Source: Escherichia coli (GTDB lineage: Bacteria > Pseudomonadota > Gammaproteobacteria > Enterobacterales > Enterobacteriaceae). Taken from it: a stretch of DNA of 64,000 nucleotides. This document shows positions 1 through 64,000 of this stretch, piece by piece. How positions within the stretch are numbered: position 1 is the stretch's first letter; the number at the start of each line of letters is the position of its first letter. The stretch is taken from assembly GCF_050920415.1 (NCBI RefSeq), contig NZ_CP169309.1; one strand, given 5' to 3'. The position numbers were made by a program, and so were the translations under genes. The notes under the pieces were generated by a model. That model was not told the origin of the DNA and did no database searches. It was given only the letters and a program-made list of their open reading frames with translations.

Positions 1-724
1 GATTCAGGTGATAGTCGCCCATATTGATACCAAAGCTAACGCAGCGTTCATCCGCACCACGAATCGGCATTGTTAAGGCATCATCAGCATTAACCACGCA
101 AACTTTCGCATTTTCATAAATGCGCAGTTTTGCCGCACGATACTGCTGTAAACCAAATGGATAGCGATCCATATGATCTTCAGTCACGTTCAGAATGGTC
201 GCTGCTACCGCCTGTAAGCTGGAGGTGGTTTCAAGCTGGAAGCTCGACAGCTCGAGCACGTACAGTTCGCACTCATCATCCAGCAGCATCAACGCAGGCA
301 GGCCAATATTGCCACCCACACCAACGTTAACCCCCGCCGCTTTCGCCATTTCACCCACTAGCGTGGTGACCGTGCTTTTGCCGTTAGAACCGGTGATCGC
401 CACAATCGGTGCTTGTGCTTCGCGGCAGAATAGCTCGATATCGCCAACGATTTCGATTCCGGCATCAGCGGCAGCGCTTAAGGATGGATGCGCCAGTGCA
501 ATACCGGGACTGGCGACAATCAGATCGGCCGCCATCAGCCATTCATCATTCAGACCGCCCGTGTGGCGTTCTACGGCTTCGGGTAATTTATCCAGGCCAG
601 GCGGTGTCATACGCGTATCCATAACGCGCGGCGTCACACCGCGAGCGAGGAAAAAGTCCACGCAAGAAAGCCCGGTGAGGCCCAGGCCGATAATGACGAC
701 ATTTTTACCCTGGTAATCAGCCAT
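1..724 (-). CDS. murD: UDP-N-acetylmuramoylalanine--D-glutamate ligase MurD, N-terminal part (gene continues beyond window start)
   Basis: Minus-strand frame begins with ATG at 724..722 and encodes [13 protein letters not shown]...; position immediately downstream of mraY in the dcw cluster; truncated by the window edge. Confidence 0.85.
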
Positions 725-726
725 GA

Positions 727-1809
727 TTAACGTACCTTCAGCGTTGCCAGACCAATCAGGACCAGCATCAGCGAAATAATCCAGAAACGTACAATGACGC
801 GCGGTTCCGGCCAGCCTTTCAGTTCATAGTGGTGATGAATCGGTGCCATGCGGAAAATACGTTGTCCGCGCAGTTTAAAGGAGCCGACCTGCAGGATGAC
901 GGAAAGTGTTTCTACCACGAACACGCCCCCCATAATCACCAGCAGGAATTCCTGACGCAGCAGTACGGCGATAATGCCTAACGCACCACCTAACGCCAGC
1001 GAACCGACATCGCCCATAAAGACCTGCGCCGGATAGGTGTTAAACCACAGGAAGCCCAGCCCTGCCCCGACTATCGCGGTACAGACAATGACCAGTTCCC
1101 CGGCGTGTCGTAGATACGGTATGTGTAAATAGCTGGCAAAGTTCATGTTGCCGGTTGCCCATGCCACCAGCGCAAAACCACCGGCGACGAATACAGTCGG
1201 CATAATCGCCAGGCCATCAAGACCATCGGTCAGGTTTACCGCGTTGCCAGTACCCACAATGACGAAGTAAGCCAGCAGAATGTAGAACAGCCCCAGTTGC
1301 GGCATCACATCTTTAAAGAACGGAACCACCAGCTGCGTTGCGGGCGTGTCTTTGCCGGCAAGGTACAGCGCGAAGGCAACACCCAGCGCAATGACCGACA
1401 TCCAGAAATACTTCCAACGAGCGATCAACCCTTTGGTGTCTTTACGCACCACTTTGCGATAGTCATCAACAAAGCCAATGATGCCGTAACCTACCAGCAC
1501 CACCAGTACGCACCAGACGTACGGATTGGATGGATAAGCCCACAGCAGCACGGAGATCACAATCGCCGTCAGGATCATAATCCCGCCCATGGTCGGCGTA
1601 CCGCGCTTGCTGAAGTGTGATTCAGGACCGTCGTTACGCACCACCTGACCAAAGGAGAGTTTTTGTAAATGAGCAATCATGCGCGGGCCCATCCACAATG
1701 AGATGAACAGCGCAGTCAGCAGGCTGACGATGGCGCGAAACGTCAGATAGGAAAAGACGTTAAAGCCGGAATAATATTTGACCAAATGTTCGGCCAGCCA
1801 AACTAACAT
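727..1809 (-). CDS. mraY: Phospho-N-acetylmuramoyl-pentapeptide transferase MraY
   Basis: 360-aa ORF, recognisable MraY sequence ([31 protein letters not shown]...), dcw cluster order. Confidence 0.96.
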
Positions 1810-3161
1810 GTCCCATTCTCCTGTAAAGCGCGTACTACCTCTTCCATGGCAGCACTACGTGAACCCTTAACTAAAATCGTAATTACCTGTTGCTCAGCAA
1901 TCAGTGATTTAAGACGTGTGATAAGCGCAGTTTTATCGGAAAAATGTTCGCCAACGCCGCTGGCGGTGCTGATAGCATGGCTTTGTTTACCCACACTTAA
2001 CACGCGGTCAATACCCGCCGCCTTCGCCGCTTCGCCCACCTGTACATGGCAGGCCTCGCTTTCAGCGCCCAGTTCCGCCATATCGCCCACCACCAGCACA
2101 CGGTAGCCCGGCATTTCAGCCAGTACCTGAACAGCGGCGGTCATGGAGCCGACGTTAGCGTTGTAGGAGTCGTCGAGCAGCAACTGATTTTCCGCCAGTT
2201 GAATGGGGAACAGACGGCCAGGAACAGCTTTCAGATTTGCCAGCCCCGCTTTAATAGCATCAAGCGTTGCGCCCACGGACATGGAGAGCGCAGCGGCTGC
2301 CAGCGCATTCGCAATATTGTGACGCCCCGGCAACGGCAGCAGAACATCGACGCTACCCGTTGGGGTTTGCAGCGTAAATTCCGTACCGTGCGAGGTCACG
2401 TGGATATTGGTGGCGGTGAAATCGCTGTTGTTAGCATTCGGTGAGAAGCGCCACACTTTGCGTGAGCCAATCACACTCTGCCAGTTCAGCCAGTCGTTGT
2501 TGTCGGCATTCATAATGGCGATACCGTTTTCCGGCAGGCCGCTAAAGATTTCACCTTTCGCTTTCGCGACACCCGCAAGCGAGCCAAAACCTTCCAGATG
2601 CGCCGCTGCCAGGTTGTTGACCAGCGCCGCTTCCGGGCGAGTCAGACTCACAGTCCAGGCAATTTCGCCCTGATGGTTCGCGCCAAGTTCAATTACTGCG
2701 TAATCGTACTCTGGCGTTAAGCGCAACAGCGTCATCGGTACACCGATATCGTTGTTGAGATTGCCTGCCGTATAAAGCGTGTTGCCACACTGGCTTAAAA
2801 TCGCTGCCGTCATCTCTTTAACGGAGGTTTTGCCGGAGGAACCGGTCAGAGCAACCACGCGCGCCGGAACTTGCTGGCGAACCCATGCAGCCAGTTCACC
2901 AAACGCCAGACGCGTATCCTTGACGATTAACTGCGGCAGATCGATATCCAGCGGACGGCTAACCAGCAGTGCACCCGCACCGCCAGCTTTCGCCTGGTCA
3001 GCAAAATCATGGGCATCGAAACGTTCGCCTTTCAGGGCAACAAACAGGCAACCCGGCGTCAATTTACGGGTGTCAGTGGTTACAGCATCAAGGGTAATAT
3101 CTGCCCCTTTTAGTTCACCGTTGAGAATATCGGTAAGTTGGCTAAGGGTTACGCTAATCAT
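1803..3161 (-). CDS. murF: UDP-MurNAc-tripeptide--D-Ala-D-Ala ligase MurF
   Basis: 452-aa ORF, MurF-like sequence; 7-nt overlap with mraY start typical of the dcw cluster. Confidence 0.95.
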
Positions 3162-4645
3162 GCAATCACCCCCAGTAGACGCGCTACCGTGACGCGATCG
3201 GAGTAGTCCAGACGCTGGTTGCCAACAATCTGATAATCCTCATGGCCTTTGCCCGCGATCAGCACCACATCATTCTCTTTAGCCTGCATAACAGCGCAAG
3301 TCACCGCTTCAGCGCGGCCTTCCATCACTTTGGCATGTCCGGCGTCCAGCATTCCCGCCAGAATATCGTTGATGATAGCGCGCGGTTCTTCGGTACGCGG
3401 GTTATCGTCCGTTACCACCGCCACGTCAGCAAACTCTTCAGCAATTGCTCCCATCAGTGGACGCTTACCTTTATCGCGATCGCCACCACAGCCAAAGACG
3501 CACCACAGCTTGCCTGCACAGTGAAGACGTGCAGCCTGCAAGGCTTTTTCCAATGCATCCGGCGTATGCGCGTAATCCACCACCACCGTCGGTTTGCCCG
3601 GTGCAGTGAACACTTCCATACGTCCGCAAACCGGTTGCAGACGCGCGGCGGTTTTTAACAGATCAGCCAGCGGGTAGCCAAGTGCCAGCAGCGTCGCCAG
3701 CGCGAGCAGCAGGTTGCTGACGTTAAAAGCGCCCATCAGATGGCTTTCAATTTCGCCATCACCCCAGCTTGAGCTAAAGCGAATAGTCGCACCGCTGTCG
3801 TGATAGTTCACTTCAGTCGCTTTCAACCAGCGTCCGTGACAGTTCGGATTGATATGATCTTCCATTGATACCGCAACCGCGTCCGGCAGTTTTGCCAGCC
3901 AGCGGCGGCCCACTTCATCGTCGGCGTTAATAATCGCCTGACCGCAATGATGCTCAGAATAAAGCAGCCATTTCGCGGCTTCGTAGTGTTCCATATCACC
4001 ATGATAATCAAGGTGATCGCGGCTTAAGTTGGTAAAGACCGACGCCGCAAATTTCAATGCCGCCACACGGTGCTGTACCAGTCCGTGGGAGGAAACTTCC
4101 ATTGCGCAAAAAGTCGCGCCCTGATCCACCAGCCCCGCCAGCTCATGCTGAACATCGACTGCCGAACCGGTGGTATTTTCTGTCGGGATCACTTTTCCCA
4201 GCAGGCCGTTACCAACGGTGCCCATTACCGCGCTGGTTTCGCCAAGCAGTTGGCTCCACTGCGCCAGCAGCTGGGTAGTCGTGGTTTTGCCGTTGGTGCC
4301 CGTTACGCCTACAAGACGTAAATTGTCAGAGGGTTCATGGTAAAAGCGGCCCGCCAGTGCAGATAAACGCTCGTTGAGCTGGCTGAGATAGATGACTGGT
4401 ACGCCGTGCATTTCACGGATTTCACCGTCGGTCGCCTCATCTTTCGCCTCTGCAATAATGGCAGCCACACCTTGCGCTATCGCCTGCGGGATATATCGAC
4501 GCCCGTCCGCCTGATGACCTACTACAGCTACAAAGAGATCGCCCGCCGCAGCCACACGGCTGTCGAGTGTCATCTCTCGCAGTGCTCGCGAAGGTGCGTC
4601 TGGCACCCACGGAGCAAGAAGGTCGCGCAAATTACGATCTGCCAC
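3158..4645 (-). CDS. murE: UDP-MurNAc-L-Ala-D-Glu--meso-diaminopimelate ligase MurE
   Basis: 495-aa ORF, Mur ligase motifs (GTNGKTT), 4-nt overlap with murF. Confidence 0.95.
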
Positions 4646-6398
4646 CTGTCCCCTCGCCTTGATTAATCACAAATTCATTTTTATCGCCCGTTGTCAGCGC
4701 ATCCGGCTCGATGTTCATGGTACGCAATACGCCGCCCATGATGGCACCAAAGACCGGCGCGGAAACGGCGCCGCCGTAGTATTTACCCGCCTGCGGATCG
4801 TTGATAACAACAACCAGCGCGAAGCGCGGCTGACTCGCAGGCGCAACGCCTGCGGTATAAGCAATATATTTATTGATGTAGCGACCGTCCGGCCCGACCT
4901 TTTTCGCGGTACCGGTTTTAATGGCGATACGATAGCCTTTAATCGCCGCCTTCACGCCGCCACCGCCCGGTAGCGCCACGCTTTCCATCATATGCACCAC
5001 GGTGCGAACAATGGACTCCGGGAAGACACGTTCACCGGGAACCGGGGGATCAACTTTGGTAATCGACAGCGGGCGATAAATGCCATAGCTGCCGATAGTT
5101 GCGTAGACTCGCGCTAACTGTAACGGTGTTACCATTAGCCCATAGCCGAAAGAGAAGGTGGCCCTCTCTATGTCAGACCACCGTTGTTTTTGAGGATATA
5201 AGCCACTGCGTTCTCCGACCAACCCCAAATTGGTCGCTTTTCCCAGTCCAAAACGTGAGTAAGTATCTACTAACGCTGAGGACGGCATCGCTAACGCCAG
5301 TTTGGAAACACCGACGTTACTCGACTTCTGTAATACCCCGGTCAGGGTTAATTCGCTGTAGCGTGCCACGTCTTTGATTTCGTGGCCGTTAATTCGATAA
5401 GGAACGGTATTCAGTACCGAGTTTTCTCGCACCACGCCACGTTGCAACGCGGTCATCACCACCATCGGTTTGACCGTTGAGCCAGGTTCAAACACGTCGG
5501 TGATGGTACGGTTACGCATCGCCTCTTTCGGCGTGCCACTCAGATTGTTTGGGTTGTATGACGGGCTGTTAGCCATCGCCAGCACTTCACCGGTGTTGAC
5601 ATCCACCAGCACGGCACTACCAGATTCAGCCTTGTTAAAGGCCACCGCGTTATTCAGTTCGCGATAAACCAGCGCCTGCAGGCGTTCATCAATACTCAGC
5701 GCCAGGTTGTGTGCCGCCTGACTGTCGGTGGAAGAGATATCTTCAATTACGCGACCATAGCGGTCTTTACGCACAATGCGCTCGCCAGGCTGCCCGGTAA
5801 GCCATTTATCGAAACTCTTCTCGACGCCCTCAATCCCCTGACTATCGACGTTAGTAAAGCCGATGAGGTGAGCGGTCACTTCGCCAGACGGATAGTAACG
5901 GCGAGATTCTTCACGTAGATGAATCCCCGGCAGCTTCAGTTTTTTGATGTACTCAGCCATGTCAGGGTTAACCTGACGCGCCAGATAGATAAAGCGCCCT
6001 TTCGGGTTGGCATTAATGCGGGCGGAAAGTTGATCCAGCGGAATATTGAGCGCGTTAGCCAGCGCCTTCCAGCGGTCACCGACGCTGATGCCGCCAGCTT
6101 CATGCACTTCTTTCGGGTCGGCCCAGATCGCTTTTACTGGCACACTCACTGCTAACGGGCGACCAGAACGGTCGGTAATCATGCCGCGGGAGGTGGAAAC
6201 TTGCTGAACGCGAAGAGAACGCATGTCGCCCTCTTTTACCAGCATATCCGGGGAGATAACTTGTAACCACGCTACGCGTCCGAGCAGAAAAGCCAGCGCC
6301 AGGAGAATACAGCCGCATAACAACGCAAAACGCCAACTGATAAAGTTGGCATGTTCTTCCTGACGTTTTGGTTTCTGCGTTTTCGCCGCTGCTTTCAT
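4632..6398 (-). CDS. ftsI: Peptidoglycan D,D-transpeptidase FtsI (PBP3)
   Basis: 588-aa ORF, PBP3 sequence with STVK and KTG motifs, overlaps murE start. Confidence 0.96.
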
Positions 6399-6413
6399 GC
6401 GTCGCGTTTATCC

Positions 6414-6779
6414 TTATTTTTGCACTACGATATTTTCTTGTGACGGATCAACATGCTGCATTTGCAGCTTTTCCGTGGCGATCCTTTCCACCCGGCTATG
6501 GTCGCCGAGCGCATTCTCTTCAAGGATCAGGTTGCGCCATTCAATGTCTAAAGCATCTCGCTCCAGCACCAGTTGTTCGCGCTGAGCGGTCAGTAAACGG
6601 GTATGGTGCGCCGTGGTTACCACGGTCACCGCCGTCAAAATAATGCAAATGAACAGGCAGAGTGGCAGCTTCCCAAATCGCAAAAGATCGTCACCGATAA
6701 CACCAGGCAATGCATGGCGCTCGTGGCTTCCCATCGATCCTTTAACTTTGCTTAGAGCTTCTGTCACTCTGCTGATCAT
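6414..6779 (-). CDS. ftsL: Cell division protein FtsL
   Basis: 121-aa ORF with single TM segment and leucine-zipper-like region, between rsmH and ftsI. Confidence 0.93.
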
Positions 6780-7717
6780 GCGTTCGTCCTCTCTGCAATA
6801 CGCAGAACTGAACTACGGGCACGAGGGTTCTCAGCCACCTCTTCTTCGCCCGGCATTAACTTGCCTAGTGCTCGCAGCTGACGGCCACCCAGTTTTTTGA
6901 GTTGCTCTTCAGTCATCGGTAACCCTGCCGGAACTTGCGGACCACGGCTGTTTTCACGCATAAAGCGTTTCACAATGCGGTCTTCCAGCGAGTGGAAGCT
7001 GATGATCGAGAGCCGCCCCCCCGGGGCCAGCACGTTGAGCGAGCTTTTTAGCGCCTGCTCTATCTCCTCCAGTTCACTGTTTACCCAAATGCGCACCGCC
7101 TGGAAGGTACGGGTCGCGGGATGTTTAAACTTATCTTTCACCGGCGTTGCGGCAGCCACGACTTCCGCCAGTTCTTTGGTGCGGGTCATCGGCTGTTCGC
7201 GGTTTCGCTCGACAATGGCGCGGGCAATGCGTTTGGCAAAACGCTCTTCACCATAGGTTTTCAATACCCAGGCGATATCGGCTTCTTCTGCGGTTTGTAG
7301 CCATTCAGCGGCTGACTGCCCACGGGTTGGGTCCATACGCATGTCCAGCGGACCATCGCGCATAAAGGAAAAGCCGCGTTCAGCATCATCAAGTTGCGGT
7401 GAAGAGACGCCAAGATCGAGGAGAATGCCGTCGATCTTGCCGATAAGATCGCGCTCGGCAACGTATTCGCCCAGCGCGGAGAAAGGTCCGTGGATGATGG
7501 AGAAGCGCGGATCATCAATAGTCTTCGCAACGGCGATAGCCTGCGGGTCGCGATCGATCGCCAGCAAACGCCCCTCTTCGCCAAGCTGCGAGAGGATCAG
7601 ACGTGAGTGACCACCGCGACCAAAAGTCCCATCAATGTAGATGCCATCAGGACGGATATTGAGGCCATTAACGGCTTCATCCAGCAGCACCGTAGTATGT
7701 TTATAGTTTTCCATCAT
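6776..7717 (-). CDS. rsmH: 16S rRNA m4C1402 methyltransferase RsmH (MraW)
   Basis: Track ORF 6776..7846 extends upstream; conserved protein starts [19 protein letters not shown] (ATG at 7717), 313 aa. Confidence 0.93.
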
Positions 7718-7718
7718 T

Positions 7719-8177
7719 TTATAGAGACAAGTCCTGCAGTCGCTCCGATAAGTCTCCAGTAGCCAACTGCTCTGCGTCGATATCTTCCTTGACCTGTTGA
7801 TGCCAGGTTGTTTCATCCCACAGCTCAAACTTGTTGAACTGTCCAACCAGCATCACTTCTTTTGTCAGACCGGCATGTTGCCGCAGTACTGGCGCGATTA
7901 ACAATCGACCGGCGCCATCCATCTGACATTCGCTGGCATGACCTAACAGAAGGCGCTGCACACGGCGCTCAACCGGGTTCATGCTCGACAGACGCGATAA
8001 TTTTTGCTCGATAATTTCCCATTCAGGCAGGGGGTAAAGCAGCAGGCACGGGTGATGAATGTCAATGGTGCAAACCATTTGACCGGCAGCGTTCTCAAGC
8101 AGCTGTTCCCGATAACGGGTAGGCACTGATAAGCGCCCTTTGCTGTCGAGATTGACTAACGTTGCTCCCCGGAACAT
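7719..8177 (-). CDS. mraZ: Transcriptional regulator MraZ
   Basis: 152-aa protein starting [19 protein letters not shown]; track ORF has a 12-codon upstream extension that overlaps the operator repeats. Confidence 0.92.
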
Positions 8178-8194
8178 GCCAGCCTCACCCCTTA

Positions 8195-8223
8195 TTCCCA
8201 CTTTGCCCCACAATTTCCCACTG
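8195..8223 (-). promoter_or_regulatory. Three direct GTGGG repeats at 10-bp spacing immediately upstream of mraZ (MraZ operator-like)
   Basis: Minus strand reads GTGGGaaattGTGGGgcaaaGTGGGaataa; plus-strand cccac at 8197, 8207, 8217. Confidence 0.6.
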
Positions 8224-8777
8224 AAAGGAGTTTACGGAGCGGAGGAAAAGCTTGTCAAGCCAGTCACAAGGCATACCGAGGTAAAAAACCCGATGTTTAC
8301 GGCTAATATCAGCGTTGTTTATTTTACGTCCAACGTGCGAAGCAAATTAACGTTATGAATAGCTGTAAGAAAAAATCCCTCATGGTCATCACCGTTTTAA
8401 AATGACTAACTATTTTCCACAGCAAATATAAAGTGTCAGTTTGCGACGCGAGCGGCATTTTAGGACATATCTTCCCCGGTTAACAGTCCCTGTTGCGTCT
8501 GTGTGGCGCTTGATGCCAGCAGGTTTGCGCAAAAGCAAAGAAAAGTGTTTGTTAAATCGGCAATTCATCTCTGCATGTAACAAAATAATGCAAAAACGCT
8601 CTGTCAATATTGCTTAATTATTGTGAATTTCAGCAGGTGAGTTAATTAATGGGCGGGTTTAAAAGCATTTATCAATAATAGCCAGGAATAGTCTTATTTA
8701 CTTTAAGGATATTGATGTCCATTCCCGTACTCGACGCGCCAATGAGAAATTCACTGGCGCGTATTTTTGTTCGCGGC

Positions 8778-9782
8778 TTAGTTACGGCTGAGCACGCCGC
8801 GGCGATAGAGATTACGTTTAATGCGCGTTAACCCAGGTTTTGGCTTACGCGGTTCGTCCAGGCTTGCCAGGACAATTTCCAGCACACGCTCTGCGACATC
8901 GCGGTGACGTTGAGCCACTGCCAGCACCGGGCACTGTAAGAAGTCGAGCAGTTCGTTATCGCCAAAGGTGGCAATTGCCAGGTCAGAAGGCAGTTTGCCA
9001 TCGCGACGCAGCGTGACATCCATCACCCCTTGCAACAACGCAAACGACGTTGTGAACAGCGCCTGCGGCATCGGATGCGTTTCCAGCCATTTTTCGAATA
9101 ACTGGGCAGCCGCCTCCCGCTCATAACTGTTGGCATAAAGGAAATGCACTTCGCGCGGATCATCTTTCCAGGCAGTACGGAAACCTTGCTCACGCAAGAA
9201 GCTCACAGAAAGCTCCGGCAGCGCGCCAAGATAAAGCACCGTCTCGGCGGGAAACTTACGTAACTCTTCCGCCAGCATTTCGGCATCATCCTGATCGGCA
9301 CCAACCACGCTGGTGAAGTGTTCACGATCGAGGGCGCGATCCAGCGCGACAATCGGGAACGGGTCGTTAGCCCAGCGTTGATAAAAAGGATGCTCTGGTG
9401 GCAACGACGTCGAAACAATAATGGCATCAACCTGACGCTGTAGAAGATGCTCAATACAACGCATTTCGTTGTCTGGCTGATCTTCTGAGCAAGCAATCAG
9501 CAGTTGATAACCCCGTTGCCGCGCCTGACGTTCAAGATAATTAGCGATGCGGGTATAGCTGGTGTTCTCCAGATCGGGGATCACAAGACCAATAGAACGT
9601 GTGCGTCCAGCACGAAGCCCAGCTGCCACGGCGTTCGGGTGGTAATTGTGCTCACGCACCACAGCCATGACTTTTTCAACGGTTTTGTCGCTCACACGGT
9701 ATTGCTTCGCTTTGCCGTTAATAACATAGCTTGCAGTGGTCCGCGACACTCCCGCTAGCCGAGCGATTTCATCCAGTTTCAC
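8778..9782 (-). CDS. cra: Catabolite repressor/activator Cra (FruR), LacI family
   Basis: 334-aa ORF, N-terminal [27 protein letters not shown] and LacI-type sugar-binding domain. Confidence 0.95.
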
Positions 9783-9909
9783 AATTGCCCCTTGCGTAAA
9801 ATGTAAAAACCATAGCCATTGTGCTGGTATGGGTTAAATTCATTAACATCTAAGCGCAGAAAATTAACTGCGGCAACTGCTTTTATTCCAGGTTCCCACT
9901 GAATTCGCA

Positions 9910-9945
9910 AAAAAAGCCCAACGTGACATGTTGGGCTGCAAATTG
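9910..9945 (-). terminator. Rho-independent terminator-like hairpin downstream of ilvH
   Basis: Plus strand aaaaaaagcccaacgtgacatgttgggc: GC stem gcccaac/gttgggc followed by a U-run on the minus strand. Confidence 0.6.
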
Positions 9946-9961
9946 CGCATTGAGATCATTC

Positions 9962-10453
9962 TCAACGCATTATTTTATCGCCGCGCGAAAGTCCAACTAC
10001 ACCAGAGCGAGCAACTTCCACAATTTTCGCCACATCGCGAATCGATGCTAAAAATGCATCAAGCTTATCGCTGGTGCCTGCCAGTTGGACGGTGTAAAGC
10101 GATGGCGTGACATCGATGATTTGCCCACGAAATATTTCCGTATTGCGCTTCACTTCGTCACGTCCGTAGCCGCTGGCCTGAATTTTCACCAGCATGATTT
10201 CCCGCTCGACGTGCGCCCCCTGCCCCAGCTCGCTCACGCGCAAGACATCGACCAGTTTGTGTAATTGCTTTTCGATCTGCTCAAGCACTTTTTCATCGCC
10301 CACGGTCTGGATGGTCATACGCGATAATGTCGGATCATCGGTGGGCGCAACGGTCAGGCTTTCAATGTTGTAGCCACGTTGGGAAAAAAGGCCAATCACG
10401 CGGGATAACGCGCCTGATTCATTTTCGAGTAAGACTGATAATATCCGGCGCAT
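9962..10453 (-). CDS. ilvH: Acetolactate synthase III small (regulatory) subunit IlvH
   Basis: 163-aa protein starting [19 protein letters not shown] (ACT domain); ATG at 10453. Confidence 0.94.
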
Positions 10454-10455
10454 AA

Positions 10456-12180
10456 TCAGGTTCTCTCCGTTTTGCTTAACCACATTTCATCCATTCCGCC
10501 CCCGCGAATCTGCATCGGGTAGACGTGCTCACTGCCATCGACGGTAACATCAACAAAGACCAGACGATTATTGCGCACCTGTTCCAGCGCCTCGCTAAGT
10601 TTGCTTTCCAGCTCTTGCGGATGAGAAATCTGAATCCCGACATGCCCATAGGCTTCCGCCAGACGGACGAAATCGGGTAGCGATTGCATATAAGATTGTG
10701 AATGACGGCCGGAATAGATCATGTCCTGCCACTGCTTCACCATCCCCAGATAGCGATTATTGAGATTCACCACCAGTACGGGCAACTCGTATTGCAACGC
10801 GGTAGACAGTTCCTGAATGTTCATCTGAATACTGCCGTCGCCAGTGACGCAAACCACGGTTTCTTCTGGCAACGCCATTTTGACGCCCAGTGCCGCAGGT
10901 AAACCAAACCCCATCGTGCCGAGGCCACCAGAGTTAATCCAGCGACGCGGTTTGTCGAAAGGATAATAAAGTGCGGCGAACATCTGGTGCTGCCCGACAT
11001 CGGACGTCACGTAAGCGTCCCCCTTCGTCAGCCGCCAAAGAGTCTCGATAACCGCCTGCGGTTTAATCTTTTCACTGTGAATATCGTATTTCAGGCACTG
11101 ACGAGCACGCCACTGTTCAATCTGCTGCCACCAGTCGCGGATCTCATCCAGCGGTTGATGGGCGGATTCTTGCGACAGGAGTTCAAGCATTTGTTCGAGG
11201 ACCTGGCGGGCATCCCCAACAATCGGGATATCAGCAGTCACAGTTTTAGAAATGGAGGTAGGATCAATATCGATATGCAAAACAGTGGCATTTGGGCAGT
11301 ACTTTGCCAGATTGTTCGTCGTTCGATCATCAAAACGTACCCCGACGGCAAAAATCACATCCGCGTTATGCATCGTCATATTGGCTTCGTAGGTGCCGTG
11401 CATTCCCAGCATGCCCAGTGCCTGACGATGCGTTGCCGGAAACGCCCCCAGCCCCATTAATGAGGAAACAACAGGCAGATTTAACGCCTCCACCGTGTCT
11501 TTCAACTGCTGATGGCAGCCCGCCGTGATTGCCCCACCGCCTACATACACAACCGGTTTTTTTGCCGCCACCAGCGTTTGCAGAGCGCGCTTAATTTGCC
11601 CTTTATGTCCGGAGGTCGTGGGATTGTAAGACCGCATACTGACCGACTCCGGCCAGACGTAGGGTAATTTGTTCGCAGGATTAAGAATATCTTTCGGTAA
11701 ATCAACGACCACTGGTCCAGGGCGACCACTTGCCGCCAGCCAAAAAGCCTTTTTCAGCACCTGCGGAATGTCTTCCGTTTGCTTAACCAGAAAACTGTGC
11801 TTCACCACCGGGCGGGAAATTCCCACCATGTCGCACTCCTGAAAGGCATCGTAGCCTATCAACGAGGTCGCTACCTGCCCGGAAAGGACAACTAATGGAA
11901 TGGAATCCATATAAGCGGTGGCAATGCCAGTAATCGCATTGGTCGCCCCTGGACCCGACGTTACCAGCACGACGCCGACTTCCCCGGTCGCGCGCGCCAG
12001 ACCATCGGCCATATGCACCGCCGCCTGCTCATGACGAACTAAAACATGATCGATACCACCCACGGTATGCAATGCATCGTAAATATCAAGGACCGCGCCT
12101 CCGGGATAACCGAATACTTGTTTAACGCCCTGATCGATAAGCGATCGGACGACCATCTCGGCTCCAGACAACATCTCCAT
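10456..12180 (-). CDS. ilvI: Acetolactate synthase III large subunit IlvI
   Basis: 574-aa protein from [21 protein letters not shown]-dependent enzyme. Confidence 0.95.
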
Positions 12181-12496
12181 GGCCTGCCTCACTGTTTAAC
12201 GGAAAAATGTGTAAAACACATTAACCGTCCGATCTTGCTTAAGCAATTGGTAGCCAGAGACATAAACACGAGGTAATAAGAATAAACAGGAGGAAAGGTG
12301 AAAAGAAACGATAAAATCCTCCATTACGGAGGATTAAATTGATAATAAATCGGCTAAATCCCACAACTTACAGCAATTTCTCTATTTTTTTAATTAATCC
12401 TAAAATAGCGAGCTCTCACATTTAGAATAAAATTCTATATTAAATAAAAAATACAGAATAAACCAGACATCAATGCCTGACCTATTCTGCATCCAG

Positions 12497-13441
12497 TTAG
12501 CGTTTGCAAATTGAGACTAATTGCTCTTCCATCCACTGATGGCCTTTGTCGCGTCCGGCAGCTTCATGCCAGGAGAGATAACAGGTTCTGCTGTTGTGTT
12601 TTAATGGCAGCGGTAATACCTGTAACTCTAAAGATTCAGCGAACTCTTCAGCCAGCCAACGCGGCGCAATAGCGACCAGATGCGTTTGCGATACCACGCT
12701 CAGTACGCTCATCATTGCCATGCCCTGATACGCGATACTGGCTTGCTTGTCTACCGTGTCATACCACGGTTGACTAAATGACGCGAAACGATCGAGCGAA
12801 ACTGCCGCATGTTGTTCGTTATAAACATCATGTTTCAGTAACGGGCCTTTAATTGTTGGATGATTTTTGCTGGCTACCAGCACCATTTCATCTTTAAATA
12901 ATGGCACACTGGTAAATTCAGGACGATGGAAGTCTTCATAACTAATCACAAACTCCGTTTCCTGATAACGCAGCTGATGTTCAGTGTTCTGATTTAATGA
13001 AGACTTGAACATAACATGTATATTTGGCGCAGTTTGCTCAATGTGATTATATATCTGCGAGGTCAGAATGCTGTCTAACGGGCTGCAAACACAAAGATGA
13101 AATACACGTTCACTGCTCGCGGGTTCAAAACCTGAACCTGGCAATTCATTTTGCACTAATTGCAATGCCTGACGAACTGAACCAAAAAGTTGAAATGCGC
13201 GAGCAGTCGGTTGAATGCCACGGCCATAACGAACAAAAAGCTCGTCATTAAACATCACCTTCAGGCGTGCAACCGCGTTACTGACCGCAGGTTGCGACAT
13301 CCCCAGAACATGAGCGGCACGGGTGATGTTTTGCTCCTGCATCACGGCATCGAAAACGGTTAATAAGTTGAGATCGACCATGCGTAGCTGTGGTTTGCTT
13401 AACTCCGCCGTCTCTGGTTGATCTGTTTGTACCTCTGGCAT
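12497..13441 (-). CDS. leuO: LysR-family transcriptional regulator LeuO
   Basis: 314-aa protein from [27 protein letters not shown]; track ORF is longer, true start ATG at 13441. Confidence 0.92.
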
Positions 13442-14097
13442 ACTTAACTCCACTGTCACACTTAACTCCCTTTCCCTTATTGGAATGCAGAGAAATAATC
13501 CTCGAGAATATGATTTATCATGCATATAAAATAAGAAAAAGGAAAATGAGAAAAATTAGGAAAACATAAAGATACGGGTTCTTATAAAAACAGAACCCAT
13601 TGCCAAGTAAAGAGTCATTTACCGCAGCATAATAATCCATAATGTTTTTGTTGCGAAAACAATCTAATCATAACTACCGCGAATACTCAATCATCCACAA
13701 AATGGATTAAATGTGCTTTTTAATAATTAATTTATATGTTTAATGCATTAATTCTTAACATTAATCGAACAATAATATTCACCAAATGAATATCAAAAAA
13801 TTAGCAAAATATATAATTCAATACAAATCATCAAGATAGGTTTTGTACGCGTGCATTTTATCCCCCTTTTCCTCGTTGATTAGATGCAAAAATTTATTCT
13901 GAAATATGTCAACCGATGAAAAGCGTCGGTGGTTAAGCAGAAATTAATATCGCTTGTTTTAACCACCGCAGCACAATTAGCTAATTTGACGAATGCAGAA
14001 CTCACTCTGGCGGAATGTTTTTATTGCGTCAGGGTTGACATCCGTTTTGGTATCCAGTAACTCTAAAAGCATATCGTATTCATCTGGAGCTGATTTA

Positions 14098-14184
14098 ATG
14101 ACTCACATCGTTCGCTTTATCGGTCTACTACTACTAAACGCATCTTCTTTGCGCGGTAGACGAGTGAGCGGCATTCAGCATTAA
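14098..14184 (+). CDS. leuL: leu operon leader peptide LeuL
   Basis: 28 codons [28 protein letters not shown] with four consecutive CTA Leu codons, directly upstream of the attenuator hairpin. Confidence 0.9.
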
Positions 14185-14212
14185 GCCAGCACGCAGTCAA
14201 ACAAAAAACCCG

Positions 14213-14243
14213 CGCCATTGCGCGGGTTTTTTTATGCCCGAAG
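14213..14243 (+). terminator. leu attenuator (rho-independent terminator)
   Basis: aaaaaacccgcgccattgcgcgggttttttt: GC stem plus T-tract between leuL and leuA. Confidence 0.85.
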
Positions 14244-14276
14244 CGAGGCGCTCAAAAAGAGACAAGGACCCAAACC

Positions 14277-16939
<2,663 letters not shown>

Positions 16940-16941
16940 TC

Positions 16942-18958
<2,017 letters not shown>

Positions 18959-18990
18959 TTTGTAAACCGTCCGGCACTCAATCGCCAAAA

Positions 18991-19218
18991 AGAAAAAAGC
19001 CAGCAGATAATCACTGCTGGCGTGGCGATTAACACCAATACTCAGTCACACATGATGTCCGCAAATCAGTAGTCAGAATGACTCCCCTCCCACTGCATCA
19101 GCTCTTCAAGCATGGTTAATCGTTGTGGGACGCTTAACCAACGCAACCAGCACAACTTCGCTGTCGCGGTAAAATAGTGCTGATAAAACTGACGCATGGG
19201 GCACCTCCTTGCTTCATC
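18991..19218 (-). ncRNA. sgrS: Small RNA SgrS (glucose-phosphate stress sRNA)
   Basis: Minus strand begins GATGAAGCAAGGAGG, contains the SgrT ORF and the seed-like stretch GTGTGACTGAGTATTGGTGT, ends in hairpin ccagcagtgattatctgctgg plus U-run; ends approximate. Confidence 0.85.
19066..19197 (-). CDS. sgrT: SgrT small protein encoded within SgrS
   Basis: 43 codons MRQFYQHYFTATAKLCWLRWLSVPQRLTMLEELMQWEGSHSDY with AGGAGG SD upstream. Confidence 0.85.
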   Translation of the reverse strand: MRQFYQHYFTATAKLCWLRWLSVPQRLTMLEELMQWEGSHSDY

Positions 19219-19285
19219 GTTAGGAATTATTGACTTAATATAGGGAAAATAAAATTGCTGTCTTTTGCGCAGGAGTTCCCCTTTT

Positions 19286-20941
19286 ATGCCATCCGCTCGT
19301 CTGCAACAACAGTTCATCCGCCTGTGGCAATGCTGCGAGGGTAAATCGCAGGACACAACGCTCAACGAACTGGCAGCGTTATTGAGCTGCTCGCGTCGTC
19401 ATATGCGCACCCTGCTCAACACCATGCAGGATCGCGGCTGGCTGACGTGGGAAGCGGAAGTCGGGCGCGGTAAACGCTCGCGTCTGACATTCCTCTATAC
19501 CGGGCTGGCGCTTCAGCAACAGCGGGCGGAAGACCTGCTGGAGCAGGATCGTATCGACCAACTAGTGCAGTTGGTTGGCGACAAAGCGGCTGTGCGGCAA
19601 ATGCTGGTTTCTCATCTGGGCCGCAGCTTCCGCCAGGGGCGGCACATCCTGCGCGTGCTCTACTATCGTCCGTTGCGTAATCTGCTACCTGGCAGCGCAT
19701 TGCGCCGTTCTGAAACCCATATCGCCCGGCAAATCTTCAGTTCGCTAACGCGCATAAATGAGGAAAATGGGGAACTGGAAGCAGACATCGCCCACCACTG
19801 GCAGCAAATATCACCGCTTCACTGGCGCTTCTTTTTGCGTCCAGGAGTCCATTTTCATCATGGTCGTGAACTGGAAATGGACGATGTGATCGCCTCTTTA
19901 AAACGAATCAATACGCTGCCACTCTATTCACATATTGCTGAAATTGTGTCGCCGACACCCTGGACGTTAGATATCCATCTCACGCAACCAGACCGCTGGT
20001 TGCCGTTACTGTTGGGACAAGTTCCGGCGATGATCCTGCCACGAGAATGGGAAACCCTCAGTAACTTTGCCAGCCATCCCATCGGCACCGGTCCGTATGC
20101 GGTGATCCGCAACAGCACCAATCAACTGAAAATTCAGGCATTCGATGACTTCTTCGGTTACCGGGCATTAATCGACGAAGTTAACGTCTGGGTTCTGCCG
20201 GAAATTGCCGACGAGCCAGCCGGAGGGCTGATGCTAAAAGGTCCACAGGGCGAGGAAAAAGAGATTGAAAGTCGGCTGGAAGAAGGTTGCTACTATTTAC
20301 TGTTCGACAGCCGCACCCATCGTGGGGCGAATCAGCAAGTCAGGGACTGGGTAAGTTATGTGCTTTCTCCAACTAATCTGGTCTATTTCGCCGAGGAACA
20401 ATACCAGCAACTCTGGTTTCCAGCCTACGGGCTGTTGCCGCGCTGGCATCATGCCCACCCGGCGCAGTGCGAAAAACCTGCCGGGCTGGAAAGCCTCACC
20501 CTGACCTTTTATCAGGATCATATTGAGCATCGAGTGATTGCCGGGATCATGCAGCAGATTCTGGCAAGTTATCAGGTCACACTGAAAATCAAAGAGATCA
20601 GCTATGATCAGTGGCACGAAGGAGAGATCGAGAGCGATATCTGGCTTAACAGCGCCAACTTTACGCTGCCGCTGGATTTTTCGCTGTTCGCGCATTTGTG
20701 CGAAGTGCCGCTGCTACAACACTGTATTCCGATCGACTGGCAAGCCGACACCGCCCGCTGGCGCAATGGCGAAATGAATCTGGCGAACTGGTGCCAGCAA
20801 CTGGTCGCCAGTAAAGCAATGGTGCCACTTATCCACCACTGGCTGATCATTCAGGGGCAACGCAGTATGCGCGGTCTGCGTATGAACACCCTCGGCTGGT
20901 TCGATTTTAAATCAGCGTGGTTTGCGCCGCCGGATCCATGA
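19286..20941 (+). CDS. sgrR: Transcriptional regulator SgrR (HTH plus solute-binding-like domain)
   Basis: 551-aa protein from [19 protein letters not shown], divergent from sgrS. Confidence 0.93.
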
Positions 20942-20979
20942 TTGCTGGTTGATAACAAAATCACTACACTAACGCCGTT

Positions 20980-21075
20980 CTCAACGGGGTGCCACGCTGC
21001 CGCGTGCGCTGAGAAAATACCCGTCGAACCTGATCCGGATAACGCCGGCGAAGGGATTTGAGGCTCCTTCTCAAG
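20980..21075 (+). promoter_or_regulatory. TPP riboswitch (THI element) in the thiBPQ leader
   Basis: Contains ggggtgcc...ctgagaaaatacccgtcgaacctgatccggataacgccggcgaaggga, matching conserved THI-box features, directly upstream of thiB. Confidence 0.8.
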
Positions 21076-21104
21076 TCCTTTGCCACTCTTCTTTGAGGTG
21101 CAAA

Positions 21105-22088
21105 GTGTTAAAAAAATATCTTCCCCTGCTGTTGCTCTGTACAGCACCCGCTTTCGCTAAACCCGTTCTGACTGTTTATACCTACGACTCCTTCGCCGCC
21201 GACTGGGGGCCAGGTCCGGTGGTGAAAAAAGCCTTTGAAGCCGACTGTAATTGCGAACTGAAACTGGTGGCGCTGGAAGATGGCGTTTCGCTTCTCAACC
21301 GTCTGCGGATGGAAGGCAAAAACAGTAAAGCCGATGTGGTGCTGGGGCTGGATAACAATCTGTTAGATGCCGCCAGCAAAACCGGGCTGTTTGCTAAAAG
21401 CGGTGTGGCAGCGGATGCCGTTAACGTTCCCGGCGGCTGGAATAATGACACTTTCGTCCCGTTTGATTACGGCTATTTCGCCTTCGTCTATGACAAGAAC
21501 AAACTGAAAAATCCGCCGCAAAGCCTGAAAGAATTGGTTGAAAGCGATCAAAACTGGCGGGTGATTTATCAGGATCCGCGCACCAGCACGCCGGGGCTGG
21601 GTCTGCTGTTGTGGATGCAAAAAGTCTATGGCGATGACGCCCCACAAGCCTGGCAGAAACTGGCGAAGAAAACGGTCACGGTCACCAAAGGCTGGAGCGA
21701 AGCCTACGGCCTGTTTTTAAAAGGCGAAAGCGATCTGGTACTGAGTTACACCACTTCTCCGGCTTATCACATTCTCGAAGAGAAGAAAGATAACTACGCC
21801 GCCGCGAACTTCAGCGAAGGTCACTATTTGCAAGTGGAAGTCGCCGCCCGCACCGCTGCCAGTAAACAGCCGGAGCTGGCGCAAAAATTCCTCCAGTTTA
21901 TGGTTTCTCCGGCTTTTCAGAATGCGATCCCAACCGGCAACTGGATGTATCCGGTGGCAAACGTCACGCTGCCTGCCGGTTTTGAAAAATTGACCAAACC
22001 GGCAACCACGCTGGAGTTCACGCCAGCCGAGGTGGCGGCACAACGTCAGGCATGGATTAGCGAATGGCAACGCGCCGTCAGCCGTTAA
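21105..22088 (+). CDS. thiB: Thiamine ABC transporter periplasmic binding protein ThiB (TbpA)
   Basis: Track ORF begins with TTG at 21093; start placed at GTG 21105 giving (M)LKKYLPLLLLCTAPAFA signal peptide; start uncertain. Confidence 0.9.
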   Translation: MLKKYLPLLLLCTAPAFAKPVLTVYTYDSFAADWGPGPVVKKAFEADCNCELKLVALEDGVSLLNRLRMEGKNSKADVVLGLDNNLLDAASKTGLFAKSGVAADAVNVPGGWNNDTFVPFDYGYFAFVYDKNKLKNPPQSLKELVESDQNWRVIYQDPRTSTPGLGLLLWMQKVYGDDAPQAWQKLAKKTVTVTKGWSEAYGLFLKGESDLVLSYTTSPAYHILEEKKDNYAAANFSEGHYLQVEVAARTAASKQPELAQKFLQFMVSPAFQNAIPTGNWMYPVANVTLPAGFEKLTKPATTLEFTPAEVAAQRQAWISEWQRAVSR

Positions 22089-23659
22089 TTCCAGGCGTAA
22101 GCGCCGCTACGCTTGTGGTGGCGGTTGCACTGGCGGCATTTCTCGCCCTGTGGTGGAACGCGCCGCAGGGTGACTGGATGGCAATCTGGCAGGACAGCTA
22201 CCTGTGGCATGTGGTGCGCTTCTCCTTCTGGCAGGCGTTTCTCTCGGCGCTGCTCTCTGTCGTACCCGCGATATTCCTCGCCCGCGCGCTCTATCGCAGG
22301 CGCTTTCCGGGTCGGCTGGCGCTGTTGCGTCTGTGCGCAATGACCTTGATCCTCCCGGTGCTGGTTGCTGTTTTCGGCATTCTTAGCGTCTATGGTCGCC
22401 AGGGCTGGCTGGCATCACTCTGCCAATCGCTCGGTCTGGAGTGGACCTTTTCGCCCTACGGCCTGCAAGGTATTTTGCTGGCGCACGTATTTTTTAATCT
22501 GCCGATGGCGAGCCGCTTATTACTCCAGGCACTGGAAAACATTCCCGGCGAACAACGTCAGCTTGCCGCCCAGCTTGGGATGCGCGGCTGGCATTTTTTC
22601 CGCTTCGTCGAATGGCCGTGGTTACGGCGTCAAATCCCGCCGGTTGCCGCGCTTATCTTTATGCTCTGTTTCGCCAGCTTCGCCACCGTGCTATCGCTGG
22701 GCGGCGGTCCGCAGGCGACCACTATCGAGCTGGCAATCTATCAGGCGTTGAGTTACGACTACGATCCCGCCCGCGCGGCGATGCTGGCGCTGATCCAGAT
22801 GATATGTTGCCTTGGGCTGGTGCTGTTGAGTCAGCGACTAAGTAAAGCCATTGCGCCCGGCACCACGCTGCTGCAAGGCTGGCACGACCCGGACGACCGT
22901 CTGCATAGCCGCATTTGCGACACGGTGTTAATTGTGCTGGCGCTGCTGCTGTTGCTGCCACCGTTACTGGCGGTGATTGTCGATGGGGTAAATCGCCAGT
23001 TGCCAGAGGTGCTGGCACAACCGGTGCTGTGGCAGGCGCTGTGGACCTCGTTGCGTATTGCGCTGGCGGCAGGCGTATTGTGCGTGGTGCTGACCATGAT
23101 GCTGCTATGGAGCAGTCGCGAATTGCGGGCACGGCAAAAAATGCTGGCGGGCCAGGCGCTGGAGATGAGCGGAATGCTGATCCTCGCCATGCCGGGGATT
23201 GTGCTGGCAACGGGCTTCTTTTTACTGCTCAACAACACCATCGGCCTGCCACAATCTGCTGACGGCATCGTGATTTTCACCAATGCGTTAATGGCCATCC
23301 CTTATGCGCTGAAAGTGCTGGAAAACCCGATGCGCGATATCACTGCCCGCTACAGCATGCTATGTCAGTCGCTGGGCATTGAAGGCTGGTCACGCTTAAA
23401 AGTGGTGGAGCTGCGCGCCCTGAAACGTCCGCTGGCGCAGGCGCTGGCCTTTGCGTGTGTGCTGTCGATTGGTGATTTTGGCGTGGTGGCGTTGTTCGGT
23501 AACGATGATTTCCGTACCCTGCCGTTTTATCTCTACCAGCAAATTGGCTCCTATCGTAGCCAGGACGGCGCGGTGACCGCGTTAATTCTACTGCTGCTCT
23601 GTTTTCTGCTGTTTACCGTGATTGAAAAACTACCGGGGCGAAATGTTAAAACTGACTGA
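22064..23659 (+). CDS. thiP: Thiamine ABC transporter permease ThiP
   Basis: 531-aa polytopic membrane ORF with duplicated ABC permease domains; overlaps thiB end. Confidence 0.92.
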
Positions 23660-24341
23660 TATCACCTGGCTTTATCACCATTTGCCGATGCGTTTTAGCT
23701 TAACGGTGGAACGCGGCGAGCAGGTGGCGATCCTCGGGCCAAGCGGCGCGGGTAAAAGTACCCTGCTGAATTTGATCGCCGGTTTTCTGACGCCAGCCAG
23801 CGGTTCGCTGACTATCGAGGGTATTGATCACACCACTACGCCGCCGTCACGCCGTCCGGTATCGATGCTGTTTCAGGAGAACAACCTGTTCAGTCACCTG
23901 ACGGTCGCGCAGAACATCGGGCTGGGGCTTAATCCTGGATTGAAGCTGAACGCGGCGCAGCAGGAGAAAATGCATGCTATCGCCCGCCAGATGGGGATTG
24001 ATAATTTAATGGCGCGATTACCGGGCGAGCTTTCTGGCGGTCAGCGACAGCGCGTGGCGTTAGCGCGTTGTCTGGTGCGCGAACAGCCGATTTTATTGCT
24101 CGATGAACCGTTCTCTGCGCTCGATCCGGCGTTACGTCAGGAGATGCTGACGCTGGTGAGCACGAGCTGCCAGCAGCAAAAAATGACGCTATTGATGGTG
24201 TCGCACAGTGTGGAAGATGCGGCGCGGATCGCCACACGCTCGGTGGTGGTCACCGACGGGCGCATCGCCTGGCAGGGTAAGACTGAAGAATTGTTGAGCG
24301 GTAAGGCGAGTGCTTCGGCAATATTGGGGATTACGGGTTAG
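23643..24341 (+). CDS. thiQ: Thiamine ABC transporter ATP-binding protein ThiQ
   Basis: 232 aa from [13 protein letters not shown], Walker [10 protein letters not shown] and ABC signature LSGGQRQR. Confidence 0.94.
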
Positions 24342-24344
24342 TAT

Positions 24345-24440
<96 letters not shown>

Positions 24441-24453
24441 CACAGACTATCCC

Positions 24454-25218
24454 CTAAACCCCAACCACTTTCCGCAAAATATCGATATATACCGGCATCA
24501 ACGGGTGGCGAATTAACACCACCAGCGCCACCACGCCGATGGCAGAAATCAACGGTGTCAACCACAACAAATGACCGCGCGACAAATAATGACTTAAACG
24601 ATCAGTTACCTTGCCGCTGCGCCATAACCGCCAACACAGCCAGCCGCCAACCCACAAAAACACCGCTGTTGCCAGCAGCAACCACTTAAATTCACCGCTC
24701 TGCATCCCGGCAGGAATATCGATCGCCGCACCCGCCAGAATCCCCGGCAGGAAGTAAAACGGAGGCCATAACAGGCAGCCGATAATATTTGGCGTAATAA
24801 ATTTCGCCACCGGGAGATCCAACATTCCCGCCACCATTGGCACCAGCGGACGCGTCGGGCCGACAAAACGACCGACCAGAATGGTAAACATGCTGTGTTG
24901 ATGCAACGCATGTTCAGTTTTATCGAGTAATGCTTTGTTCTTCTTCAGAAATGACCAGCGATGCAACGGCTTTTTAAAACGCCAGCCCAGCCAGAAGGAG
25001 ATCCAGTCGCCCAGCAGGCAACCGACGATCCCTGCCAGCCAGGCGTGCCAGAAACTTAACTCGCCGCTGCCAATCAGCGCCCCCAGTCCCGCCATTAGCA
25101 CCGTACCGGGTAAAATCAAACCGACCAGCGCCAGCGACTCCAGAAAGGCCACCAACACCACCGCCATCAATGAATACACGGTGGATTGGGTAATAAAGTG
25201 TTCCAGCAATGCTTGCAT
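24454..25218 (-). CDS. yabI: DedA-family inner membrane protein YabI
   Basis: 254-aa membrane ORF in the expected position. Confidence 0.9.
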   Translation of the reverse strand: MQALLEHFITQSTVYSLMAVVLVAFLESLALVGLILPGTVLMAGLGALIGSGELSFWHAWLAGIVGCLLGDWISFWLGWRFKKPLHRWSFLKKNKALLDKTEHALHQHSMFTILVGRFVGPTRPLVPMVAGMLDLPVAKFITPNIIGCLLWPPFYFLPGILAGAAIDIPAGMQSGEFKWLLLATAVFLWVGGWLCWRLWRSGKVTDRLSHYLSRGHLLWLTPLISAIGVVALVVLIRHPLMPVYIDILRKVVGV

Positions 25219-25303
25219 AATGTGCCTGTCAAATGGACGAAGCAGGGATTCTGCAAACCCTATGCTACTCCGTCAAGCCGTCAATCATCTGATTCGTTAC
25301 CAA

Positions 25304-26182
25304 TTATGACAACTTGACGGCTACATCATTCACTTTTTCTTCACAACCGGCACGGAACTCACTTGGGCTGGCCCCGGTGCATTTTTTAAATACCCGCGAG
25401 AAATAGAGTTGATCGTCAAAACCAACATTGCGACCGACGGTAGCGATAGGCATCCGGGTGGTGCTCAAAAGCAGCTTCGCCTGACTAATGCGTTGGTCCT
25501 CGCGCCAGCTTAAGACGCTAATTCCTAACTGCTGGCGGAACAGATGCGACAGACGCGACGGCGACAGGCAAACATGCTGTGCGACGCTGGCGATATCAAA
25601 ATTGCTGTCTGCCAGGTGATCGCTGATGTACTGACAAGCCTCGCGTACCCGATTATCCATCGGTGGATGGAGCGACTCGTTAATTGCTTCCATGCGCCGA
25701 AGTAACAATTGCTCAAGCAGATTTATCGCCAGCAGCTCCGAATAGCGCCCTTCCCCTTGCCCGGCGTTAATGATTTGCCCAAACAGGTCGCTGAAATGCG
25801 GCTGGTGCGCTTCATCCGGGCGAAAGAAACCGGTATTGGCAAATATCGACGGCCAGTTAAGCCATTCATGCCAGTAGGCGCGCGGACGAAAGTAAACCCA
25901 CTGGTGATACCATTCGCGAGCCTCCGGATGACGACCGTAGTGATGAATCTCTCCTGGCGGGAACAGCAAAATATCACCAGGGCGGCAGACAAATTCTCGT
26001 CCCTGATTTTTCACCACCCCCTGGCCGCGTATGGTGAGATTGAGAATATAACCCTTCATTCCCAGTGGTCGGTCGATAAAAAAATCGAGATATCCGTTGG
26101 CCTCAATCGGCGTTAAACCCGCCACCAGATGGGCGTTAAACGAGTATCCCGGCAGCAGGGGATCATTTTGCGCTTCAGCCAT
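25304..26182 (-). CDS. araC: Arabinose operon regulator AraC
   Basis: 292 aa from [35 protein letters not shown]; ATG at 26182. Confidence 0.96.
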
Positions 26183-28221
<2,039 letters not shown>

Positions 28222-28231
28222 GGACACGACA

Positions 28232-29734
28232 ATGACGATTTTTGATAATTATGAAGTGTGGTTTGTAATTGGCAGCCAGCATCTGTATGGCCCGGAAACC
28301 CTGCGTCAGGTCACCCAACATGCCGAGCACGTCGTTAATGCGCTGAATACGGAAGCGAAACTGCCCTGCAAACTGGTGCTGAAACCGCTGGGCACCACGC
28401 CGGATGAAATCACCGCTATTTGCCGCGACGCGAATTACGACGATCGTTGTGCAGGTCTGGTGGTATGGCTGCACACCTTCTCTCCAGCCAAAATGTGGAT
28501 TAACGGCCTGACCATGCTCAACAAACCGTTGCTGCAATTCCACACCCAGTTCAACGCGGCGCTGCCGTGGGATAGCATCGATATGGACTTTATGAACCTG
28601 AACCAGACTGCACATGGCGGTCGCGAGTTCGGCTTTATTGGCGCGCGTATGCGTCAGCAACATGCTGTCGTTACCGGTCACTGGCAGGATAAACAGGCAC
28701 ATGAGCGTATCGGCTCATGGATGCGTCAGGCGGTATCTAAACAGGATACCCGTCATCTGAAAGTCTGCCGTTTTGGCGATAACATGCGTGAAGTGGCGGT
28801 CACCGATGGCGATAAAGTTGCCGCACAGATCAAGTTCGGTTTCTCCGTCAATACCTGGGCGGTTGGCGATCTGGTGCAGGTAGTGAACTCTATCAGCGAT
28901 GGCGATGTTAACGCGCTGGTCGATGAGTACGAAAGCTGCTACACCATGACGCCTGCGACACAAATCCACGGCGAAAAACGACAGAACGTGCTGGAAGCGG
29001 CGCGTATTGAGCTGGGGATGAAGCGTTTCCTGGAACAAGGTGGCTTCCATGCGTTCACCACCACCTTTGAAGATTTGCACGGTCTGAAGCAGCTTCCAGG
29101 CCTGGCCGTGCAGCGTCTGATGCAGCAGGGCTACGGCTTTGCGGGCGAAGGCGACTGGAAAACTGCCGCCCTGCTTCGCATCATGAAGGTGATGTCAACC
29201 GGTCTGCAGGGCGGCACCTCTTTTATGGAGGACTATACCTACCACTTCGAGAAAGGTAATGACCTGGTGCTCGGCTCCCACATGCTGGAAGTCTGCCCGT
29301 CGATCGCCGCAGAAGAGAAACCGATCCTCGACGTTCAGCACCTCGGTATTGGTGGTAAAGACGACCCGGCCCGCCTAATCTTCAACACCCAAACCGGTCC
29401 GGCCATTGTCGCCAGCCTGATTGATCTCGGCGATCGTTACCGTCTGCTGGTTAACTGCATCGACACGGTGAAAACGCCGCACACCCTGCCGAAACTGCCG
29501 GTGGCGAATGCGCTGTGGAAAGCGCAGCCGGATCTACCAACCGCTTCCGAAGCGTGGATCCTTGCTGGTGGCGCGCACCACACCGTCTTCAGCCATGCGT
29601 TGAACCTCAACGATATGCGCCAGTTTGCCGAGATGCACGACATTGAAATCACGGTGATTGATAACGACACCCGCCTGCCAGCGTTTAAAGACGCGCTGCG
29701 CTGGAACGAAGTGTATTACGGATTTCGTCGCTAA
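28232..29734 (+). CDS. araA: L-arabinose isomerase AraA
   Basis: 500-aa [23 protein letters not shown]... Confidence 0.96.
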
Positions 29735-29740
29735 GTAGCT

Positions 29741-29836
29741 GCATCAGGTATGTAACGCCTGATGCGACGCTGACGCGTCTTATCAGGCCTACGCGCTGTG
29801 ATTTTGTAGGCCGGATAAGCAAAGCGCATCCGGCAC
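29741..29836. repeat. REP element cluster between araA and araD
   Basis: gcctgatgcgacgctgacgcgtcttatcaggcctacg...taggccggataagc palindromic units. Confidence 0.7.
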
Positions 29837-29848
29837 GAAGGAGTCAAC

Positions 29849-30544
29849 ATGTTAGAAGATCTCAAACGTCAGGTTTTAGAAGCCAACCTGGCGCTGCCAA
29901 AACACAACCTGGTCACGCTGACCTGGGGCAACGTCAGCGCCGTTGATCGCGAGCGCGGCGTCCTGGTGATCAAACCTTCCGGCGTCGATTACAACGTTAT
30001 GACCGCTGACGATATGGTCGTGGTCAGCATCGAAACCGGTGAAGTGGTTGAAGGTACGAAAAAGCCCTCCTCCGACACGCCAACTCACCGGCTGCTCTAT
30101 CAGGCATTCCCGTCCATTGGCGGCATTGTGCATACGCACTCCCGCCACGCCACCATCTGGGCGCAGGCGGGCCAGTCAATTCCGGCAACCGGCACCACCC
30201 ACGCCGACTATTTCTACGGCACCATTCCCTGCACCCGCAAAATGACCGACGCAGAAATCAACGGCGAATATGAGTGGGAAACCGGTAACGTCATCGTTGA
30301 AACCTTCGAAAAACAGGGGATCGACGCAGCACAAATGCCCGGCGTTCTGGTCCATTCTCACGGCCCGTTTGCATGGGGCAAAAATGCCGAAGATGCGGTG
30401 CACAACGCCATCGTACTGGAAGAAGTCGCTTATATGGGGATTTTCTGCCGCCAGCTTGCTCCGCAGTTACCGGATATGCAGCAAACATTGCTGGATAAGC
30501 ACTATCTGCGTAAACATGGTGCGAAGGCATATTACGGGCAGTGA
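29849..30544 (+). CDS. araD: L-ribulose-5-phosphate 4-epimerase AraD
   Basis: 231-aa ORF, class II aldolase-family sequence. Confidence 0.96.
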
Positions 30545-30547
30545 TGA

Positions 30548-30563
30548 CTGTATAAAACCACAG
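30548..30563 (+). promoter_or_regulatory. LexA (SOS) box upstream of polB
   Basis: CTGTATAAAACCACAG matches the CTGT-N8-ACAG consensus. Confidence 0.8.
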
Positions 30564-30573
30564 CCAGTCAACC

Positions 30574-30606
30574 AAAACCAGGCTATACTCAAGCCTGGTT
30601 TTTTGA
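30574..30606 (+). terminator. GC stem-loop with T-tract (likely araD terminator) 13 nt upstream of the polB start
   Basis: aaaaccaggct-atactca-agcctggtttttt. Confidence 0.6.
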
Positions 30607-30618
30607 TGGAATTTCAGC

Positions 30619-46294: not shown

Positions 46295-46528
46295 CTAGAA
46301 GCTCCGGTACTCATCAGAGAAACATCCGGTTTCATCAGCCAATTGATTTAACGCAGCGATAGCTTCTGCGTTCTCTTCACGCCAACGTGTTGCTGCATGT
46401 TTTTTAAGTTCAGCATTGAGCGCAACCGTAAGGGTGGCGCTCATATTTAAGCCTGCATCACGAGCGCGATTGACTAACTCACGGTCGACGGTGACGGTCA
46501 CACTTTGTGTGGTACGTTTTGCAGTCAT
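46295..46528 (-). CDS. ccdA: ccdA-like antitoxin
   Basis: 77-aa ORF MTAKRTTQSVTVTVDRELVNRARDAGLNMSATLTVALNAELKKHAATRWREENAEAIAALNQLADETGCFSDEYRSF; CcdA-like, stop 2 nt before the ccdB-like ATG. Confidence 0.8.
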   Translation of the reverse strand: MTAKRTTQSVTVTVDRELVNRARDAGLNMSATLTVALNAELKKHAATRWREENAEAIAALNQLADETGCFSDEYRSF

Positions 46529-46613
46529 GATATCGTGCTCCTGTACAATTTATACGTCTAGTATGCACGGATATCTGCACGTATCAGTGATGCCGGAATT
46601 CTAATATACAAAC
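46529..46613 (-). promoter_or_regulatory. Putative promoter/operator of the ccdAB-like operon
   Basis: AT-rich spacer between folA stop and ccdA start with partial dyads (tatacgtctagtatgcacggatatctgcacgtat); inferred. Confidence 0.35.
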
Positions 46614-47228
<615 letters not shown>

Positions 47229-47285
47229 TTACAATGAAACAAAAACAATCAGTTAGCTGTAAAGTGTGATTTACGTCACTCTTTA

Positions 47286-49148
47286 TTAGGATGAGGGTTT
47301 CGTTTCCGGTTCATCCGCTATGTTGCCGGTATGTTTACCTTCTTCGGTGCCCTGCCAGCCATGTCGTTGAATTAATGACAGATGTTCGCGGTCTTCGGTA
47401 ATGATCTCACTTAACATCGCACTGGTGCGTTTATAGACCGCTGCGCGGGCTTTGGTGTCGTTCTCAACTACTGCCATCTCTTCCACCATCTGAATATTAA
47501 AGCGGCGGAATACATCTGCACGCTCCCGCGCTTCATACGGCCCCAGACCTAAACTTTCCAGCGCCAGACGCCCGGTTTTCAGTGCCCCTTCAAAGGTTTC
47601 ACGCTCTGGCTTTTCAACGCCTGCCTGACGCAAACGAATGTAGTGATCGACATCGCGGGCGCGGGCAATAATCTGCAGATGCGGGAAATGTTCTTTCACC
47701 ATCTCCGTCAGTTGCAGGTTGGTTTGAGGATCGTCAATGGCGTTAATCAGCACTTCCGCTTTCGCCGCTCCGGCAGATTCCAGTAAATCCATCCGCGTGG
47801 CATCGCCGTAAAACACTTTCATGCCGAATTTTCGCAGCGTTTCGATATGGTCCGGATCGTGATCGAGTACCACCATTTTCACCCCGCTGGAGAGCAGTAA
47901 ACGTCCGGTGATCTGCCCAAAACGACCGAATCCGGCAATGATTACCCGCGGCTGTTCTTCGTCGATCTCATCGGCTTCACGCGCCTCTTCAGTAGAAGAT
48001 TGCTCAAGGCGATTGAGGATCACCAGCAGAATCGGCGTTGCTGCCATCGACAGCGCCACCGCCAGGGTCAGCGATTTCGCCCACTCCGGCTCCAGCACAT
48101 TCGCCATCTGCGCCGCACCAAATACTACAAAGGCAAACTCACTGCCCTGTCCTAATAACACCGCAAACCAGCGACGCTGTTTATTTGGCACCTGCAACGG
48201 TCGGGCAATCAGCCACAGCATGGCGATTTTGATGATGAGGAAACCGAGCAGCAAAATGACAATGCGCAATGGGTTTTCAATCAGCGTGCCAAAGTCTATC
48301 GACATGCCAACACCGATGAAAAACAGCCCCAACAGCAAACCTTTAAATGGCTCGATATCGCTTTCCAACGCATGGCGGTATTCCGAGCTTGCCAGCAGTA
48401 CGCCCGCCAGAAACGCCCCCATCGCCATCGACAAGCCGACCTCTTCCAGCAGCAAACCAAAGCCAAACACGAGGAATAACGCCACGGCACTAAACACTTC
48501 CCGCAAGCCAGAGCGGGCAACAAAACGCAGCGCCGGACGCGTGACATAGCGCCCCAGCAGTACCACCAGCACCAGTGCACCCGCCACTTTTAACGCCGAG
48601 AGAGCAAATGCGCCCATCGTCGTCGAGGCACTGCTCGCCGCCAGTAGCGGGATCATCGCTACCAGCGGGATCGCGGCGATATCCTGGAACAGCAGCACCG
48701 CAAAGGCGCTACGGCCCATTTGTGTCACCATCAGGTTGCGTTCATTCATCGCCTGCATGGCAATTGCCGTTGATGAGAGCGCCAGTGTCATGCCGATCAG
48801 TTCCGCTACCTGCCAGCGCAGACCAAGGAACATGCAGAACAGCCCCAGCAGGCCGCCGCAAACCACCATCTGTAATGCACCACCACCAAACACTGCCGCA
48901 CGCAACTTCCACAGCCTTTGTGGATCGAGTTCGAGGCCGATAATAAACAGCATCAGCACCACGCCGATCTCGGCAAAGTGCAGAATAGATTCGGCATCGG
49001 TCACCAGTCGCAGCCCCCACGGGCCAATAATGCAGCCGGCGATCAGGTAGCCAAGTACCGATCCCAGACCAAGACGTACCGCAATGGGTACAATCAGCGC
49101 CGCCGAACCGAGATAAATCAGCGCCTGAATCAGCGTATGGCTATCCAT
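47286..49148 (-). CDS. kefC: Glutathione-regulated K+ efflux system protein KefC
   Basis: 620 aa from [21 protein letters not shown]; start overlaps kefF end. Confidence 0.95.
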
Positions 49149-49671
49149 GATGTGCCTCCTGCCATTCCAGCAGACGTTGCTTATAGTGACGCGCCTGCCC
49201 TTCGAGGGTTTCGTCGTCACAAATAAAGGTACAGTGCATGGCAAACGGTGGCAGCCAGTTCAGCCCGCAGTAGATTGCCGTCGCCTGTAGCGGCTGCGAC
49301 AGCACATCAAAGCCCGGATGTGCACCAATCTCAAAATGGCTTTCCCCGCCGCCGGTCGTCACCGCCCACAGCAAATGTTTACCATGCAGTGCCGTGCCGC
49401 CGTGACCGTAAGCCCAGCCGTGCGAGAAGACTTTATCGATCCAAAGTTTAAGGAGCGGAGGAATGCTGTACCACTGCATCGGGTGCTGCCAGACGATCAG
49501 GTCGGCGCGAGACAACGCCTCCTGCTCGGCAGCAATATCGATATTGAAGTCAGGATAGAGTTGATAAAGAGAGCGAACTTCGACGCCTTCCAGCGTCCTT
49601 GCCTGTTCAAGCATCCGTTTATTCGCATGAGAATGATGCGGATACGGATGCGCATAAATTATGAGGATCAT
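49141..49671 (-). CDS. kefF: KefC ancillary protein KefF (quinone oxidoreductase-like)
   Basis: 176-aa [26 protein letters not shown], overlaps kefC. Confidence 0.94.
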
Positions 49672-49778
49672 AGTTAACTCGCGTGTTTACGCCTTTGTTT
49701 TCCCACAAAGTGTAGTCACATATTCACGCAGCTAATAGTCAATAATATTGATTCAAAAAAGGCAGAAATCTGAATAAA

Positions 49779-51110
49779 TTACCCCATTCGTTGCCTGCGA
49801 ATCGTCATATTGCTGGTCTGGGCCAGCGACATCCCCCGTGTCTCTGGCGCAAACGCAATGGAAATCAACAAACCAAACAGCGAGATACCTGCTCCCATCA
49901 GCATCGTGTTACTGATGCCGTAATTATTGATAAAGATCGGCAGCGCCCAGGTTGAAACAATGGTGCCAATACGGCTTAAGGACATAATAACGCCCACAGC
50001 AGAGGCGCGGATATCCGTCGGGAAGAGTTCATTAGGATAGAGCCACTGCAAATTACCTGGCCCGCCAGAGAAAAAGGCATACACCGCAAATGCCATCACT
50101 ACCAGCCAGATCCCCATATCCGGGATCAGCCCCAAAACCGCCAACGCCAGCGTCATCATGGCAAAGCTGCCAATCAACAACGGACGCCGTCCGGCAGTGT
50201 TTAGCCACAGCATCGGCGGAATACAGCCGAGCATAAAGAACAGGCTAATCACCACGTTCCCCAGTGCCGCGTTTTTGCCAACGCCCAATCCCAGCAGACC
50301 AACTATTTGCGGGCCAAAGGTGTAAATAGCGAACATCGGGATCACCTGGCAGGTCCAGATGGCGGCAACAAACAGAACAAAAGGAAAATGGCGGCGATTA
50401 AACAGATCGCGAAAACGGGTTTGCTGCGGCGGCTCTTCGTCGAAAGCCACCGGCTCACCAAACAGTTTGATCATCATCTCTTCGCACTCTTTCACTCGCC
50501 CTTTGCGTAATAACCAGCGGGGAGATTCTGGCAGTTCGAATCGACCAATCAAAATCAACAAACAGGGGATCGCCGCGCTACCCAGCATCCAGCGCCAGCC
50601 GCCTTCCACATCATAAAGCCAATAGCCGACCAAATCGGCGCAGGTCGCGCCGACATACCACATAGCGGCGATAAAGCTGATTGAAAACGCCCGCTGTCGG
50701 GTGCTGGAGAACTCGGTGATCATCGAAGTCGCGATGGGATAATCCGCACCGATGACAATGCCGATGAGTACCCGCATCACCAGTAGTTCGATGGGGGATG
50801 AGACAAACATCGTTGCTACCGATATCACACCAATGGCGATGATATCAATGAGGAACATTTTGCGCCGTCCGACTTTATCGGAGATATAGCCAAACAGCGA
50901 TGTACCGACAAACAGCCCGGCGAGCGTTCCCGCCCCCAGCAAGCCAATCCAGTCTGCGTCCAGCTTTAGCGCAGGAGTCAGTTGCTCCAGCGCCACGCCA
51001 ATCATTACCAGTACATAACCATCCAGAAACGGGCCACCGCTTCCCCACAGCAAAATGCGGCGGTGAATTGAGGAGAATTTGAGATCGTCAAAGTTTCTGG
51101 ACGGTTGCAT
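49779..51110 (-). CDS. yaaU: MFS transporter YaaU
   Basis: 443-aa 12-TM MFS-like ORF between kefF and fixX. Confidence 0.9.
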   Translation of the reverse strand: MQPSRNFDDLKFSSIHRRILLWGSGGPFLDGYVLVMIGVALEQLTPALKLDADWIGLLGAGTLAGLFVGTSLFGYISDKVGRRKMFLIDIIAIGVISVATMFVSSPIELLVMRVLIGIVIGADYPIATSMITEFSSTRQRAFSISFIAAMWYVGATCADLVGYWLYDVEGGWRWMLGSAAIPCLLILIGRFELPESPRWLLRKGRVKECEEMMIKLFGEPVAFDEEPPQQTRFRDLFNRRHFPFVLFVAAIWTCQVIPMFAIYTFGPQIVGLLGLGVGKNAALGNVVISLFFMLGCIPPMLWLNTAGRRPLLIGSFAMMTLALAVLGLIPDMGIWLVVMAFAVYAFFSGGPGNLQWLYPNELFPTDIRASAVGVIMSLSRIGTIVSTWALPIFINNYGISNTMLMGAGISLFGLLISIAFAPETRGMSLAQTSNMTIRRQRMG

Positions 51111-51168
51111 GGGTTATTCCTGTTTTTTTACAATGAGAGTCAGTACGGCGTTACGTATCAAACCAACA

Positions 51169-51456
51169 TCAGCCGTAACGAAACTCCACACCAAAGGTGC
51201 CGCGCGGGTATTCCCACTGTTCCAGCGCCGACCCCAGCCCCAGAATTCGGCAGGTGCCACACTCCAGACATCCGGCGTAATCGAAACGCACGCTGCCGTC
51301 ATCCTGCTTCTTATACAGACCTGCGGGGCACGCTTTCACCAGCAGCTCCAGCGCCTGTTTATCCGCATCGGCCTTTACAACAATGTGCGGATGCTCTTCA
51401 TCGACATTGAATTTATTGACGCCCAGTTTGACGTCCACATTGACGGGAGAAGTCAT
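51169..51456 (-). CDS. fixX: Ferredoxin-like protein FixX
   Basis: 95-aa ORF with Cys cluster (CLECGTC). Confidence 0.93.
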   Translation of the reverse strand: MTSPVNVDVKLGVNKFNVDEEHPHIVVKADADKQALELLVKACPAGLYKKQDDGSVRFDYAGCLECGTCRILGLGSALEQWEYPRGTFGVEFRYG

Positions 51457-52739
51457 AAAACGGTCACTCCTTTCATGCCATCCTTGATCAGATTGATGAA
51501 GCCCACTTTCTTGCCGTGGCGGAGGATTTTCTTGCGCATCAGTTCCGGCACGCTGCCGTCAATGGTGAACAGGTCACGCGCCACGCCCACCGCCAGTTCC
51601 GGGTAGCCGCTAAACATGCGTGGGTTATCAAGGAACGTCGGTAGTTTCTGGTACATGCGCATATCGCGCAGTGGGCCACTCTCCAGATGCTGACGATATT
51701 CCGTCAGTTTTTGCTTACTGAAATCGTCGCTTTTCATCGCTGAAAGCACGGTTTTTGCAGCAGCTTCCCCGGCGGCAATCGCCAGATCCATACCGCGAAT
51801 AGTAAAACCGAGGTTCATACACATTCCGGCGGCATCACCGGCAATCAACACGCCGTCACCGACCAGCTCCGGCAGCATGTTGATGCCTGCTTCCGGCACT
51901 ACGTGAGCGGAATATTCCACCAGCTTGCCACCCGCAATCAGCGGTGCAACTGCCGGATGTTGTTTGAAATCTTCCAGCATTTGCGGCACCGATTTTTTTG
52001 CGTCATGCAGATGATGCAGACCGCAAACCAGCCCCAGCGACAGGGTATTTTCATTGGTATAAAGGAAGCCGCCGCCCATCAGGCCATCAGTAGGTGATCC
52101 CGCAAATAAGCAAGCCGCCCCCTGATTACCCTGCAACTGAAAACGGTCTTCGATAACCGACTTCGGTAACTCGATCAGTTCCTTCACGCCAACCGCCACA
52201 TCCGTCGGTTTGACGCGTTTTGCCATCCCCAGCTTTTCGGCAAGGATCGAATTCACTCCGTCAGCAAGGATCACCGTTTTCGCTTCAATCACATCGCCAT
52301 CGGCTTCTACGCCGACAACTTTGCCATCGCGCTGTACGAGGTTATCGACACGAATCCCGGTAATTAACTGCGCGCCCGCCTCTTCGGCCTGCTCCATCAA
52401 CCAGGCATCAAATTTACTGCGCAAAACGGAGTAAGAACGCTGGGATGGCGAGGTTTCGTCGCCATTGCAGTAGTCCATAGTCATCGCTGACTTTTCCGTC
52501 ATAAACGCGAGTTTTTCATGGGTGATCAGGCGTTCTACGGGGGCGGATTCGGCGAAACCAGGAATAATGTGTTCCAGACTGTGGGCATAGAGACGCCCGC
52601 CGGTGACGTTCTTGGCACCTGCGGAATTGCCACGCTCGATAACTAACACTTGCGCACCTTCGCAGGCGAGCACCAGTGCGGCAACCGAACCGGCAAGCCC
52701 TGCACCTACGATGATGGCGTCAAAGATATCTTCGGACAT
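51453..52739 (-). CDS. fixC: FAD-dependent oxidoreductase FixC
   Basis: 428-aa ORF with N-terminal GAGLAG FAD-binding motif. Confidence 0.94.
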   Translation of the reverse strand: MSEDIFDAIIVGAGLAGSVAALVLACEGAQVLVIERGNSAGAKNVTGGRLYAHSLEHIIPGFAESAPVERLITHEKLAFMTEKSAMTMDYCNGDETSPSQRSYSVLRSKFDAWLMEQAEEAGAQLITGIRVDNLVQRDGKVVGVEADGDVIEAKTVILADGVNSILAEKLGMAKRVKPTDVAVGVKELIELPKSVIEDRFQLQGNQGAACLFAGSPTDGLMGGGFLYTNENTLSLGLVCGLHHLHDAKKSVPQMLEDFKQHPAVAPLIAGGKLVEYSAHVVPEAGINMLPELVGDGVLIAGDAAGMCMNLGFTIRGMDLAIAAGEAAAKTVLSAMKSDDFSKQKLTEYRQHLESGPLRDMRMYQKLPTFLDNPRMFSGYPELAVGVARDLFTIDGSVPELMRKKILRHGKKVGFINLIKDGMKGVTVL

Positions 52740-52789
52740 AAGAGCTCCCTGTCAGCGGCAGGGCCGAAATGCAGCCCTGCCAGAGTGGA

Positions 52790-53731
52790 TCAACGCGCTA
52801 AAGCGGCGGTCAGCGCCGGAAGGATCTTCACGGCGTCACCAACAATGCCGTAATCCGCGAACTGGAAGATCGGCGCATTTTTATCTTTGTTGATGGCGAA
52901 AATAGTTTGCGACGCGTTAGCGCCAACCATGTGCTGGATCTGCCCGGAGATCCCCACCGCCAGGTACAATTCAGGTTTCAGCATCAGGTTGGAGATACCG
53001 ACATAGCGTTCGTGCTCCATCCATTTTTCGTTTTCCGCCACCGGACGAGAACAGGCCAGCTCCGCACCTATCGCCTTGCAAAGCTGTTCTGCCAGCGCAA
53101 TGTTCTCTTTGCTGCCAATGCCGCGACCGACGCTGACCACCAGACGGGCTTTATCCAGATCGACGCTGTTGCTCTGGCGCGCCTGCGTTGCCGTGCGGGT
53201 AATCGCCACCGCCGGAGCCTGCCACGCCACGGTGTGTGTTTCGCCAGTACGTGACGCGTCTGGCTGAGCCGCATCGAACGTGCCGCTGCTGATGGTCAGT
53301 ACCGCATACGGCGTGGCAATGCGTTCTTCGCCAATCGCCAGACCGCCGTAAACCATGTGTTTCACTGTCGCTTTACCGTCCTGCACGCTAACGGCGCTGG
53401 CATCGTTCGAAACCGCCGCTTTAAGGCGATAACCCAGTTTTGCCGCCAGTAATTTGCCGCGACGAGTATTCGGCAACAGCACCAGACCGTCTGCGCCGTG
53501 CTGGCGAATAGTGTCAGCCATGACACCGGCGTAATCTTCGATCATCCGATCGTCCGGTTTGCCGCTTAATTTCCAGACATGATTAGCGCCAAACTGGATT
53601 GCCAGTGCGCCGTCGGCATCATTGAGGACAAAGGTGTTGATTTGATTAGCTAAAGCCTGCGCACCGTTCATCAGTTCCGGCAGACGAGAAGGGGTATCGC
53701 TGAATACCCAGACTTGAGAAAACGTGTTCAT
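52790..53731 (-). CDS. fixB: Electron transfer flavoprotein alpha-subunit homolog FixB
   Basis: 313-aa ETF-alpha-like ORF. Confidence 0.94.
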
Positions 53732-53745
53732 AGCATCCCCTGTAA

Positions 53746-54516
53746 TTAAATGACTTTGCGAAGATTTTCAGCAAATGCGGCGATCTGTTCTTCGCCGTCG
53801 CCTTCAATCACAATGCGCTGACGCTCGCGCTGTTTCGGTGCGGCAACCTGTTGTTCAGACCAGGCTTCCACGGCGTTAAAGCCAATGTCCGCCGCCGACC
53901 ATACCTGGACTGGCTTTTTCGCCGCGCCGAGAATGGCTTTCATTGAAGGAATTTGTGGGGAGTTGATATCAGTGGAAACAGCAACAACCGCAGGCAGCGG
54001 AATGCTTAACGTTTCTGTTTCATCTTCCAGTTCGCGTTCAACGGTGAGGGTATCTGCCGTCAGGGAAATAATTTTGCTGACACCGTTAACGACTGGAATA
54101 TCGAGGATTTCGCCCACCAGCAAACCAACCTGTTGGGCATAAAGGTCGGAAGAACCATCGCCGCAGAGGATCAGATCAAACCCTGCTTTCTGGGCGGCTG
54201 CAGCCAGTGCTGTCGCCGTTTGTTGCGGCAGTGCCTGCTCGAACTGGTCATCAATTACCACAATCAGTTCATCCGGACCGCGCGATAGCACATCTTTACG
54301 CCCTTTGGCATTGGTCAGGGCTTTACCGCCCACACTTAAGGCCGTCACCTGCGCTTCTGCCGCCTGCTGTTTTAACTGACAAGCCGCTTCAATAGCGTTG
54401 AGATCGTATTGGCTTATTTTGGCATCGGCTTTACTGAAGTCTAACGAACCATCAGCATTATTGACCGCAATATCCTGTTCATCAGGCACGCACTTATAGC
54501 AAGTAATAATCTTCAT
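53746..54516 (-). CDS. fixA: Electron transfer flavoprotein beta-subunit homolog FixA
   Basis: 256 aa from [18 protein letters not shown]; ATG at 54516. Confidence 0.94.
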
Positions 54517-54599
54517 TGCATCTCCAGAAATCATGAAGGAAACGTCGTTCATATCGGTGGTGTTAATTACAGATATCACGCCCTTTAATTTGGAAATAA

Positions 54600-54745
54600 A
54601 ACTTTAATCACCAATATTGAAAATGTCACACGCAGATAAATCCAACTTTCAATATTGTTAAGTTCCTCACCAATATTGAAAACACGGCGTAGCAAAAAGA
54701 AATTTTCAATATTGTTTTATGGATCACCAATATTGAAAGTCAGAT
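54600..54745. promoter_or_regulatory. cai/fix divergent control region with five copies of a caccaatattgaaa-type motif
   Basis: Copies near 54607, 54647 (opposite orientation), 54666, 54703 (opposite orientation), 54724; CaiF/CRP operator region by established knowledge. Confidence 0.7.
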
Positions 54746-54985
54746 GCTATTTTTTTACTCATATCAGAACATAACACACTGATTAATAATCAAAATTAAC
54801 ACAAAAATGCCCTCTATTCACCCGAAACAAAAATGTGATAACAATCACAGAATGCAGCTTGTTGAATACCCATTATGAGTTAGCCATTAACGCGTCCACG
54901 AGGTTAATGATAATTATATTAAATGTTAACAAAAATAAAACAAACGGGAACGCAAAATAAATATTCGTTTTCACAGTGGAATTAA

Positions 54986-56503
<1,518 letters not shown>

Positions 56504-56533
56504 TTAACCCACAAAATATCAAGAGGTTGAAAG

Positions 56534-57676
56534 ATGGATTTTAATTTAAATGATGAGCAGGAACTGTTTGTCGCCGGTATCCGCGAACTGATGGCCAGCG
56601 AAAACTGGGAGGCCTATTTTGCCGAGTGCGACCGTGACAACGTCTACCCGGAACGTTTTGTCAAAGCACTGGCAGATATGGGTATCGACAGCCTGCTTAT
56701 CCCGGAAGAGCACGGCGGGCTGGACGCAGGTTTTGTCACCCTCGCCGCCGTGTGGATGGAATTGGGTCGTTTGGGGGCACCAACCTACGTGCTGTACCAG
56801 TTGCCGGGTGGATTCAACACCTTCCTGCGCGAAGGCACACAAGAGCAGATCGACAAGATTATGGCGTTTCGTGGTACTGGTAAGCAGATGTGGAACTCAG
56901 CGATTACCGAACCAGGGGCTGGCTCTGACGTGGGTAGCCTGAAAACGACTTATACCCGTAGAAATGGTAAGATTTATCTTAATGGTAGTAAGTGTTTTAT
57001 TACCAGCAGCGCCTACACCCCGTACATCGTGGTGATGGCGCGTGACGGGGCTTCTCCGGACAAACCTGTCTACACCGAATGGTTTGTTGATATGAGCAAA
57101 CCGGGCATCAAAGTGACCAAACTTGAGAAGCTCGGTCTGCGTATGGATAGCTGCTGTGAAATCACCTTTGACGATGTGGAACTGGACGAGAAAGACATGT
57201 TCGGTCGGGAAGGTAACGGCTTTAACCGCGTCAAAGAAGAGTTCGACCATGAACGTTTCCTGGTAGCCCTCACCAACTACGGTACGGCGATGTGCGCCTT
57301 TGAAGATGCGGCGCGCTACGCCAACCAGCGCGTGCAGTTTGGCGAGGCTATTGGTCGTTTCCAGTTGATTCAGGAAAAATTCGCCCACATGGCGATCAAA
57401 TTAAACTCCATGAAAAACATGCTGTATGAAGCAGCGTGGAAAGCAGACAACGGCACCATCACCTCTGGCGATGCAGCGATGTGCAAATACTTCTGCGCCA
57501 ATGCGGCATTTGAAGTGGTGGATAGCGCAATGCAGGTGCTGGGCGGTGTTGGGATTGCGGGCAACCACCGCATAAGCCGCTTCTGGCGTGATCTGCGTGT
57601 AGACCGCGTCTCCGGGGGATCTGACGAAATGCAGATCCTGACGCTGGGTCGTGCGGTGCTGAAACAATACCGCTAA
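56534..57676 (+). CDS. caiA: Crotonobetainyl-CoA reductase CaiA
   Basis: 380-aa acyl-CoA dehydrogenase-family ORF. Confidence 0.96.
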
Positions 57677-57683
57677 GTCCGTG

Positions 57684-57775
57684 CGCTGCCTGATGCGACG
57701 CTACCGCGTCTTATCAGGCCTACGGGAGTACGAATGTAGGCCTGATAAGGCGTTTACGTCGCATCCGGCAGTCAT
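57684..57775. repeat. REP element cluster between caiA and caiB
   Basis: gcctgatgcgacgctaccgcgtcttatcaggcctacg...taggcctgataaggcg. Confidence 0.7.
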
Positions 57776-57786
57776 GCGCTACATAA

Positions 57787-59022
<1,236 letters not shown>

Positions 59023-59094
59023 ACGCGTGGCGTCAGTCAGCTTGCCTGACTAGCGCCCGCCCAATAACAAACGACTAAAATGGATAGAGGTGCA

Positions 59095-60648
59095 ATGGAT
59101 ATCATTGGCGGACAACATCTACGTCAAATGTGGGACGATCTGGCGGACATTTACGGTCATAAAACGGCGCTGATTTGTGAATCCAGCGGCGGAGTCGTTA
59201 ACCGGTACAGTTATCTTGAGTTAAATCAGGAGATTAACCGCACGGCAAACCTGTTTCATACGCTGGGGATTCGCAAAGGCGACAAGGTTGCTCTACATCT
59301 CGACAACTGCCCGGAATTTATCTTTTGCTGGTTCGGGTTGGCAAAAATTGGCGCGATTATGGTGCCGATTAACGCCCGCCTGTTGCGCGAAGAAAGCACG
59401 TGGATCCTGCAAAATAGCCAGGCGTGCCTGCTGGTGACCAGTGCGCAGTTCTATCCCATGTATCAACAGATTCAGCAGGAAGATGCCACTCAGTTGCGGC
59501 ACATTTGCCTGACAGATGTGGCACTTCCCGCTGATGATGGCGTGAGTTCGTTTACTCAACTGAAAAATCAACAACCTGCCACCTTGTGCTATGCACCGCC
59601 GCTATCGACTGACGATACGGCGGAAATTCTCTTTACCTCCGGTACCACTTCCCGGCCGAAAGGGGTGGTGATTACCCATTACAACCTGCGCTTCGCCGGA
59701 TATTACTCCGCCTGGCAGTGCGCACTACGTGACGATGACGTCTACCTGACGGTAATGCCTGCATTTCATATCGATTGCCAGTGTACTGCGGCGATGGCGG
59801 CGTTTTCTGCCGGAGCCACCTTTGTGCTGGTCGAGAAATACAGCGCCCGCGCCTTCTGGGGACAGGTACAAAAGTACCGCGCCACCGTTACCGAATGCAT
59901 TCCGATGATGATCCGTACCTTGATGGTGCAGCCGCCTTCTGTGAACGATCGGCAACACCATCTGCGGGAAGTGATGTTTTATCTCAACCTGTCGGAGCAG
60001 GAAAAGGACGCATTTTGTGAACGCTTTGGCGTCCGCTTGCTGACGTCTTATGGGATGACGGAAACCATTGTTGGCATTATCGGCGATCGCCCCGGCGATA
60101 AACGACGCTGGCCGTCAATTGGCCGTGCAGGATTTTGCTACGAAGCGGAGATCCGCGACGATCACAATCGTCCGCTCCCGGCTGGTGAAATCGGTGAAAT
60201 CTGCATTAAAGGCGTACCAGGGAAAACCATCTTCAAAGAATATTTTCTTAACCCGCAAGCCACTGCCAGAGTCCTGGAAGCCGATGGCTGGCTGCACACT
60301 GGCGATACCGGATACCGCGACGAAGAGGGCTTTTTTTATTTCGTCGATCGCCGCTGCAATATGATTAAACGCGGTGGCGAGAATGTCTCCTGCGTGGAGC
60401 TGGAAAATATTATCGCCGCACATCCGAAAATTCAGGACATCGTAGTTGTTGGTATTAAAGATTCGATTCGTGATGAAGCTATCAAAGCATTTGTGGTGCT
60501 GAATGAAGGTGAAATATTGAGCGAAGAGGAATTTTTCCGCTTCTGCGAACAAAATATGGCGAAATTTAAAGTGCCCTCTTATCTGGAGATCAGAAAAGAT
60601 CTGCCACGTAATTGCTCGGGGAAAATAATTAGAAAGAATCTGAAATAA
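59095..60648 (+). CDS. caiC: Crotonobetaine/carnitine--CoA ligase CaiC
   Basis: Track ORF starts at 59080 ([11 protein letters not shown]); start placed at second ATG (517 aa, MDIIGGQHL); AMP-binding motifs. Confidence 0.93.
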
Positions 60649-60756
60649 ATGAAACGGCAGGGAACTACCCTGCCCGCTAATAATAACGCTCTAAAACAAT
60701 ATGCATTTTTTGCAGGGATGTTGTCGTCCCTGAAAAAGCAAAAATGGAGAAAAGGA

Positions 60757-64000: not shown

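Follow-up and report, generated by a model that had tools for sequence, protein, structure and literature searches.

The mraZ promoter region and its direct repeats

The stretch of DNA analyzed here (the window, 64,000 nt) carries on its minus strand the open reading frames of cra (9782-8778), mraZ (8177-7719), rsmH, ftsL and ftsI. Between cra and mraZ, a promoter scan detected Pmra as a consensus-like sigma-70 promoter, TTGACA-18-TAAACT (8258-8229), in which 10 of the 12 hexamer bases match. Pmra is the promoter from which the first genes of the E. coli dcw (division and cell wall) cluster are expressed, and the context found in the window is that of this promoter, with mraZ-rsmH-ftsL-ftsI downstream. 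Three short direct repeats, hereafter boxes 1 to 3, lie between Pmra and the mraZ ATG (8177-8175), and the -10 hexamer ends 7 nt ahead of the first of them. The coordinates of all these elements, together with their conservation, are given in Table 1.

Table 1. Features of the mraZ promoter region in window coordinates. Mean column identities were calculated from an alignment of the 300 nt upstream of mraZ comprising 80 unique Enterobacteriaceae sequences.
Feature	Position	Strand	Basis or conservation	Mean column identity
Stretch upstream of Pmra	8262..8299			0.64
Pmra, -35 to -10	8229..8258			0.977
Pmra -35 hexamer TTGACA	8253..8258	minus	promoter scan; invariant 80/80	
Pmra -10 hexamer TAAACT	8229..8234	minus	promoter scan; invariant 80/80	
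Range with putative Pmra transcription start	8215..8222	minus	38-nt leader / hexamer geometry; presumed conversion to window coordinates	
MraZ operator, three direct-repeat boxes, 10-bp period (GTGGGaaattGTGGGgcaaaGTGGG)	8197..8221	minus	sequence read	
Box 1 (DR1), GTGGG	8217..8221	minus	GTGG 80/80, fifth base G 79/80	0.997
Spacer 1				0.94
Box 2 (DR2), GTGGG, after TTT (8214-8212)	8207..8211	minus	GTGG 80/80, fifth base G 79/80	0.997
Spacer 2				0.81
Box 3 (DR3), GTGGG in E. coli, GTGG[T/C/A] elsewhere, after AAA (8204-8202)	8197..8201	minus	GTGG 80/80	0.935
10 nt past box 3	8187..8196			0.81
Shine-Dalgarno GAGG, 5 nt before ATG	8183..8186	minus	conserved in 64-79/80 per base	
mraZ CDS, 152 aa + stop	7719..8177	minus	ORF list; Pfam PF02381; homologous to K-12 mraZ CDS	

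An earlier reading of this DNA, based on the sequence only, had described three GTGGG direct repeats with a 10-bp phasing on the minus strand just upstream of mraZ, and all three are present. The array had been placed at 8195-8223, which is off by 2-3 nt, as the string quoted for it actually runs from 8221 to 8192 (minus strand, GTGGGaaattGTGGGgcaaaGTGGGaataa). Boxes 1 and 2 are separated by AAATT and boxes 2 and 3 by GCAAA. With these 5-nt spacers the period is exactly 10 bp, and three direct repeats with a GTG(G/T) core are found at this period within 8221-8197. From the last G of box 3 to the A of the mraZ ATG, we counted 19 nt in between, where about 18 had been given.

The usual distance after a -10 hexamer suggests a transcription start at about 8222-8220. 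For mraZ1p, a 5' UTR of 38 nt is given in published work (PMC5089854), and with a leader of this length +1 would fall between boxes 1 and 2, at about 8215, leaving boxes 2 and 3 in the transcript. This reported +1 lies 13 nt past TAAACT, which is more than usual, and the relation of +1 to box 1 therefore carries an uncertainty of about 6 nt. The sequence-only reading had named a transcription start downstream of the repeats as an observation that would speak against an operator; the reported leader length places the start near 8215 instead.

Identity with the K-12 operator and conservation in Enterobacteriaceae

We compared the region with other E. coli genomes. Of 5426 complete E. coli genomes, 5423 contain a match to the 701 nt from 8100 to 8800, and in one the match is 100%. 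When aligned with K-12 MG1655, this stretch shows a mean column identity of 98%. From the -35 hexamer to the ATG, the window differs from K-12 only at 8241 in the promoter spacer, where K-12 has A and the window C, and C is the majority state at this position in Enterobacteriaceae (69/80). The repeats and their flanks are the same as in K-12, and the 88-nt promoter-operator stretch of the window is found unchanged in 3513 of the 5423 genomes. The gene order cra-mraZ-rsmH-ftsL-ftsI is also that of the K-12 Pmra operator locus (DR1-DR3; Eraso et al., 2014). Since the window derives from E. coli and its promoter-operator is that of K-12 except for one spacer base, the repeats are the reported MraZ operator itself and not merely similar to it. 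We consider it about 95% probable that the three repeats are the MraZ operator of Pmra (mraZ1p) at the head of the E. coli dcw cluster. Nothing that we found contradicts this explanation, and the feature as such, the MraZ operator of E. coli Pmra, is already known.

Some variation between strains was observed. Only 19 of the 5423 genomes are at least 99% identical to the window over 8100-8800, the others being 95-99% identical, and three of the matching places sit on records labelled as plasmids. In one of the 5423 genomes, E. coli WS3294A (NZ_CP035819.1, 3576725-3576927), a 5-nt deletion (CAGTG, equivalent to window positions 8223-8219) takes out box 1 and leaves boxes 2 and 3 in place. The deletion is either a natural mutation of the operator or an error in the assembly.

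Conservation beyond the species was analyzed by a genome scan with the MraZ protein, which yielded 80 loci. They come from different Enterobacteriaceae species, and their proteins are 88-96% identical to the query. Together with the window and K-12 they form a set of 82 sequences, of which 81 serve as comparison loci to the window. In all 81, the pattern GTGG-N6-GTGG-N6-GTGG occurs exactly once, on the mraZ strand and just upstream of the gene, and both the boxes and their phasing are thus conserved in the orthologous loci. The bases preceding the cores are conserved as well, with TTT before box 2 in 77-80 of 80 sequences and AAA before box 3 in 80 of 80. At the fifth base of box 3, 54 of 80 sequences carry T, 13 C, 11 A and only 2 G. 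Because this base varies, the conserved unit is GTGG and not GTGGG or TGGGN. According to this comparison, the unit under selection is (A/T)3-GTGG at a 10-bp period, and the GTGGG in box 3, the TGGGN or GTGGG reading and the G-quadruplex pattern discussed below are all peculiarities of E. coli. The array had initially been likened to a TGGGN operator through which MraZ is reported to autoregulate the dcw cluster promoter. The operator identity is borne out by the K-12 sequence, while the TGGGN unit has to be replaced by GTGG. A full-text literature search combining 'TGGGN' with MraZ returned no match, and searches with GTGGG or TGGG returned unrelated papers only.

The position of the array was also compared within the 82 sequences. 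Box 1 follows the -10 hexamer after 7 nt in 75 of them, whereas box 3 and the ATG are separated by either 18-20 or 27-29 nt. A fixed distance to the promoter combined with a variable distance to the gene indicates that the boxes are tied to the promoter and not to the coding sequence.

One locus, on a record labelled Chryseobacterium sp. 18061 (CACSKA010000010.1), carries an Enterobacteriaceae-type mraZ with 93% protein identity to that of E. coli, and shares the same promoter and boxes. This assembly is probably mislabelled or contaminated.

MraZ binding and alternative readings of the repeats

Purified MraZ reportedly bound DNA with three direct repeats between Pmra and mraZ, and we know of no described regulator of Pmra other than MraZ bound to these boxes. 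As cited in later papers, MraZ of E. coli is a repressor of Pmra that binds to repeats situated ahead of mraZ, on the downstream side of the -10 box (Eraso et al., 2014, J Bacteriol 196:2053); the conserved repeats are named MraZ boxes in papers citing that work. Binding of MraZ and repression of Pmra are thus reported, in this cited form, for the identical operator of K-12. MraZ is curated as a transcription factor for cell division and cell wall in EcoCyc, and MraZ boxes are documented across phyla.

The protein encoded downstream of the boxes has the residues expected for reading them. The mraZ product matches Pfam PF02381 (MraZ) with E = 4e-47 over two domains, and carries the two DXXXR DNA-binding motifs of a cognate MraZ, DSKGR (residues 11-15) and DGAGR (87-91). 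A 2026 cryoEM structure of M. genitalium MraZ on a four-box promoter shows one subunit per box. There, Lys13, Arg15 and Arg86 read the GTG(T/G) core from the major groove, and the oligomeric ring opens so that it can fit the boxes (PMC12957436). Protein similarity between the two species is clear but low (E = 1e-11), and the three residues are conserved in E. coli as K13, R15 and R91, the last being equivalent to R86.

On this structural precedent, the GTGG cores of the E. coli boxes would all be exposed in the major groove on one side of the DNA, each a helical turn from the next. One subunit of the MraZ oligomer would occupy each box and read it via its two DXXXR loops (K13, R15, R91), with neighbouring subunits binding cooperatively. 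The array, starting 7 nt past the -10 hexamer, would cover the transcription start and the first 20 or so nt of the leader. Since the boxes cover the start point and about 20 of the first transcribed bases, bound MraZ would block initiation or escape of RNA polymerase, and we infer steric occlusion as the mode of repression. Repression would affect mraZ itself, as negative autoregulation, as well as rsmH, ftsL, ftsI and genes beyond.

Comparable arrays have been described in other bacteria. Among the Mollicutes, the boxes of M. genitalium and M. gallisepticum, AAAGTG[T/G] in three to four copies (PMC12957436; Fisunov, 2016, as cited), share the GTG(G/T) core, the 10-bp period and the A-rich 5' flank with those of E. 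coli, and the AAAGTGG of E. coli box 3 is identical to the fourth box of M. genitalium. Transcription starts in or beside box 1 in Mycoplasma and, judged from its putative start, in E. coli too. M. genitalium has four boxes and E. coli three. M. gallisepticum MraZ is described as an activator, whereas E. coli MraZ is described as a repressor; the sign of regulation is therefore not universal. In B. subtilis, three MraZ binding repeats (MBRs, GTGG[A/T]G) with 4-nt spacers lie at the mra promoter with the same 10-bp period, the mra operon is repressed, and the DXXXR arginines are required (bioRxiv 10.1101/2022.02.09.479790). The bases past GTGG differ between the two species, and the downstream operon is shorter in B. 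subtilis. The Burkholderia cenocepacia site consists of four 7-nt repeats with 3-nt spacers, compared to three boxes in E. coli; as in E. coli, its period is 10 bp and it lies downstream of the -10 box. It overlaps the transcription start, as the putative start predicts for E. coli, and the leader has 100 nt versus the reported 38 nt in E. coli (PMC7761207).

Other explanations of the repeats were weighed against the operator. The window does contain a canonical G-quadruplex motif (G3+N1-7 x4), as GGG (8219-8217), GGGG (8209-8206), GGG (8199-8197) and GGGG (8191-8188) form a G3N7G4N6G3N5G4 pattern at 8219-8188 with loops of 7, 6 and 5 nt. The G-rich stretch could act as a quadruplex, formed by the non-template strand of the DNA or by the RNA of the 5' leader, instead of through protein binding. 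A precedent exists in S. aureus, where a G-quadruplex of the PmraZ region was characterised biophysically and proposed for the mraZ promoter (PMC11796246); in both species the G-rich stretch lies just downstream of the mraZ promoter, that of E. coli being known from sequence. However, loops of this length predict a weak quadruplex, and the pattern is found in only 2 of the 82 sequences, the window and K-12. As 78 of 80 sequences have T, C or A as the last base of box 3 (GTGGT even in E. albertii, and T at this base in Citrobacter too), the motif is not conserved in related species and cannot explain the conservation. What is invariant, GTGG including its T, the A/T flanks and the 10-bp period, fits a motif read by a protein and not G-tracts. 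We rejected the quadruplex as a conserved function, given its absence from 80 of 82 sequences, and consider it very improbable as the functional element. A functionless product of the local G-rich composition has even less in its favour. The unit is short (5 nt), and we found no other support for chance. With up to one mismatch allowed, GTGGG-N5-GTGGG-N5-GTGGG is matched at a single place in the window and in none of 100 shuffles that kept the dinucleotide composition, and the relaxed form GTGG-N6-GTGG-N6-GTGG has one match where 0.02 are expected. The cores are invariant over about 80 species while neighbouring bases vary. Shuffles, column identities and column counts together refute a chance origin, the probability of which we regard as negligible.

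The repeats might also be part of the mraZ coding sequence. As the sequence-only reading had pointed out, a longer frame runs through them: it opens at TTG 8213, ends at the same stop as mraZ and would encode 164 aa. The shorter, 152-aa form had been preferred there, rightly. RefSeq annotates the homologous ATG in K-12, the Pfam model starts at residue 1 of the 152-aa protein, and residue 4 is the first aligned position both in this protein and in M. genitalium MraZ. The conserved GAGG ahead of the ATG also argues against TTG 8213, and the reported +1 (about 8215) would leave only a 2-nt leader before that codon. In addition, 16 of the 82 sequences carry 10 extra nt between box 3 and the ATG, which puts the upstream frame out of register with the gene, and 16 of the 82 have no in-frame upstream start before a stop. 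The 164-aa frame was rejected on the RefSeq, Pfam, GAGG and frame-shift evidence; a coding role of the repeats is scarcely credible, and the 152-aa start is correct.

Other conserved segments upstream of mraZ and significance of the operator

Several further segments between cra and mraZ are conserved. One island, on the minus strand, comprises 8486-8478 and 8466-8425 and is near-invariant over about 80 Enterobacteriaceae; it reads CTGTTAAC, about 12 variable nt, then ATGTCCTAAAATGCCGCnCGCGTCGCAAACTGACACTTTATATTT. Within 8486-8425 we noted an inverted repeat GCAAA-N13-TTTGC and, about 280 nt ahead of the mraZ ATG, a TAAAAT that looks like a -10 element with a GC-rich discriminator behind it. 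The K-12 annotation is blank at this island, and an Rfam scan of 8100-8850 gave no match at E <= 1. A second near-invariant island (8372-8338, minus strand) reads TTTTTCTTACAAATATTCATAACGTTAATTTGCyTCG and contains a perfect 8-bp palindrome, TAACGTTA. The palindrome resembles an operator core of the LacI-family type, and it matched no known consensus. A third island (8591-8575, minus strand, TTGyATTATTTTGTTACA) is conserved amid freely diverging DNA downstream of cra. RNAalifold pairs the 8372-8338 island with GCAAAC in the 8466-8425 island, a pairing that shows no covariation. In its consensus folds of the intergenic region on both strands, the structures are all weak, join invariant segments and likewise lack covariation.

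Closer to the gene, the 18-nt spacer of Pmra (8252-8235, minus strand, AGCTTTTCCTCCGCTCCG) is nearly as invariant as the hexamers and the boxes, which is unusual for a promoter spacer. It includes a CCTCC complementary to the mraZ Shine-Dalgarno region, GGGGTGAGG. For 8262-8178, the energy of the consensus fold is -14.1, compared to -6.8 +/- 1.9 for column shuffles. As the spacer lies upstream of the reported +1, a role at the RNA level would need read-through from further upstream. A T-run at 8288-8283 (minus strand, GGGTTTTTT), about 25 nt upstream of the -35 hexamer, follows a hairpin of only 3 bp; Escherichia, Citrobacter, Klebsiella and Kluyvera share it in semi-conserved form (TGGGTTTTT). 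It was not called by the terminator scan, and could be a weak end point of an upstream transcript. On the plus strand, 8421-8413 (TTTTCCACA) is a perfect match to the DnaA-box consensus TTWTNCACA; this match is not conserved in other genera and is probably due to chance.

These segments, namely the invariant spacer with its CCTCC and the three islands 120-410 nt upstream of the ATG, raise the question of whether the operator could be one layer of a larger control region that has not been described. We consider such a region possible but unlikely. The -10-like island about 280 nt before the E. coli ATG recalls the geometry of the 268-nt UpsM leader upstream of mraZ in Rhodobacter. If a larger region does exist, a transcript from upstream could read through Pmra and, with its CCUCC segment, mask the ribosome-binding site of mraZ, or else a second regulator could bind to the islands.

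As for the three repeats, the MraZ operator of Pmra adds nothing new to the biology of E. coli. Recognising it correctly settles which start codon mraZ uses and how the promoter is laid out in the window. The added value is modest and lies in the comparison of about 80 Enterobacteriaceae species, which shows selection on the GTGG cores, their A/T flanks, the 10-bp period and the fixed distance to the -10 hexamer.

Follow-up and report, generated by a model that had tools for sequence, protein, structure and literature searches.

The element in front of leuA in the window, by which we mean the whole 64,000-nucleotide stretch of Escherichia coli DNA analysed here, is almost certainly the leuL leader and attenuator of the E. 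coli leuLABCD operon, that is, a ribosome-mediated attenuator that senses charged tRNA-Leu. This attenuator is of an already known, textbook kind, characterised since 1979-1981, and it is intact and ordinary in this strain; no observation spoke against this explanation. The original prediction had described an intact leucine attenuation arrangement, and this was borne out by matches to Rfam and NCBIfam families over their thresholds and by the leuABCD genes downstream. The present analysis provides the sequence parts of the element, its three alternative pairings, their dependence in silico on the position of the ribosome, and their conservation and covariation.

Identity of the leader and comparison with K-12

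The Rfam family RF00512 (Leu_leader) was found to match the leader RNA over the entire model (1-148 of 148) at positions 14084-14233 on the plus strand. The score is 147.5 bits (E = 3e-34), with the gathering score of the family at 50, and no other Rfam family passed its threshold at the leader. A span that begins at 14098, as first proposed, leaves out the 5' part of the leader RNA, where the Rfam match starts at 14084. The leader peptide was observed to match NCBIfam NF007397 (leu operon leader peptide, equivalog) with 80.9 bits against a cutoff of 59, over residues 1-28 of 28.

The element shares with leuL and the leu attenuator of E. coli K-12 (b0075, NC_000913.3 83622-83708) its peptide, the four CUA codons, the sequences of the protector, antiterminator and terminator, the fold and the flanking genes. 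The K-12 leu attenuator was reportedly described by Wessler and Calvo in 1981. Alignment to K-12 leuL and its attenuator, which had been proposed as a check of the original prediction, gave an identical LeuL peptide and 164 matching nucleotides among the 166 of the leader (98.8% identity). At 14077, in the 5' UTR, the window has T where K-12 has C, and at 14175 the Ile26 codon reads ATT instead of ATC, a synonymous change. Both positions are unpaired. A further difference lies at 14255 in the spacer between the leader and leuA, and no difference from K-12 touches a paired base. The predicted leader fold and its energy (-55.7 kcal/mol) are the same as those of K-12, and we infer that the attenuator of this strain behaves like that of K-12.

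The leader was found to be more conserved with respect to K-12 than the surrounding 6 kb (98.8% versus 95.4% identity), which fits purifying selection acting on the leader. Of 5426 complete E. coli genomes searched with Megablast, 5399 contain it as a single copy, with leuL and leuA annotated. Over 311 bp, two records show 100% identity to the window, and for one of them, NZ_CP169399.1, the 100% identity extends over 6 kb. The leu region of the window (13000-19000), at 95.4% identity to K-12, is rather divergent for E. coli. We noticed that the roughly 150-nt leader of the Escherichia albertii type strain is identical to that of the window despite a regional identity of 92.1%. An assignment of the window to E. 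albertii on the strength of this identical leader was rejected, as the 6 kb are 100% identical to E. coli MFDS1022581 and 95.4% identical to K-12 and only 92.1% identical to E. albertii.

Leader ORF, promoter and operon

The leuL ORF extends over 14098-14184 on the plus strand with 28 codons and a TAA stop codon (14182-14184), and its translation yields exactly the 28-residue peptide that had been noted originally. Its Shine-Dalgarno sequence, GGAG at 14086-14089, was read from the sequence 8 nt before the ATG at 14098 and falls within the Rfam Leu_leader match. Codons 10-13 of the ORF form a run of four tandem CUA leucine control codons (14125-14136). The earlier description of four adjacent leucine codons, all of the rare CTA type, is thus accurate, since among the 1871 leucine codons of 46 long ORFs in the window only 56 (3.0%) are CTA. 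From this leucine codon usage, the probability that all four codons of the run are CTA is about 8e-7. The 12-mer CTACTACTACTA (four copies of CTA) occurs a single time in the 64 kb of the window with both strands counted. A 63-aa ORF on the plus strand (13993-14184), which is an in-frame 5' extension of leuL, was rejected as a gene because its start is located upstream of the promoter.

The leu promoter is placed by inference at 14035-14063 on the plus strand, with a -35 hexamer TTGACA (14035-14040), a 17-nt spacer and a -10 hexamer TAACTC (14058-14063). Both hexamers are the same as in K-12, and the spacer differs at one base, 14049, which is G in the window and T in K-12. By the K-12 annotation, in which transcription starts 27 nt ahead of the ATG, the transcript start is presumably near 14071. 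A scan of the plus strand with consensus models for promoters and terminators reported neither the leu promoter nor the attenuator. The promoter was missed because its -10 hexamer ends in C, and the attenuator was probably missed since the A-U extension of its stem uses up the T-run; both omissions are a limitation of the consensus scan and not evidence of absence.

As had been predicted, leuA lies downstream of the attenuator hairpin (14277-15848, plus strand; 1047 bits to its NCBIfam equivalog) and starts 43 nt after the T-run. It is followed on the same strand by leuB (15848-16939), leuC (16942-18342) and leuD (18353-18958), each identified by an NCBIfam equivalog match and by the annotation of NZ_CP169399.1. 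The genes leuO and ilvI are located upstream on the opposite strand, and with leuABCD directly downstream this is the K-12 arrangement.

Several other features of the neighbourhood were also observed. The intergenic region between leuO and leuL (13600-13900) is very AT-rich, with 24-27% G+C in 200-nt windows compared to about 50-58% in the flanking genes. In the ORF list leuO spans 12497-13525 on the minus strand and has 342 aa compared to the 314 aa annotated, and this extra length, like the 63-aa extension of leuL, is an artefact of taking the first start codon. The setA gene, which in K-12 is found between sgrS and leuD (77621-78799), is absent here between leuD, which ends at 18958, and SgrS, which begins at 18992. 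The polymorphism is a common one, as about 2143 of the 5426 complete genomes of E. coli have leuD and sgrS joined without setA. Over its last 153 nt, leuD shows only 88.9% identity to K-12. Further downstream are the SgrS sRNA (18992-19218, minus strand; Rfam, 228.9 bits), which contains sgrT, the gene of the SgrR regulator (19265-20941, plus strand; NCBIfam, 1122 bits) and a TPP riboswitch identified by Rfam upstream of thiB (20975-21074, plus strand). SgrS and the TPP riboswitch are the only other Rfam families over threshold in the 64 kb window.

Alternative secondary structures of the leader

Three structures that share nucleotides were found in the leader RNA, all on the plus strand. The intrinsic terminator (the attenuator) occupies 14203-14233 in the MFE and centroid folds, where 14203-14215 pair with 14220-14232. 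Its G+C core is formed by the 5' arm CCCGCGC (14209-14215) and the 3' arm GCGCGGG (14220-14226), which enclose the loop CATT (14216-14219), and A-U pairs extend this core to 14203-14232 to give a stem of 13 bp with 7 G-C pairs. The stem is followed by a run of seven T residues (14227-14233), and the hairpin folded alone has an energy of -19.6 kcal/mol. The hairpin and T-run originally placed at 14213-14243 are therefore real, but the coordinates were off by a few bases at both ends, with the stem located at 14203-14232 and the T-run at 14227-14233. These coordinates are all that had to be corrected in the original prediction.

The second structure is the protector hairpin (14123-14161), in which the MFE and centroid folds pair 14123-14129 with 14155-14161 and 14139-14142 with 14150-14153. 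In the fold of the untranslated leader, the region of the leucine codons is thereby paired with the antiterminator strand and GCGCGG is sequestered. The protector folded alone has an energy of -9.2 kcal/mol. It is surrounded in the untranslated leader by outer stems (14084-14196), where 14084-14117 pair with 14162-14196 according to the folds and the Rfam consensus structure. The third structure is the antiterminator, or preemptor, formed between the 5' strand GCGCGG (14151-14156) and the 3' strand CCGCGC (14210-14215). The latter strand is also part of the terminator 5' arm, and this segment is shared in a mutually exclusive manner.

The 184-nt leader folds with an energy of -58.3 kcal/mol compared to -40.7 +/- 3.9 kcal/mol for shuffled sequences (z = -4.5), and none of 200 shuffles was found to be as stable. 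The antiterminator helix comprises only 6 bp, and its complementarity is modestly significant in the window alone (z = -2.4), where 4 of 100 shuffles were as good.

We also noticed that the attenuator hairpin (14203-14233) is bordered by six A residues on one side and seven T residues on the other, which gives it the form of a terminator on either strand. On the minus strand, the terminator part of the Rfam Leu_leader model matches at 33.7 bits, and no convergent gene uses the hairpin as a minus-strand terminator here.

Dependence of the switch on ribosome position

Partition-function folds were calculated for 14071-14219, a segment that stops short of the terminator 3' arm, and the nucleotides under the ribosome were kept single-stranded. 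In the absence of a ribosome, the protector was found to form with a probability of 0.98 and the antiterminator with a probability of 0.00. When the A site of the ribosome was placed on Leu10, Leu11, Leu12 or Leu13, the protector fell to 0.00 in each case and the antiterminator rose to 0.80, 0.98, 0.18 and 0.55 respectively. The low value at Leu12 arises because the model allows pairing across the ribosome. For a ribosome at the stop codon, the protector was observed at 0.47 in its outer stem and 0.93 in its inner stem and the antiterminator at 0.06. Furthermore, in the RNA downstream of a CUA-stalled ribosome and without the terminator 3' arm, GCGCGG (14151-14156) pairs with CCGCGC (14210-14215) in the MFE structure. 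The MFE of this RNA is -19.9 kcal/mol with CCGCGC included, compared to -11.5 to -15.7 kcal/mol before CCGCGC becomes available.

The original prediction stood or fell with a potential for alternative pairing between the leader and the terminator stem. Such a pairing is present, and it depends on the ribosome as expected. Fold prediction, the other check that had been suggested, recovered both the antiterminator and the terminator, the former when the ribosome masks the CUA codons.

Equilibrium folds of the full-length leader with the masked ribosome gave a different picture, in that the antiterminator never appeared and the terminator had a probability of 1.00 in every ribosome scenario. The state in which the antiterminator is forced was found to be 13.5 kcal/mol less stable (-22.4 versus -35.9 kcal/mol). 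As the terminator always wins at equilibrium, the switch must be kinetic, and a kinetic decision is generally accepted for attenuators. It also follows that the antiterminator has to be tested on RNA whose transcription has not yet reached the 3' arm, because equilibrium folds of the full-length leader hide it.

Conservation of the leader among leuA loci

Loci were gathered from species-representative genomes by means of a back-translated motif of 14 residues from the LeuA N-terminus, so that the leader itself was not used in the selection. This gave 120 loci, of which 110 had at least 250 nt before leuA and formed, together with the window, a set of 111 upstream regions. A short ORF with at least three consecutive leucine codons was found 100-290 nt before leuA in 95 of these regions, and each of the 95 ORFs is followed by a hairpin of the CCCGCGC...GCGCGGG type with a run of six to nine T residues. 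Leaders of this type were observed in Enterobacterales, Vibrionaceae, Alteromonadales (including Colwellia), Orbales and Pasteurellales. One candidate, from an actinomycete MAG (L010), was rejected as spurious; it has three consecutive leucines in a 12-aa ORF and lacks a complementary strand (z = -0.6), and the later counts refer to the other 94 leaders.

An alignment-free search for the strand most complementary to the terminator 5' arm placed it 9-16 nt after the leucine run in 90 of the 94 leaders, with a median z of -2.3 against dinucleotide shuffles. As an example of correlated changes, the arm CCCGUGC is matched by an upstream GCACGGG or GUACGGG in a gammaproteobacterial MAG (L112), Glaciecola and Psychromonas.

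The 94 leaders were also aligned with MAFFT on sequence only. In this alignment the antiterminator columns are 86% paired in register, compared to 22-64% when the partner strand is slid by 1-3 columns. The antiterminator pair 111:206 was observed as G-C in 91 leaders and A-U in three and was unpaired in none. Covariation of the antiterminator rests on these three sequences at one pair and two at another, most of its pairs being nearly invariant. Little variation is to be expected in a strand that has two partners to fit, and it limits the covariation evidence for the antiterminator. Pairing in the two protector helices (helices 7 and 8) amounts to 87% and 93%, and changes on both sides of a pair are frequent. 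At 95:108, for instance, 59 leaders have A-U and 21 have G-C, and at 75:118, 48 have C-G and 23 have U-A. In the terminator core, pairing reaches 91.5%. The outer stems are less conserved outside the Enterobacteriaceae, with 28-61% of positions paired.

The choice of control codon was observed to vary with the clade: 53 leaders, from Enterobacterales, mainly use CUA, and 35, from Vibrionaceae, Colwellia, Orbales and others, mainly use CUC. The leucine run has a length of three codons in 61 leaders, four in 28, five in four and six in one. Most leader peptides keep the residues 'RG', and most of those in Vibrionaceae end directly after them. As these residues are encoded by the antiterminator strand GCGCGG, their retention looks like a constraint on the RNA rather than on the peptide.

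The control-codon run varies in copy number in nature. In E. coli STEC299 from Marmota (NZ_CP022279.1; locus L123, 128-217), leuL contains five consecutive CTA codons, an expansion of the 3-nt repeat, and this leader also carries a few substitutions in the outer stem.

Proposed mechanism and published work on K-12

The pausing at the CUA codons, the drop in RNA, the leucine-specific response and the polymerase pause that enter the mechanism below are taken from published K-12 work. Transcription would start about 27 nt before leuL, and RNA polymerase would pause near 14165 once the protector has been made, until the translating ribosome catches up. When Leu-tRNA is plentiful, the ribosome would pass the four CUA codons towards the stop codon at 14182, and 14123-14142 would re-pair with 14150-14161 to restore the protector. 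With GCGCGG sequestered in this way, the terminator (14203-14232) and its seven T residues would form and transcription would end before leuA. When Leu-tRNA is scarce, the ribosome would stall on CUA codons 10-13 and cover the 5' half of the protector. This would free GCGCGG (14151-14156) for pairing with CCGCGC (14210-14215) as soon as the latter is made, so that the terminator 3' arm would be left without a partner and the polymerase would read into leuABCD. If the leader is not translated at all, the full protector would be expected and termination would be maximal.

The polymerase pause site is putatively located at 14165-14166 on the plus strand, with U at -1 (14165), G at +1 (14166) and G-10 at 14156. 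Supplementary file 2 of PMC9291695 gives the context of the K-12 leuL pause as ...GCGCGGTAGACGAGTG, and this published context is identical to positions 14117-14166 of the window, which suggests that polymerase would pause at U14165 here too. The leuL pause is enhanced by NusA (PMC9291695).

Ribosome profiling in K-12 has shown ribosome pausing at the four leuL CUA codons, a 29-fold fall in RNA density from leuL to leuA, and a smaller response of a reporter in which CUA was changed to UUA (PMC8384417). In a fusion of the LeuL 5'UTR to GFP under a constitutive promoter, leucine was found to repress expression and glycine was not (PMC2836559). In Salmonella, replacement of CUA by CUG lowers sensitivity, according to the account of Carter et al. 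1986 given in PMC1183508, where the choice of the rare CUA codon is also discussed. Given the near-identity of the two leaders, read-through of the present one probably responds to tRNA-Leu charging as in K-12 (PMC8384417, PMC2836559).

Alternative explanations

It is hardly credible that the hairpin and T-run only terminate transcription constitutively or insulate leuO and leuA from each other, with a Leu-rich ORF that is coincidental and without any sensing. The dominance of the terminator at equilibrium agrees with such a role, and the A-run and T-run that flank the hairpin, together with the minus-strand Rfam match of 33.7 bits, give it a generic bidirectional look. However, a coincidental ORF would have to account for four out of four rare CTA codons (P of about 8e-7) and for a Leu-run ORF before leuA in 95 of 111 loci that were chosen independently of the leader. 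The protector and antiterminator pairings also keep their position and covary, and both ribosome pausing and leucine-specific control have been published for the near-identical K-12 leader (PMC8384417, PMC2836559). Codon statistics, conservation and published regulation together exclude this explanation. It is also very improbable that the leader is intact and the operon is nevertheless controlled here mainly at initiation, through LeuO, the AT-rich upstream region or global regulators, with attenuation playing a minor part. This would agree with the divergent position of leuO upstream, the low G+C content of 24-27% over 13600-13900 and the single base of the promoter spacer that differs from K-12, but the -35 and -10 hexamers are unchanged. 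Furthermore, the LeuL fusion with a constitutive promoter is still leucine-responsive (PMC2836559), RNA drops 29-fold across the attenuator in K-12 (PMC8384417), and any control at initiation would be additional to attenuation and not a substitute for it.

A third possibility, which we consider very unlikely though less so than the two above, is that a product of the leader, either the terminated RNA (about 160 nt) or LeuL itself (28 aa), also acts in trans, in the manner reported for rnTrpL and peTrpL of Sinorhizobium, for which PMC6614838 and PMC7298713 provide precedents. In K-12 the attenuated transcript is about 29-fold more abundant than leuA mRNA (PMC8384417), and the leader is more conserved with respect to K-12 than its surroundings, as given above. 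No support for a role in trans was found in this analysis, the three overlapping RNA pairings fully explain the conservation, and peptide residues outside the leucine run and 'RG' vary freely among genera. We give a similarly low chance to there being something new at this locus, whether such an action in trans or a tuning of the leucine set-point between lineages by the number of CTA repeats (four here, five in STEC299).

Relation to other attenuators

The leaders of Salmonella typhimurium and other Enterobacterales were observed to share the architecture of the present leader, its CUA control codons, the UGCGCGGU antiterminator strand and the CCCGCGC/GCGCGGG terminator. Their peptides differ outside the leucine run, and many genera have LLGLLL (two plus three leucines) in place of four in a row. 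According to PMC9291695 and PMC1183508, these are the leaders on which the model of protector, preemptor and terminator was defined (Gemmill et al. 1979; Carter et al. 1986; Bartkus et al. 1991). Vibrio cholerae and the other non-enterobacterial gammaproteobacterial leaders likewise have a short Leu-run ORF followed by a terminator with a CCCGC core, the complement of which is located 15 nt after the leucine run, and the V. cholerae LeuL homologue shows leucine-specific repression and behaves like the E. coli LeuL fusion (PMC2836559). These leaders differ in their peptides, which have 16-24 aa and mostly end in SRG, and in their control codons, which are mainly CUC in the sampled Vibrionaceae. 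The strands of their antiterminator pair with an offset of one position (CGCGGG with CCCGC), and CCCGCAU is frequent as the terminator arm.

With the trp, his, phe, thr and ilv attenuators, the leu leader shares tandem codons for the end product, competing hairpins, an intrinsic terminator and a coupling polymerase pause, whereas the amino acid that is sensed differs. In leu the stop codon is located 26 nt past the antiterminator strand, and a ribosome at the leuL stop does not cover this strand because of that distance. In our folds, termination in leucine excess would depend on the protector re-forming behind the ribosome, which contrasts with the trp attenuator model. The T-box and protein-mediated leu and ilv attenuators of Firmicutes also choose between a terminator and an antiterminator according to the supply of amino acids, but they sense uncharged tRNA or a protein directly and have no translated leader peptide. 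No T-box-type match was found at the present leader in the Rfam search, where only Leu_leader was over threshold.

The locus in itself matters little, as it is a textbook attenuator present in essentially every E. coli genome. Our comparative set shows a three-way constraint on the protector, the antiterminator and the terminator across the sampled groups, which serves as an illustration only and agrees with published comparisons and experiments such as those on V. cholerae LeuL (PMC2836559).

Follow-up and report, generated by a model that had tools for sequence, protein, structure and literature searches.

The 64-kb stretch of Escherichia coli DNA analysed here (hereafter the window) carries a joint at which leuD is followed almost directly by sgrS. 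The leuD coding sequence (18353..18958, plus strand; ORF list) encodes the 201-AA small subunit of 3-isopropylmalate dehydratase and ends in a TAG stop codon at 18956..18958. Its product is 98.5% identical to K-12 LeuD by tblastn, and the call is backed by the RefSeq annotation of NZ_CP169399.1, the complete chromosome of E. coli MFDS1022581, to which the window is 99.97% identical over 64 kb. The C-terminus of LeuD reads ...AFMR* in the window and in other setA-less Escherichia loci, versus ...AFMN* in K-12. Behind the stop codon lies a 28-nt spacer (18959..18986), which contains an old deletion junction according to alignments of the junction across Escherichia and to outgroups. It is followed, on the minus strand, by the U-tract of the SgrS terminator at 18987..18998 (TTTTTTCTTTTT on the sgrS strand, an A-run AAAAAGAAAAAA on the plus strand), identified from the sequence and a terminator scan, and by the intrinsic terminator hairpin of SgrS at 18999..19021. 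The hairpin, called from the terminator scan, the fold and the Rfam structure line, has an 8-bp stem with six G-C pairs (arms GCCAGCAG/CTGCTGGC) and a 7-nt loop, ATAATCA, at 19007..19013. The sgrS gene itself (18992..19218, minus strand), a CFT073/O157-type allele, matches Rfam RF00534 over its full length. On the same strand it includes the base-pairing (seed) region CATCATGTGTGACTGAGTATTGGTGT (19032..19057), identical to that of K-12, and the sgrT ORF (19066..19197), which encodes 43 AA from an intact ATG and was placed by protein alignment and annotation as WP_001248768.1. The divergent activator gene of sgrS, sgrR, occupies 19286..20941 on the plus strand (97.5% identity to K-12 SgrR by tblastn, and annotation).

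There is no real ORF in the gap between leuD and sgrS according to the ORF list, and tblastn with K-12 SetA gave no match in the whole 64-kb window. This bears out the first-pass annotation, made from the sequence alone, which had reported that setA is absent and had rightly given the K-12 arrangement, annotated as leuD, setA (1179 nt, opposite strand), sgrT/sgrS and sgrR. From the leuD stop to the 3′ end of sgrS the distance is 33 nt in the window versus 1255 nt in K-12. The approximately 32 bp originally given between the leuD stop and the SgrS terminator is a fair estimate, as 28 nt separate the stop from the A-run, 33 nt from the Rfam 3′ end and 40 nt from the stem.

The match of sgrS to RF00534 scores 228.9 bits (gathering score 37, E 7.9e-66) and is complete over model positions 1–232. 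The gene diverges from sgrR across a conserved promoter region (19187..19386, 98–99% identical to K-12), and its seed is followed by an intrinsic terminator with the poly(U) tail TTTTTTCTTTTT, the 3′ end typical of SgrS. SgrT, read from the embedded 43-AA ORF with its ATG start, is 84% identical to K-12 SgrT and ends in ...QWEGSHSDY versus ...QWDDRNSES in K-12; the same protein, WP_001248768.1, is annotated in CFT073, IAI39 and C 691-04A. Identity to K-12 is only about 75% in two stretches, the 3′-terminal 100 nt of sgrS and the final 45 nt of leuD, and 91–100% further out; the 3′ region of sgrS had been noted as differing from K-12 in a few bases, and so the difference stands while its extent had been understated. 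The SgrS sequences of CFT073 and O157 are 88% identical to that of K-12 and 99% to each other (Horler & Vanderpool 2009, PMC2760817), and setA is mapped in the synteny of Figure 2 of that paper. Judged by its sequence, the SgrS of the window is this known CFT073/O157-type allele (PMC2760817). With an SgrR-dependent promoter region, sgrT, the seed, a small 3′ hairpin and a U-tailed terminator, it is probably a complete dual-function sRNA, and in the setA-less locus the SgrS terminator would serve only to form the 3′ end of the sRNA.

The small 3′ hairpin reads GGUGUUAAUCGCC in the window and GGUGUAAAAUCACC in K-12, sequences that allow both forms to pair. Alignment of sgrS 3′ ends revealed two forms of this pre-terminator hairpin (window 19022–19045), whose distribution does not follow genus boundaries. 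The window type shares GGTGTTAATCGCC with Citrobacter, and GGTGTAAAATCACC is found in the K-12 type, Enterobacter, Pluralibacter and Superficieibacter, as well as in Salmonella, where it carries a 12-nt insertion. The two forms could reflect ancient polymorphism, convergence or transfer. The shared hairpin raised the idea of a Citrobacter origin for the window-type sgrS 3′ module, which we rejected, as these are some 40 nt under functional constraint in which homoplasy is possible. Variation at the sgrS 3′ end also occurs within the K-12 type: in the setA-bearing E. coli EBJ001 (NZ_CP086336.1) the gap between setA and sgrT is 86 nt versus 101 nt in K-12, 15 nt less, and the annotation suggests a small deletion in or just downstream of the 3′ end of sgrS.

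The arrangement is common. Among 5426 complete E. coli genomes, a 701-nt query (window 18700–19400) was contiguous across the joint in 2159, and a 111-nt joint query reached at least 80% coverage in 2141, with no match outside the approximately 2160 setA-less genomes. K-12 setA was present in 3239 genomes and any setA match in 3241, of which 3228 have a setA with 99% identity to K-12 or more; 3241 is also the number of genomes whose best match to window 18700–19400 falls in the 90–95% identity band, corresponding to the split match of the K-12 type. As 3239 and 2159 add up to 5398 of the 5399 matching genomes, presence of setA and the setA-less joint are mutually exclusive, and on these counts the locus is a clean two-state polymorphism in E. 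coli. Megablast-level counts over the 5426 genomes revealed no setA elsewhere in setA-less genomes. Locus annotation identifies Sakai, CFT073, IAI39, 042 and ST70 as setA-less, and the joint query also matches E2348/69, EDL933 and the Seattle 1946 strain; K-12, 55989 and REL606 bear setA. We take CFT073 to belong to phylogroup B2, Sakai to E, IAI39 to F and 042, the sole D reference strain, to D, and the three setA-bearing strains to A and B1.

The first-pass annotation had implied a notable deletion in this particular genome, while naming a joint common to a whole lineage as the finding that would speak against it, and had proposed alignment to other E. coli and a search for setA elsewhere as checks. 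The joint is indeed typical of whole lineages, amounting to about 40% of E. coli (2141–2159 of 5426), which refutes that reading on its own terms, and the setA-less genomes have no setA elsewhere at the megablast level. It is, in short, an ordinary joint that was already known: thousands of genome annotations show the arrangement, and a description of the linked SgrS allele dates from 2009; our literature search found no explicit statement of setA absence by phylogroup.

The setA-less state also extends beyond E. coli. The spacer and junction align base for base between the window, Sakai, 042, C 691-04A and ST70, and the same base-for-base junction is found in E. albertii, E. whittamii, Escherichia sp. 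E1V33 and ‘E. coli’ SCPM-O-B-8794; the window thus shares the leuD–spacer–terminator sequence by which the setA-less haplotype is defined. Within the 28 nt of the spacer, E. albertii differs from the window by about five substitutions and a 2-nt indel, a divergence more readily explained by a long history of separate descent than by a recent transfer.

Polarity was read from other enterobacteria. An exact-pattern scan with the SgrS seed, using one genome per species, returned 47 loci, three of which were chance hits outside the enterobacteria; the seed core CTGAGTATTGGTGT (19032..19045 in the window) was fixed in the pattern, and its presence in the other 44 enterobacterial loci is by construction. 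SetA is encoded directly downstream of sgrS in all 36 non-Escherichia enterobacterial loci with DNA past sgrS, among them those of Citrobacter, Salmonella arizonae and diarizonae, Klebsiella, Raoultella, Enterobacter, Pluralibacter, Siccibacter and Superficieibacter, and leuD directly follows setA in most outgroup loci with DNA extending that far. Relative to other enterobacterial genera, the setA-less form is a loss. K-12 setA is 77–80% identical at the nucleotide level to its counterparts in Citrobacter and Salmonella, with the same figures for the neighbouring sgrR, and this equal divergence indicates that the setA-bearing haplotype is Escherichia's own rather than a recent foreign gain. 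A search of a set of 5.8 billion proteins for a SetA of E. fergusonii or another intermediate was uninformative: the matches listed were 99–100% identical to the query, the named ones being from E. coli.

The breakpoint can be placed on one side only. In the outgroup alignment, sgrS-side homology to setA-bearing genera reaches down to about 18984, which puts the breakpoint approximately 15 nt beyond the terminator stem, and the 25 nt at 18959..18983 have no assignable counterpart. U-tract homologues in other genera read TTTTTTCGTTTC or TTTTTTCTTTTC in the alignment of sgrS 3′ ends. Microhomology at the endpoints is not readable in the alignments to K-12 and the outgroups, because the event is old and both haplotypes have diverged around it since. 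The stretch 18959..18983 faintly resembles one arm, the left, of the hairpin after leuD in K-12 (GTCCGGCACTCAAT versus GCCCGGTCAAAT) and also REP-like sequences from the spacers of Citrobacter; both resemblances were set aside as too weak to be evidence of microhomology.

We are confident that the setA-less joint is a standard form of the leuD-sgrS-sgrR locus and derives from a single ancient deletion in Escherichia. The ancestral enterobacterial order would have been sgrR / sgrS -> setA / leuD, from which one deletion, about 1.2 kb long and early in the ancestry of Escherichia, would have taken out setA, the ribosome-binding site of setA and the greater part of the spacer between leuD and setA. 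The resulting haplotype, linked to a distinct sgrS 3′ end, sgrT C-terminus and leuD 3′ end, would have been inherited since and would account for its presence in E. albertii, E. whittamii, other Escherichia lineages and about 40% of sequenced E. coli, with the K-12-type setA-bearing haplotype in the remaining E. coli, including strains assigned to A and B1. The seed-pattern scan recovered no E. fergusonii, E. marmotae or E. ruysiae, and the node of the deletion is thus not exactly fixed.

How the two haplotypes came to coexist within Escherichia is less certain. In the sgrR tree, E. coli forms one group, with MOD1-EC7003, then E. whittamii and E1V33, and then E. albertii as successive outgroups, and setA is present only in K-12 and MOD1-EC7003; one of the five non-K-12-like Escherichia species genomes recovered has the setA-bearing layout. 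In Escherichia sp. MOD1-EC7003, the 5′ end of setA and sgrS are 98–100% identical to K-12 while sgrR is 83–95% identical. The drop in identity marks an apparent interspecies recombination boundary near the sgrS/sgrR promoter region. This block pattern indicates that the setA-bearing haplotype has crossed a species boundary by recombination, and with such movement between species, descent alone does not explain the distribution of setA.

It is therefore conceivable, if somewhat less probable than not in our estimate, that the setA-less state is ancestral within E. coli and that setA re-entered A/B1 by homologous recombination from an Escherichia lineage that had retained it. The re-entering block would comprise setA and the 3′ ends of sgrS and leuD, and the K-12 reference arrangement would then be derived within the species. 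Such a history would agree with the lack of setA in E. albertii, E. whittamii, E1V33 and the reference strains assigned to B2, D, E and F, with its restriction to strains assigned to A/B1 and to MOD1-EC7003, and with the near uniformity of setA in the genomes that carry it (3228 of 3241 at 99% identity to K-12 or more). The highly diverged block is moreover short, approximately 50–250 nt on each side, and the MOD1-EC7003 setA-sgrS block, at 98–100% identity to K-12 next to an sgrR of only 83–95%, shows that the block moves between species. On the other hand, transfer between K-12-like E. coli and MOD1-EC7003 could have run in either direction and no donor lineage emerged, long-term retention of both haplotypes with lineage sorting would produce the same pattern, and the phylogroup labels on which the argument draws are assignments of individual reference strains.

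The leuC and sgrR of the window are only about 94–95% identical to those of the reference strains K-12, CFT073, Sakai and 042 (for IAI39, sgrR only), the window branches beside E. whittamii in a leuC tree, and identity of at least 99% over 6 kb (window 16000–22000) was found in only two of the 5426 complete genomes; this segment belongs either to a divergent lineage or to an imported region. A second presence/absence polymorphism lies 2 kb from the setA site, in the interval between sgrR and thiB (20942–21104): espY2, encoding a T3SS effector, is found there in Sakai, IAI39, 042 and ST70, and neither the window nor CFT073 has it before the TPP riboswitch and thiB. In thiP (22064..23659), an in-frame 15-nt deletion at 22090–22100 between direct repeats TTAATTCC converts PLIPGWLIPGV to PLIPGV and yields a ThiP of 531 instead of 536 AA; the deletion is absent from K-12 and from MFDS1022581, the nearest genome. 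Further along, an espY1 T3SS-effector gene (37120..37881, minus strand) adjoins a transposase remnant (36925..37103) between rluA and djlA, according to the annotation of a near-identical genome, and the chromosome carries an antitoxin gene, ccdA, between apaH and folA (45978–46528), beside a ccdB toxin pseudogene with an internal stop. In the annotation of a near-identical genome, caiE (window 61548–62137) has a frameshift.

With setA gone, leuABCD and sgrS converge on a single hairpin, which raises the question of what the hairpin terminates. The first-pass annotation had described A/T runs on both of its sides and suggested that it could end both convergent transcripts. Such runs are not in the sequence: on the plus strand the next 15 nt beyond the hairpin read GTGGCGATTAACACC, with two T in the first 8 nt, and the strand continues past the hairpin as GTGGCGATTAAC, so that a T-run is found on the sgrS side only. 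The U-rich tract on both strands by which bidirectional terminators are recognised is lacking, and the terminator scan finds a terminator-like site here on the minus strand only, which leaves the suggestion unsupported. Sequence and scan together indicate that the hairpin is a one-way terminator for sgrS, and it offers no canonical terminator for the leu operon. That it acts as a bidirectional intrinsic terminator for sgrS and convergent leuABCD is very unlikely in our judgement, even though it folds equally on both strands, its fold is lengthened by an outer 8-bp inverted repeat (18980–18987 / 19023–19030), no other hairpin lies between leuD and sgrS, and the window lacks the G+C-rich 8-bp hairpin (−17.4 kcal/mol) that follows leuD at 8 nt in K-12. 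By the rule of the terminator scan, neither the window nor K-12 has a canonical plus-strand terminator after leuD. The antisense-sgrS stretch at 19039–19158 is C-rich and G-poor (C/G about 1.9) and would suit Rho-dependent termination of leu transcripts.

The outer repeat deserves mention in its own right. Its left arm AATCGCCA (18980..18987) lies in the junction spacer and pairs with TGGCGATT at 19023..19030 in both the MFE and centroid folds of either strand, enclosing the sgrS hairpin and U-tract. The left arm is kept in every setA-less Escherichia junction, as AATCGTC in E. albertii, and the setA-bearing genera have nothing comparable downstream of the U-tract.

A more speculative notion is that read-through from leu couples the leucine operon to the glucose-phosphate stress circuit, through an antisense sponge for SgrS or through read-through into sgrR. 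The deletion would also have removed the G+C-rich hairpin after leuD, leaving leuABCD to end 33 nt from sgrS without a recognisable terminator. Unstopped leu transcripts would then run antisense through the SgrS terminator and seed and, 327 nt away, enter the co-oriented sgrR in sense; the conserved outer inverted repeat might be part of such an arrangement. Rho termination in the antisense stretch would prevent this coupling. We consider the coupling improbable; if true, it would hold for about 40% of E. coli, including UPEC and EHEC.

Two explanations that confine the joint to this one genome fare worse still. A recent, strain-specific deletion of setA has the comparison with K-12 as its sole support and is refuted, given that the identical joint occurs in 2141–2159 E. 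coli and four other Escherichia genomes and that its flanks are about 25% diverged from the setA-bearing haplotype, which is not expected of a recent deletion. An assembly artefact, such as a collapsed or mis-joined contig, can be dismissed, the same joint being present in more than 2100 independently finished genomes and the window matching a complete RefSeq chromosome at 99.97% identity along its 64 kb.

The practical weight of an ancient setA deletion is that of a caveat rather than a discovery. The K-12 model, in which the SgrS terminator is the switch between functional sRNA and setA mRNA, is inapplicable to about 40% of sequenced E. coli; CFT073, E2348/69, O157:H7, 042 and IAI39, as well as E. 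albertii, fall outside it because they have no setA. At the same time, the setA-bearing layout of K-12 represents the ancestral order across the family. For work on glucose-phosphate stress in pathogenic lineages, the CFT073/O157-type SgrS allele would be the apt one, and no contribution of SetA is expected.

Among known systems, the window is close to the glucose-phosphate stress locus of K-12, sgrR / sgrS-sgrT-setA. In both, sgrR diverges from sgrS, identity is 97–100% over the promoter region and over the 5′ two-thirds of sgrS, the 26-nt seed is the same, sgrT encodes 43 AA, and a U-tailed hairpin terminates the sRNA. The two also differ: the terminator stem of the window has one G-C pair more than that of K-12 and its tail is U6CU5 versus U8, seven of the 43 residues of SgrT differ, all at its C-terminus, and the window lacks a G, specific to K-12, by which a hairpin is closed over the ribosome-binding site of sgrT (GGAGGTGCCCC versus GGGGGTGCCCC in K-12). 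In K-12, setA starts 27 bp past the sgrS terminator and is expressed by read-through (PMC9765468). The window has no setA at about 27 bp past the terminator, hence no K-12-type sgrS-setA operon, and lacks the setA read-through mRNA as a product.

The CFT073 / O157:H7-type SgrS allele is of the same haplotype as the window, with an SgrT identical to that of CFT073 (WP_001248768.1). The window-type junction spacer recurs with one to three substitutions in C 691-04A, ST70, Sakai and 042, and the sgrS 3′ region is the same. Two differences from the window are that in O157:H7 the start codon of sgrT is replaced by ATT, where the window keeps ATG, and that CFT073 has IS200C inside the terminator T-tract, where the window has none. 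The CFT073 insertion site (NC_004431.1, 81.9–82.7 kb) reads ...AAAAAGAA, IS200, AAAAAAGCCAGCAG, so that only six U lie between the SgrS stem and the IS element. In the 6 kb around the locus, the window lineage is about 2% or more distant from all but two of the 5426 genomes. Finally, the joint resembles bidirectional intrinsic terminators in placing a single G+C-rich hairpin between convergent units, 40 nt from the leuD stop; such terminators have a U-tract on both strands, whereas the hairpin of the window has one on the sgrS strand only.

Follow-up and report, generated by a model that had tools for sequence, protein, structure and literature searches.

The minus strand of the window, by which we mean the whole 64,000-nucleotide stretch of E. 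coli DNA analyzed here, encodes the small RNA SgrS at 18992..19218. When the whole window was scanned with Rfam, three families scored above the gathering score, and SgrS (RF00534) was the best of them: the match at 19218..18992 covered model positions 1-232 of 232 and scored 228.9 bits (gathering score, 37; E = 2.5e-64). Read from 19218, the minus strand is GATGAAGCAAGGAGG; the 227-nt RNA starts with GATGAAGCAAGGAGGTGCCCCATG and ends with GCCAGCAGTGATTATCTGCTGGCTTTTTTC. Its fold was better than the folds of all 200 shuffled sequences (energy z-score of -3.8). The original prediction had recognized an sRNA-like unit on this strand, named it SgrS, and proposed comparison with the covariance model; that comparison matched from end to end. 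The span given then, 18991-19218, has the correct start, and its 3' end lies one base beyond the end of the model match (18992). The E-value of the covariance model excludes a chance match, as does the identity of the locus to E. coli genomes that have been annotated. The sgrS region is 100% identical to that of E. coli strain MFDS1022581, and the 64-kb window as a whole differs from the genome of that strain by four SNPs and one 15-bp indel.

Within SgrS lies sgrT, an open reading frame of 43 codons plus a stop that occupies nt 22-153 of the RNA (19066..19197, minus strand). Translation from 19197 to 19066 gives MRQFYQHYFTATAKLCWLRWLSVPQRLTMLEELMQWEGSHSDY, 43 amino acids, and the Pfam SgrT family (PF15894) matches residues 3-37 with 50 bits (cut-off, 27 bits). 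None of the NCBIfam models matched the SgrT ORF. The protein has the same accession as SgrT of strain CFT073, WP_001248768.1. In pairwise comparisons, codons 1-36 had pN/pS values of 0.11-0.55, which come from small counts and are confounded by constraint on RNA structure; codons 37-43, encoding the C-terminus, are free to vary. The length of the ORF and its core are retained across genera. The start codon is changed from ATG to ATT in 312 of 5,426 complete E. coli genomes (~6%), which were of the O157 type in all the matches listed. RefSeq/PGAP calls a 'glucose uptake inhibitor SgrT' CDS in O157:H7 genomes despite the ATT start, and the reference record for the O157:H7 strain Sakai has nothing annotated at the position of sgrT.

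The ORF had been predicted to follow a strong AGGAGG Shine-Dalgarno (SD) sequence. This sequence is present at SgrS nt 10-15 (19204..19209, minus strand), with six nucleotides between it and the ATG of sgrT, and it is not a special property of this strain. By SNP-centred megablast over the 5,426 complete E. coli genomes, AGGAGG is the majority allele (3,856 genomes; 71%) and AGGGGG, the allele of K-12, is the exception (1,429 genomes; 26%). In K-12, mutagenesis demonstrated that an inverted repeat at the SD, GGGGGTGCCCC, represses translation of sgrT (Wadler & Vanderpool 2009, PMC2760806). The stem-loop formed by the K-12 SD was found in only 3 of 15 strains in an earlier survey (Horler & Vanderpool 2009, PMC2760817). 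The counterpart of the inverted repeat in the window is GGAGGTGCCCC, and the local hairpin is lost: its predicted free energy is -0.4 kcal/mol here versus -6.0 kcal/mol in K-12. Because the SD has the consensus sequence and the sequestering hairpin of K-12 is gone, SgrT is probably made more efficiently from this allele than in K-12, judging from the local hairpin and the K-12 mutagenesis. Equilibrium folds of the full-length RNAs did not separate the two alleles (SD accessibility of 0.32 in the window and 0.31 in K-12), and for this reason we infer the higher output rather than read it from the folds.

The conserved base-pairing stretch anticipated downstream of the ORF was found at SgrS nt 168-187. 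This seed, GUGUGACUGAGUAUUGGUGU (19032..19051, minus strand; GTGTGACTGAGTATTGGTGT when read from 19051 to 19032), is complementary to ptsG positions -28 to -9, across the ptsG SD in the ribosome binding site. It forms 17 of 20 possible pairs in a 5-8-4 pattern that agrees with the published one. The duplex has a predicted free energy of -28.4 kcal/mol, which was reached by 6 of 2,000 shuffled seeds, and SgrS nt 168-181 are predicted to be unpaired with a probability of 0.89. At the level of the species, the ptsG leader is nearly invariant: 5,379 of 5,424 E. coli genomes have one that is at least 99% identical. Duplex folding with longer segments (140 nt paired with 50 nt) produced structures too full of loops to interpret; it was dropped and replaced by short-segment and ungapped analyses. 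All 16 other enteric homologs in the alignment have the same seed as the window, an invariance that is largely by construction because the pattern used to retrieve the homologs fixed 17 of the 20 seed positions.

Downstream of the start of the seed, SgrS is predicted to form two hairpins. The small hairpin UGGUG-UUAAU-CGCCA (19022..19037, ±1 nt, minus strand) is putatively part of an Hfq-binding module. It is kept in both E. coli alleles by means of different 3' arms (GGUG/CACC in K-12, UGGUG/CGCCA here), and it is present in other genera with either CACC or CGCCA as the 3' arm. The second is the intrinsic terminator that had been predicted to follow the pairing stretch (18992..19021, minus strand), with an 8-bp stem, a 7-nt loop and a U6-C-U5 tail. 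It corresponds to the terminal helix of the Rfam model, and a scan for the terminator consensus matched it at 19021..18999 as GCCAGCAG-TGATTAT-CTGCTGGC followed by TTTTTTCTTT. The terminator hairpin is more stable here (-14.1 kcal/mol) than in K-12 (-12.6/-10.6 kcal/mol), and the unbroken run of U residues is six nucleotides long here versus eight in K-12. Functional Hfq-binding sRNAs typically have at least seven consecutive T residues, according to the Aiba laboratory (PMC5558911). Because T6 also occurs in several SgrS homologs of other genera, we would regard the U6-C tail as a nuance and not a defect. Weak sigma-70-like matches (9 of 12 positions) were seen on the plus strand at 18982-19011 and 19029-19056, antisense to the 3' part of sgrS; the one at 19029-19056 overlaps the seed and is present in K-12 too.

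Divergent from sgrS is sgrR (19286..20941, plus strand), encoding the 551-aa transcriptional activator of sgrS. SgrR matched the NCBIfam equivalog NF010149 over residues 1-550 with 1,122.6 bits (cut-off, 476), and has the Pfam domains SgrR_N (PF12793), which binds DNA and is N-terminal, and SBP_bac_5 (PF00496), a solute-binding domain at the C-terminus. The distance of 68 bp given in the original prediction is the difference between the coordinates of the sgrR ATG (19286) and the SgrS +1; 67 bp lie between them, the same as in K-12. This control region (19219..19285) contains a -10 element, AATAAT, at about 19226-19231 and no good -35 element. Since the -10 is good and the -35 is poor, the sgrS promoter appears to be activator-dependent. 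The region is identical to that of K-12 except for one SNP at -51, in a column that is variable among 21 genomes and at which the window has the majority base. The blocks CATAAAAGGGGAACTCC, CAGCAATTT, CCCTATATTA and CAATAAT are intact across the 21 genomes. Within sgrR, part of the 3' third (~20430-20760) is 73-90% identical to K-12 per 60-nt window, versus 95-100% elsewhere in the gene, and this block of divergence points to a further mosaic, produced by recombination, inside sgrR.

On the other side of sgrS, the locus differs from that of K-12. The stop codon of leuD is at 18958, and the junction of 33 bp between it and the 3' end of SgrS (18959..18991) is the site of a setA deletion, as judged from sequence and synteny; its counterpart in K-12 contains 1,179 bp of setA. 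A tblastn search with K-12 SetA found no match anywhere in the window, and the K-12-type arrangement of sgrS and setA in an operon is absent here. The original prediction had described the locus as intact even though setA is missing. Both observations hold; the oddity that they implied does not, as the setA-less arrangement is a standard Escherichia haplotype. Of the 5,426 complete E. coli genomes, 3,241 have K-12 setA, whereas the window-type sgrS 3' end together with the leuD junction is present in 2,157 and the contiguous arrangement in 2,159 (~40%), including CFT073 and O157:H7. The two states exclude each other, and few of the genomes have neither.

To place these states, homologous loci were located by a scan of species-representative genomes for the seed pattern followed by tblastn synteny; the scan returned no E. 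coli type strain, E. fergusonii or S. enterica subsp. enterica, and the absence of these is uninformative. The setA-less junction of the window was also found in E. albertii, E. whittamii and Escherichia sp. E1V33, as well as in one divergent genome that carries the label E. coli; Escherichia sp. MOD1-EC7003 is of the K-12 type. By tblastn synteny, sgrS is followed immediately by setA in Citrobacter, Salmonella arizonae and diarizonae, Klebsiella, Raoultella, Enterobacter, Atlantibacter, Siccibacter, Superficieibacter and Pluralibacter. An initial reading of the window as Salmonella, on the premise that this genus lacks setA, was rejected: the window is E. coli, and setA lies downstream of sgrS in both S. 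enterica arizonae and diarizonae. Parsimony points to a single deletion of setA within Escherichia. Because other enteric genera retain the gene, the setA-less state is, on this distribution, an old and widespread deletion haplotype and not damage to the locus.

The setA-less junction co-occurs with a diverged 3' third of sgrS, which is 72% identical to K-12 versus 98% in the 5' part. The block of divergence from K-12 begins at about SgrS nt 130, continues through the indel, and reaches about 120 nt into leuD at its 3' end. Within this block, the seed CATCATGTGTGACTGAGTATTGGTGT is unchanged. In the other setA-less Escherichia genomes that we compared, the window-type 3' sequence is 94-97% identical to that of the window. 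SgrS of NZ_JAATUR010000005.1 (labelled E. coli strain SCPM-O-B-8794) shares only 93% identity with the window allele and 83% with K-12, and SgrT is changed at several residues in this genome, which may represent a cryptic clade of Escherichia and not E. coli in the strict sense.

Comparison with named systems defines the allele. SgrS/SgrT of K-12 MG1655 (b4577/b4662) is the experimentally characterized reference, and it has the same length (227 nt), the same +1 and the same architecture as the window RNA. Over SgrS nt 1-130, the two are 97.7% identical, differing at G13A (AGGGGG to AGGAGG) and in codon 32. Over nt 131-227 they are 72.2% identical, and the seed (nt 168-187) is identical. The SgrT proteins differ at residues 32 and 37-43. 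The terminator stem is closed by a G-U pair followed by U8 in K-12 and by a G-C pair followed by U6-C-U5 in the window, and G-C-closed 8-bp stems are common among the SgrS homologs of other genera. In K-12, setA lies downstream of sgrS and is co-transcribed with it by read-through, whereas the window has no setA.

The closest named relative is the allele of CFT073, with which the window shares 226 of 227 nt of SgrS; only the last nucleotide, past the U-tract, differs. CFT073 and the window agree in SgrT, in the AGGAGG SD, the seed and both 3' hairpins (the small one and the terminator), and in the lack of setA. CFT073 differs from the window in that an IS200C transposase has inserted into the setA-less junction, past the sgrS terminator and before leuD (positions 2078-2536 of the extracted CFT073 locus). 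SgrS of O157:H7 Sakai is identical to that of the window at 225 of 227 nt, including the whole 3' part, and belongs to the same setA-less haplotype; the two differences are the ATG to ATT change at the sgrT start, where the window retains ATG, and one synonymous change. The CFT073 and O157 alleles were previously reported to be 88% identical to K-12, with the start-codon mutation in O157 (Horler & Vanderpool 2009, PMC2760817). SgrS of Salmonella and Citrobacter has in common with the window the seed, the +1 GATGAAGC, the promoter blocks, sgrT, the small hairpin and the terminator. These genera keep setA downstream, their SgrT sequence and 5' leader differ from those of the window, and in Salmonella SgrS the seed is separated from the terminator by an additional hairpin. 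We considered the window allele as a new recombinant, with a K-12-like 5' part and a setA-less 3' part, and rejected this because it is the published CFT073 allele. The mosaic pattern, as the alignments place it, is a property of the whole haplotype.

Taken together, we are about 96% confident that the locus is the E. coli sgrR-sgrS/sgrT glucose-phosphate stress module in its setA-less, CFT073-type haplotype. By analogy with experiments on K-12 in the literature, accumulation of sugar-phosphates would lead SgrR to activate the divergent sgrS promoter, and the 227-nt transcript would have two activities. The single-stranded seed near the 3' end (nt 168-187) would pair over the ribosome binding sites of ptsG mRNA and other targets, aided by Hfq bound to the module of small hairpin, terminator and U-tail, and this pairing would block translation and lead to decay of the mRNA. 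Translation of the 5' two-thirds of SgrS would produce the 43-aa SgrT, a direct inhibitor of the glucose transporter PtsG, probably in larger amounts than in K-12, and setA would play no part in the response of this strain. Inhibition of PtsG is known for the SgrT proteins of K-12 and Salmonella (PMC2760806); the variant encoded in the window has a different C-terminus, at residues 37-43.

The RNA could instead act only as a base-pairing riboregulator, with an sgrT frame that is dispensable or not translated to any meaningful extent, as in O157:H7, whose sgrT has lost its start codon. The native output of SgrT in K-12 is too low for rescue of growth (PMC2760806), 312 genomes of the same haplotype carry the ATG to ATT change with no other damage, and the last seven codons of sgrT are unconstrained. 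The window, however, has an intact ATG and a consensus SD at 6-nt spacing, and the repressing hairpin is broken. In addition, the ORF scores above the SgrT family cut-off, pN/pS in the core codons is below 1, and ORF length and core persist across genera. We therefore consider a riboregulator without a working sgrT very unlikely here. We give almost no credence to a further possibility, that the sugar-stress module is breaking up, with the loss of setA as the sign of it, and that sgrS is a decaying remnant no longer under selection. The absence of setA and the 72% identity of the 3' third of sgrS to K-12 would fit such decay, but every functional element is intact, sgrR is full length, and the seed is invariant inside the diverged block. 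Moreover, other Escherichia species and ~40% of E. coli have the haplotype in nearly unchanged form (94-97% in the 3' part), which argues that it is stably maintained.

Two other proposals accept the stress module and concern its 3' end. One holds that the RNA is the same and that the biology of its 3' end is altered: a sizeable fraction of SgrS transcripts might end early or be read through antisense into leuD, transcription of the leu operon might run antisense across SgrS, and the RNA might be less Hfq-competent than in K-12 or more exposed to antisense interference. The stronger terminator, the T6-C-T5 tract in place of T8 and the convergent leuD at a distance of just 33 bp are in line with this. 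In K-12 constructs, over-stabilized hairpins and shortened U tails abolish Hfq binding, and about 50% of polymerases read through the K-12 sgrS terminator into setA (PMC5558911, PMC4509938). The terminator scan found no terminator with a U-tract past leuD in the leu direction within the window, and so read-through from the leu operon would be antisense to SgrS. On the other hand, T6 tails and G-C-closed 8-bp stems are common in the SgrS homologs of other genera, the age and wide distribution of the haplotype argue for function, and the scan of K-12 in the leuD direction was likewise negative. We looked for a difference between the haplotypes in leu-operon termination and make no such claim, as both were scan-negative in this direction. 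On balance, altered 3'-end biology is unlikely.

The other proposal is that the two forms of the locus are an old cross-species polymorphism that selection maintains, and not one that drift and linkage have preserved. The setA-plus form would combine setA with the K-12-type sgrS 3' end, and the setA-less form would combine its absence with the window-type end, a different SgrT C-terminus, a stronger hairpin and U6-C. If this were true, the 3' end of sgrS would be co-adapted to what lies downstream, with leaky termination feeding setA in one form and tight termination against the convergent leuD in the other. What we observed is that the haplotypes are common to several Escherichia species and that the block of divergence is sharp. 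This evidence permits a polymorphism maintained by selection and does not support it; the selection and the functional co-adaptation are speculative, and we think the proposal improbable.

Several other features of the window lie near the module or further along. The leucine operon leader/attenuator (RF00512; 14084-14233, plus strand; 147.5 bits) is upstream of leuABCD and a TPP riboswitch (RF00059; 20975-21074, plus strand; 66.1 bits) is upstream of thiBPQ, both as expected at these positions. At window position 22084, at the thiB stop and the thiP N-terminus, there is one copy fewer of an imperfect 15-bp tandem repeat (GTTAATTCCCGGCTG / GTTAATTCCAGGCGT) than in NZ_CP169399.1, which is otherwise 99.97% identical to the window. 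The loss shortens ThiP from 536 to 531 amino acids in frame and leaves the thiB stop unaffected. According to the annotation of the near-identical genome, the interval from rluA to djlA contains espY1, a gene for a type III secretion effector, together with a fragment of a frameshifted transposase gene (~36925-37881), and a chromosomal ccdA lies beside a ccdB pseudogene with an internal stop between apaH and folA (~45978-46528). O157 Sakai has a related gene, espY2, between thiB and sgrR that the window lacks. In the carnitine operon, caiE (~61548-62137) is annotated as frameshifted in the near-identical genome, and the window is identical to it there.

SgrS/SgrT is among the best-studied dual-function sRNAs of bacteria. 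The one found here is already known, down to the allele, because its SgrS is the CFT073 allele described in 2009 (PMC2760817), and the locus has little discovery value in itself. The original prediction did recognize the dual function of this sRNA, and placed it correctly, from the raw sequence. The comparison over 5,426 complete E. coli genomes updates the population figures for the locus: setA is absent from ~40%, the K-12 SD hairpin is present in ~26%, and the sgrT start is lost in ~6%. K-12 is atypical both for expression of SgrT and for the coupling of sgrS to setA, and what has been concluded from it may therefore not hold for pathogens of the B2, D or E lineages.

Follow-up and report, generated by a model that had tools for sequence, protein, structure and literature searches.

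The thiB (tbpA) TPP riboswitch and the GTG start codon of thiB in an Escherichia coli genome

The riboswitch in the leader of thiB (tbpA) of Escherichia coli, together with the SroA RNA, has reportedly been the subject of work by Rodionov in 2002, Vogel in 2003 and Chauvier in 2021. At present, it serves as a model for the cotranscriptional control of translation. TPP binding and the response to it were established for the K-12 allele with the binding-site mutants G35C and G17C, reporter fusions and toeprints (PMC11487190, PMC10578472). TPP represses translational fusions of K-12 by 2.3-3.2-fold and transcriptional fusions by 1.6-3.9-fold (PMC11487190), and the reported repression of thiB is modest, about 2-4-fold. 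The stem that sequesters the ribosome-binding site is needed for repression, and a mutation that weakens it breaks the TPP response (Berman et al., 2023, PMC10578472). One segment of the linker has the same sequence as the 5' strand of P1 and pairs with the 3' strand in an antisequestering stem, and both the sequestering and the antisequestering stems have been tested by mutagenesis and SHAPE-Seq (PMC10578472). Pause sites of RNA polymerase (RNAP) have been reported at nucleotides 104, 117, and 136 of the leader, which is also known as the ~100-nt SroA RNA (PMC3511261).

Here, a leader of this kind is described from a window of 64,000 nucleotides of E. coli DNA, the window being the whole stretch that was analysed. 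The leader is almost certainly the known thiB/tbpA TPP riboswitch, with translational control by sequestration of the Shine-Dalgarno (SD) sequence and with the start of thiB at GTG 21105. This reading draws on the aptamer match, the annotation, the conservation of SD and GTG, the non-conservation of an upstream TTG, and three alternative helices with their conservation. The riboswitch and the GTG start are both already known and annotated, and there is nothing new in the finding. The invariant 12-mer of SD, spacer and GUG, the invariant linkers with two pairing partners, and the tolerated insertions in loops are consistent with the model and add nothing fundamental to it; the locus is a textbook riboswitch with a non-AUG start that can be recognised from sequence alone.

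The aptamer and its genomic setting

The thiB leader lies in the 163-nt spacer between the stop codon of sgrR (20939-20941) and the thiB GTG at 21105. The features of its promoter and aptamer are the following.

20942..20970, + strand: putative sigma-70 promoter of thiBPQ, picked by eye (-35 TTGCTG at 20942-20947, 17-nt spacer, -10 TACACT at 20965-20970)
20975..20977, + strand: thiB transcription start (nt 1 of the published numbering is 20975 or 20977; Salmonella 5' RACE gives 20976)
20975..21074, + strand: TPP riboswitch aptamer, or THI element (Rfam RF00059; RefSeq has the same coordinates)
20980-20984 with 21058-21062, + strand: P1, CUCAA with UUGAG (RF00059 alignment)
20985-20990 with 21017-21023, + strand: P2 of the TPP aptamer
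20991-20995 with 21004-21009, + strand: P3 of the TPP aptamer
21009-21014, + strand: CUGAGA, the ligand-sensing motif of the pyrimidine-sensor arm
21029-21054, + strand: P4/P5 of the TPP aptamer

A THI-box-like element in the sgrR-thiB spacer had been proposed in an initial annotation, which placed it at 20980-21075. The sequence quoted there is present at 21009-21056, and the covariance-model search that the annotation had suggested as a check passes the gathering threshold of RF00059 at 20975-21074 on the + strand. This match is among the three above gathering score that Rfam 15 gives for the whole window; it scores 66.1 bits against a gathering score of 54.3 (E 9.3e-11) and covers model positions 1-105 of 105, not truncated. 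The aptamer is a three-way junction closed by P1, with P2/P3 and P4/P5 as its arms, and all pairs of the model are canonical in the window except G21032-A21051. The motif of the pyrophosphate-sensor arm, ACCUGAUC..GGAUAAUGCC..GCG.AGGGA, is matched by ACCUGAUCCGGAUAACGCCGGCGAAGGGA at 21028-21056, and both this segment and CUGAGA show little or no variation across 73 orthologous leaders. The sole unusual feature of the match is that it lacks the optional P3a hairpin, a part of the model known to vary within the TPP riboswitch family. Across 53 leaders, three pairs of P3 show compensatory changes, and the other aptamer helices never vary and are hence uninformative. The TPP model is above gathering score in 14 of the 20 orthologous loci that were tested. 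The element in the window is confirmed as a TPP riboswitch of the RF00059 class; a chance match to a THI box is ruled out by the E value of 9e-11 and by conservation at the orthologous position.

The aptamer lies 31 nt upstream of thiB on the same strand, and it is followed by three genes whose equivalog matches are all above cut-off.

21105..22088, + strand: thiB (tbpA), periplasmic thiamine/TPP-binding protein, 327 aa (NCBIfam TIGR01276, 2QRY, RefSeq)
22064-23659, + strand: thiP (NCBIfam equivalog NF006953, 1173 bits)
23643-24341, + strand: thiQ (NCBIfam equivalog NF008039, 449 bits)

ThiB itself reaches 646.6 bits with the equivalog TIGR01276 (cut-off 317), and thiP and thiQ are the remainder of the operon under the thiB riboswitch. 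The RefSeq/PGAP annotation of three E. coli strains, one of them identical to the window over the 501 nt compared, has a "TPP riboswitch" feature that maps to 20975-21074 and a thiB CDS that maps to 21105-22088 (GTG, 984 nt, 327 aa).

The leader region was found in 5399 of 5426 complete E. coli genomes. Over the 501 nt from 20850 to 21350, the sequence shares 100% identity with E. coli MFDS1022581 and ~96% with K-12-type strains. The allele of the window is uncommon, an identity of at least 99% over 20850-21350 being reached in 12 of the 5399 genomes, most of which lie at 95-99%. Compared with K-12, the leader has only four substitutions: three at 20998-21000 in the apical loop of P3 (UGC in the window, GUA in K-12) and one at 21091 in the loop of the sequestering hairpin (C in the window, U in K-12), none of them at a paired or ligand-contacting position. 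Since these differences are so few and all fall in hairpin loops, the allele of the window probably behaves as the K-12 allele does. In the ThiB signal peptide, the window allele has Y5 and A16, where K-12 has C5 and V16.

By its sequence, 20942-20970 is a candidate for the thiBPQ promoter, with 8 of 12 consensus positions matched and a location 5-7 nt upstream of the published transcription start; a consensus scan of the region with a threshold of 9/12 returned no promoter, the candidate picked by eye scoring 8/12. In Salmonella, 5' RACE places a start common to SroA and tbpA 129 nt upstream of the tbpA GTG (PMC3511261). The numbering of PMC11487190 was aligned with nt 1 at window position 20977, upon which G35, G121, U130, and C144 match the letters of the window, and that of PMC10578472 fits nt 1 at 20975. 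In O157:H7-type genomes, an island with the T3SS effector gene espY2 stands between sgrR and the riboswitch (L003:497-1500); homology to the window resumes at 20940, so that ~37 nt upstream of the transcription start are kept. Because the island leaves the sequence from 20940 onward intact, it bounds the minimal thiB promoter. Two more curated RNAs are found in the window: SgrS at 18992-19218 on the - strand (228.9 bits), divergent from sgrR, and the leucine operon leader at 14084-14233 on the + strand (147.5 bits).

Expression platform and mode of control

Downstream of the aptamer, two helices compete for the same linker, and one of them reaches into the ribosome-binding site.

21047-21062 with 21070-21084, + strand: anti-P1, or extended antisequestering stem, ON state (15 bp with one bulge, from complementarity)
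21078-21105, + strand: SD-sequestering hairpin, OFF state (CUUUGC 21078-83 with GCAAAG 21100-05; CUC 21086-88 with GAG 21095-97)
21095..21099, + strand: Shine-Dalgarno GAGGU, with a 5-nt spacer to GUG, within the invariant AGGTGCAAAGTG
21105..21107, + strand: GTG start codon of thiB (RefSeq CDS; conserved in 83/83; K-12 mutant and toeprint)

The linker CUCAAGUCCUUUGCC (21070-84) is complementary to GGCGAAGGGAUUUGAG (21047-62). Three elements supply the bases of the antisequester: the P1 3' strand, a portion of P4/P5 and the 5' arm of the sequestering hairpin. Positions 21078-84 are common to both platform helices, and 21058-62 belong to P1 as well. The sequestering hairpin, with a predicted ΔG of -11.6 kcal/mol, is present in the minimum free energy (MFE) folds and extends over part of the SD and the spacer up to and including the first G of the start codon. 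With mutually exclusive helices and no terminator, the arrangement is that of an SD-sequestering expression platform.

Helix conservation was assessed on the 53 orthologous leaders that are free of insertions. The outer 6 bp of the sequestering hairpin are invariant in 53/53, and the share of cells that are paired comes to 97.4% for the OFF structure, 98.3% for the ON structure and 99.7% for the antisequester helix. As these helices are nearly invariant and only P3 covaries, covariation speaks neither for nor against them. Such extreme conservation, as seen in UCCUUUGCC, is in keeping with a need to pair with two different partners.

The MFE fold of the full-length leader (-48.3 kcal/mol) combines a short anti-P1 with the sequestering hairpin; a fold with the extended antisequester is 1.2 kcal/mol less stable. 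Equilibrium (partition-function) folding gives no switch, the SD being unpaired with a probability of ~0.36-0.38 whether P1 is enforced or forbidden or the antisequester is enforced. Since equilibrium folding does not separate ON from OFF, the model depends on kinetic, cotranscriptional folding. When a series of lengths is folded, transcripts of 110-117 nt (3' end at 21086-21093) have the extended antisequester as their MFE structure. The SD is about to emerge at this stage, with which the reported RNAP pause at nt 117 coincides. In this computational form, the result fits the published cotranscriptional (kinetic) control.

The segment 20975-21104 is almost certainly the 5' leader of thiBPQ (tbpA-thiP-thiQ), the operon of a thiamine/TPP ABC importer. 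Binding of TPP to the nascent aptamer would stabilise P1 (20980-84 with 21058-62). The 3' half of the aptamer then would not hold the linker, and CUUUGC at 21078-83 could pair with GCAAAG at 21100-05. The resulting hairpin is expected to bury the spacer together with part of the SD and the G at 21105 that opens the GUG, upon which 30S binding would fall. When TPP is absent, the linker would invade P1 and P4/P5 to form the 15-bp antisequester, leaving SD and GUG free for the synthesis of ThiB. The decision would be cotranscriptional, in that TPP would need to trap the aptamer ahead of P1 invasion by the linker, a kinetic step taken from the literature. A secondary drop in mRNA after translational repression has also been reported, with a disputed mechanism (Rho, RNase E); on this mRNA-level component and its cause, the groups behind PMC10578472 and PMC11487190 disagree.

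That component raises the question of whether the riboswitch might act mainly on transcription or on the mRNA level, through intrinsic or Rho-dependent termination or RNase E decay, with translation secondary. The repression of transcriptional lacZ fusions by TPP (1.6-3.9-fold), which still amounts to 2.4-fold in the GUG mutant (PMC11487190), would agree with such a scheme, as would the ~100-nt SroA transcript that accumulates from the leader (PMC3511261) and the RNAP pauses at nt 104, 117, and 136. However, a scan for intrinsic terminators found no stem or terminator-like hairpin with a U-tract on the + strand, GUGUUAAAAAAA coming after the sequestering hairpin, and in vitro transcription with TPP yields full-length product only, without intrinsic termination (PMC10578472); on these two grounds, an intrinsic terminator is rejected. 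Bicyclomycin does not affect, let alone relieve, the repression of thiB by TPP (PMC10578472), and 30S toeprinting is directly reduced by TPP (PMC11487190). A primarily transcriptional mechanism is therefore unlikely, with only a small share of the probability, and a secondary effect on the mRNA level is plausible.

Besides its role in cis, the ~100-nt SroA might also be a small RNA that acts in trans on targets of its own. A stable short transcript is seen in both E. coli and Salmonella, and the deletion of sroA in Salmonella reduces viability under tigecycline and is complemented from a plasmid (PMC3511261). Against this, SroA has no validated target, the targets predicted by TargetRNA are weak (p about 0.006), altered expression of thiBPQ could account for the phenotypes, and nothing found in the window bears on a trans-acting SroA, which leaves this additional function improbable. 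The riboswitch is best read as a cis element that controls translation initiation of thiB.

The start codon of thiB

Two candidate starts stand at the beginning of the thiB frame, beside the SD and the GTG listed above.

21093..21095, + strand: TTG that opens the longest ORF, not the start codon; overlaps the SD region
21105..21158, + strand: Sec signal peptide, (fM)LKKYLPLLLLCTAPAFA, 18 codons (from translation; predicted cleavage before K19)

The initial annotation had noted that the thiB ORF in its track opens with TTG at 21093 and had favoured an in-frame GTG at 21105, gated by the riboswitch, from which the conserved signal peptide is read. The longest ORF indeed begins at this TTG and has 331 aa, and the translation from the GTG, four codons further on, gives LKKYLPLLLLCTAPAFA and then KPV. 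The non-ATG start agrees with the RefSeq CDS, with conservation in 83/83 sequences and with mutagenesis and toeprinting of K-12 (PMC11487190), and its gating is borne out by the near-identical K-12 leader, in which TPP inhibits initiation at the GUG (PMC11487190). In K-12, the mutation U130A, which turns GUG into GAG (window 21106), makes the translational fusion "barely detectable" (Grondin et al., 2024, PMC11487190), and G121C in the SD (window 21097) lowers expression and abolishes regulation by TPP (PMC11487190). The 30S/tRNA-fMet toeprint is found at C144 (window 21120), +16 from the GUG, and TPP lowers it 2.2-fold (PMC11487190).

For the comparison with relatives, 80 orthologous loci were fetched from Enterobacteriaceae reference genomes, among them those of Escherichia, Citrobacter, Salmonella, Enterobacter, Klebsiella, Raoultella, Kosakonia, Leclercia, Buttiauxella, and Siccibacter; the usable sequences compared number 83, from ~25 genera. 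The 12-mer AGGTGCAAAGTG, which comprises SD, spacer and GTG, is identical in all 83 sequences, and the codons right after it vary at synonymous positions. At the position of TTG 21093, the same sequences have TTG (37), CTG (19), ATG (10), AAG (6), and CAG (3), and more rarely TAG (2), TAA (1), or, once each, TCG, CAA, AAA, GAA, and GTG. The codon is a non-start in 35/83 and a stop in three (L036, L060, L075). An in-frame ATG (ATGAGGTGCAAAGTG) takes the place of the TTG in L013, L007, L009, L032, L039, L045, L049, L068, L072, and L012; in these 10 species the ATG comes without an SD of its own, and automated annotation might pick it.

Initiation at TTG 21093, as the main or a minor start that would add MRCK to the signal peptide in a 331-aa precursor, has next to no probability: the longest ORF does begin with this in-frame codon, 48/83 sequences have a start-type codon (TTG, ATG, or GTG) in its place, and the N-terminus MRCKVLKK... 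would still resemble the n-region of a signal peptide, but TTG has no purine-rich SD upstream (CCACUCUUC, with pyrimidines preceding) and overlaps the SD of the GTG, its position varies as described whereas the GTG is invariant and used by RefSeq, no toeprint has been reported other than the one at +16 from the GUG, and the change of GUG to GAG abolishes the fusion despite an intact UUG (PMC11487190). The codons of the orthologs, the K-12 GUG mutant and the toeprint together rule it out. thiB starts at GTG 21105, and TTG 21093 is simply the first start-type codon of the open frame.

Cleavage of the signal peptide probably takes place before K19, the residue with which the crystallised construct of mature TbpA begins (PDB 2QRY; match to ThiB with E 2e-212). 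As the 18-residue signal peptide is expected to be cleaved, N-terminal proteomics is uninformative about the thiB start. The longest-ORF track overshoots the actual starts of other genes in the region as well, by seven codons each in sgrR (longest ORF from TTG 19265, RefSeq-equivalent ATG at 19286) and thiQ (longest ORF from TTG 23622, ATG at 23643 with MLKLTD...), compared with four in thiB.

The first base of the GUG, G21105, forms the closing C21078-G21105 pair of the sequestering helix. In an AUG variant, the hairpin would weaken from -11.6 to -9.0 kcal/mol, that is, by 2.6 kcal/mol. The start is GUG, and never AUG, in 83/83 sequences, and the closing pair is CG in 53/53, with neither partner varying. 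From this folding model, it is conceivable, as a tentative idea, that the identity of the start codon belongs to the switch, and that the weak non-AUG start is kept for reasons of RNA structure and not solely to hold ThiB low. The idea of a closing pair formed by the GUG is absent from the literature consulted on the thiB riboswitch.

Insertions in other genera and comparison with known riboswitches

In several genera, including Citrobacter, Klebsiella, and Raoultella, a palindromic repeat of ~130 nt sits inside the apical loop of P3 of the thiB aptamer. It was found at L006:1267-1395 and in L014, L027, L040, L051, L056, L061, and L068, being partial in some, and shorter forms are present in L064, L065, L077, L082, L011, and L017. 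The repeat folds as a long extension of P3 (MFE -60.7, z -4.4). It contains GTGACTGGGGTGAGCG and GTGAATCTCCGGGAGCAT, which resemble ERIC/IRU sequence as known from the ERIC primers. The window was searched for the ERIC-type repeat motif, and none was found there; a literature search for ERIC elements in riboswitches returned generic papers only. The "larger transcript" noted for Klebsiella (PMC3511261) matches the inserts in the P3 loop.

The inserts account for five of the six Rfam scores below threshold, and a truncated aptamer accounts for the sixth. L006, L024, L056, and L068 fall below the TPP gathering score with P3 insertions of ~120-200 nt, and L012 does so with a P3 insert and a second insert of ~125 nt in the loop of the sequestering hairpin. 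In this genome, Citrobacter sp. wls619, the second ERIC-like copy (L012:1358-1485, ~125 nt) is in reverse orientation and is flanked by the 5' arm of the sequestering stem (CCTTTGCCACC) and by the SD (ATGAGGTGCAAAGTG). The truncated aptamer is that of L070, a Pluralibacter MAG, in which the 5' two-thirds of the aptamer are replaced by unrelated DNA up to CGGCGAAGGGA (L070:1150-1415), with linker, SD and GTG intact; a real disruption and a misassembly are both possible.

The closest described system is the thiB riboswitch of K-12, which has the same sgrR-thiB locus, length, helices, and RefSeq annotation, and whose aptamer core, linker, SD, spacer, and GUG are identical to those of the window. 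It differs by the four loop substitutions and by the residues at positions 5 and 16 of the signal peptide, Y5/A16 being those of the window. According to the literature, the thiM riboswitch of E. coli is alike in having an RF00059 aptamer in which TPP stabilises P1 and an SD-sequestering helix forms, and in that effects on the mRNA level are secondary and depend on the coding sequence. In contrast to thiB, it has another expression-platform sequence and controls genes of biosynthesis and salvage, not of an importer. The thiC riboswitch of E. coli shares the aptamer class and regulatory pausing of RNAP near the start codon. Unlike the thiB riboswitch, for which the involvement of Rho is disputed, it is larger, contains a Rho-binding site within the riboswitch itself and exerts dual control (PMC11487190).

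What the first reader, a model, noticed from the sequence alone, without database searches (positions are those of the whole stretch)
30548..30618. LexA box followed by a strong hairpin within 70 bp upstream of the polB GTG start
A consensus SOS box (CTGTATAAAACCACAG, 30548..30563) overlaps the end of araD. It is followed by a GC stem-loop with a T-tract (30574..30606) that looks like the araD terminator. The polB GTG start is 13 nt later at 30619. If the SOS promoter sits at the LexA box, polB transcripts must read through or start inside this terminator-like structure.
Basis: partly seen in the sequence, partly recalled or inferred. Interest (0 to 1): 0.25.

Follow-up and report, generated by a model that had tools for sequence, protein, structure and literature searches.

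The report
polB SOS promoter inside araD terminator
The 74-base gap between araD and polB holds a LexA-repressed polB promoter built into the araBAD terminator hairpin, so polB transcripts start inside the hairpin and escape it; this layout is already known in E. coli.

Summary
The LexA box CTGTATAAAACCACAG is at 30548..30563. A stem-loop with a T-tract is at 30574..30604. The polB GTG is at 30619. One detail is wrong: the box does not overlap araD, because a second TGA (3 nt) separates it from the stop codon.

The hairpin loop carries the polB -10 hexamer (TATACT, 30584..30589). The weak -35 (30561..30566) overlaps the right end of the LexA box. Published genome-wide start-site mapping puts polB +1 at MG1655 65803, which is window 30596, inside the 3' arm. 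In Klebsiella the start falls at the equivalent place. polB mRNA therefore lacks the 5' arm and cannot form the terminator.

I compared 80 other species.
- LexA box and -10 sit exactly 20 nt apart in 38/38 loci (37 of those genomes plus the window) where araD is adjacent.
- A stem of at least 7 bp encloses the -10 in 37/38 of those loci.
- That falls to 4/15 where other genes separate araD from polB, and 1/28 where araD is absent.
- The box and the -10 persist in these Enterobacteriaceae loci even without the hairpin.

So the hairpin serves araD and the box plus -10 serve polB. This is a known E. coli locus. Interest is low.

The parts
29849..30544 (+). araD (L-ribulose-5-phosphate 4-epimerase), last gene of araBAD. 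Stop TGA at 30542..30544, followed by a second in-frame TGA at 30545..30547.
   Evidence: ORF list. RefSeq annotation of matching E. coli records.
30548..30563 (.). LexA operator (SOS box) CTGTATAAAACCACAG. It spans -48 to -33 relative to the polB start site.
   Evidence: Sequence. Identical in MG1655. CTG-N10-CAG is present in all 53 Enterobacteriaceae loci that have araD nearby. It lies 20 nt from the -10 in 38/38 adjacent loci and 13/15 loci with inserted genes. Mean column identity 0.90, against 0.50 for the flanks.
30561..30566 (+). Inferred weak -35 hexamer CAGCCA (3/6 match to TTGACA, 17-nt spacer). It overlaps the right half-site of the LexA box.
   Evidence: Inferred from the positions of the -10 and the mapped start site. 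Too weak to be reported by the consensus scan.
30574..30583 (+). 5' arm of the terminator hairpin (AAAACCAGGC). In the DNA it is also the promoter spacer.
   Evidence: Folding. Pair counts. Stem search across loci.
30584..30589 (+). polB -10 hexamer TATACT. It forms the first six bases of the hairpin loop (loop 30584..30592).
   Evidence: Most conserved element of the region, mean identity 0.96. The mapped start is 7 nt downstream. TATAAT or TATACT is also kept in loci that have lost the hairpin.
30593..30604 (+). 3' arm of the hairpin (GCCTGGTTTT, 30593..30602) and the T-run (30599..30604). Together they form the intrinsic terminator of araBAD.
   Evidence: Folding. 3' arm identity 0.91 where araD is adjacent. 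The arm is degraded where araD is not adjacent.
30596..30596 (+). polB transcription start site (+1), inside the 3' arm.
   Evidence: Kim et al. 2012, supplementary file 2: NC_000913 65803 minus strand, 5' UTR 23 nt, with matching upstream 51-mer. Coordinates mapped through the gap-free alignment. The Klebsiella start is at the equivalent place.
30596..30618 (+). polB 5' UTR of 23 nt (UGGUUUUUUGAUGGAAUUUCAGC). It cannot form the terminator hairpin.
   Evidence: The fold from +1 onward is no more stable than shuffles, z -0.05.
30619..32970 (+). polB (DNA polymerase II), GTG start, 783 aa.
   Evidence: tblastn gives 98.6% identity to the MG1655 locus.

Best explanation
The araD-polB gap is a compact dual-use element in which the araBAD terminator and the LexA-repressed polB promoter share the same DNA.

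**As a terminator.** Transcripts arriving from araBAD contain both arms of the hairpin (CCAGGC...GCCUGG, extended by A-U pairs) and the U-run. They form an intrinsic terminator and mostly end around 30599..30604.

**As a promoter.** The hairpin loop is the -10 hexamer (TATACT). The 5' arm is part of the 17-nt spacer. The weak -35 overlaps the right end of the LexA box. LexA bound at -48..-33 therefore blocks RNA polymerase binding. After DNA damage, LexA is cleaved and polymerase starts at 30596, inside the 3' arm. The resulting mRNA lacks the 5' arm and cannot terminate itself.

**Basis of each step.**
- Shown here: the positions of the elements, hairpin stability, conservation and covariation, and the dependence of the hairpin on araD being adjacent.
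- Taken from published data: the start sites in E. coli and Klebsiella.
- Inferred or recalled from the literature: LexA binding, damage induction of this promoter, and termination efficiency.
For: **Anatomy and stability.**

**Identity with the K-12 locus.** The window is collinear with MG1655 araD-polB with no indels in the gap. The substitutions between the araD stop and the polB start codon (30567, 30572, 30574, 30611) fall outside the box, the -10, the core stem and the T-run.

**Start sites.** E. coli polB starts at 65803(-), which is window 30596, 7 nt after the -10. K. pneumoniae polB starts at 69499(-), with upstream sequence ending ...CCAGGCTATAATCAGGCCTG, also inside the 3' arm.

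**Comparison of 81 loci (80 genomes plus the window).**
- LexA box to -10 spacing is exactly 20 nt in 38/38 araD-adjacent loci.
- A stem of at least 7 bp enclosing the -10 is present in 37/38 adjacent loci, 4/15 loci with genes inserted between araD and polB, and 1/28 loci without araD. Fisher test, adjacent versus inserted: p = 2e-7, not corrected for phylogeny.
- Within Citrobacter, all five adjacent loci have perfect stems. All four loci with an insertion carry a substitution in the 3' arm.

**Covariation.** In seven loci (four labelled Buttiauxella, one Cedecea, two labelled Enterobacter sp.) the whole stem is swapped (GTGGTC/GACCAC for CCAGGC/GCCTGG) while TATAAT stays in the loop.

**Loop pattern.** The six -10 positions are nearly invariant (0.96), whereas the other loop positions vary (0.69).

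**SOS membership.** polB is listed as a LexA-regulated SOS gene, and its cloned promoter responds to UV.
Against: - The published start sites rest on few reads (2 in E. coli, 4 in Klebsiella) from undamaged cells. No start-site data under SOS induction were available to me.
- The -35 is weak (3/6), and the promoter was not picked up by the consensus scan.
- No 3'-end data for araD were found. The one 3'-end data set that was searchable has no araD entry, probably because the cells were grown without arabinose. The other two papers tried held no searchable supplements.
- Some loci with co-directional inserted genes lack any hairpin (L028, L037), so a terminator is not always kept upstream of polB.
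- One araD-adjacent genome (Pluralibacter gergoviae, L025) has only a 4-bp stem.
- The comparative counts are not phylogenetically independent.
Confidence: 0.88

Rival explanations
1. The polB promoter uses the TATAAA inside the LexA box as its -10. Transcription would then start near 30563, upstream of the hairpin. The hairpin would act as a 5'-leader attenuator that polB transcripts must read through.
For: TATAAA (30551..30556) resembles a -10 and lies within the operator, as in some SOS promoters.
Against: - No start site was reported near MG1655 65834. The mapped starts in two species are 7-8 nt after the loop hexamer.
- No acceptable -35 lies upstream of TATAAA.
- The loop hexamer stays TATAAT or TATACT even where the hairpin has decayed. 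That points to selection on a -10, not on a leader structure.
Confidence: 0.04
2. The hairpin belongs to polB regulation, for example as an mRNA stabiliser, a protein-binding site or a DNA cruciform. Its position after araD would then be incidental.
For: The 5' arm (AACCAGG) is kept in many loci even after the 3' arm has decayed. The inverted repeat brackets the -10 exactly.
Against: - polB mRNA starts inside the 3' arm and cannot contain the stem.
- The 3' arm and T-run are lost where araD is no longer adjacent, while polB, its LexA box and its -10 persist.
- Erwiniaceae and Yersiniaceae polB promoters have no hairpin at all.
- Retention of the 5' arm is explained by its role as fixed-length promoter spacer and by common ancestry.
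Confidence: 0.04
3. The hairpin is only a partial terminator. Read-through from the arabinose-induced araBAD promoter would then be a physiologically meaningful second route of polB expression, making polB the conditional fifth gene of an araBAD-polB unit. This adds to the main explanation rather than replacing it.
For: - The 7-9 nt loop is longer than is usual for intrinsic terminators (from my own knowledge), because it must hold a 6-nt -10. The core stem is only -10.8 kcal/mol, so termination may be imperfect.
- From memory of Stringer et al. 2014 (J Bacteriol 196:660): read-through at the Rho-independent terminator downstream of araD raises polB expression with arabinose. One search confirms that the reference exists, but the text is not held.
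Against: - The stem and U-run are strongly conserved where araD is adjacent, which implies selection for termination.
- No read-through data could be examined here.
- The independent LexA-controlled promoter is conserved regardless of araD.
Confidence: 0.3
4. The juxtaposition is a chance co-occurrence of a LexA-like palindrome and an inverted repeat, with no function.
For: CTGT-N8-ACAG occurs 3 times in the window against 0.62 expected, so the bare pattern is not very rare.
Against: - Position and spacing are invariant across 53 species.
- The stem covaries.
- Folding z-scores are -4.3 to -5.7.
- Start sites are mapped.
Confidence: 0.01

Closest known systems
E. coli K-12 polB (dinA) promoter-operator and araBAD terminator (MG1655 65781..65854)
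   Same: - The same locus, collinear and without indels. LexA box, -10, stem core and T-run are identical.
- Same gene order araA-araD-polB-rapA.
- Start site 65803 from Kim et al. 2012.
- From memory: Iwasaki et al. 1991 (Mol Gen Genet 226:24) mapped the start, footprinted LexA over the -35 region, and noted a terminator-like structure overlapping the promoter.
   Different: There are four substitutions in non-functional positions of the gap, plus TGA instead of TAA as the araD stop. The window comes from a divergent E. coli lineage: one 100% match, others 90-97%.
recA-type SOS promoters, with the LexA box between or abutting the -35 and -10
   Same: A single CTG-N10-CAG operator represses by blocking polymerase binding. 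Erwiniaceae and Yersiniaceae polB promoters have this layout, with the box ending 2 nt before TATACT.
   Different: In the window and other Enterobacteriaceae the operator sits 20 nt upstream of the -10 and overlaps only the -35. The intervening spacer is used as the 5' arm of a terminator.
Canonical Rho-independent terminators of E. coli
   Same: A G+C-rich stem is followed directly by a run of six U, about 30 nt after the stop codon of the last gene of an operon. An upstream A-run mirrors the U-run.
   Different: The loop is 7-9 nt rather than the usual 3-5 (from my own knowledge). Its sequence is constrained as a -10 hexamer (identity 0.96). From memory (Stringer et al. 2014), termination is incomplete.

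Membership tests
LexA (SOS) operator, gammaproteobacterial type | Palindromic core CTG-N10-CAG with an A/T-rich centre | tested here: met
   CTGTATAAAACCACAG at 30548..30563. It matches 13/20 positions of TACTG(TA)5CAGTA, by direct count.
LexA (SOS) operator, gammaproteobacterial type | Overlaps the core promoter of the regulated gene | tested here: met
   The box spans -48..-33 relative to the mapped start and overlaps the inferred -35 at 30561..30566.
LexA (SOS) operator, gammaproteobacterial type | Conserved at the orthologous promoter in related species | tested here: met
   Present in all 53 Enterobacteriaceae loci with araD nearby, at a fixed 20-nt distance from the -10 in 51 of them. 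A one-mismatch variant is present in 17 of the 25 Erwiniaceae, Yersiniaceae and other non-Enterobacteriaceae loci.
LexA (SOS) operator, gammaproteobacterial type | LexA binding and DNA-damage induction of the gene | not testable with these tools
   Literature only. polB is listed as an SOS gene, and a polB promoter-GFP fusion responds to UV. The footprint (Iwasaki 1991) is recalled from memory.
Rho-independent (intrinsic) terminator | Stable G+C-rich stem-loop followed directly by a U-run | tested here: met
   Seven-pair core stem, -10.8 kcal/mol, followed by six U at 30599..30604. With the A-U extension, -15.3 kcal/mol and z -5.7.
Rho-independent (intrinsic) terminator | Lies just downstream of a co-directional gene, and is kept only while that gene is there | tested here: met
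   It begins 30 nt after the araD stop. The stem is kept in 37/38 adjacent loci, 4/15 with inserted genes and 1/28 without araD.
Rho-independent (intrinsic) terminator | Base pairing maintained by compensatory change | tested here: met
   Full stem swap in seven loci (Buttiauxella, Cedecea and two Enterobacter-labelled genomes). On alignment A2, 86.6% of cells are paired against 22-59% for slid controls, and 4 pairs show double changes. This is an underestimate because of a 1-nt register shift.
Rho-independent (intrinsic) terminator | Transcripts end at the U-run | not testable with these tools
   No araD 3' end in the one data set that was searchable; the other two papers tried held no searchable supplements. 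Partial termination is recalled from Stringer et al. 2014.
Sigma-70/sigma-S promoter | -10 hexamer about 7 nt upstream of a mapped start site | tested here: met
   TATACT at 30584..30589 and start at 30596. In Klebsiella, TATAAT with the start 8 nt downstream.
Sigma-70/sigma-S promoter | -35 hexamer at 16-18 nt spacing | tested here: inconclusive
   The best candidate, CAGCCA, matches 3/6 at a 17-nt spacing and is below the scan threshold. The C at -13 together with TATACT resembles sigma-S promoters. RpoS dependence of polB is reported in a review.

The most novel reading that the evidence does not exclude
The overlap may be a selected coupling device rather than simple economy of space, in two possible ways.

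1. **Coupling of arabinose to polB.** araBAD polymerases must run over the LexA operator and the polB -35 and -10 before terminating at polB +4..+9. Heavy arabinose-induced transcription could evict LexA or occlude the promoter. Conversely, bound LexA or a polymerase waiting at the polB promoter could act as a roadblock that shapes araD 3' ends. Sugar metabolism would then be linked to Pol II levels beyond simple read-through.
2. **Nucleotide sensing.** The terminator's T-run is the polB initially transcribed sequence (UGGUUUUUU). It could support UTP-sensitive reiterative transcription, as at codBA or pyrBI.
Probability: 0.1. Interest if true: 0.45.

Novelty: already known. Interest (0 to 1): 0.15.

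Why it matters
This is a textbook-scale example of two signals sharing one sequence. A terminator hairpin has a loop that serves as the next gene's -10 box. This explains how an SOS promoter can sit within 75 bases of a strongly inducible operon without self-terminating.

It is useful as an annotation rule: a promoter can start inside an upstream terminator, so a hairpin between operator and start codon need not be a leader.

The comparison across species adds a small new point. The hairpin decays when araD is uncoupled from polB, while the operator and -10 persist. The locus itself is long characterised in E. coli, so nothing here changes current understanding.

Tried and rejected
- **Consensus scans.** The promoter and terminator scan found neither element. 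The -35 is too weak. The stem extension into the T-run probably hid the terminator. I replaced it with direct folding and a custom stem search.
- **Free hairpin search.** Taking the best hairpin anywhere in the 100 nt upstream was too noisy to separate the locus classes. I replaced it with a search for stems that enclose the -10.
- **Rfam.** No family matches 30300..30900.
- **Original papers.** The text of Bonner 1990, Iwasaki 1990, Thomason 2015, Dapa 2017 and Stringer 2014 is not held. What I say about Iwasaki 1991 and Stringer 2014 is from memory.
- **Cappable-seq GTF.** Every entry shown was plus-strand and there was no hit near 658xx. The stored file is truncated, so minus-strand entries may have been lost. 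Uninformative.
- **3'-end data.** Dar & Sorek 2018 and Conway 2014 have no supplements held. Adams 2021 has no araD 3' end.
- **Neighbour orientation.** I tested whether hairpin retention in loci with inserted genes follows the orientation of the new upstream gene. It does not follow cleanly, so I make no claim.
- **Text searches.** Searches for 'polB promoter', the terminator sequence, and araD+polB+terminator returned only strain-construction papers.

Full report
**What is there**

The window is a divergent Escherichia coli chromosome segment. One RefSeq genome matches at 100% and the rest at 90-97%. It runs in the opposite orientation to MG1655. araD occupies 29849..30544 and polB occupies 30619..32970, with a GTG start and 783 aa. 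The 74-nt gap aligns with MG1655 65781..65854 without indels, so MG1655 coordinate = 96399 minus window coordinate.

The gap reads: TGA | CTGTATAAAACCACAG | CCAGTCAACC | AAAACCAGGC | TATACTCAA | GCCTGGTTTT | TTGATGGAATTTCAGC | GTG.

**Check of the observation**

- The LexA-type box is at 30548..30563, the inverted repeat at 30574..30602, the T-run at 30599..30604 and the GTG at 30619, as reported.
- The box does not overlap araD. The stop codon is 30542..30544 and a second in-frame TGA lies between it and the box.
- The box has the CTGT-N8-ACAG core but only 13/20 matches to the full consensus.
- That core occurs three times in the window against 0.62 expected, so the pattern alone is weak evidence.
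- The hairpin is far more stable than shuffles: -15.3 kcal/mol, z -5.7, and -10.8 kcal/mol for the G+C core.
- The simple terminator scan missed it, probably because A-T pairs extend the stem into the T-run.
- Rfam has nothing here.

**The key anatomical point**

The first six bases of the loop are TATACT (30584..30589), a 5/6 match to the -10 consensus. Seventeen bases upstream lies CAGCCA (30561..30566), a weak -35 that overlaps the CAG half-site of the LexA box. This predicts a start near 30596.

Kim et al. 2012 (PMC3415461, supplementary file 2) list a polB start at NC_000913 65803 on the minus strand. The 5' UTR is 23 nt, and the upstream 51-mer is GACTGTATAAAACCACAGCCAATCAAACGAAACCAGGCTATACTCAAGCCT. 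That position is window 30596, the T inside the 3' arm GCC-T-GG.

The same data set places the Klebsiella pneumoniae polB start at 69499(-). Its upstream sequence ends ...CCAGGCTATAATCAGGCCTG, again inside the 3' arm. Read counts are low (2 and 4), as expected for a LexA-repressed promoter in undamaged cells.

An mRNA starting at 30596 lacks the 5' arm. Its predicted fold is no better than shuffles, z -0.05.

**Comparative test**

A scan of one genome per species recovered 80 polB loci, from Escherichia to Yersinia and Serratia. Using tblastn with AraD and PolB, I sorted the 80 loci plus the window (81 in all) into three classes:

| Class | Loci (n) | Stem of at least 7 bp enclosing the -10 |
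|---|---|---|
| araD directly upstream (gap 74-352 nt) | 38 | 37 |
| araD upstream, 0.7-1.5 kb of other genes inserted | 15 | 4 |
| No araD nearby | 28 | 1 (A-T pairs only) |

- The Fisher test for adjacent versus inserted gives p = 2e-7. It is not corrected for shared ancestry.
- The LexA box and a TATAAT or TATACT hexamer are exactly 20 nt apart in 38/38 adjacent loci and 13/15 inserted loci.
- Within Citrobacter, all five adjacent loci have perfect 9-10 bp stems. All four loci with an insertion carry a substitution in the 3' arm (gtctgg, gactgg, gccggg, or a broken T-run).
- In Salmonella, Pseudocitrobacter, Phytobacter, Kluyvera and others, the 3' arm is unrecognisable while the box, the spacer and the -10 remain.
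- Seven loci (four labelled Buttiauxella, one Cedecea, two labelled Enterobacter sp.) have replaced the whole stem (AAGTGGTC / GACCACTT) while keeping TATAAT in the loop. That is multi-pair compensatory change.
- On alignment A2, 86.6% of cells pair, against 22-59% when the partner is slid. This is an underestimate because the swapped stem is shifted by one column.

Mean column identity in the adjacent class:

| Element | Identity |
|---|---|
| -10 hexamer | 0.96 |
| 3' arm | 0.91 |
| LexA box | 0.90 |
| 5' arm | 0.80 |
| Remaining loop bases | 0.69 |
| 5' UTR | 0.63 |
| Linker | 0.50 |

The pattern is what two overlapping signals would give. The box and -10 follow polB. The 3' arm and T-run follow araD.

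**Other lineages**

In Erwiniaceae and Yersiniaceae the gene upstream of polB is a divergent DedA/VTT-family gene, which I recall as yabI-like. There is no ara operon and no hairpin. The LexA box (CTGTATAAATAnnCAT) ends 2 nt before TATACT. This is a recA-like layout.

The Enterobacteriaceae layout, with the operator 20 nt further upstream and the spacer doubling as a terminator arm, therefore goes with the presence of araBAD next door. This is an inference.

**Mechanism**

- **Termination.** Transcripts from araBAD carry both arms and the U-run and terminate at about 30599..30605. This is inferred from the anatomy and conservation. No 3'-end data were available.
- **Repression.** LexA bound at -48..-33 occludes the -35. 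This is inferred from position. polB is an established SOS gene, and its cloned promoter is UV-inducible.
- **Induction.** After LexA cleavage, polymerase uses the loop hexamer as -10 and starts in the 3' arm. The start sites are published data.
- **Sigma factor.** The C at -13 plus TATACT resembles sigma-S promoters. This fits the reported RpoS requirement for full polB expression (review).
- **Leakiness.** From memory, Stringer et al. 2014 reported read-through at the terminator downstream of araD that raises polB with arabinose. One search confirms the reference but the text is not held. A 7-9 nt loop forced by the -10 could explain a leaky terminator.

**Comparison with what is known, and novelty**

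This is the well-studied polB (dinA) promoter-operator and araBAD terminator of E. coli. From memory, the overlap of promoter and terminator-like structure was already noted by Iwasaki et al. 1991. The window differs from K-12 only at non-functional positions. The finding is real and correctly read, but already known.

The one modest addition is the comparison showing that the hairpin decays when araD is uncoupled. Interest is low.

**Unresolved**

- Start-site data under SOS induction.
- Actual termination efficiency.
- Why Pluralibacter gergoviae (L025) has lost the stem although araD is adjacent.
- Whether araBAD transcription across the operator and promoter affects polB beyond read-through.

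Noticed in passing
L054-L081 (for example L054, L061, L069, L081), about 40-60 nt upstream of polB: In Erwiniaceae and Yersiniaceae the polB LexA box has a CAT right half-site (CTGTATAAATAnnCAT). It ends 2 nt before the -10, not 20 nt as in Enterobacteriaceae. This is a different operator-promoter layout for the same gene.
   Followed up: partly
L050 and L051, about -1025 to -125 relative to polB: In two unnamed Enterobacteriaceae, the gene inserted between araD and polB is excinuclease Cho (NF007833, E 4e-143). Cho is another SOS-regulon gene. It is co-directional with polB, so two damage-response genes sit in tandem.
   Followed up: partly
L013, L028, L037, L040, -680 to -51 relative to polB: A co-directional DUF218 gene (209 aa, PF02698) lies between araD and polB. 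Its ORF runs through the LexA box and stops just before the -10. In three of the four genomes there is no terminator hairpin, so this gene may be co-transcribed into polB.
   Followed up: partly
L004, L008-L012, about -1080 to -530 relative to polB: Salmonella enterica subsp. diarizonae and several Citrobacter species carry a DUF4751 gene on the opposite strand between araD and polB. About 500 nt upstream of the LexA box have no ORF of 90 aa or more.
   Followed up: no
L019, L024, L027, L030, L031, L032, L039, between araD and the LexA box: Klebsiella, Raoultella, Enterobacter and Leclercia have 50-280 extra bases between the araD stop and the LexA box. These include G+C-rich palindromic sequences that look like REP elements, for example ...gccggataagcgcagcgtcatccggc. 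The terminator hairpin is still kept downstream of them.
   Followed up: no
window 30453 (MG1655 65946): Kim et al. 2012 list a second weak start (2 reads) assigned to polB, inside araD and 166 nt upstream of the GTG. Transcripts from it would contain the full terminator.
   Followed up: no
window 30599..30604: The terminator's T-run is positions +4 to +9 of polB mRNA (UGGUUUUUU). From my own knowledge, U-runs this close to a start site support UTP-sensitive reiterative transcription at codBA, pyrBI and upp. Nothing here tests that for polB.
   Followed up: no
window 21129..21144 and 62490..62505: Two further CTGT-N8-ACAG matches (CTGTTGCTCTGTACAG and CTGTGACTTCCGACAG) lack the A/T-rich centre of LexA boxes. 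They are probably chance matches.
   Followed up: no
L025 (Pluralibacter gergoviae), -60 to -20 relative to polB: This is the only araD-adjacent genome where the hairpin is reduced to 4 bp (ccattcgggTTATACTcacttcctgttt). The LexA box and -10 are intact.
   Followed up: no
window 30542..30547: araD ends with tandem in-frame stop codons, TGA TGA. MG1655 has TAA TGA.
   Followed up: no

What the first reader, a model, noticed from the sequence alone, without database searches (positions are those of the whole stretch)
54600..54745. Array of five caccaatattgaaa-type motifs in the caiT-fixA divergent region
The 470-bp spacer between fixA and caiT contains three copies of (a/c)tcaccaatattgaaa(a/g) in one orientation (near 54607, 54666, 54724) and two of ttcaatattgtt in the opposite sense (near 54647, 54703), at roughly 40-60 bp intervals. 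The core caatattg is itself palindromic. By established knowledge this region holds CaiF and CRP operators for the divergent cai and fix operons, but five regularly spaced copies is more than a two-site operator requires.
Basis: partly seen in the sequence, partly recalled or inferred. Interest (0 to 1): 0.35.

Follow-up and report, generated by a model that had tools for sequence, protein, structure and literature searches.

The report
CaiF operator array with extra half-site
Four of the five repeats are the two published binding sites of the carnitine regulator CaiF between the E. coli fixA and caiT genes; the fifth is a lone half-site inside the fixA core promoter that the papers I could read do not mention, and it is the best-conserved piece of this control region across enteric bacteria.

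Summary
CAATATTGAAA occurs five times without mismatch in 127 bp: + strand at 54612, 54671 and 54728; - strand at 54647-57 and 54704-14. It occurs nowhere else in the 64 kb window.

The window is an E. coli chromosome. Four copies form exactly two TTTCAATATTG-N13-CAATATTGAAA dyads (54647-81, 54704-38). This is the published CaiF operator sequence for sites F1 and F2. So two operators need four copies, and only one copy is surplus.

The surplus copy (TCACCAATATTGAAA, 54608-22) has no partner. It lies between the -35-like GTGACA and the -10 region of the fixA promoter.

- It is conserved in about 50 Enterobacterales species, while the number of dyads varies from 0 to 3.
- It always sits 10 nt upstream of a -10-like hexamer (TTTTAT, TATTAT or TTTAAT).
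- Hafnia alvei has a CaiF orthologue and only this lone unit.

My reading is that the lone unit is a promoter-embedded CaiF site, positioned like the site proposed for the family relative GrlA at LEE1 P1. Binding and effect are inferred, not shown. The finding is mostly known biology plus one modest, testable addition.

The parts
53746..54516 (-). fixA coding sequence (256 aa). It is the first gene of fixABCX, which is transcribed leftward from the array.
   Evidence: ORF list, translation and RefSeq annotation of identical or near-identical E. coli records.
54596..54601 (-). Conserved -10-like hexamer, TTTTAT on the fixA strand. It is part of the invariant + strand block ATAAAAC (54596-54602).
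   Evidence: The block is 100% conserved in 22 species of the five-copy clade. Its equivalents are TATTAT in Hafniaceae/Budviciaceae and TTTAAT in Proteus, always 10 nt from the 11-mer. Its role as a -10 element is inferred.
54601..54606 (-). Alternative -10 hexamer TAAAGT. It lies 17 bp from GTGACA and fits the published fix start site as I reconstruct it (about 54594).
   Evidence: Promoter scan. This hexamer keeps A at position 2 and T at position 6 only in the Escherichia/Citrobacter/Salmonella clade.
54608..54622 (+). The fifth copy: a lone CaiF-type unit TCACCAATATTGAAA with no partner half-site. It lies inside the fixA core promoter and, with base 54607, exactly fills the 17-bp GTGACA/TAAAGT spacer.
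   Evidence: Searches show the sequence. Identity across 22 species is 0.99. It is conserved in 50 species and matches the consensus of the dyad right halves. No partner exists: the best candidate has 4-7 mismatches of 11. The surrounding 36-bp block is identical in 5313 of 5389 E. coli genomes.
54624..54629 (-). -35-like hexamer GTGACA of the fixA promoter.
   Evidence: Promoter scan. It is conserved in the five-copy clade and partly in Limnobaculum and Edwardsiella.
54647..54681 (.). fixA-proximal CaiF dyad: TTTCAATATTG-N13-CAATATTGAAA. It is one of the published sites F1/F2; I could not verify which name applies.
   Evidence: Inverted repeat I3; the 13-bp spacing was read directly from the sequence. 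The sequence matches the published operator exactly (PMC12083890; PMC3680233).
54656..54671 (.). CRP-like site TGTTAAGTTCCTCACC nested in the spacer of the first dyad, centred at 54663.5.
   Evidence: It matches TGTGA-N6-TCACA at 8 of 10 positions. Its position fits 'CRP site 2 at -69.5 of fix' in Buchet 1998, which I recall from memory because the paper is not held.
54704..54738 (.). caiT-proximal CaiF dyad: TTTCAATATTG-N13-CAATATTGAAA.
   Evidence: Inverted repeat I8. The published operator sequence is the same. The left half is 0.99 and the right half 0.955 conserved.
54713..54728 (.). CRP-like site TGTTTTATGGATCACC nested in the spacer of the second dyad, centred at 54720.5.
   Evidence: It matches at 7 of 10 positions. 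It lies 57 bp from the first nested site, which equals the difference between the remembered -126.5 and -69.5.
54834..54849 (.). Perfect CRP site TGTGATAACAATCACA of the cai promoter, centred at 54841.5.
   Evidence: It matches at 10 of 10 positions. The half-sites are conserved. Placing it at -41.5 puts the cai start near 54883, with CATTAT (54871-76) as the -10.
54989..56503 (+). caiT coding sequence (504 aa), first gene of caiTABCDE.
62254..62649 (-). caiF, which encodes the 131-aa activator that recognises the repeats.
   Evidence: ORF. Pfam PF07180 CaiF_GrlA, E = 1.8e-6, above the curated cut-off. The nearest solved structure is GrlA, 4KT5 chain C.

Best explanation
The five repeats are the CaiF recognition elements of the divergent cai/fix control region.

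Four of them form the two published CaiF operators. Each operator is an inverted repeat of 11-bp half-sites separated by 13 bp, and a CRP-like site sits inside each spacer. CaiF on the flanks and CRP in the middle can then act together on both promoters.

The fifth repeat is a separate, partner-less unit of the right-half type (TCACCAATATTGAAA). It is built into the fixA core promoter, between the -35-like and -10-like hexamers. I propose that one CaiF protomer binds there and is needed for CaiF-dependent firing of the fix promoter. It would act from inside the promoter, as proposed for GrlA, the family relative, at LEE1 P1. The upstream dyads would serve as auxiliary sites that vary in number between lineages.

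Shown here: the anatomy, the match to the published operator sequence, the conservation, and the fixed linkage to a -10-like hexamer.

Inferred: CaiF occupancy of the lone unit, the sign of its effect, and the exact start site.
For: - Two dyads and no more. Exactly two TTTCAATATTG-N13-CAATATTGAAA dyads exist, identical to the published F1/F2 operator (PMC12083890; PMC3680233).
- Nested CRP-like motifs. They are centred at 54663.5 and 54720.5, and a perfect one at 54841.5. These positions reproduce the remembered -69.5, -126.5 and -41.5 and the 289-bp separation of start sites.
- Position in the promoter. The lone unit plus base 54607 is the 17-bp spacer of the only fix-strand promoter match, GTGACA-17-TAAAGT.
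- Conservation within the five-copy clade. Across 22 species the lone 11-mer scores 0.992 and its TCAC flank 0.989. The four dyad halves score 0.955-0.992, and the whole spacer averages 0.738.
- Conservation across families. The unit is present in Enterobacteriaceae, Morganellaceae, Hafniaceae and Budviciaceae, while dyad number is 0, 1, 2 or 3.
- Linkage to a -10-like hexamer. The hexamer 10 nt downstream is TTTTAT, TATTAT or TTTAAT in 33 of 34 species.
- No partner anywhere. No species has a partner half-site next to the lone unit.
- Same class as the dyad right halves. Its consensus equals theirs.
- Hafnia alvei. It has a CaiF orthologue (50% identity, PF07180) and only the lone unit in 21.5 kb.
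- E. coli population. The 36-bp block is identical in 5313 of 5389 genomes. SNPs seen in the array fall in spacers and gaps.
- Family precedent. CaiF is in the CaiF_GrlA family. GrlA is reported to act at the LEE1 P1 -35/-10 spacer and within -54 to +1 (PMC4730234; PMC6094958).
- One protomer per half-site. A published AlphaFold3 model places one CaiF on each 11-bp half-site.
Against: - No binding or expression data for the lone unit were available. The accessible papers mention only F1 and F2, and I could not read the 1998 and 1999 primary papers. A published footprint may therefore already include or exclude it.
- The fix start site and the CRP positions come from my memory of an abstract, although they are internally consistent with the sequence.
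- The -10 assignment is ambiguous. TAAAGT fits the E. coli start site. The deeply conserved hexamer TTTTAT lies 5 nt further downstream and lacks the usual A at its second position.
- A site inside a core promoter could equally repress.
- Entomohabitans has lost the core of the lone unit yet keeps a dyad.
- In the lone-unit-only taxa I did not show that fix or cai is CaiF-regulated.
Confidence: 0.6

Rival explanations
1. The lone unit is bound by CaiF but acts negatively. By sitting on the fixA core promoter it would occlude RNA polymerase, keeping fix off without the co-activator or capping expression at high CaiF, while activation comes only from the upstream dyads.
For: The position between the -35 and -10 hexamers is typical of repressor operators. 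GrlA, the family relative, is also reported to repress flhDC (PMC9979310). Entomohabitans keeps a dyad but has lost the core of the lone unit.
Against: Hafniaceae and most Budviciaceae have only the lone unit together with a caiF orthologue. A purely negative site for a dedicated activator would leave those operons with no positive site. Biosensors built on the fix promoter, lone unit included, respond positively to CaiF (PMC12083890).
Confidence: 0.15
2. The array should be read in a different register. CaiF protomers would form a continuous chain in which N24/N22 everted pairs also count, so the lone unit would pair with the left half of the fixA-proximal dyad. The array would then be one nucleoprotein complex rather than two dyads plus a separate promoter site.
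For: Perfect inverted pairs exist at 24-nt and 20-22-nt gaps as well (I7 and I5). The lone unit keeps a constant 35-bp start-to-start distance to the first reversed copy in Escherichia, Citrobacter, Salmonella, Yokenella and Proteus. Proteus shows a strict 59-bp period with 7 copies.
Against: In taxa without any dyad the lone unit still stands at the same distance from the -10-like hexamer, so its conservation does not depend on a neighbour. Published footprinting defined the N13 pairs as the binding units.
Confidence: 0.12
3. The lone unit is conserved as a promoter element, or as the target of another protein, and is not bound by CaiF. Its likeness to the CaiF half-site would reflect common descent by duplication of a 57-59-bp module.
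For: It overlaps core promoter positions. The dyad modules look like tandem duplicates: 51 nt at 75% identity, 57 bp apart.
Against: Fourteen contiguous positions stay identical to the CaiF right-half consensus across about 50 species, with the same tolerated variation at the last base. Promoter spacers are normally under weak sequence constraint. No other factor is known for this sequence. The 11-mer is absent from 532 kb of flanking DNA.
Confidence: 0.08
4. The fifth copy is a functionless relic: the surviving right half of a third dyad whose left half was overwritten by the fixA promoter.
For: The array has a modular, duplication-like structure, and dyad copy number changes between lineages.
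Against: It is the most conserved element of the spacer. It persists in lineages with 0-3 dyads, is never seen with a partner, and is nearly invariant in 5389 E. coli genomes. A neutral relic would have decayed, as the inter-site gaps have (identity 0.48-0.75).
Confidence: 0.05

Closest known systems
CaiF operators F1 and F2 of the E. coli cai-fix intergenic region (Buchet et al. 1999, Mol Microbiol 34:562, as cited in PMC12083890 and PMC3680233)
   Same: The sequence is identical: TTTCAATATTG-N13-CAATATTGAAA occurs twice, at 54647-81 and 54704-38, in the same intergenic region. The K-12 array is identical to the window.
   Different: The fifth copy is not a dyad. It is a single right-half-type unit with no partner, it lies inside the fixA core promoter, and no paper I could read mentions it.
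GrlA at the LEE1 P1 promoter of EHEC/EPEC (Islam et al. 2011, as cited in PMC4730234 and PMC3130263; Padavannil et al. 2013, as cited in PMC6094958)
   Same: The regulator belongs to the same protein family (PF07180). The proposed target lies within the -35/-10 spacer and has no dyad symmetry. GrlA is captured as a monomer by GrlR.
   Different: The LEE1 spacer is 18 bp (L087 222-239) and matches the CaiF half-site at only 6 of 11 positions. Here the spacer is 17 bp with TAAAGT, or 22 bp between GTGACA and TTTTAT. CaiF also uses upstream dyads and CRP, which GrlA is not known to do. The resemblance is one of position, not of sequence.
MerR-family activators (MerR, SoxR, CueR), which bind the promoter spacer
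   Same: [quoted passage not shown]
   Different: MerR operators are dyads in over-long spacers of 19-20 bp, and the proteins are unrelated coiled-coil dimers. Here there is a lone half-site and a CaiF_GrlA-family protein.
CRP-dependent divergent promoters with co-activators (for example the malE-malK, melR-melAB and araBAD-araC regions)
   Same: Several CRP sites are interleaved with sites for a pathway-specific activator in a shared intergenic region (PMC3105977 lists caiTABCDE-fixABCX among such cases).
   Different: Here the CRP-like motif is nested inside the spacer of the specific activator's dyad, so both proteins would occupy the same 35 bp.

Membership tests
CaiF dyad operator (F1/F2 type) | Two 11-bp half-sites, TTTCAATATTG and CAATATTGAAA, in inverted orientation | tested here: met
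   Met for 54647-81 and 54704-38. For the fifth copy (54612-22) this feature is not met: the best would-be partner has 4-7 mismatches of 11 in 34 species.
CaiF dyad operator (F1/F2 type) | 13-bp spacer between the half-sites | tested here: met
   Both dyads have exactly 13 bp. The same spacing is found in the dyads of Citrobacter, Salmonella, Yokenella and Proteus. It does not apply to the lone unit.
CaiF dyad operator (F1/F2 type) | Located in the fixA-caiT intergenic region of a genome that encodes CaiF | tested here: met
   Annotation. caiF is at 62254-62649 and matches PF07180.
CaiF dyad operator (F1/F2 type) | Protected by purified CaiF in footprinting or gel shift | not testable with these tools
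   Reported for F1 and F2 in papers citing Buchet 1999. Nothing is available for the lone unit.
CRP binding site | Match to TGTGA-N6-TCACA | tested here: met
   10/10 at 54834-49, 8/10 at 54656-71 and 7/10 at 54713-28. Matches of 8/10 or better occur about once per 3.6 kb in the window. At the lone unit only the TCAC half is present, so the feature is not met there.
CRP binding site | Bound by cAMP-CRP | not testable with these tools
   fixA and caiT are listed as SELEX-confirmed CRP targets (PMC3105977). The site positions -41.5, -69.5 and -126.5 are recalled from the Buchet 1998 abstract, which is not held.
Spacer-binding activator promoter (GrlA/LEE1 P1 type) | The activator belongs to the CaiF_GrlA family | tested here: met
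   PF07180 match above the curated cut-off. The best PDB hit is GrlA, 4KT5_C.
Spacer-binding activator promoter (GrlA/LEE1 P1 type) | Recognition element lies between the -35 and -10 hexamers | tested here: inconclusive
   Met at sequence level. The unit fills the GTGACA-17-TAAAGT spacer, or spans about -33 to -18 relative to the conserved TTTTAT. The start site was not verified here, and occupancy by CaiF is unknown.
Spacer-binding activator promoter (GrlA/LEE1 P1 type) | Non-optimal spacer length that makes the promoter activator-dependent (18 bp at LEE1, 19-20 bp for MerR types) | tested here: inconclusive
   17 bp with TAAAGT, but 22 bp between GTGACA and the conserved TTTTAT. Which hexamers are used is unknown.
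MerR-type operator | Dyad-symmetric operator bound by a MerR-family dimer | tested here: not met
   Only an 8-bp palindromic core is present, there is no second half-site, and CaiF is not a MerR-family protein.

The most novel reading that the evidence does not exclude
The lone promoter-embedded unit, not the published F1/F2 dyads, would be the ancestral and sufficient CaiF-responsive element. A single CaiF protomer bound inside the fixA core promoter would switch it on. This would make binding within the core promoter, rather than upstream of it, a shared mode of action for the CaiF/GrlA family. The dyads with nested CRP sites would be lineage-specific boosters whose number (0-3) tunes output and long-range coupling to the cai promoter.
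Probability: 0.3. Interest if true: 0.55.

Novelty: new member of a known kind. Interest (0 to 1): 0.36.

Why it matters
The cai/fix region is a textbook divergent promoter with a model that is about 25 years old: two CaiF sites plus three CRP sites.

A third CaiF-type element inside the fixA core promoter, conserved more deeply than the known sites, would change how activation is pictured. Contact would occur at the promoter itself rather than only from -69.5 and -126.5. It would also give the small CaiF/GrlA family a common mechanism.

There is a practical side. Current carnitine biosensors are built on the fix promoter (PMC12083890), so knowing which of the five copies matter would guide promoter minimisation and tuning.

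If the lone unit proves dispensable, the finding reduces to a correct re-description of known operators.

Tried and rejected
- Tandem Repeats Finder found no array. The modules are too diverged outside the motifs, so the structure is better described as dyads plus a lone unit.
- Rfam gave no RNA family in 54300-55200, so an RNA element is not supported.
- I looked for a degenerate partner that would make the fifth copy a third dyad. There is none in any of 34 species.
- I considered a CRP site at the lone unit. Only the TCAC half is present, and the position of the other half reads TAAAA in all species.
- I considered a sigma-54 promoter (TGGTGA-N5-GTTTT). The GG-N10-GC spacing is not met when the sequence is read directly.
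- I considered a CRP site at AAATGTCACACGCAGATAAAT. The right half is poor, so this is better read as the -35-like GTGACA.
- I compared the LEE1 P1 spacer with the CaiF unit. The match is only 6 of 11, so the analogy is positional only.
- The 1-mismatch hit at 62541 lies inside the caiF coding sequence and is probably chance.
- The primary papers (PMC107209; PMID 10564497) are not held. Searches for CaiF ChIP, SELEX or DAP-seq data found nothing. Sequence-string searches found the motif only in PMC12083890.
- tblastn found no caiF in the 7.5-kb loci because it lies further away. This was resolved for Hafnia with a 21.5-kb contig.

Full report
**1. What is in the sequence**

The window is an E. 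coli chromosome. A 701-bp query across the site matches 5399 of 5426 complete E. coli genomes, and the annotation there is fixA on one side and caiT on the other.
- In window coordinates fixA runs leftward from its ATG at 54516. caiT runs rightward from 54989, and the spacer is 472 bp.
- The 11-mer CAATATTGAAA occurs five times without mismatch within 127 bp. The + strand copies start at 54612, 54671 and 54728, and the - strand copies lie at 54647-57 and 54704-14.
- It occurs nowhere else in the 64 kb. With one mismatch allowed there are 8 hits against 1.55 expected, and no shuffle reached 8.

**2. Four copies are the published CaiF operators**

Two open-access papers that cite Buchet et al. 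[quoted passage not shown] Each site is a perfect inverted repeat of 11-bp half-sites separated by 13 bp: 5'-TTTCAATATTG-N13-CAATATTGAAA-3' (PMC12083890; PMC3680233).
- The window contains exactly two such dyads, at 54647-54681 and 54704-54738.
- The K-12 sequence is identical across the whole array.
- A two-site operator therefore already needs four copies.
- caiF itself lies in the window (62254-62649, - strand). Its product matches Pfam CaiF_GrlA, and the nearest solved structure is GrlA.

**3. Why the motif looks longer than 11 bp**

The 13-bp spacers read TGTTA-AGTTCC-TCACC and TGTTT-TATGGA-TCACC. These match the CRP consensus TGTGA-N6-TCACA at 8/10 and 7/10 positions and are centred at 54663.5 and 54720.5. 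A perfect CRP site is centred at 54841.5.
- From memory of the Buchet 1998 abstract (the paper is not held), the two start sites are 289 bp apart. CRP site 1 is at -41.5 of cai, and sites 2 and 3 are at -69.5 and -126.5 of fix.
- These numbers fit the sequence in three independent ways. The centres of sites 2 and 3 are 57 bp apart. The implied cai start is 54883 and the implied fix start 54594. Those two are 289 bp apart in the window and 288 bp in K-12, which has one T fewer in a T-run.
- I therefore accept them, but mark them as recalled rather than checked.
- Across 50 species the right halves carry ATCAC and the left halves carry TAAC.

**4. The fifth copy**

TCACCAATATTGAAA at 54608-54622 has no partner half-site.
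- The only sigma-70-type match on the fixA strand is GTGACA (54629-24), 17 bp, TAAAGT (54606-01). The fifth copy plus one base is that 17-bp spacer.
- Relative to the reconstructed fix start, the 11-mer covers -18 to -28.

**5. Comparative evidence**

A scan of one genome per species with CaiT returned 80 loci. In every Enterobacterales locus with divergent fixA and caiT I mapped the half-sites.

| Architecture | Taxa |
|---|---|
| Lone unit + 2 dyads (5 copies) | Escherichia, Citrobacter, Salmonella, Pseudocitrobacter, Phytobacter, Intestinirhabdus |
| Lone unit + 1 dyad (3 copies) | Pluralibacter, Yokenella, Trabulsiella, Atlantibacter and two unnamed genera |
| Lone unit + 3 dyads (7 copies, strict 59-bp period) | Proteus |
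| Perfect lone unit + degenerate dyads | Providencia |
| Lone unit only | Hafnia, Edwardsiella, Serratia sp. H1w, Leminorella, Limnobaculum |
| Two direct units 27 bp apart | Budvicia |

- Conservation within the five-copy clade (22 species). Identity to the window is 0.992 for the lone 11-mer, 0.989 for its TCAC flank and 1.000 for the adjacent ATAAAAC block. The four dyad halves score 0.955-0.992, the whole spacer 0.738, and the gaps between sites 0.48-0.75.
- No partner. None of 34 species has a partner half-site beside the lone unit.
- Linked hexamer. On the fixA strand the hexamer 10 nt downstream of the 11-mer is TTTTAT (23 species), TATTAT (7), TTTAAT (3) or TATTAC (1). This looks like a conserved -10 element at a fixed distance.
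- Restricted distribution. The perfect 11-mer occurs 133 times inside these spacers and never in 532 kb of flanks.
- Hafnia alvei. It has only the lone unit, yet encodes a CaiF orthologue (50% identity over the full length, PF07180) next to fixABCX. It has a single perfect unit in 21.5 kb.
- E. coli population. The 36-bp block 54596-54631 is identical in 5313 of 5389 genomes. Only 1831 of 5387 reach 99% over the 150-bp array. The SNPs I inspected lie in spacers and gaps, not in any 11-mer.
- Exception. In Entomohabitans the core of the lone unit is replaced, while a dyad is retained.

**6. Which -10 hexamer is used**

TAAAGT fits the reconstructed E. coli start site. It keeps A at position 2 and T at position 6 only in the Escherichia/Citrobacter/Salmonella clade, where GTGACA is also conserved.
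- The hexamer conserved in all families is TTTTAT, TATTAT or TTTAAT, 5 nt further downstream.
- Counted from that hexamer, the unit spans about -33 to -18 and its distal end overlaps the -35 position.
- Either way the unit lies inside the core promoter. I cannot decide between the two frames without start-site data.

**7. Mechanism**

Shown:
- the anatomy;
- identity with the published operator;
- strong purifying selection on the lone unit;
- its fixed linkage to a -10-like hexamer.

Inferred:
- One CaiF protomer binds the lone unit. A published AlphaFold3 model places one CaiF per 11-bp half-site.
- It helps RNA polymerase at the fix promoter from within the promoter.

The precedent is the family relative GrlA.
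- GrlA is reported to act at the LEE1 P1 -35/-10 spacer without dyad symmetry (PMC4730234 citing Islam 2011; PMC3130263).
- It is reported to bind between -54 and +1, and GrlR captures it as a monomer (PMC6094958).
- I checked LEE1 P1 in an O157 genome. It reads TTGACA, an 18-bp spacer, TACACA, and the spacer matches the CaiF half-site at only 6 of 11 positions. The analogy is therefore positional.

The upstream dyads with nested CRP sites would add cooperative recruitment, catabolite control and the long-range link to the cai promoter. Their centres lie about 162 and 219 bp upstream of the cai start.

From memory, the 1998 abstract also reported a 50-bp sequence overlapping the fix start site that is needed for cai transcription. 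If its end-points include 54608-22, the lone unit may matter for cai as well. I could not check this.

**8. Rivals**

- Occlusion. A promoter-embedded site could occlude polymerase instead of helping it. The lone-unit-only taxa and the positive response of fix-promoter biosensors argue against a purely negative role but do not exclude it.
- Continuous chain. The array could be a continuous CaiF chain that also uses the 24-bp gaps. However, the lone unit stays in place where no neighbour exists.
- Other constraint. Conservation as a pure promoter element, or by another factor, is unlikely given the base-by-base identity with the CaiF right-half consensus.
- Neutral relic. The conservation data contradict this reading.

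**9. Novelty and verdict**

Four-fifths of the finding is known biology, correctly located. No paper I could read mentions the fifth copy.
- RegulonDB, as I recall it, lists two CaiF sites per promoter. It notes only that the CaiF sites were relocated.
- I rate the finding as a new member of a known kind: a third, promoter-embedded CaiF-type site.
- Its interest is modest, and it is cheap to test.

Noticed in passing
L084 about 2582-3900 (E. coli CAVP773, NZ_CM176349.1): An IS5-like ISEc35 element is inserted inside the right half-site of the fixA-proximal CaiF dyad, right after CTCACCAA. It separates the lone unit and one half-site from the rest of the array and from caiT.
   Followed up: partly
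L053 about 2500-2560; also L044, L046, L048, L049, L022, L043 (alignment A2, columns 322-342): Hafniaceae and Budviciaceae share a near-invariant block, CAATAGAAATACCATGATTCA, on the fixA side of the lone unit. It lies in the start region of the presumed fix transcript. Enterobacteriaceae and Proteus have a looser relative (GCAATGGAATATA...). Its function is unknown.
   Followed up: no
L022 2320-2330 and L043 2348-2358: Leminorella and Limnobaculum carry an additional perfect reversed half-site, TTTCAATATTG, only about 25 nt upstream of the fixA ATG, just before the ribosome-binding site. This is some 235 bp from their lone unit.
   Followed up: no
L047 2609-2646 (Budvicia aquatica): There are two perfect TCACCAATATTGAAA units in direct orientation, 27 bp apart, instead of an inverted dyad. 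This suggests that the 15-bp unit is the basic recognition module.
   Followed up: no
L030 2497-2685 (Proteus mirabilis) and L026-L033, L045: Proteus species carry seven copies (the lone unit plus three dyads) with a strict 59-bp period. This indicates that the number of dyads changes by tandem duplication of a 57-59-bp module.
   Followed up: partly
Alignment A2, columns 521-565 (L044, L046, L048, L049, L053, L022, L043): In these taxa the cai promoter has TTGATTAAGATCAC, an FNR/CRP-like motif, at the same 22-bp distance from CATTAT as the perfect CRP site has in E. coli. It is followed by GGATTATT, which only loosely resembles a CaiF half-site.
   Followed up: no
L036 about 2625-2660 (Entomohabitans teleogrylli): This is the one exception. 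The core of the lone unit is replaced (TCACC-CGACGTCGC-TGAAC) and the ATAAAAAC block abuts TCACC directly, while a dyad is retained further upstream.
   Followed up: no
window 54750-54756: There is a T-run length polymorphism: 7 T in the window against 6 in K-12. It changes the distance between the CaiF array and the cai promoter CRP site by 1 bp. The region 54740-54830 is the most variable part of the spacer, both within E. coli and between species.
   Followed up: partly
window 54400-55100: The window comes from an uncommon E. coli lineage. Only 4 of 5399 genomes are at least 99% identical over this 701 bp, and most are 95-99% identical. Its CaiT is as close to the E. albertii protein (99%) as to the E. 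coli species representative (98%).
   Followed up: no
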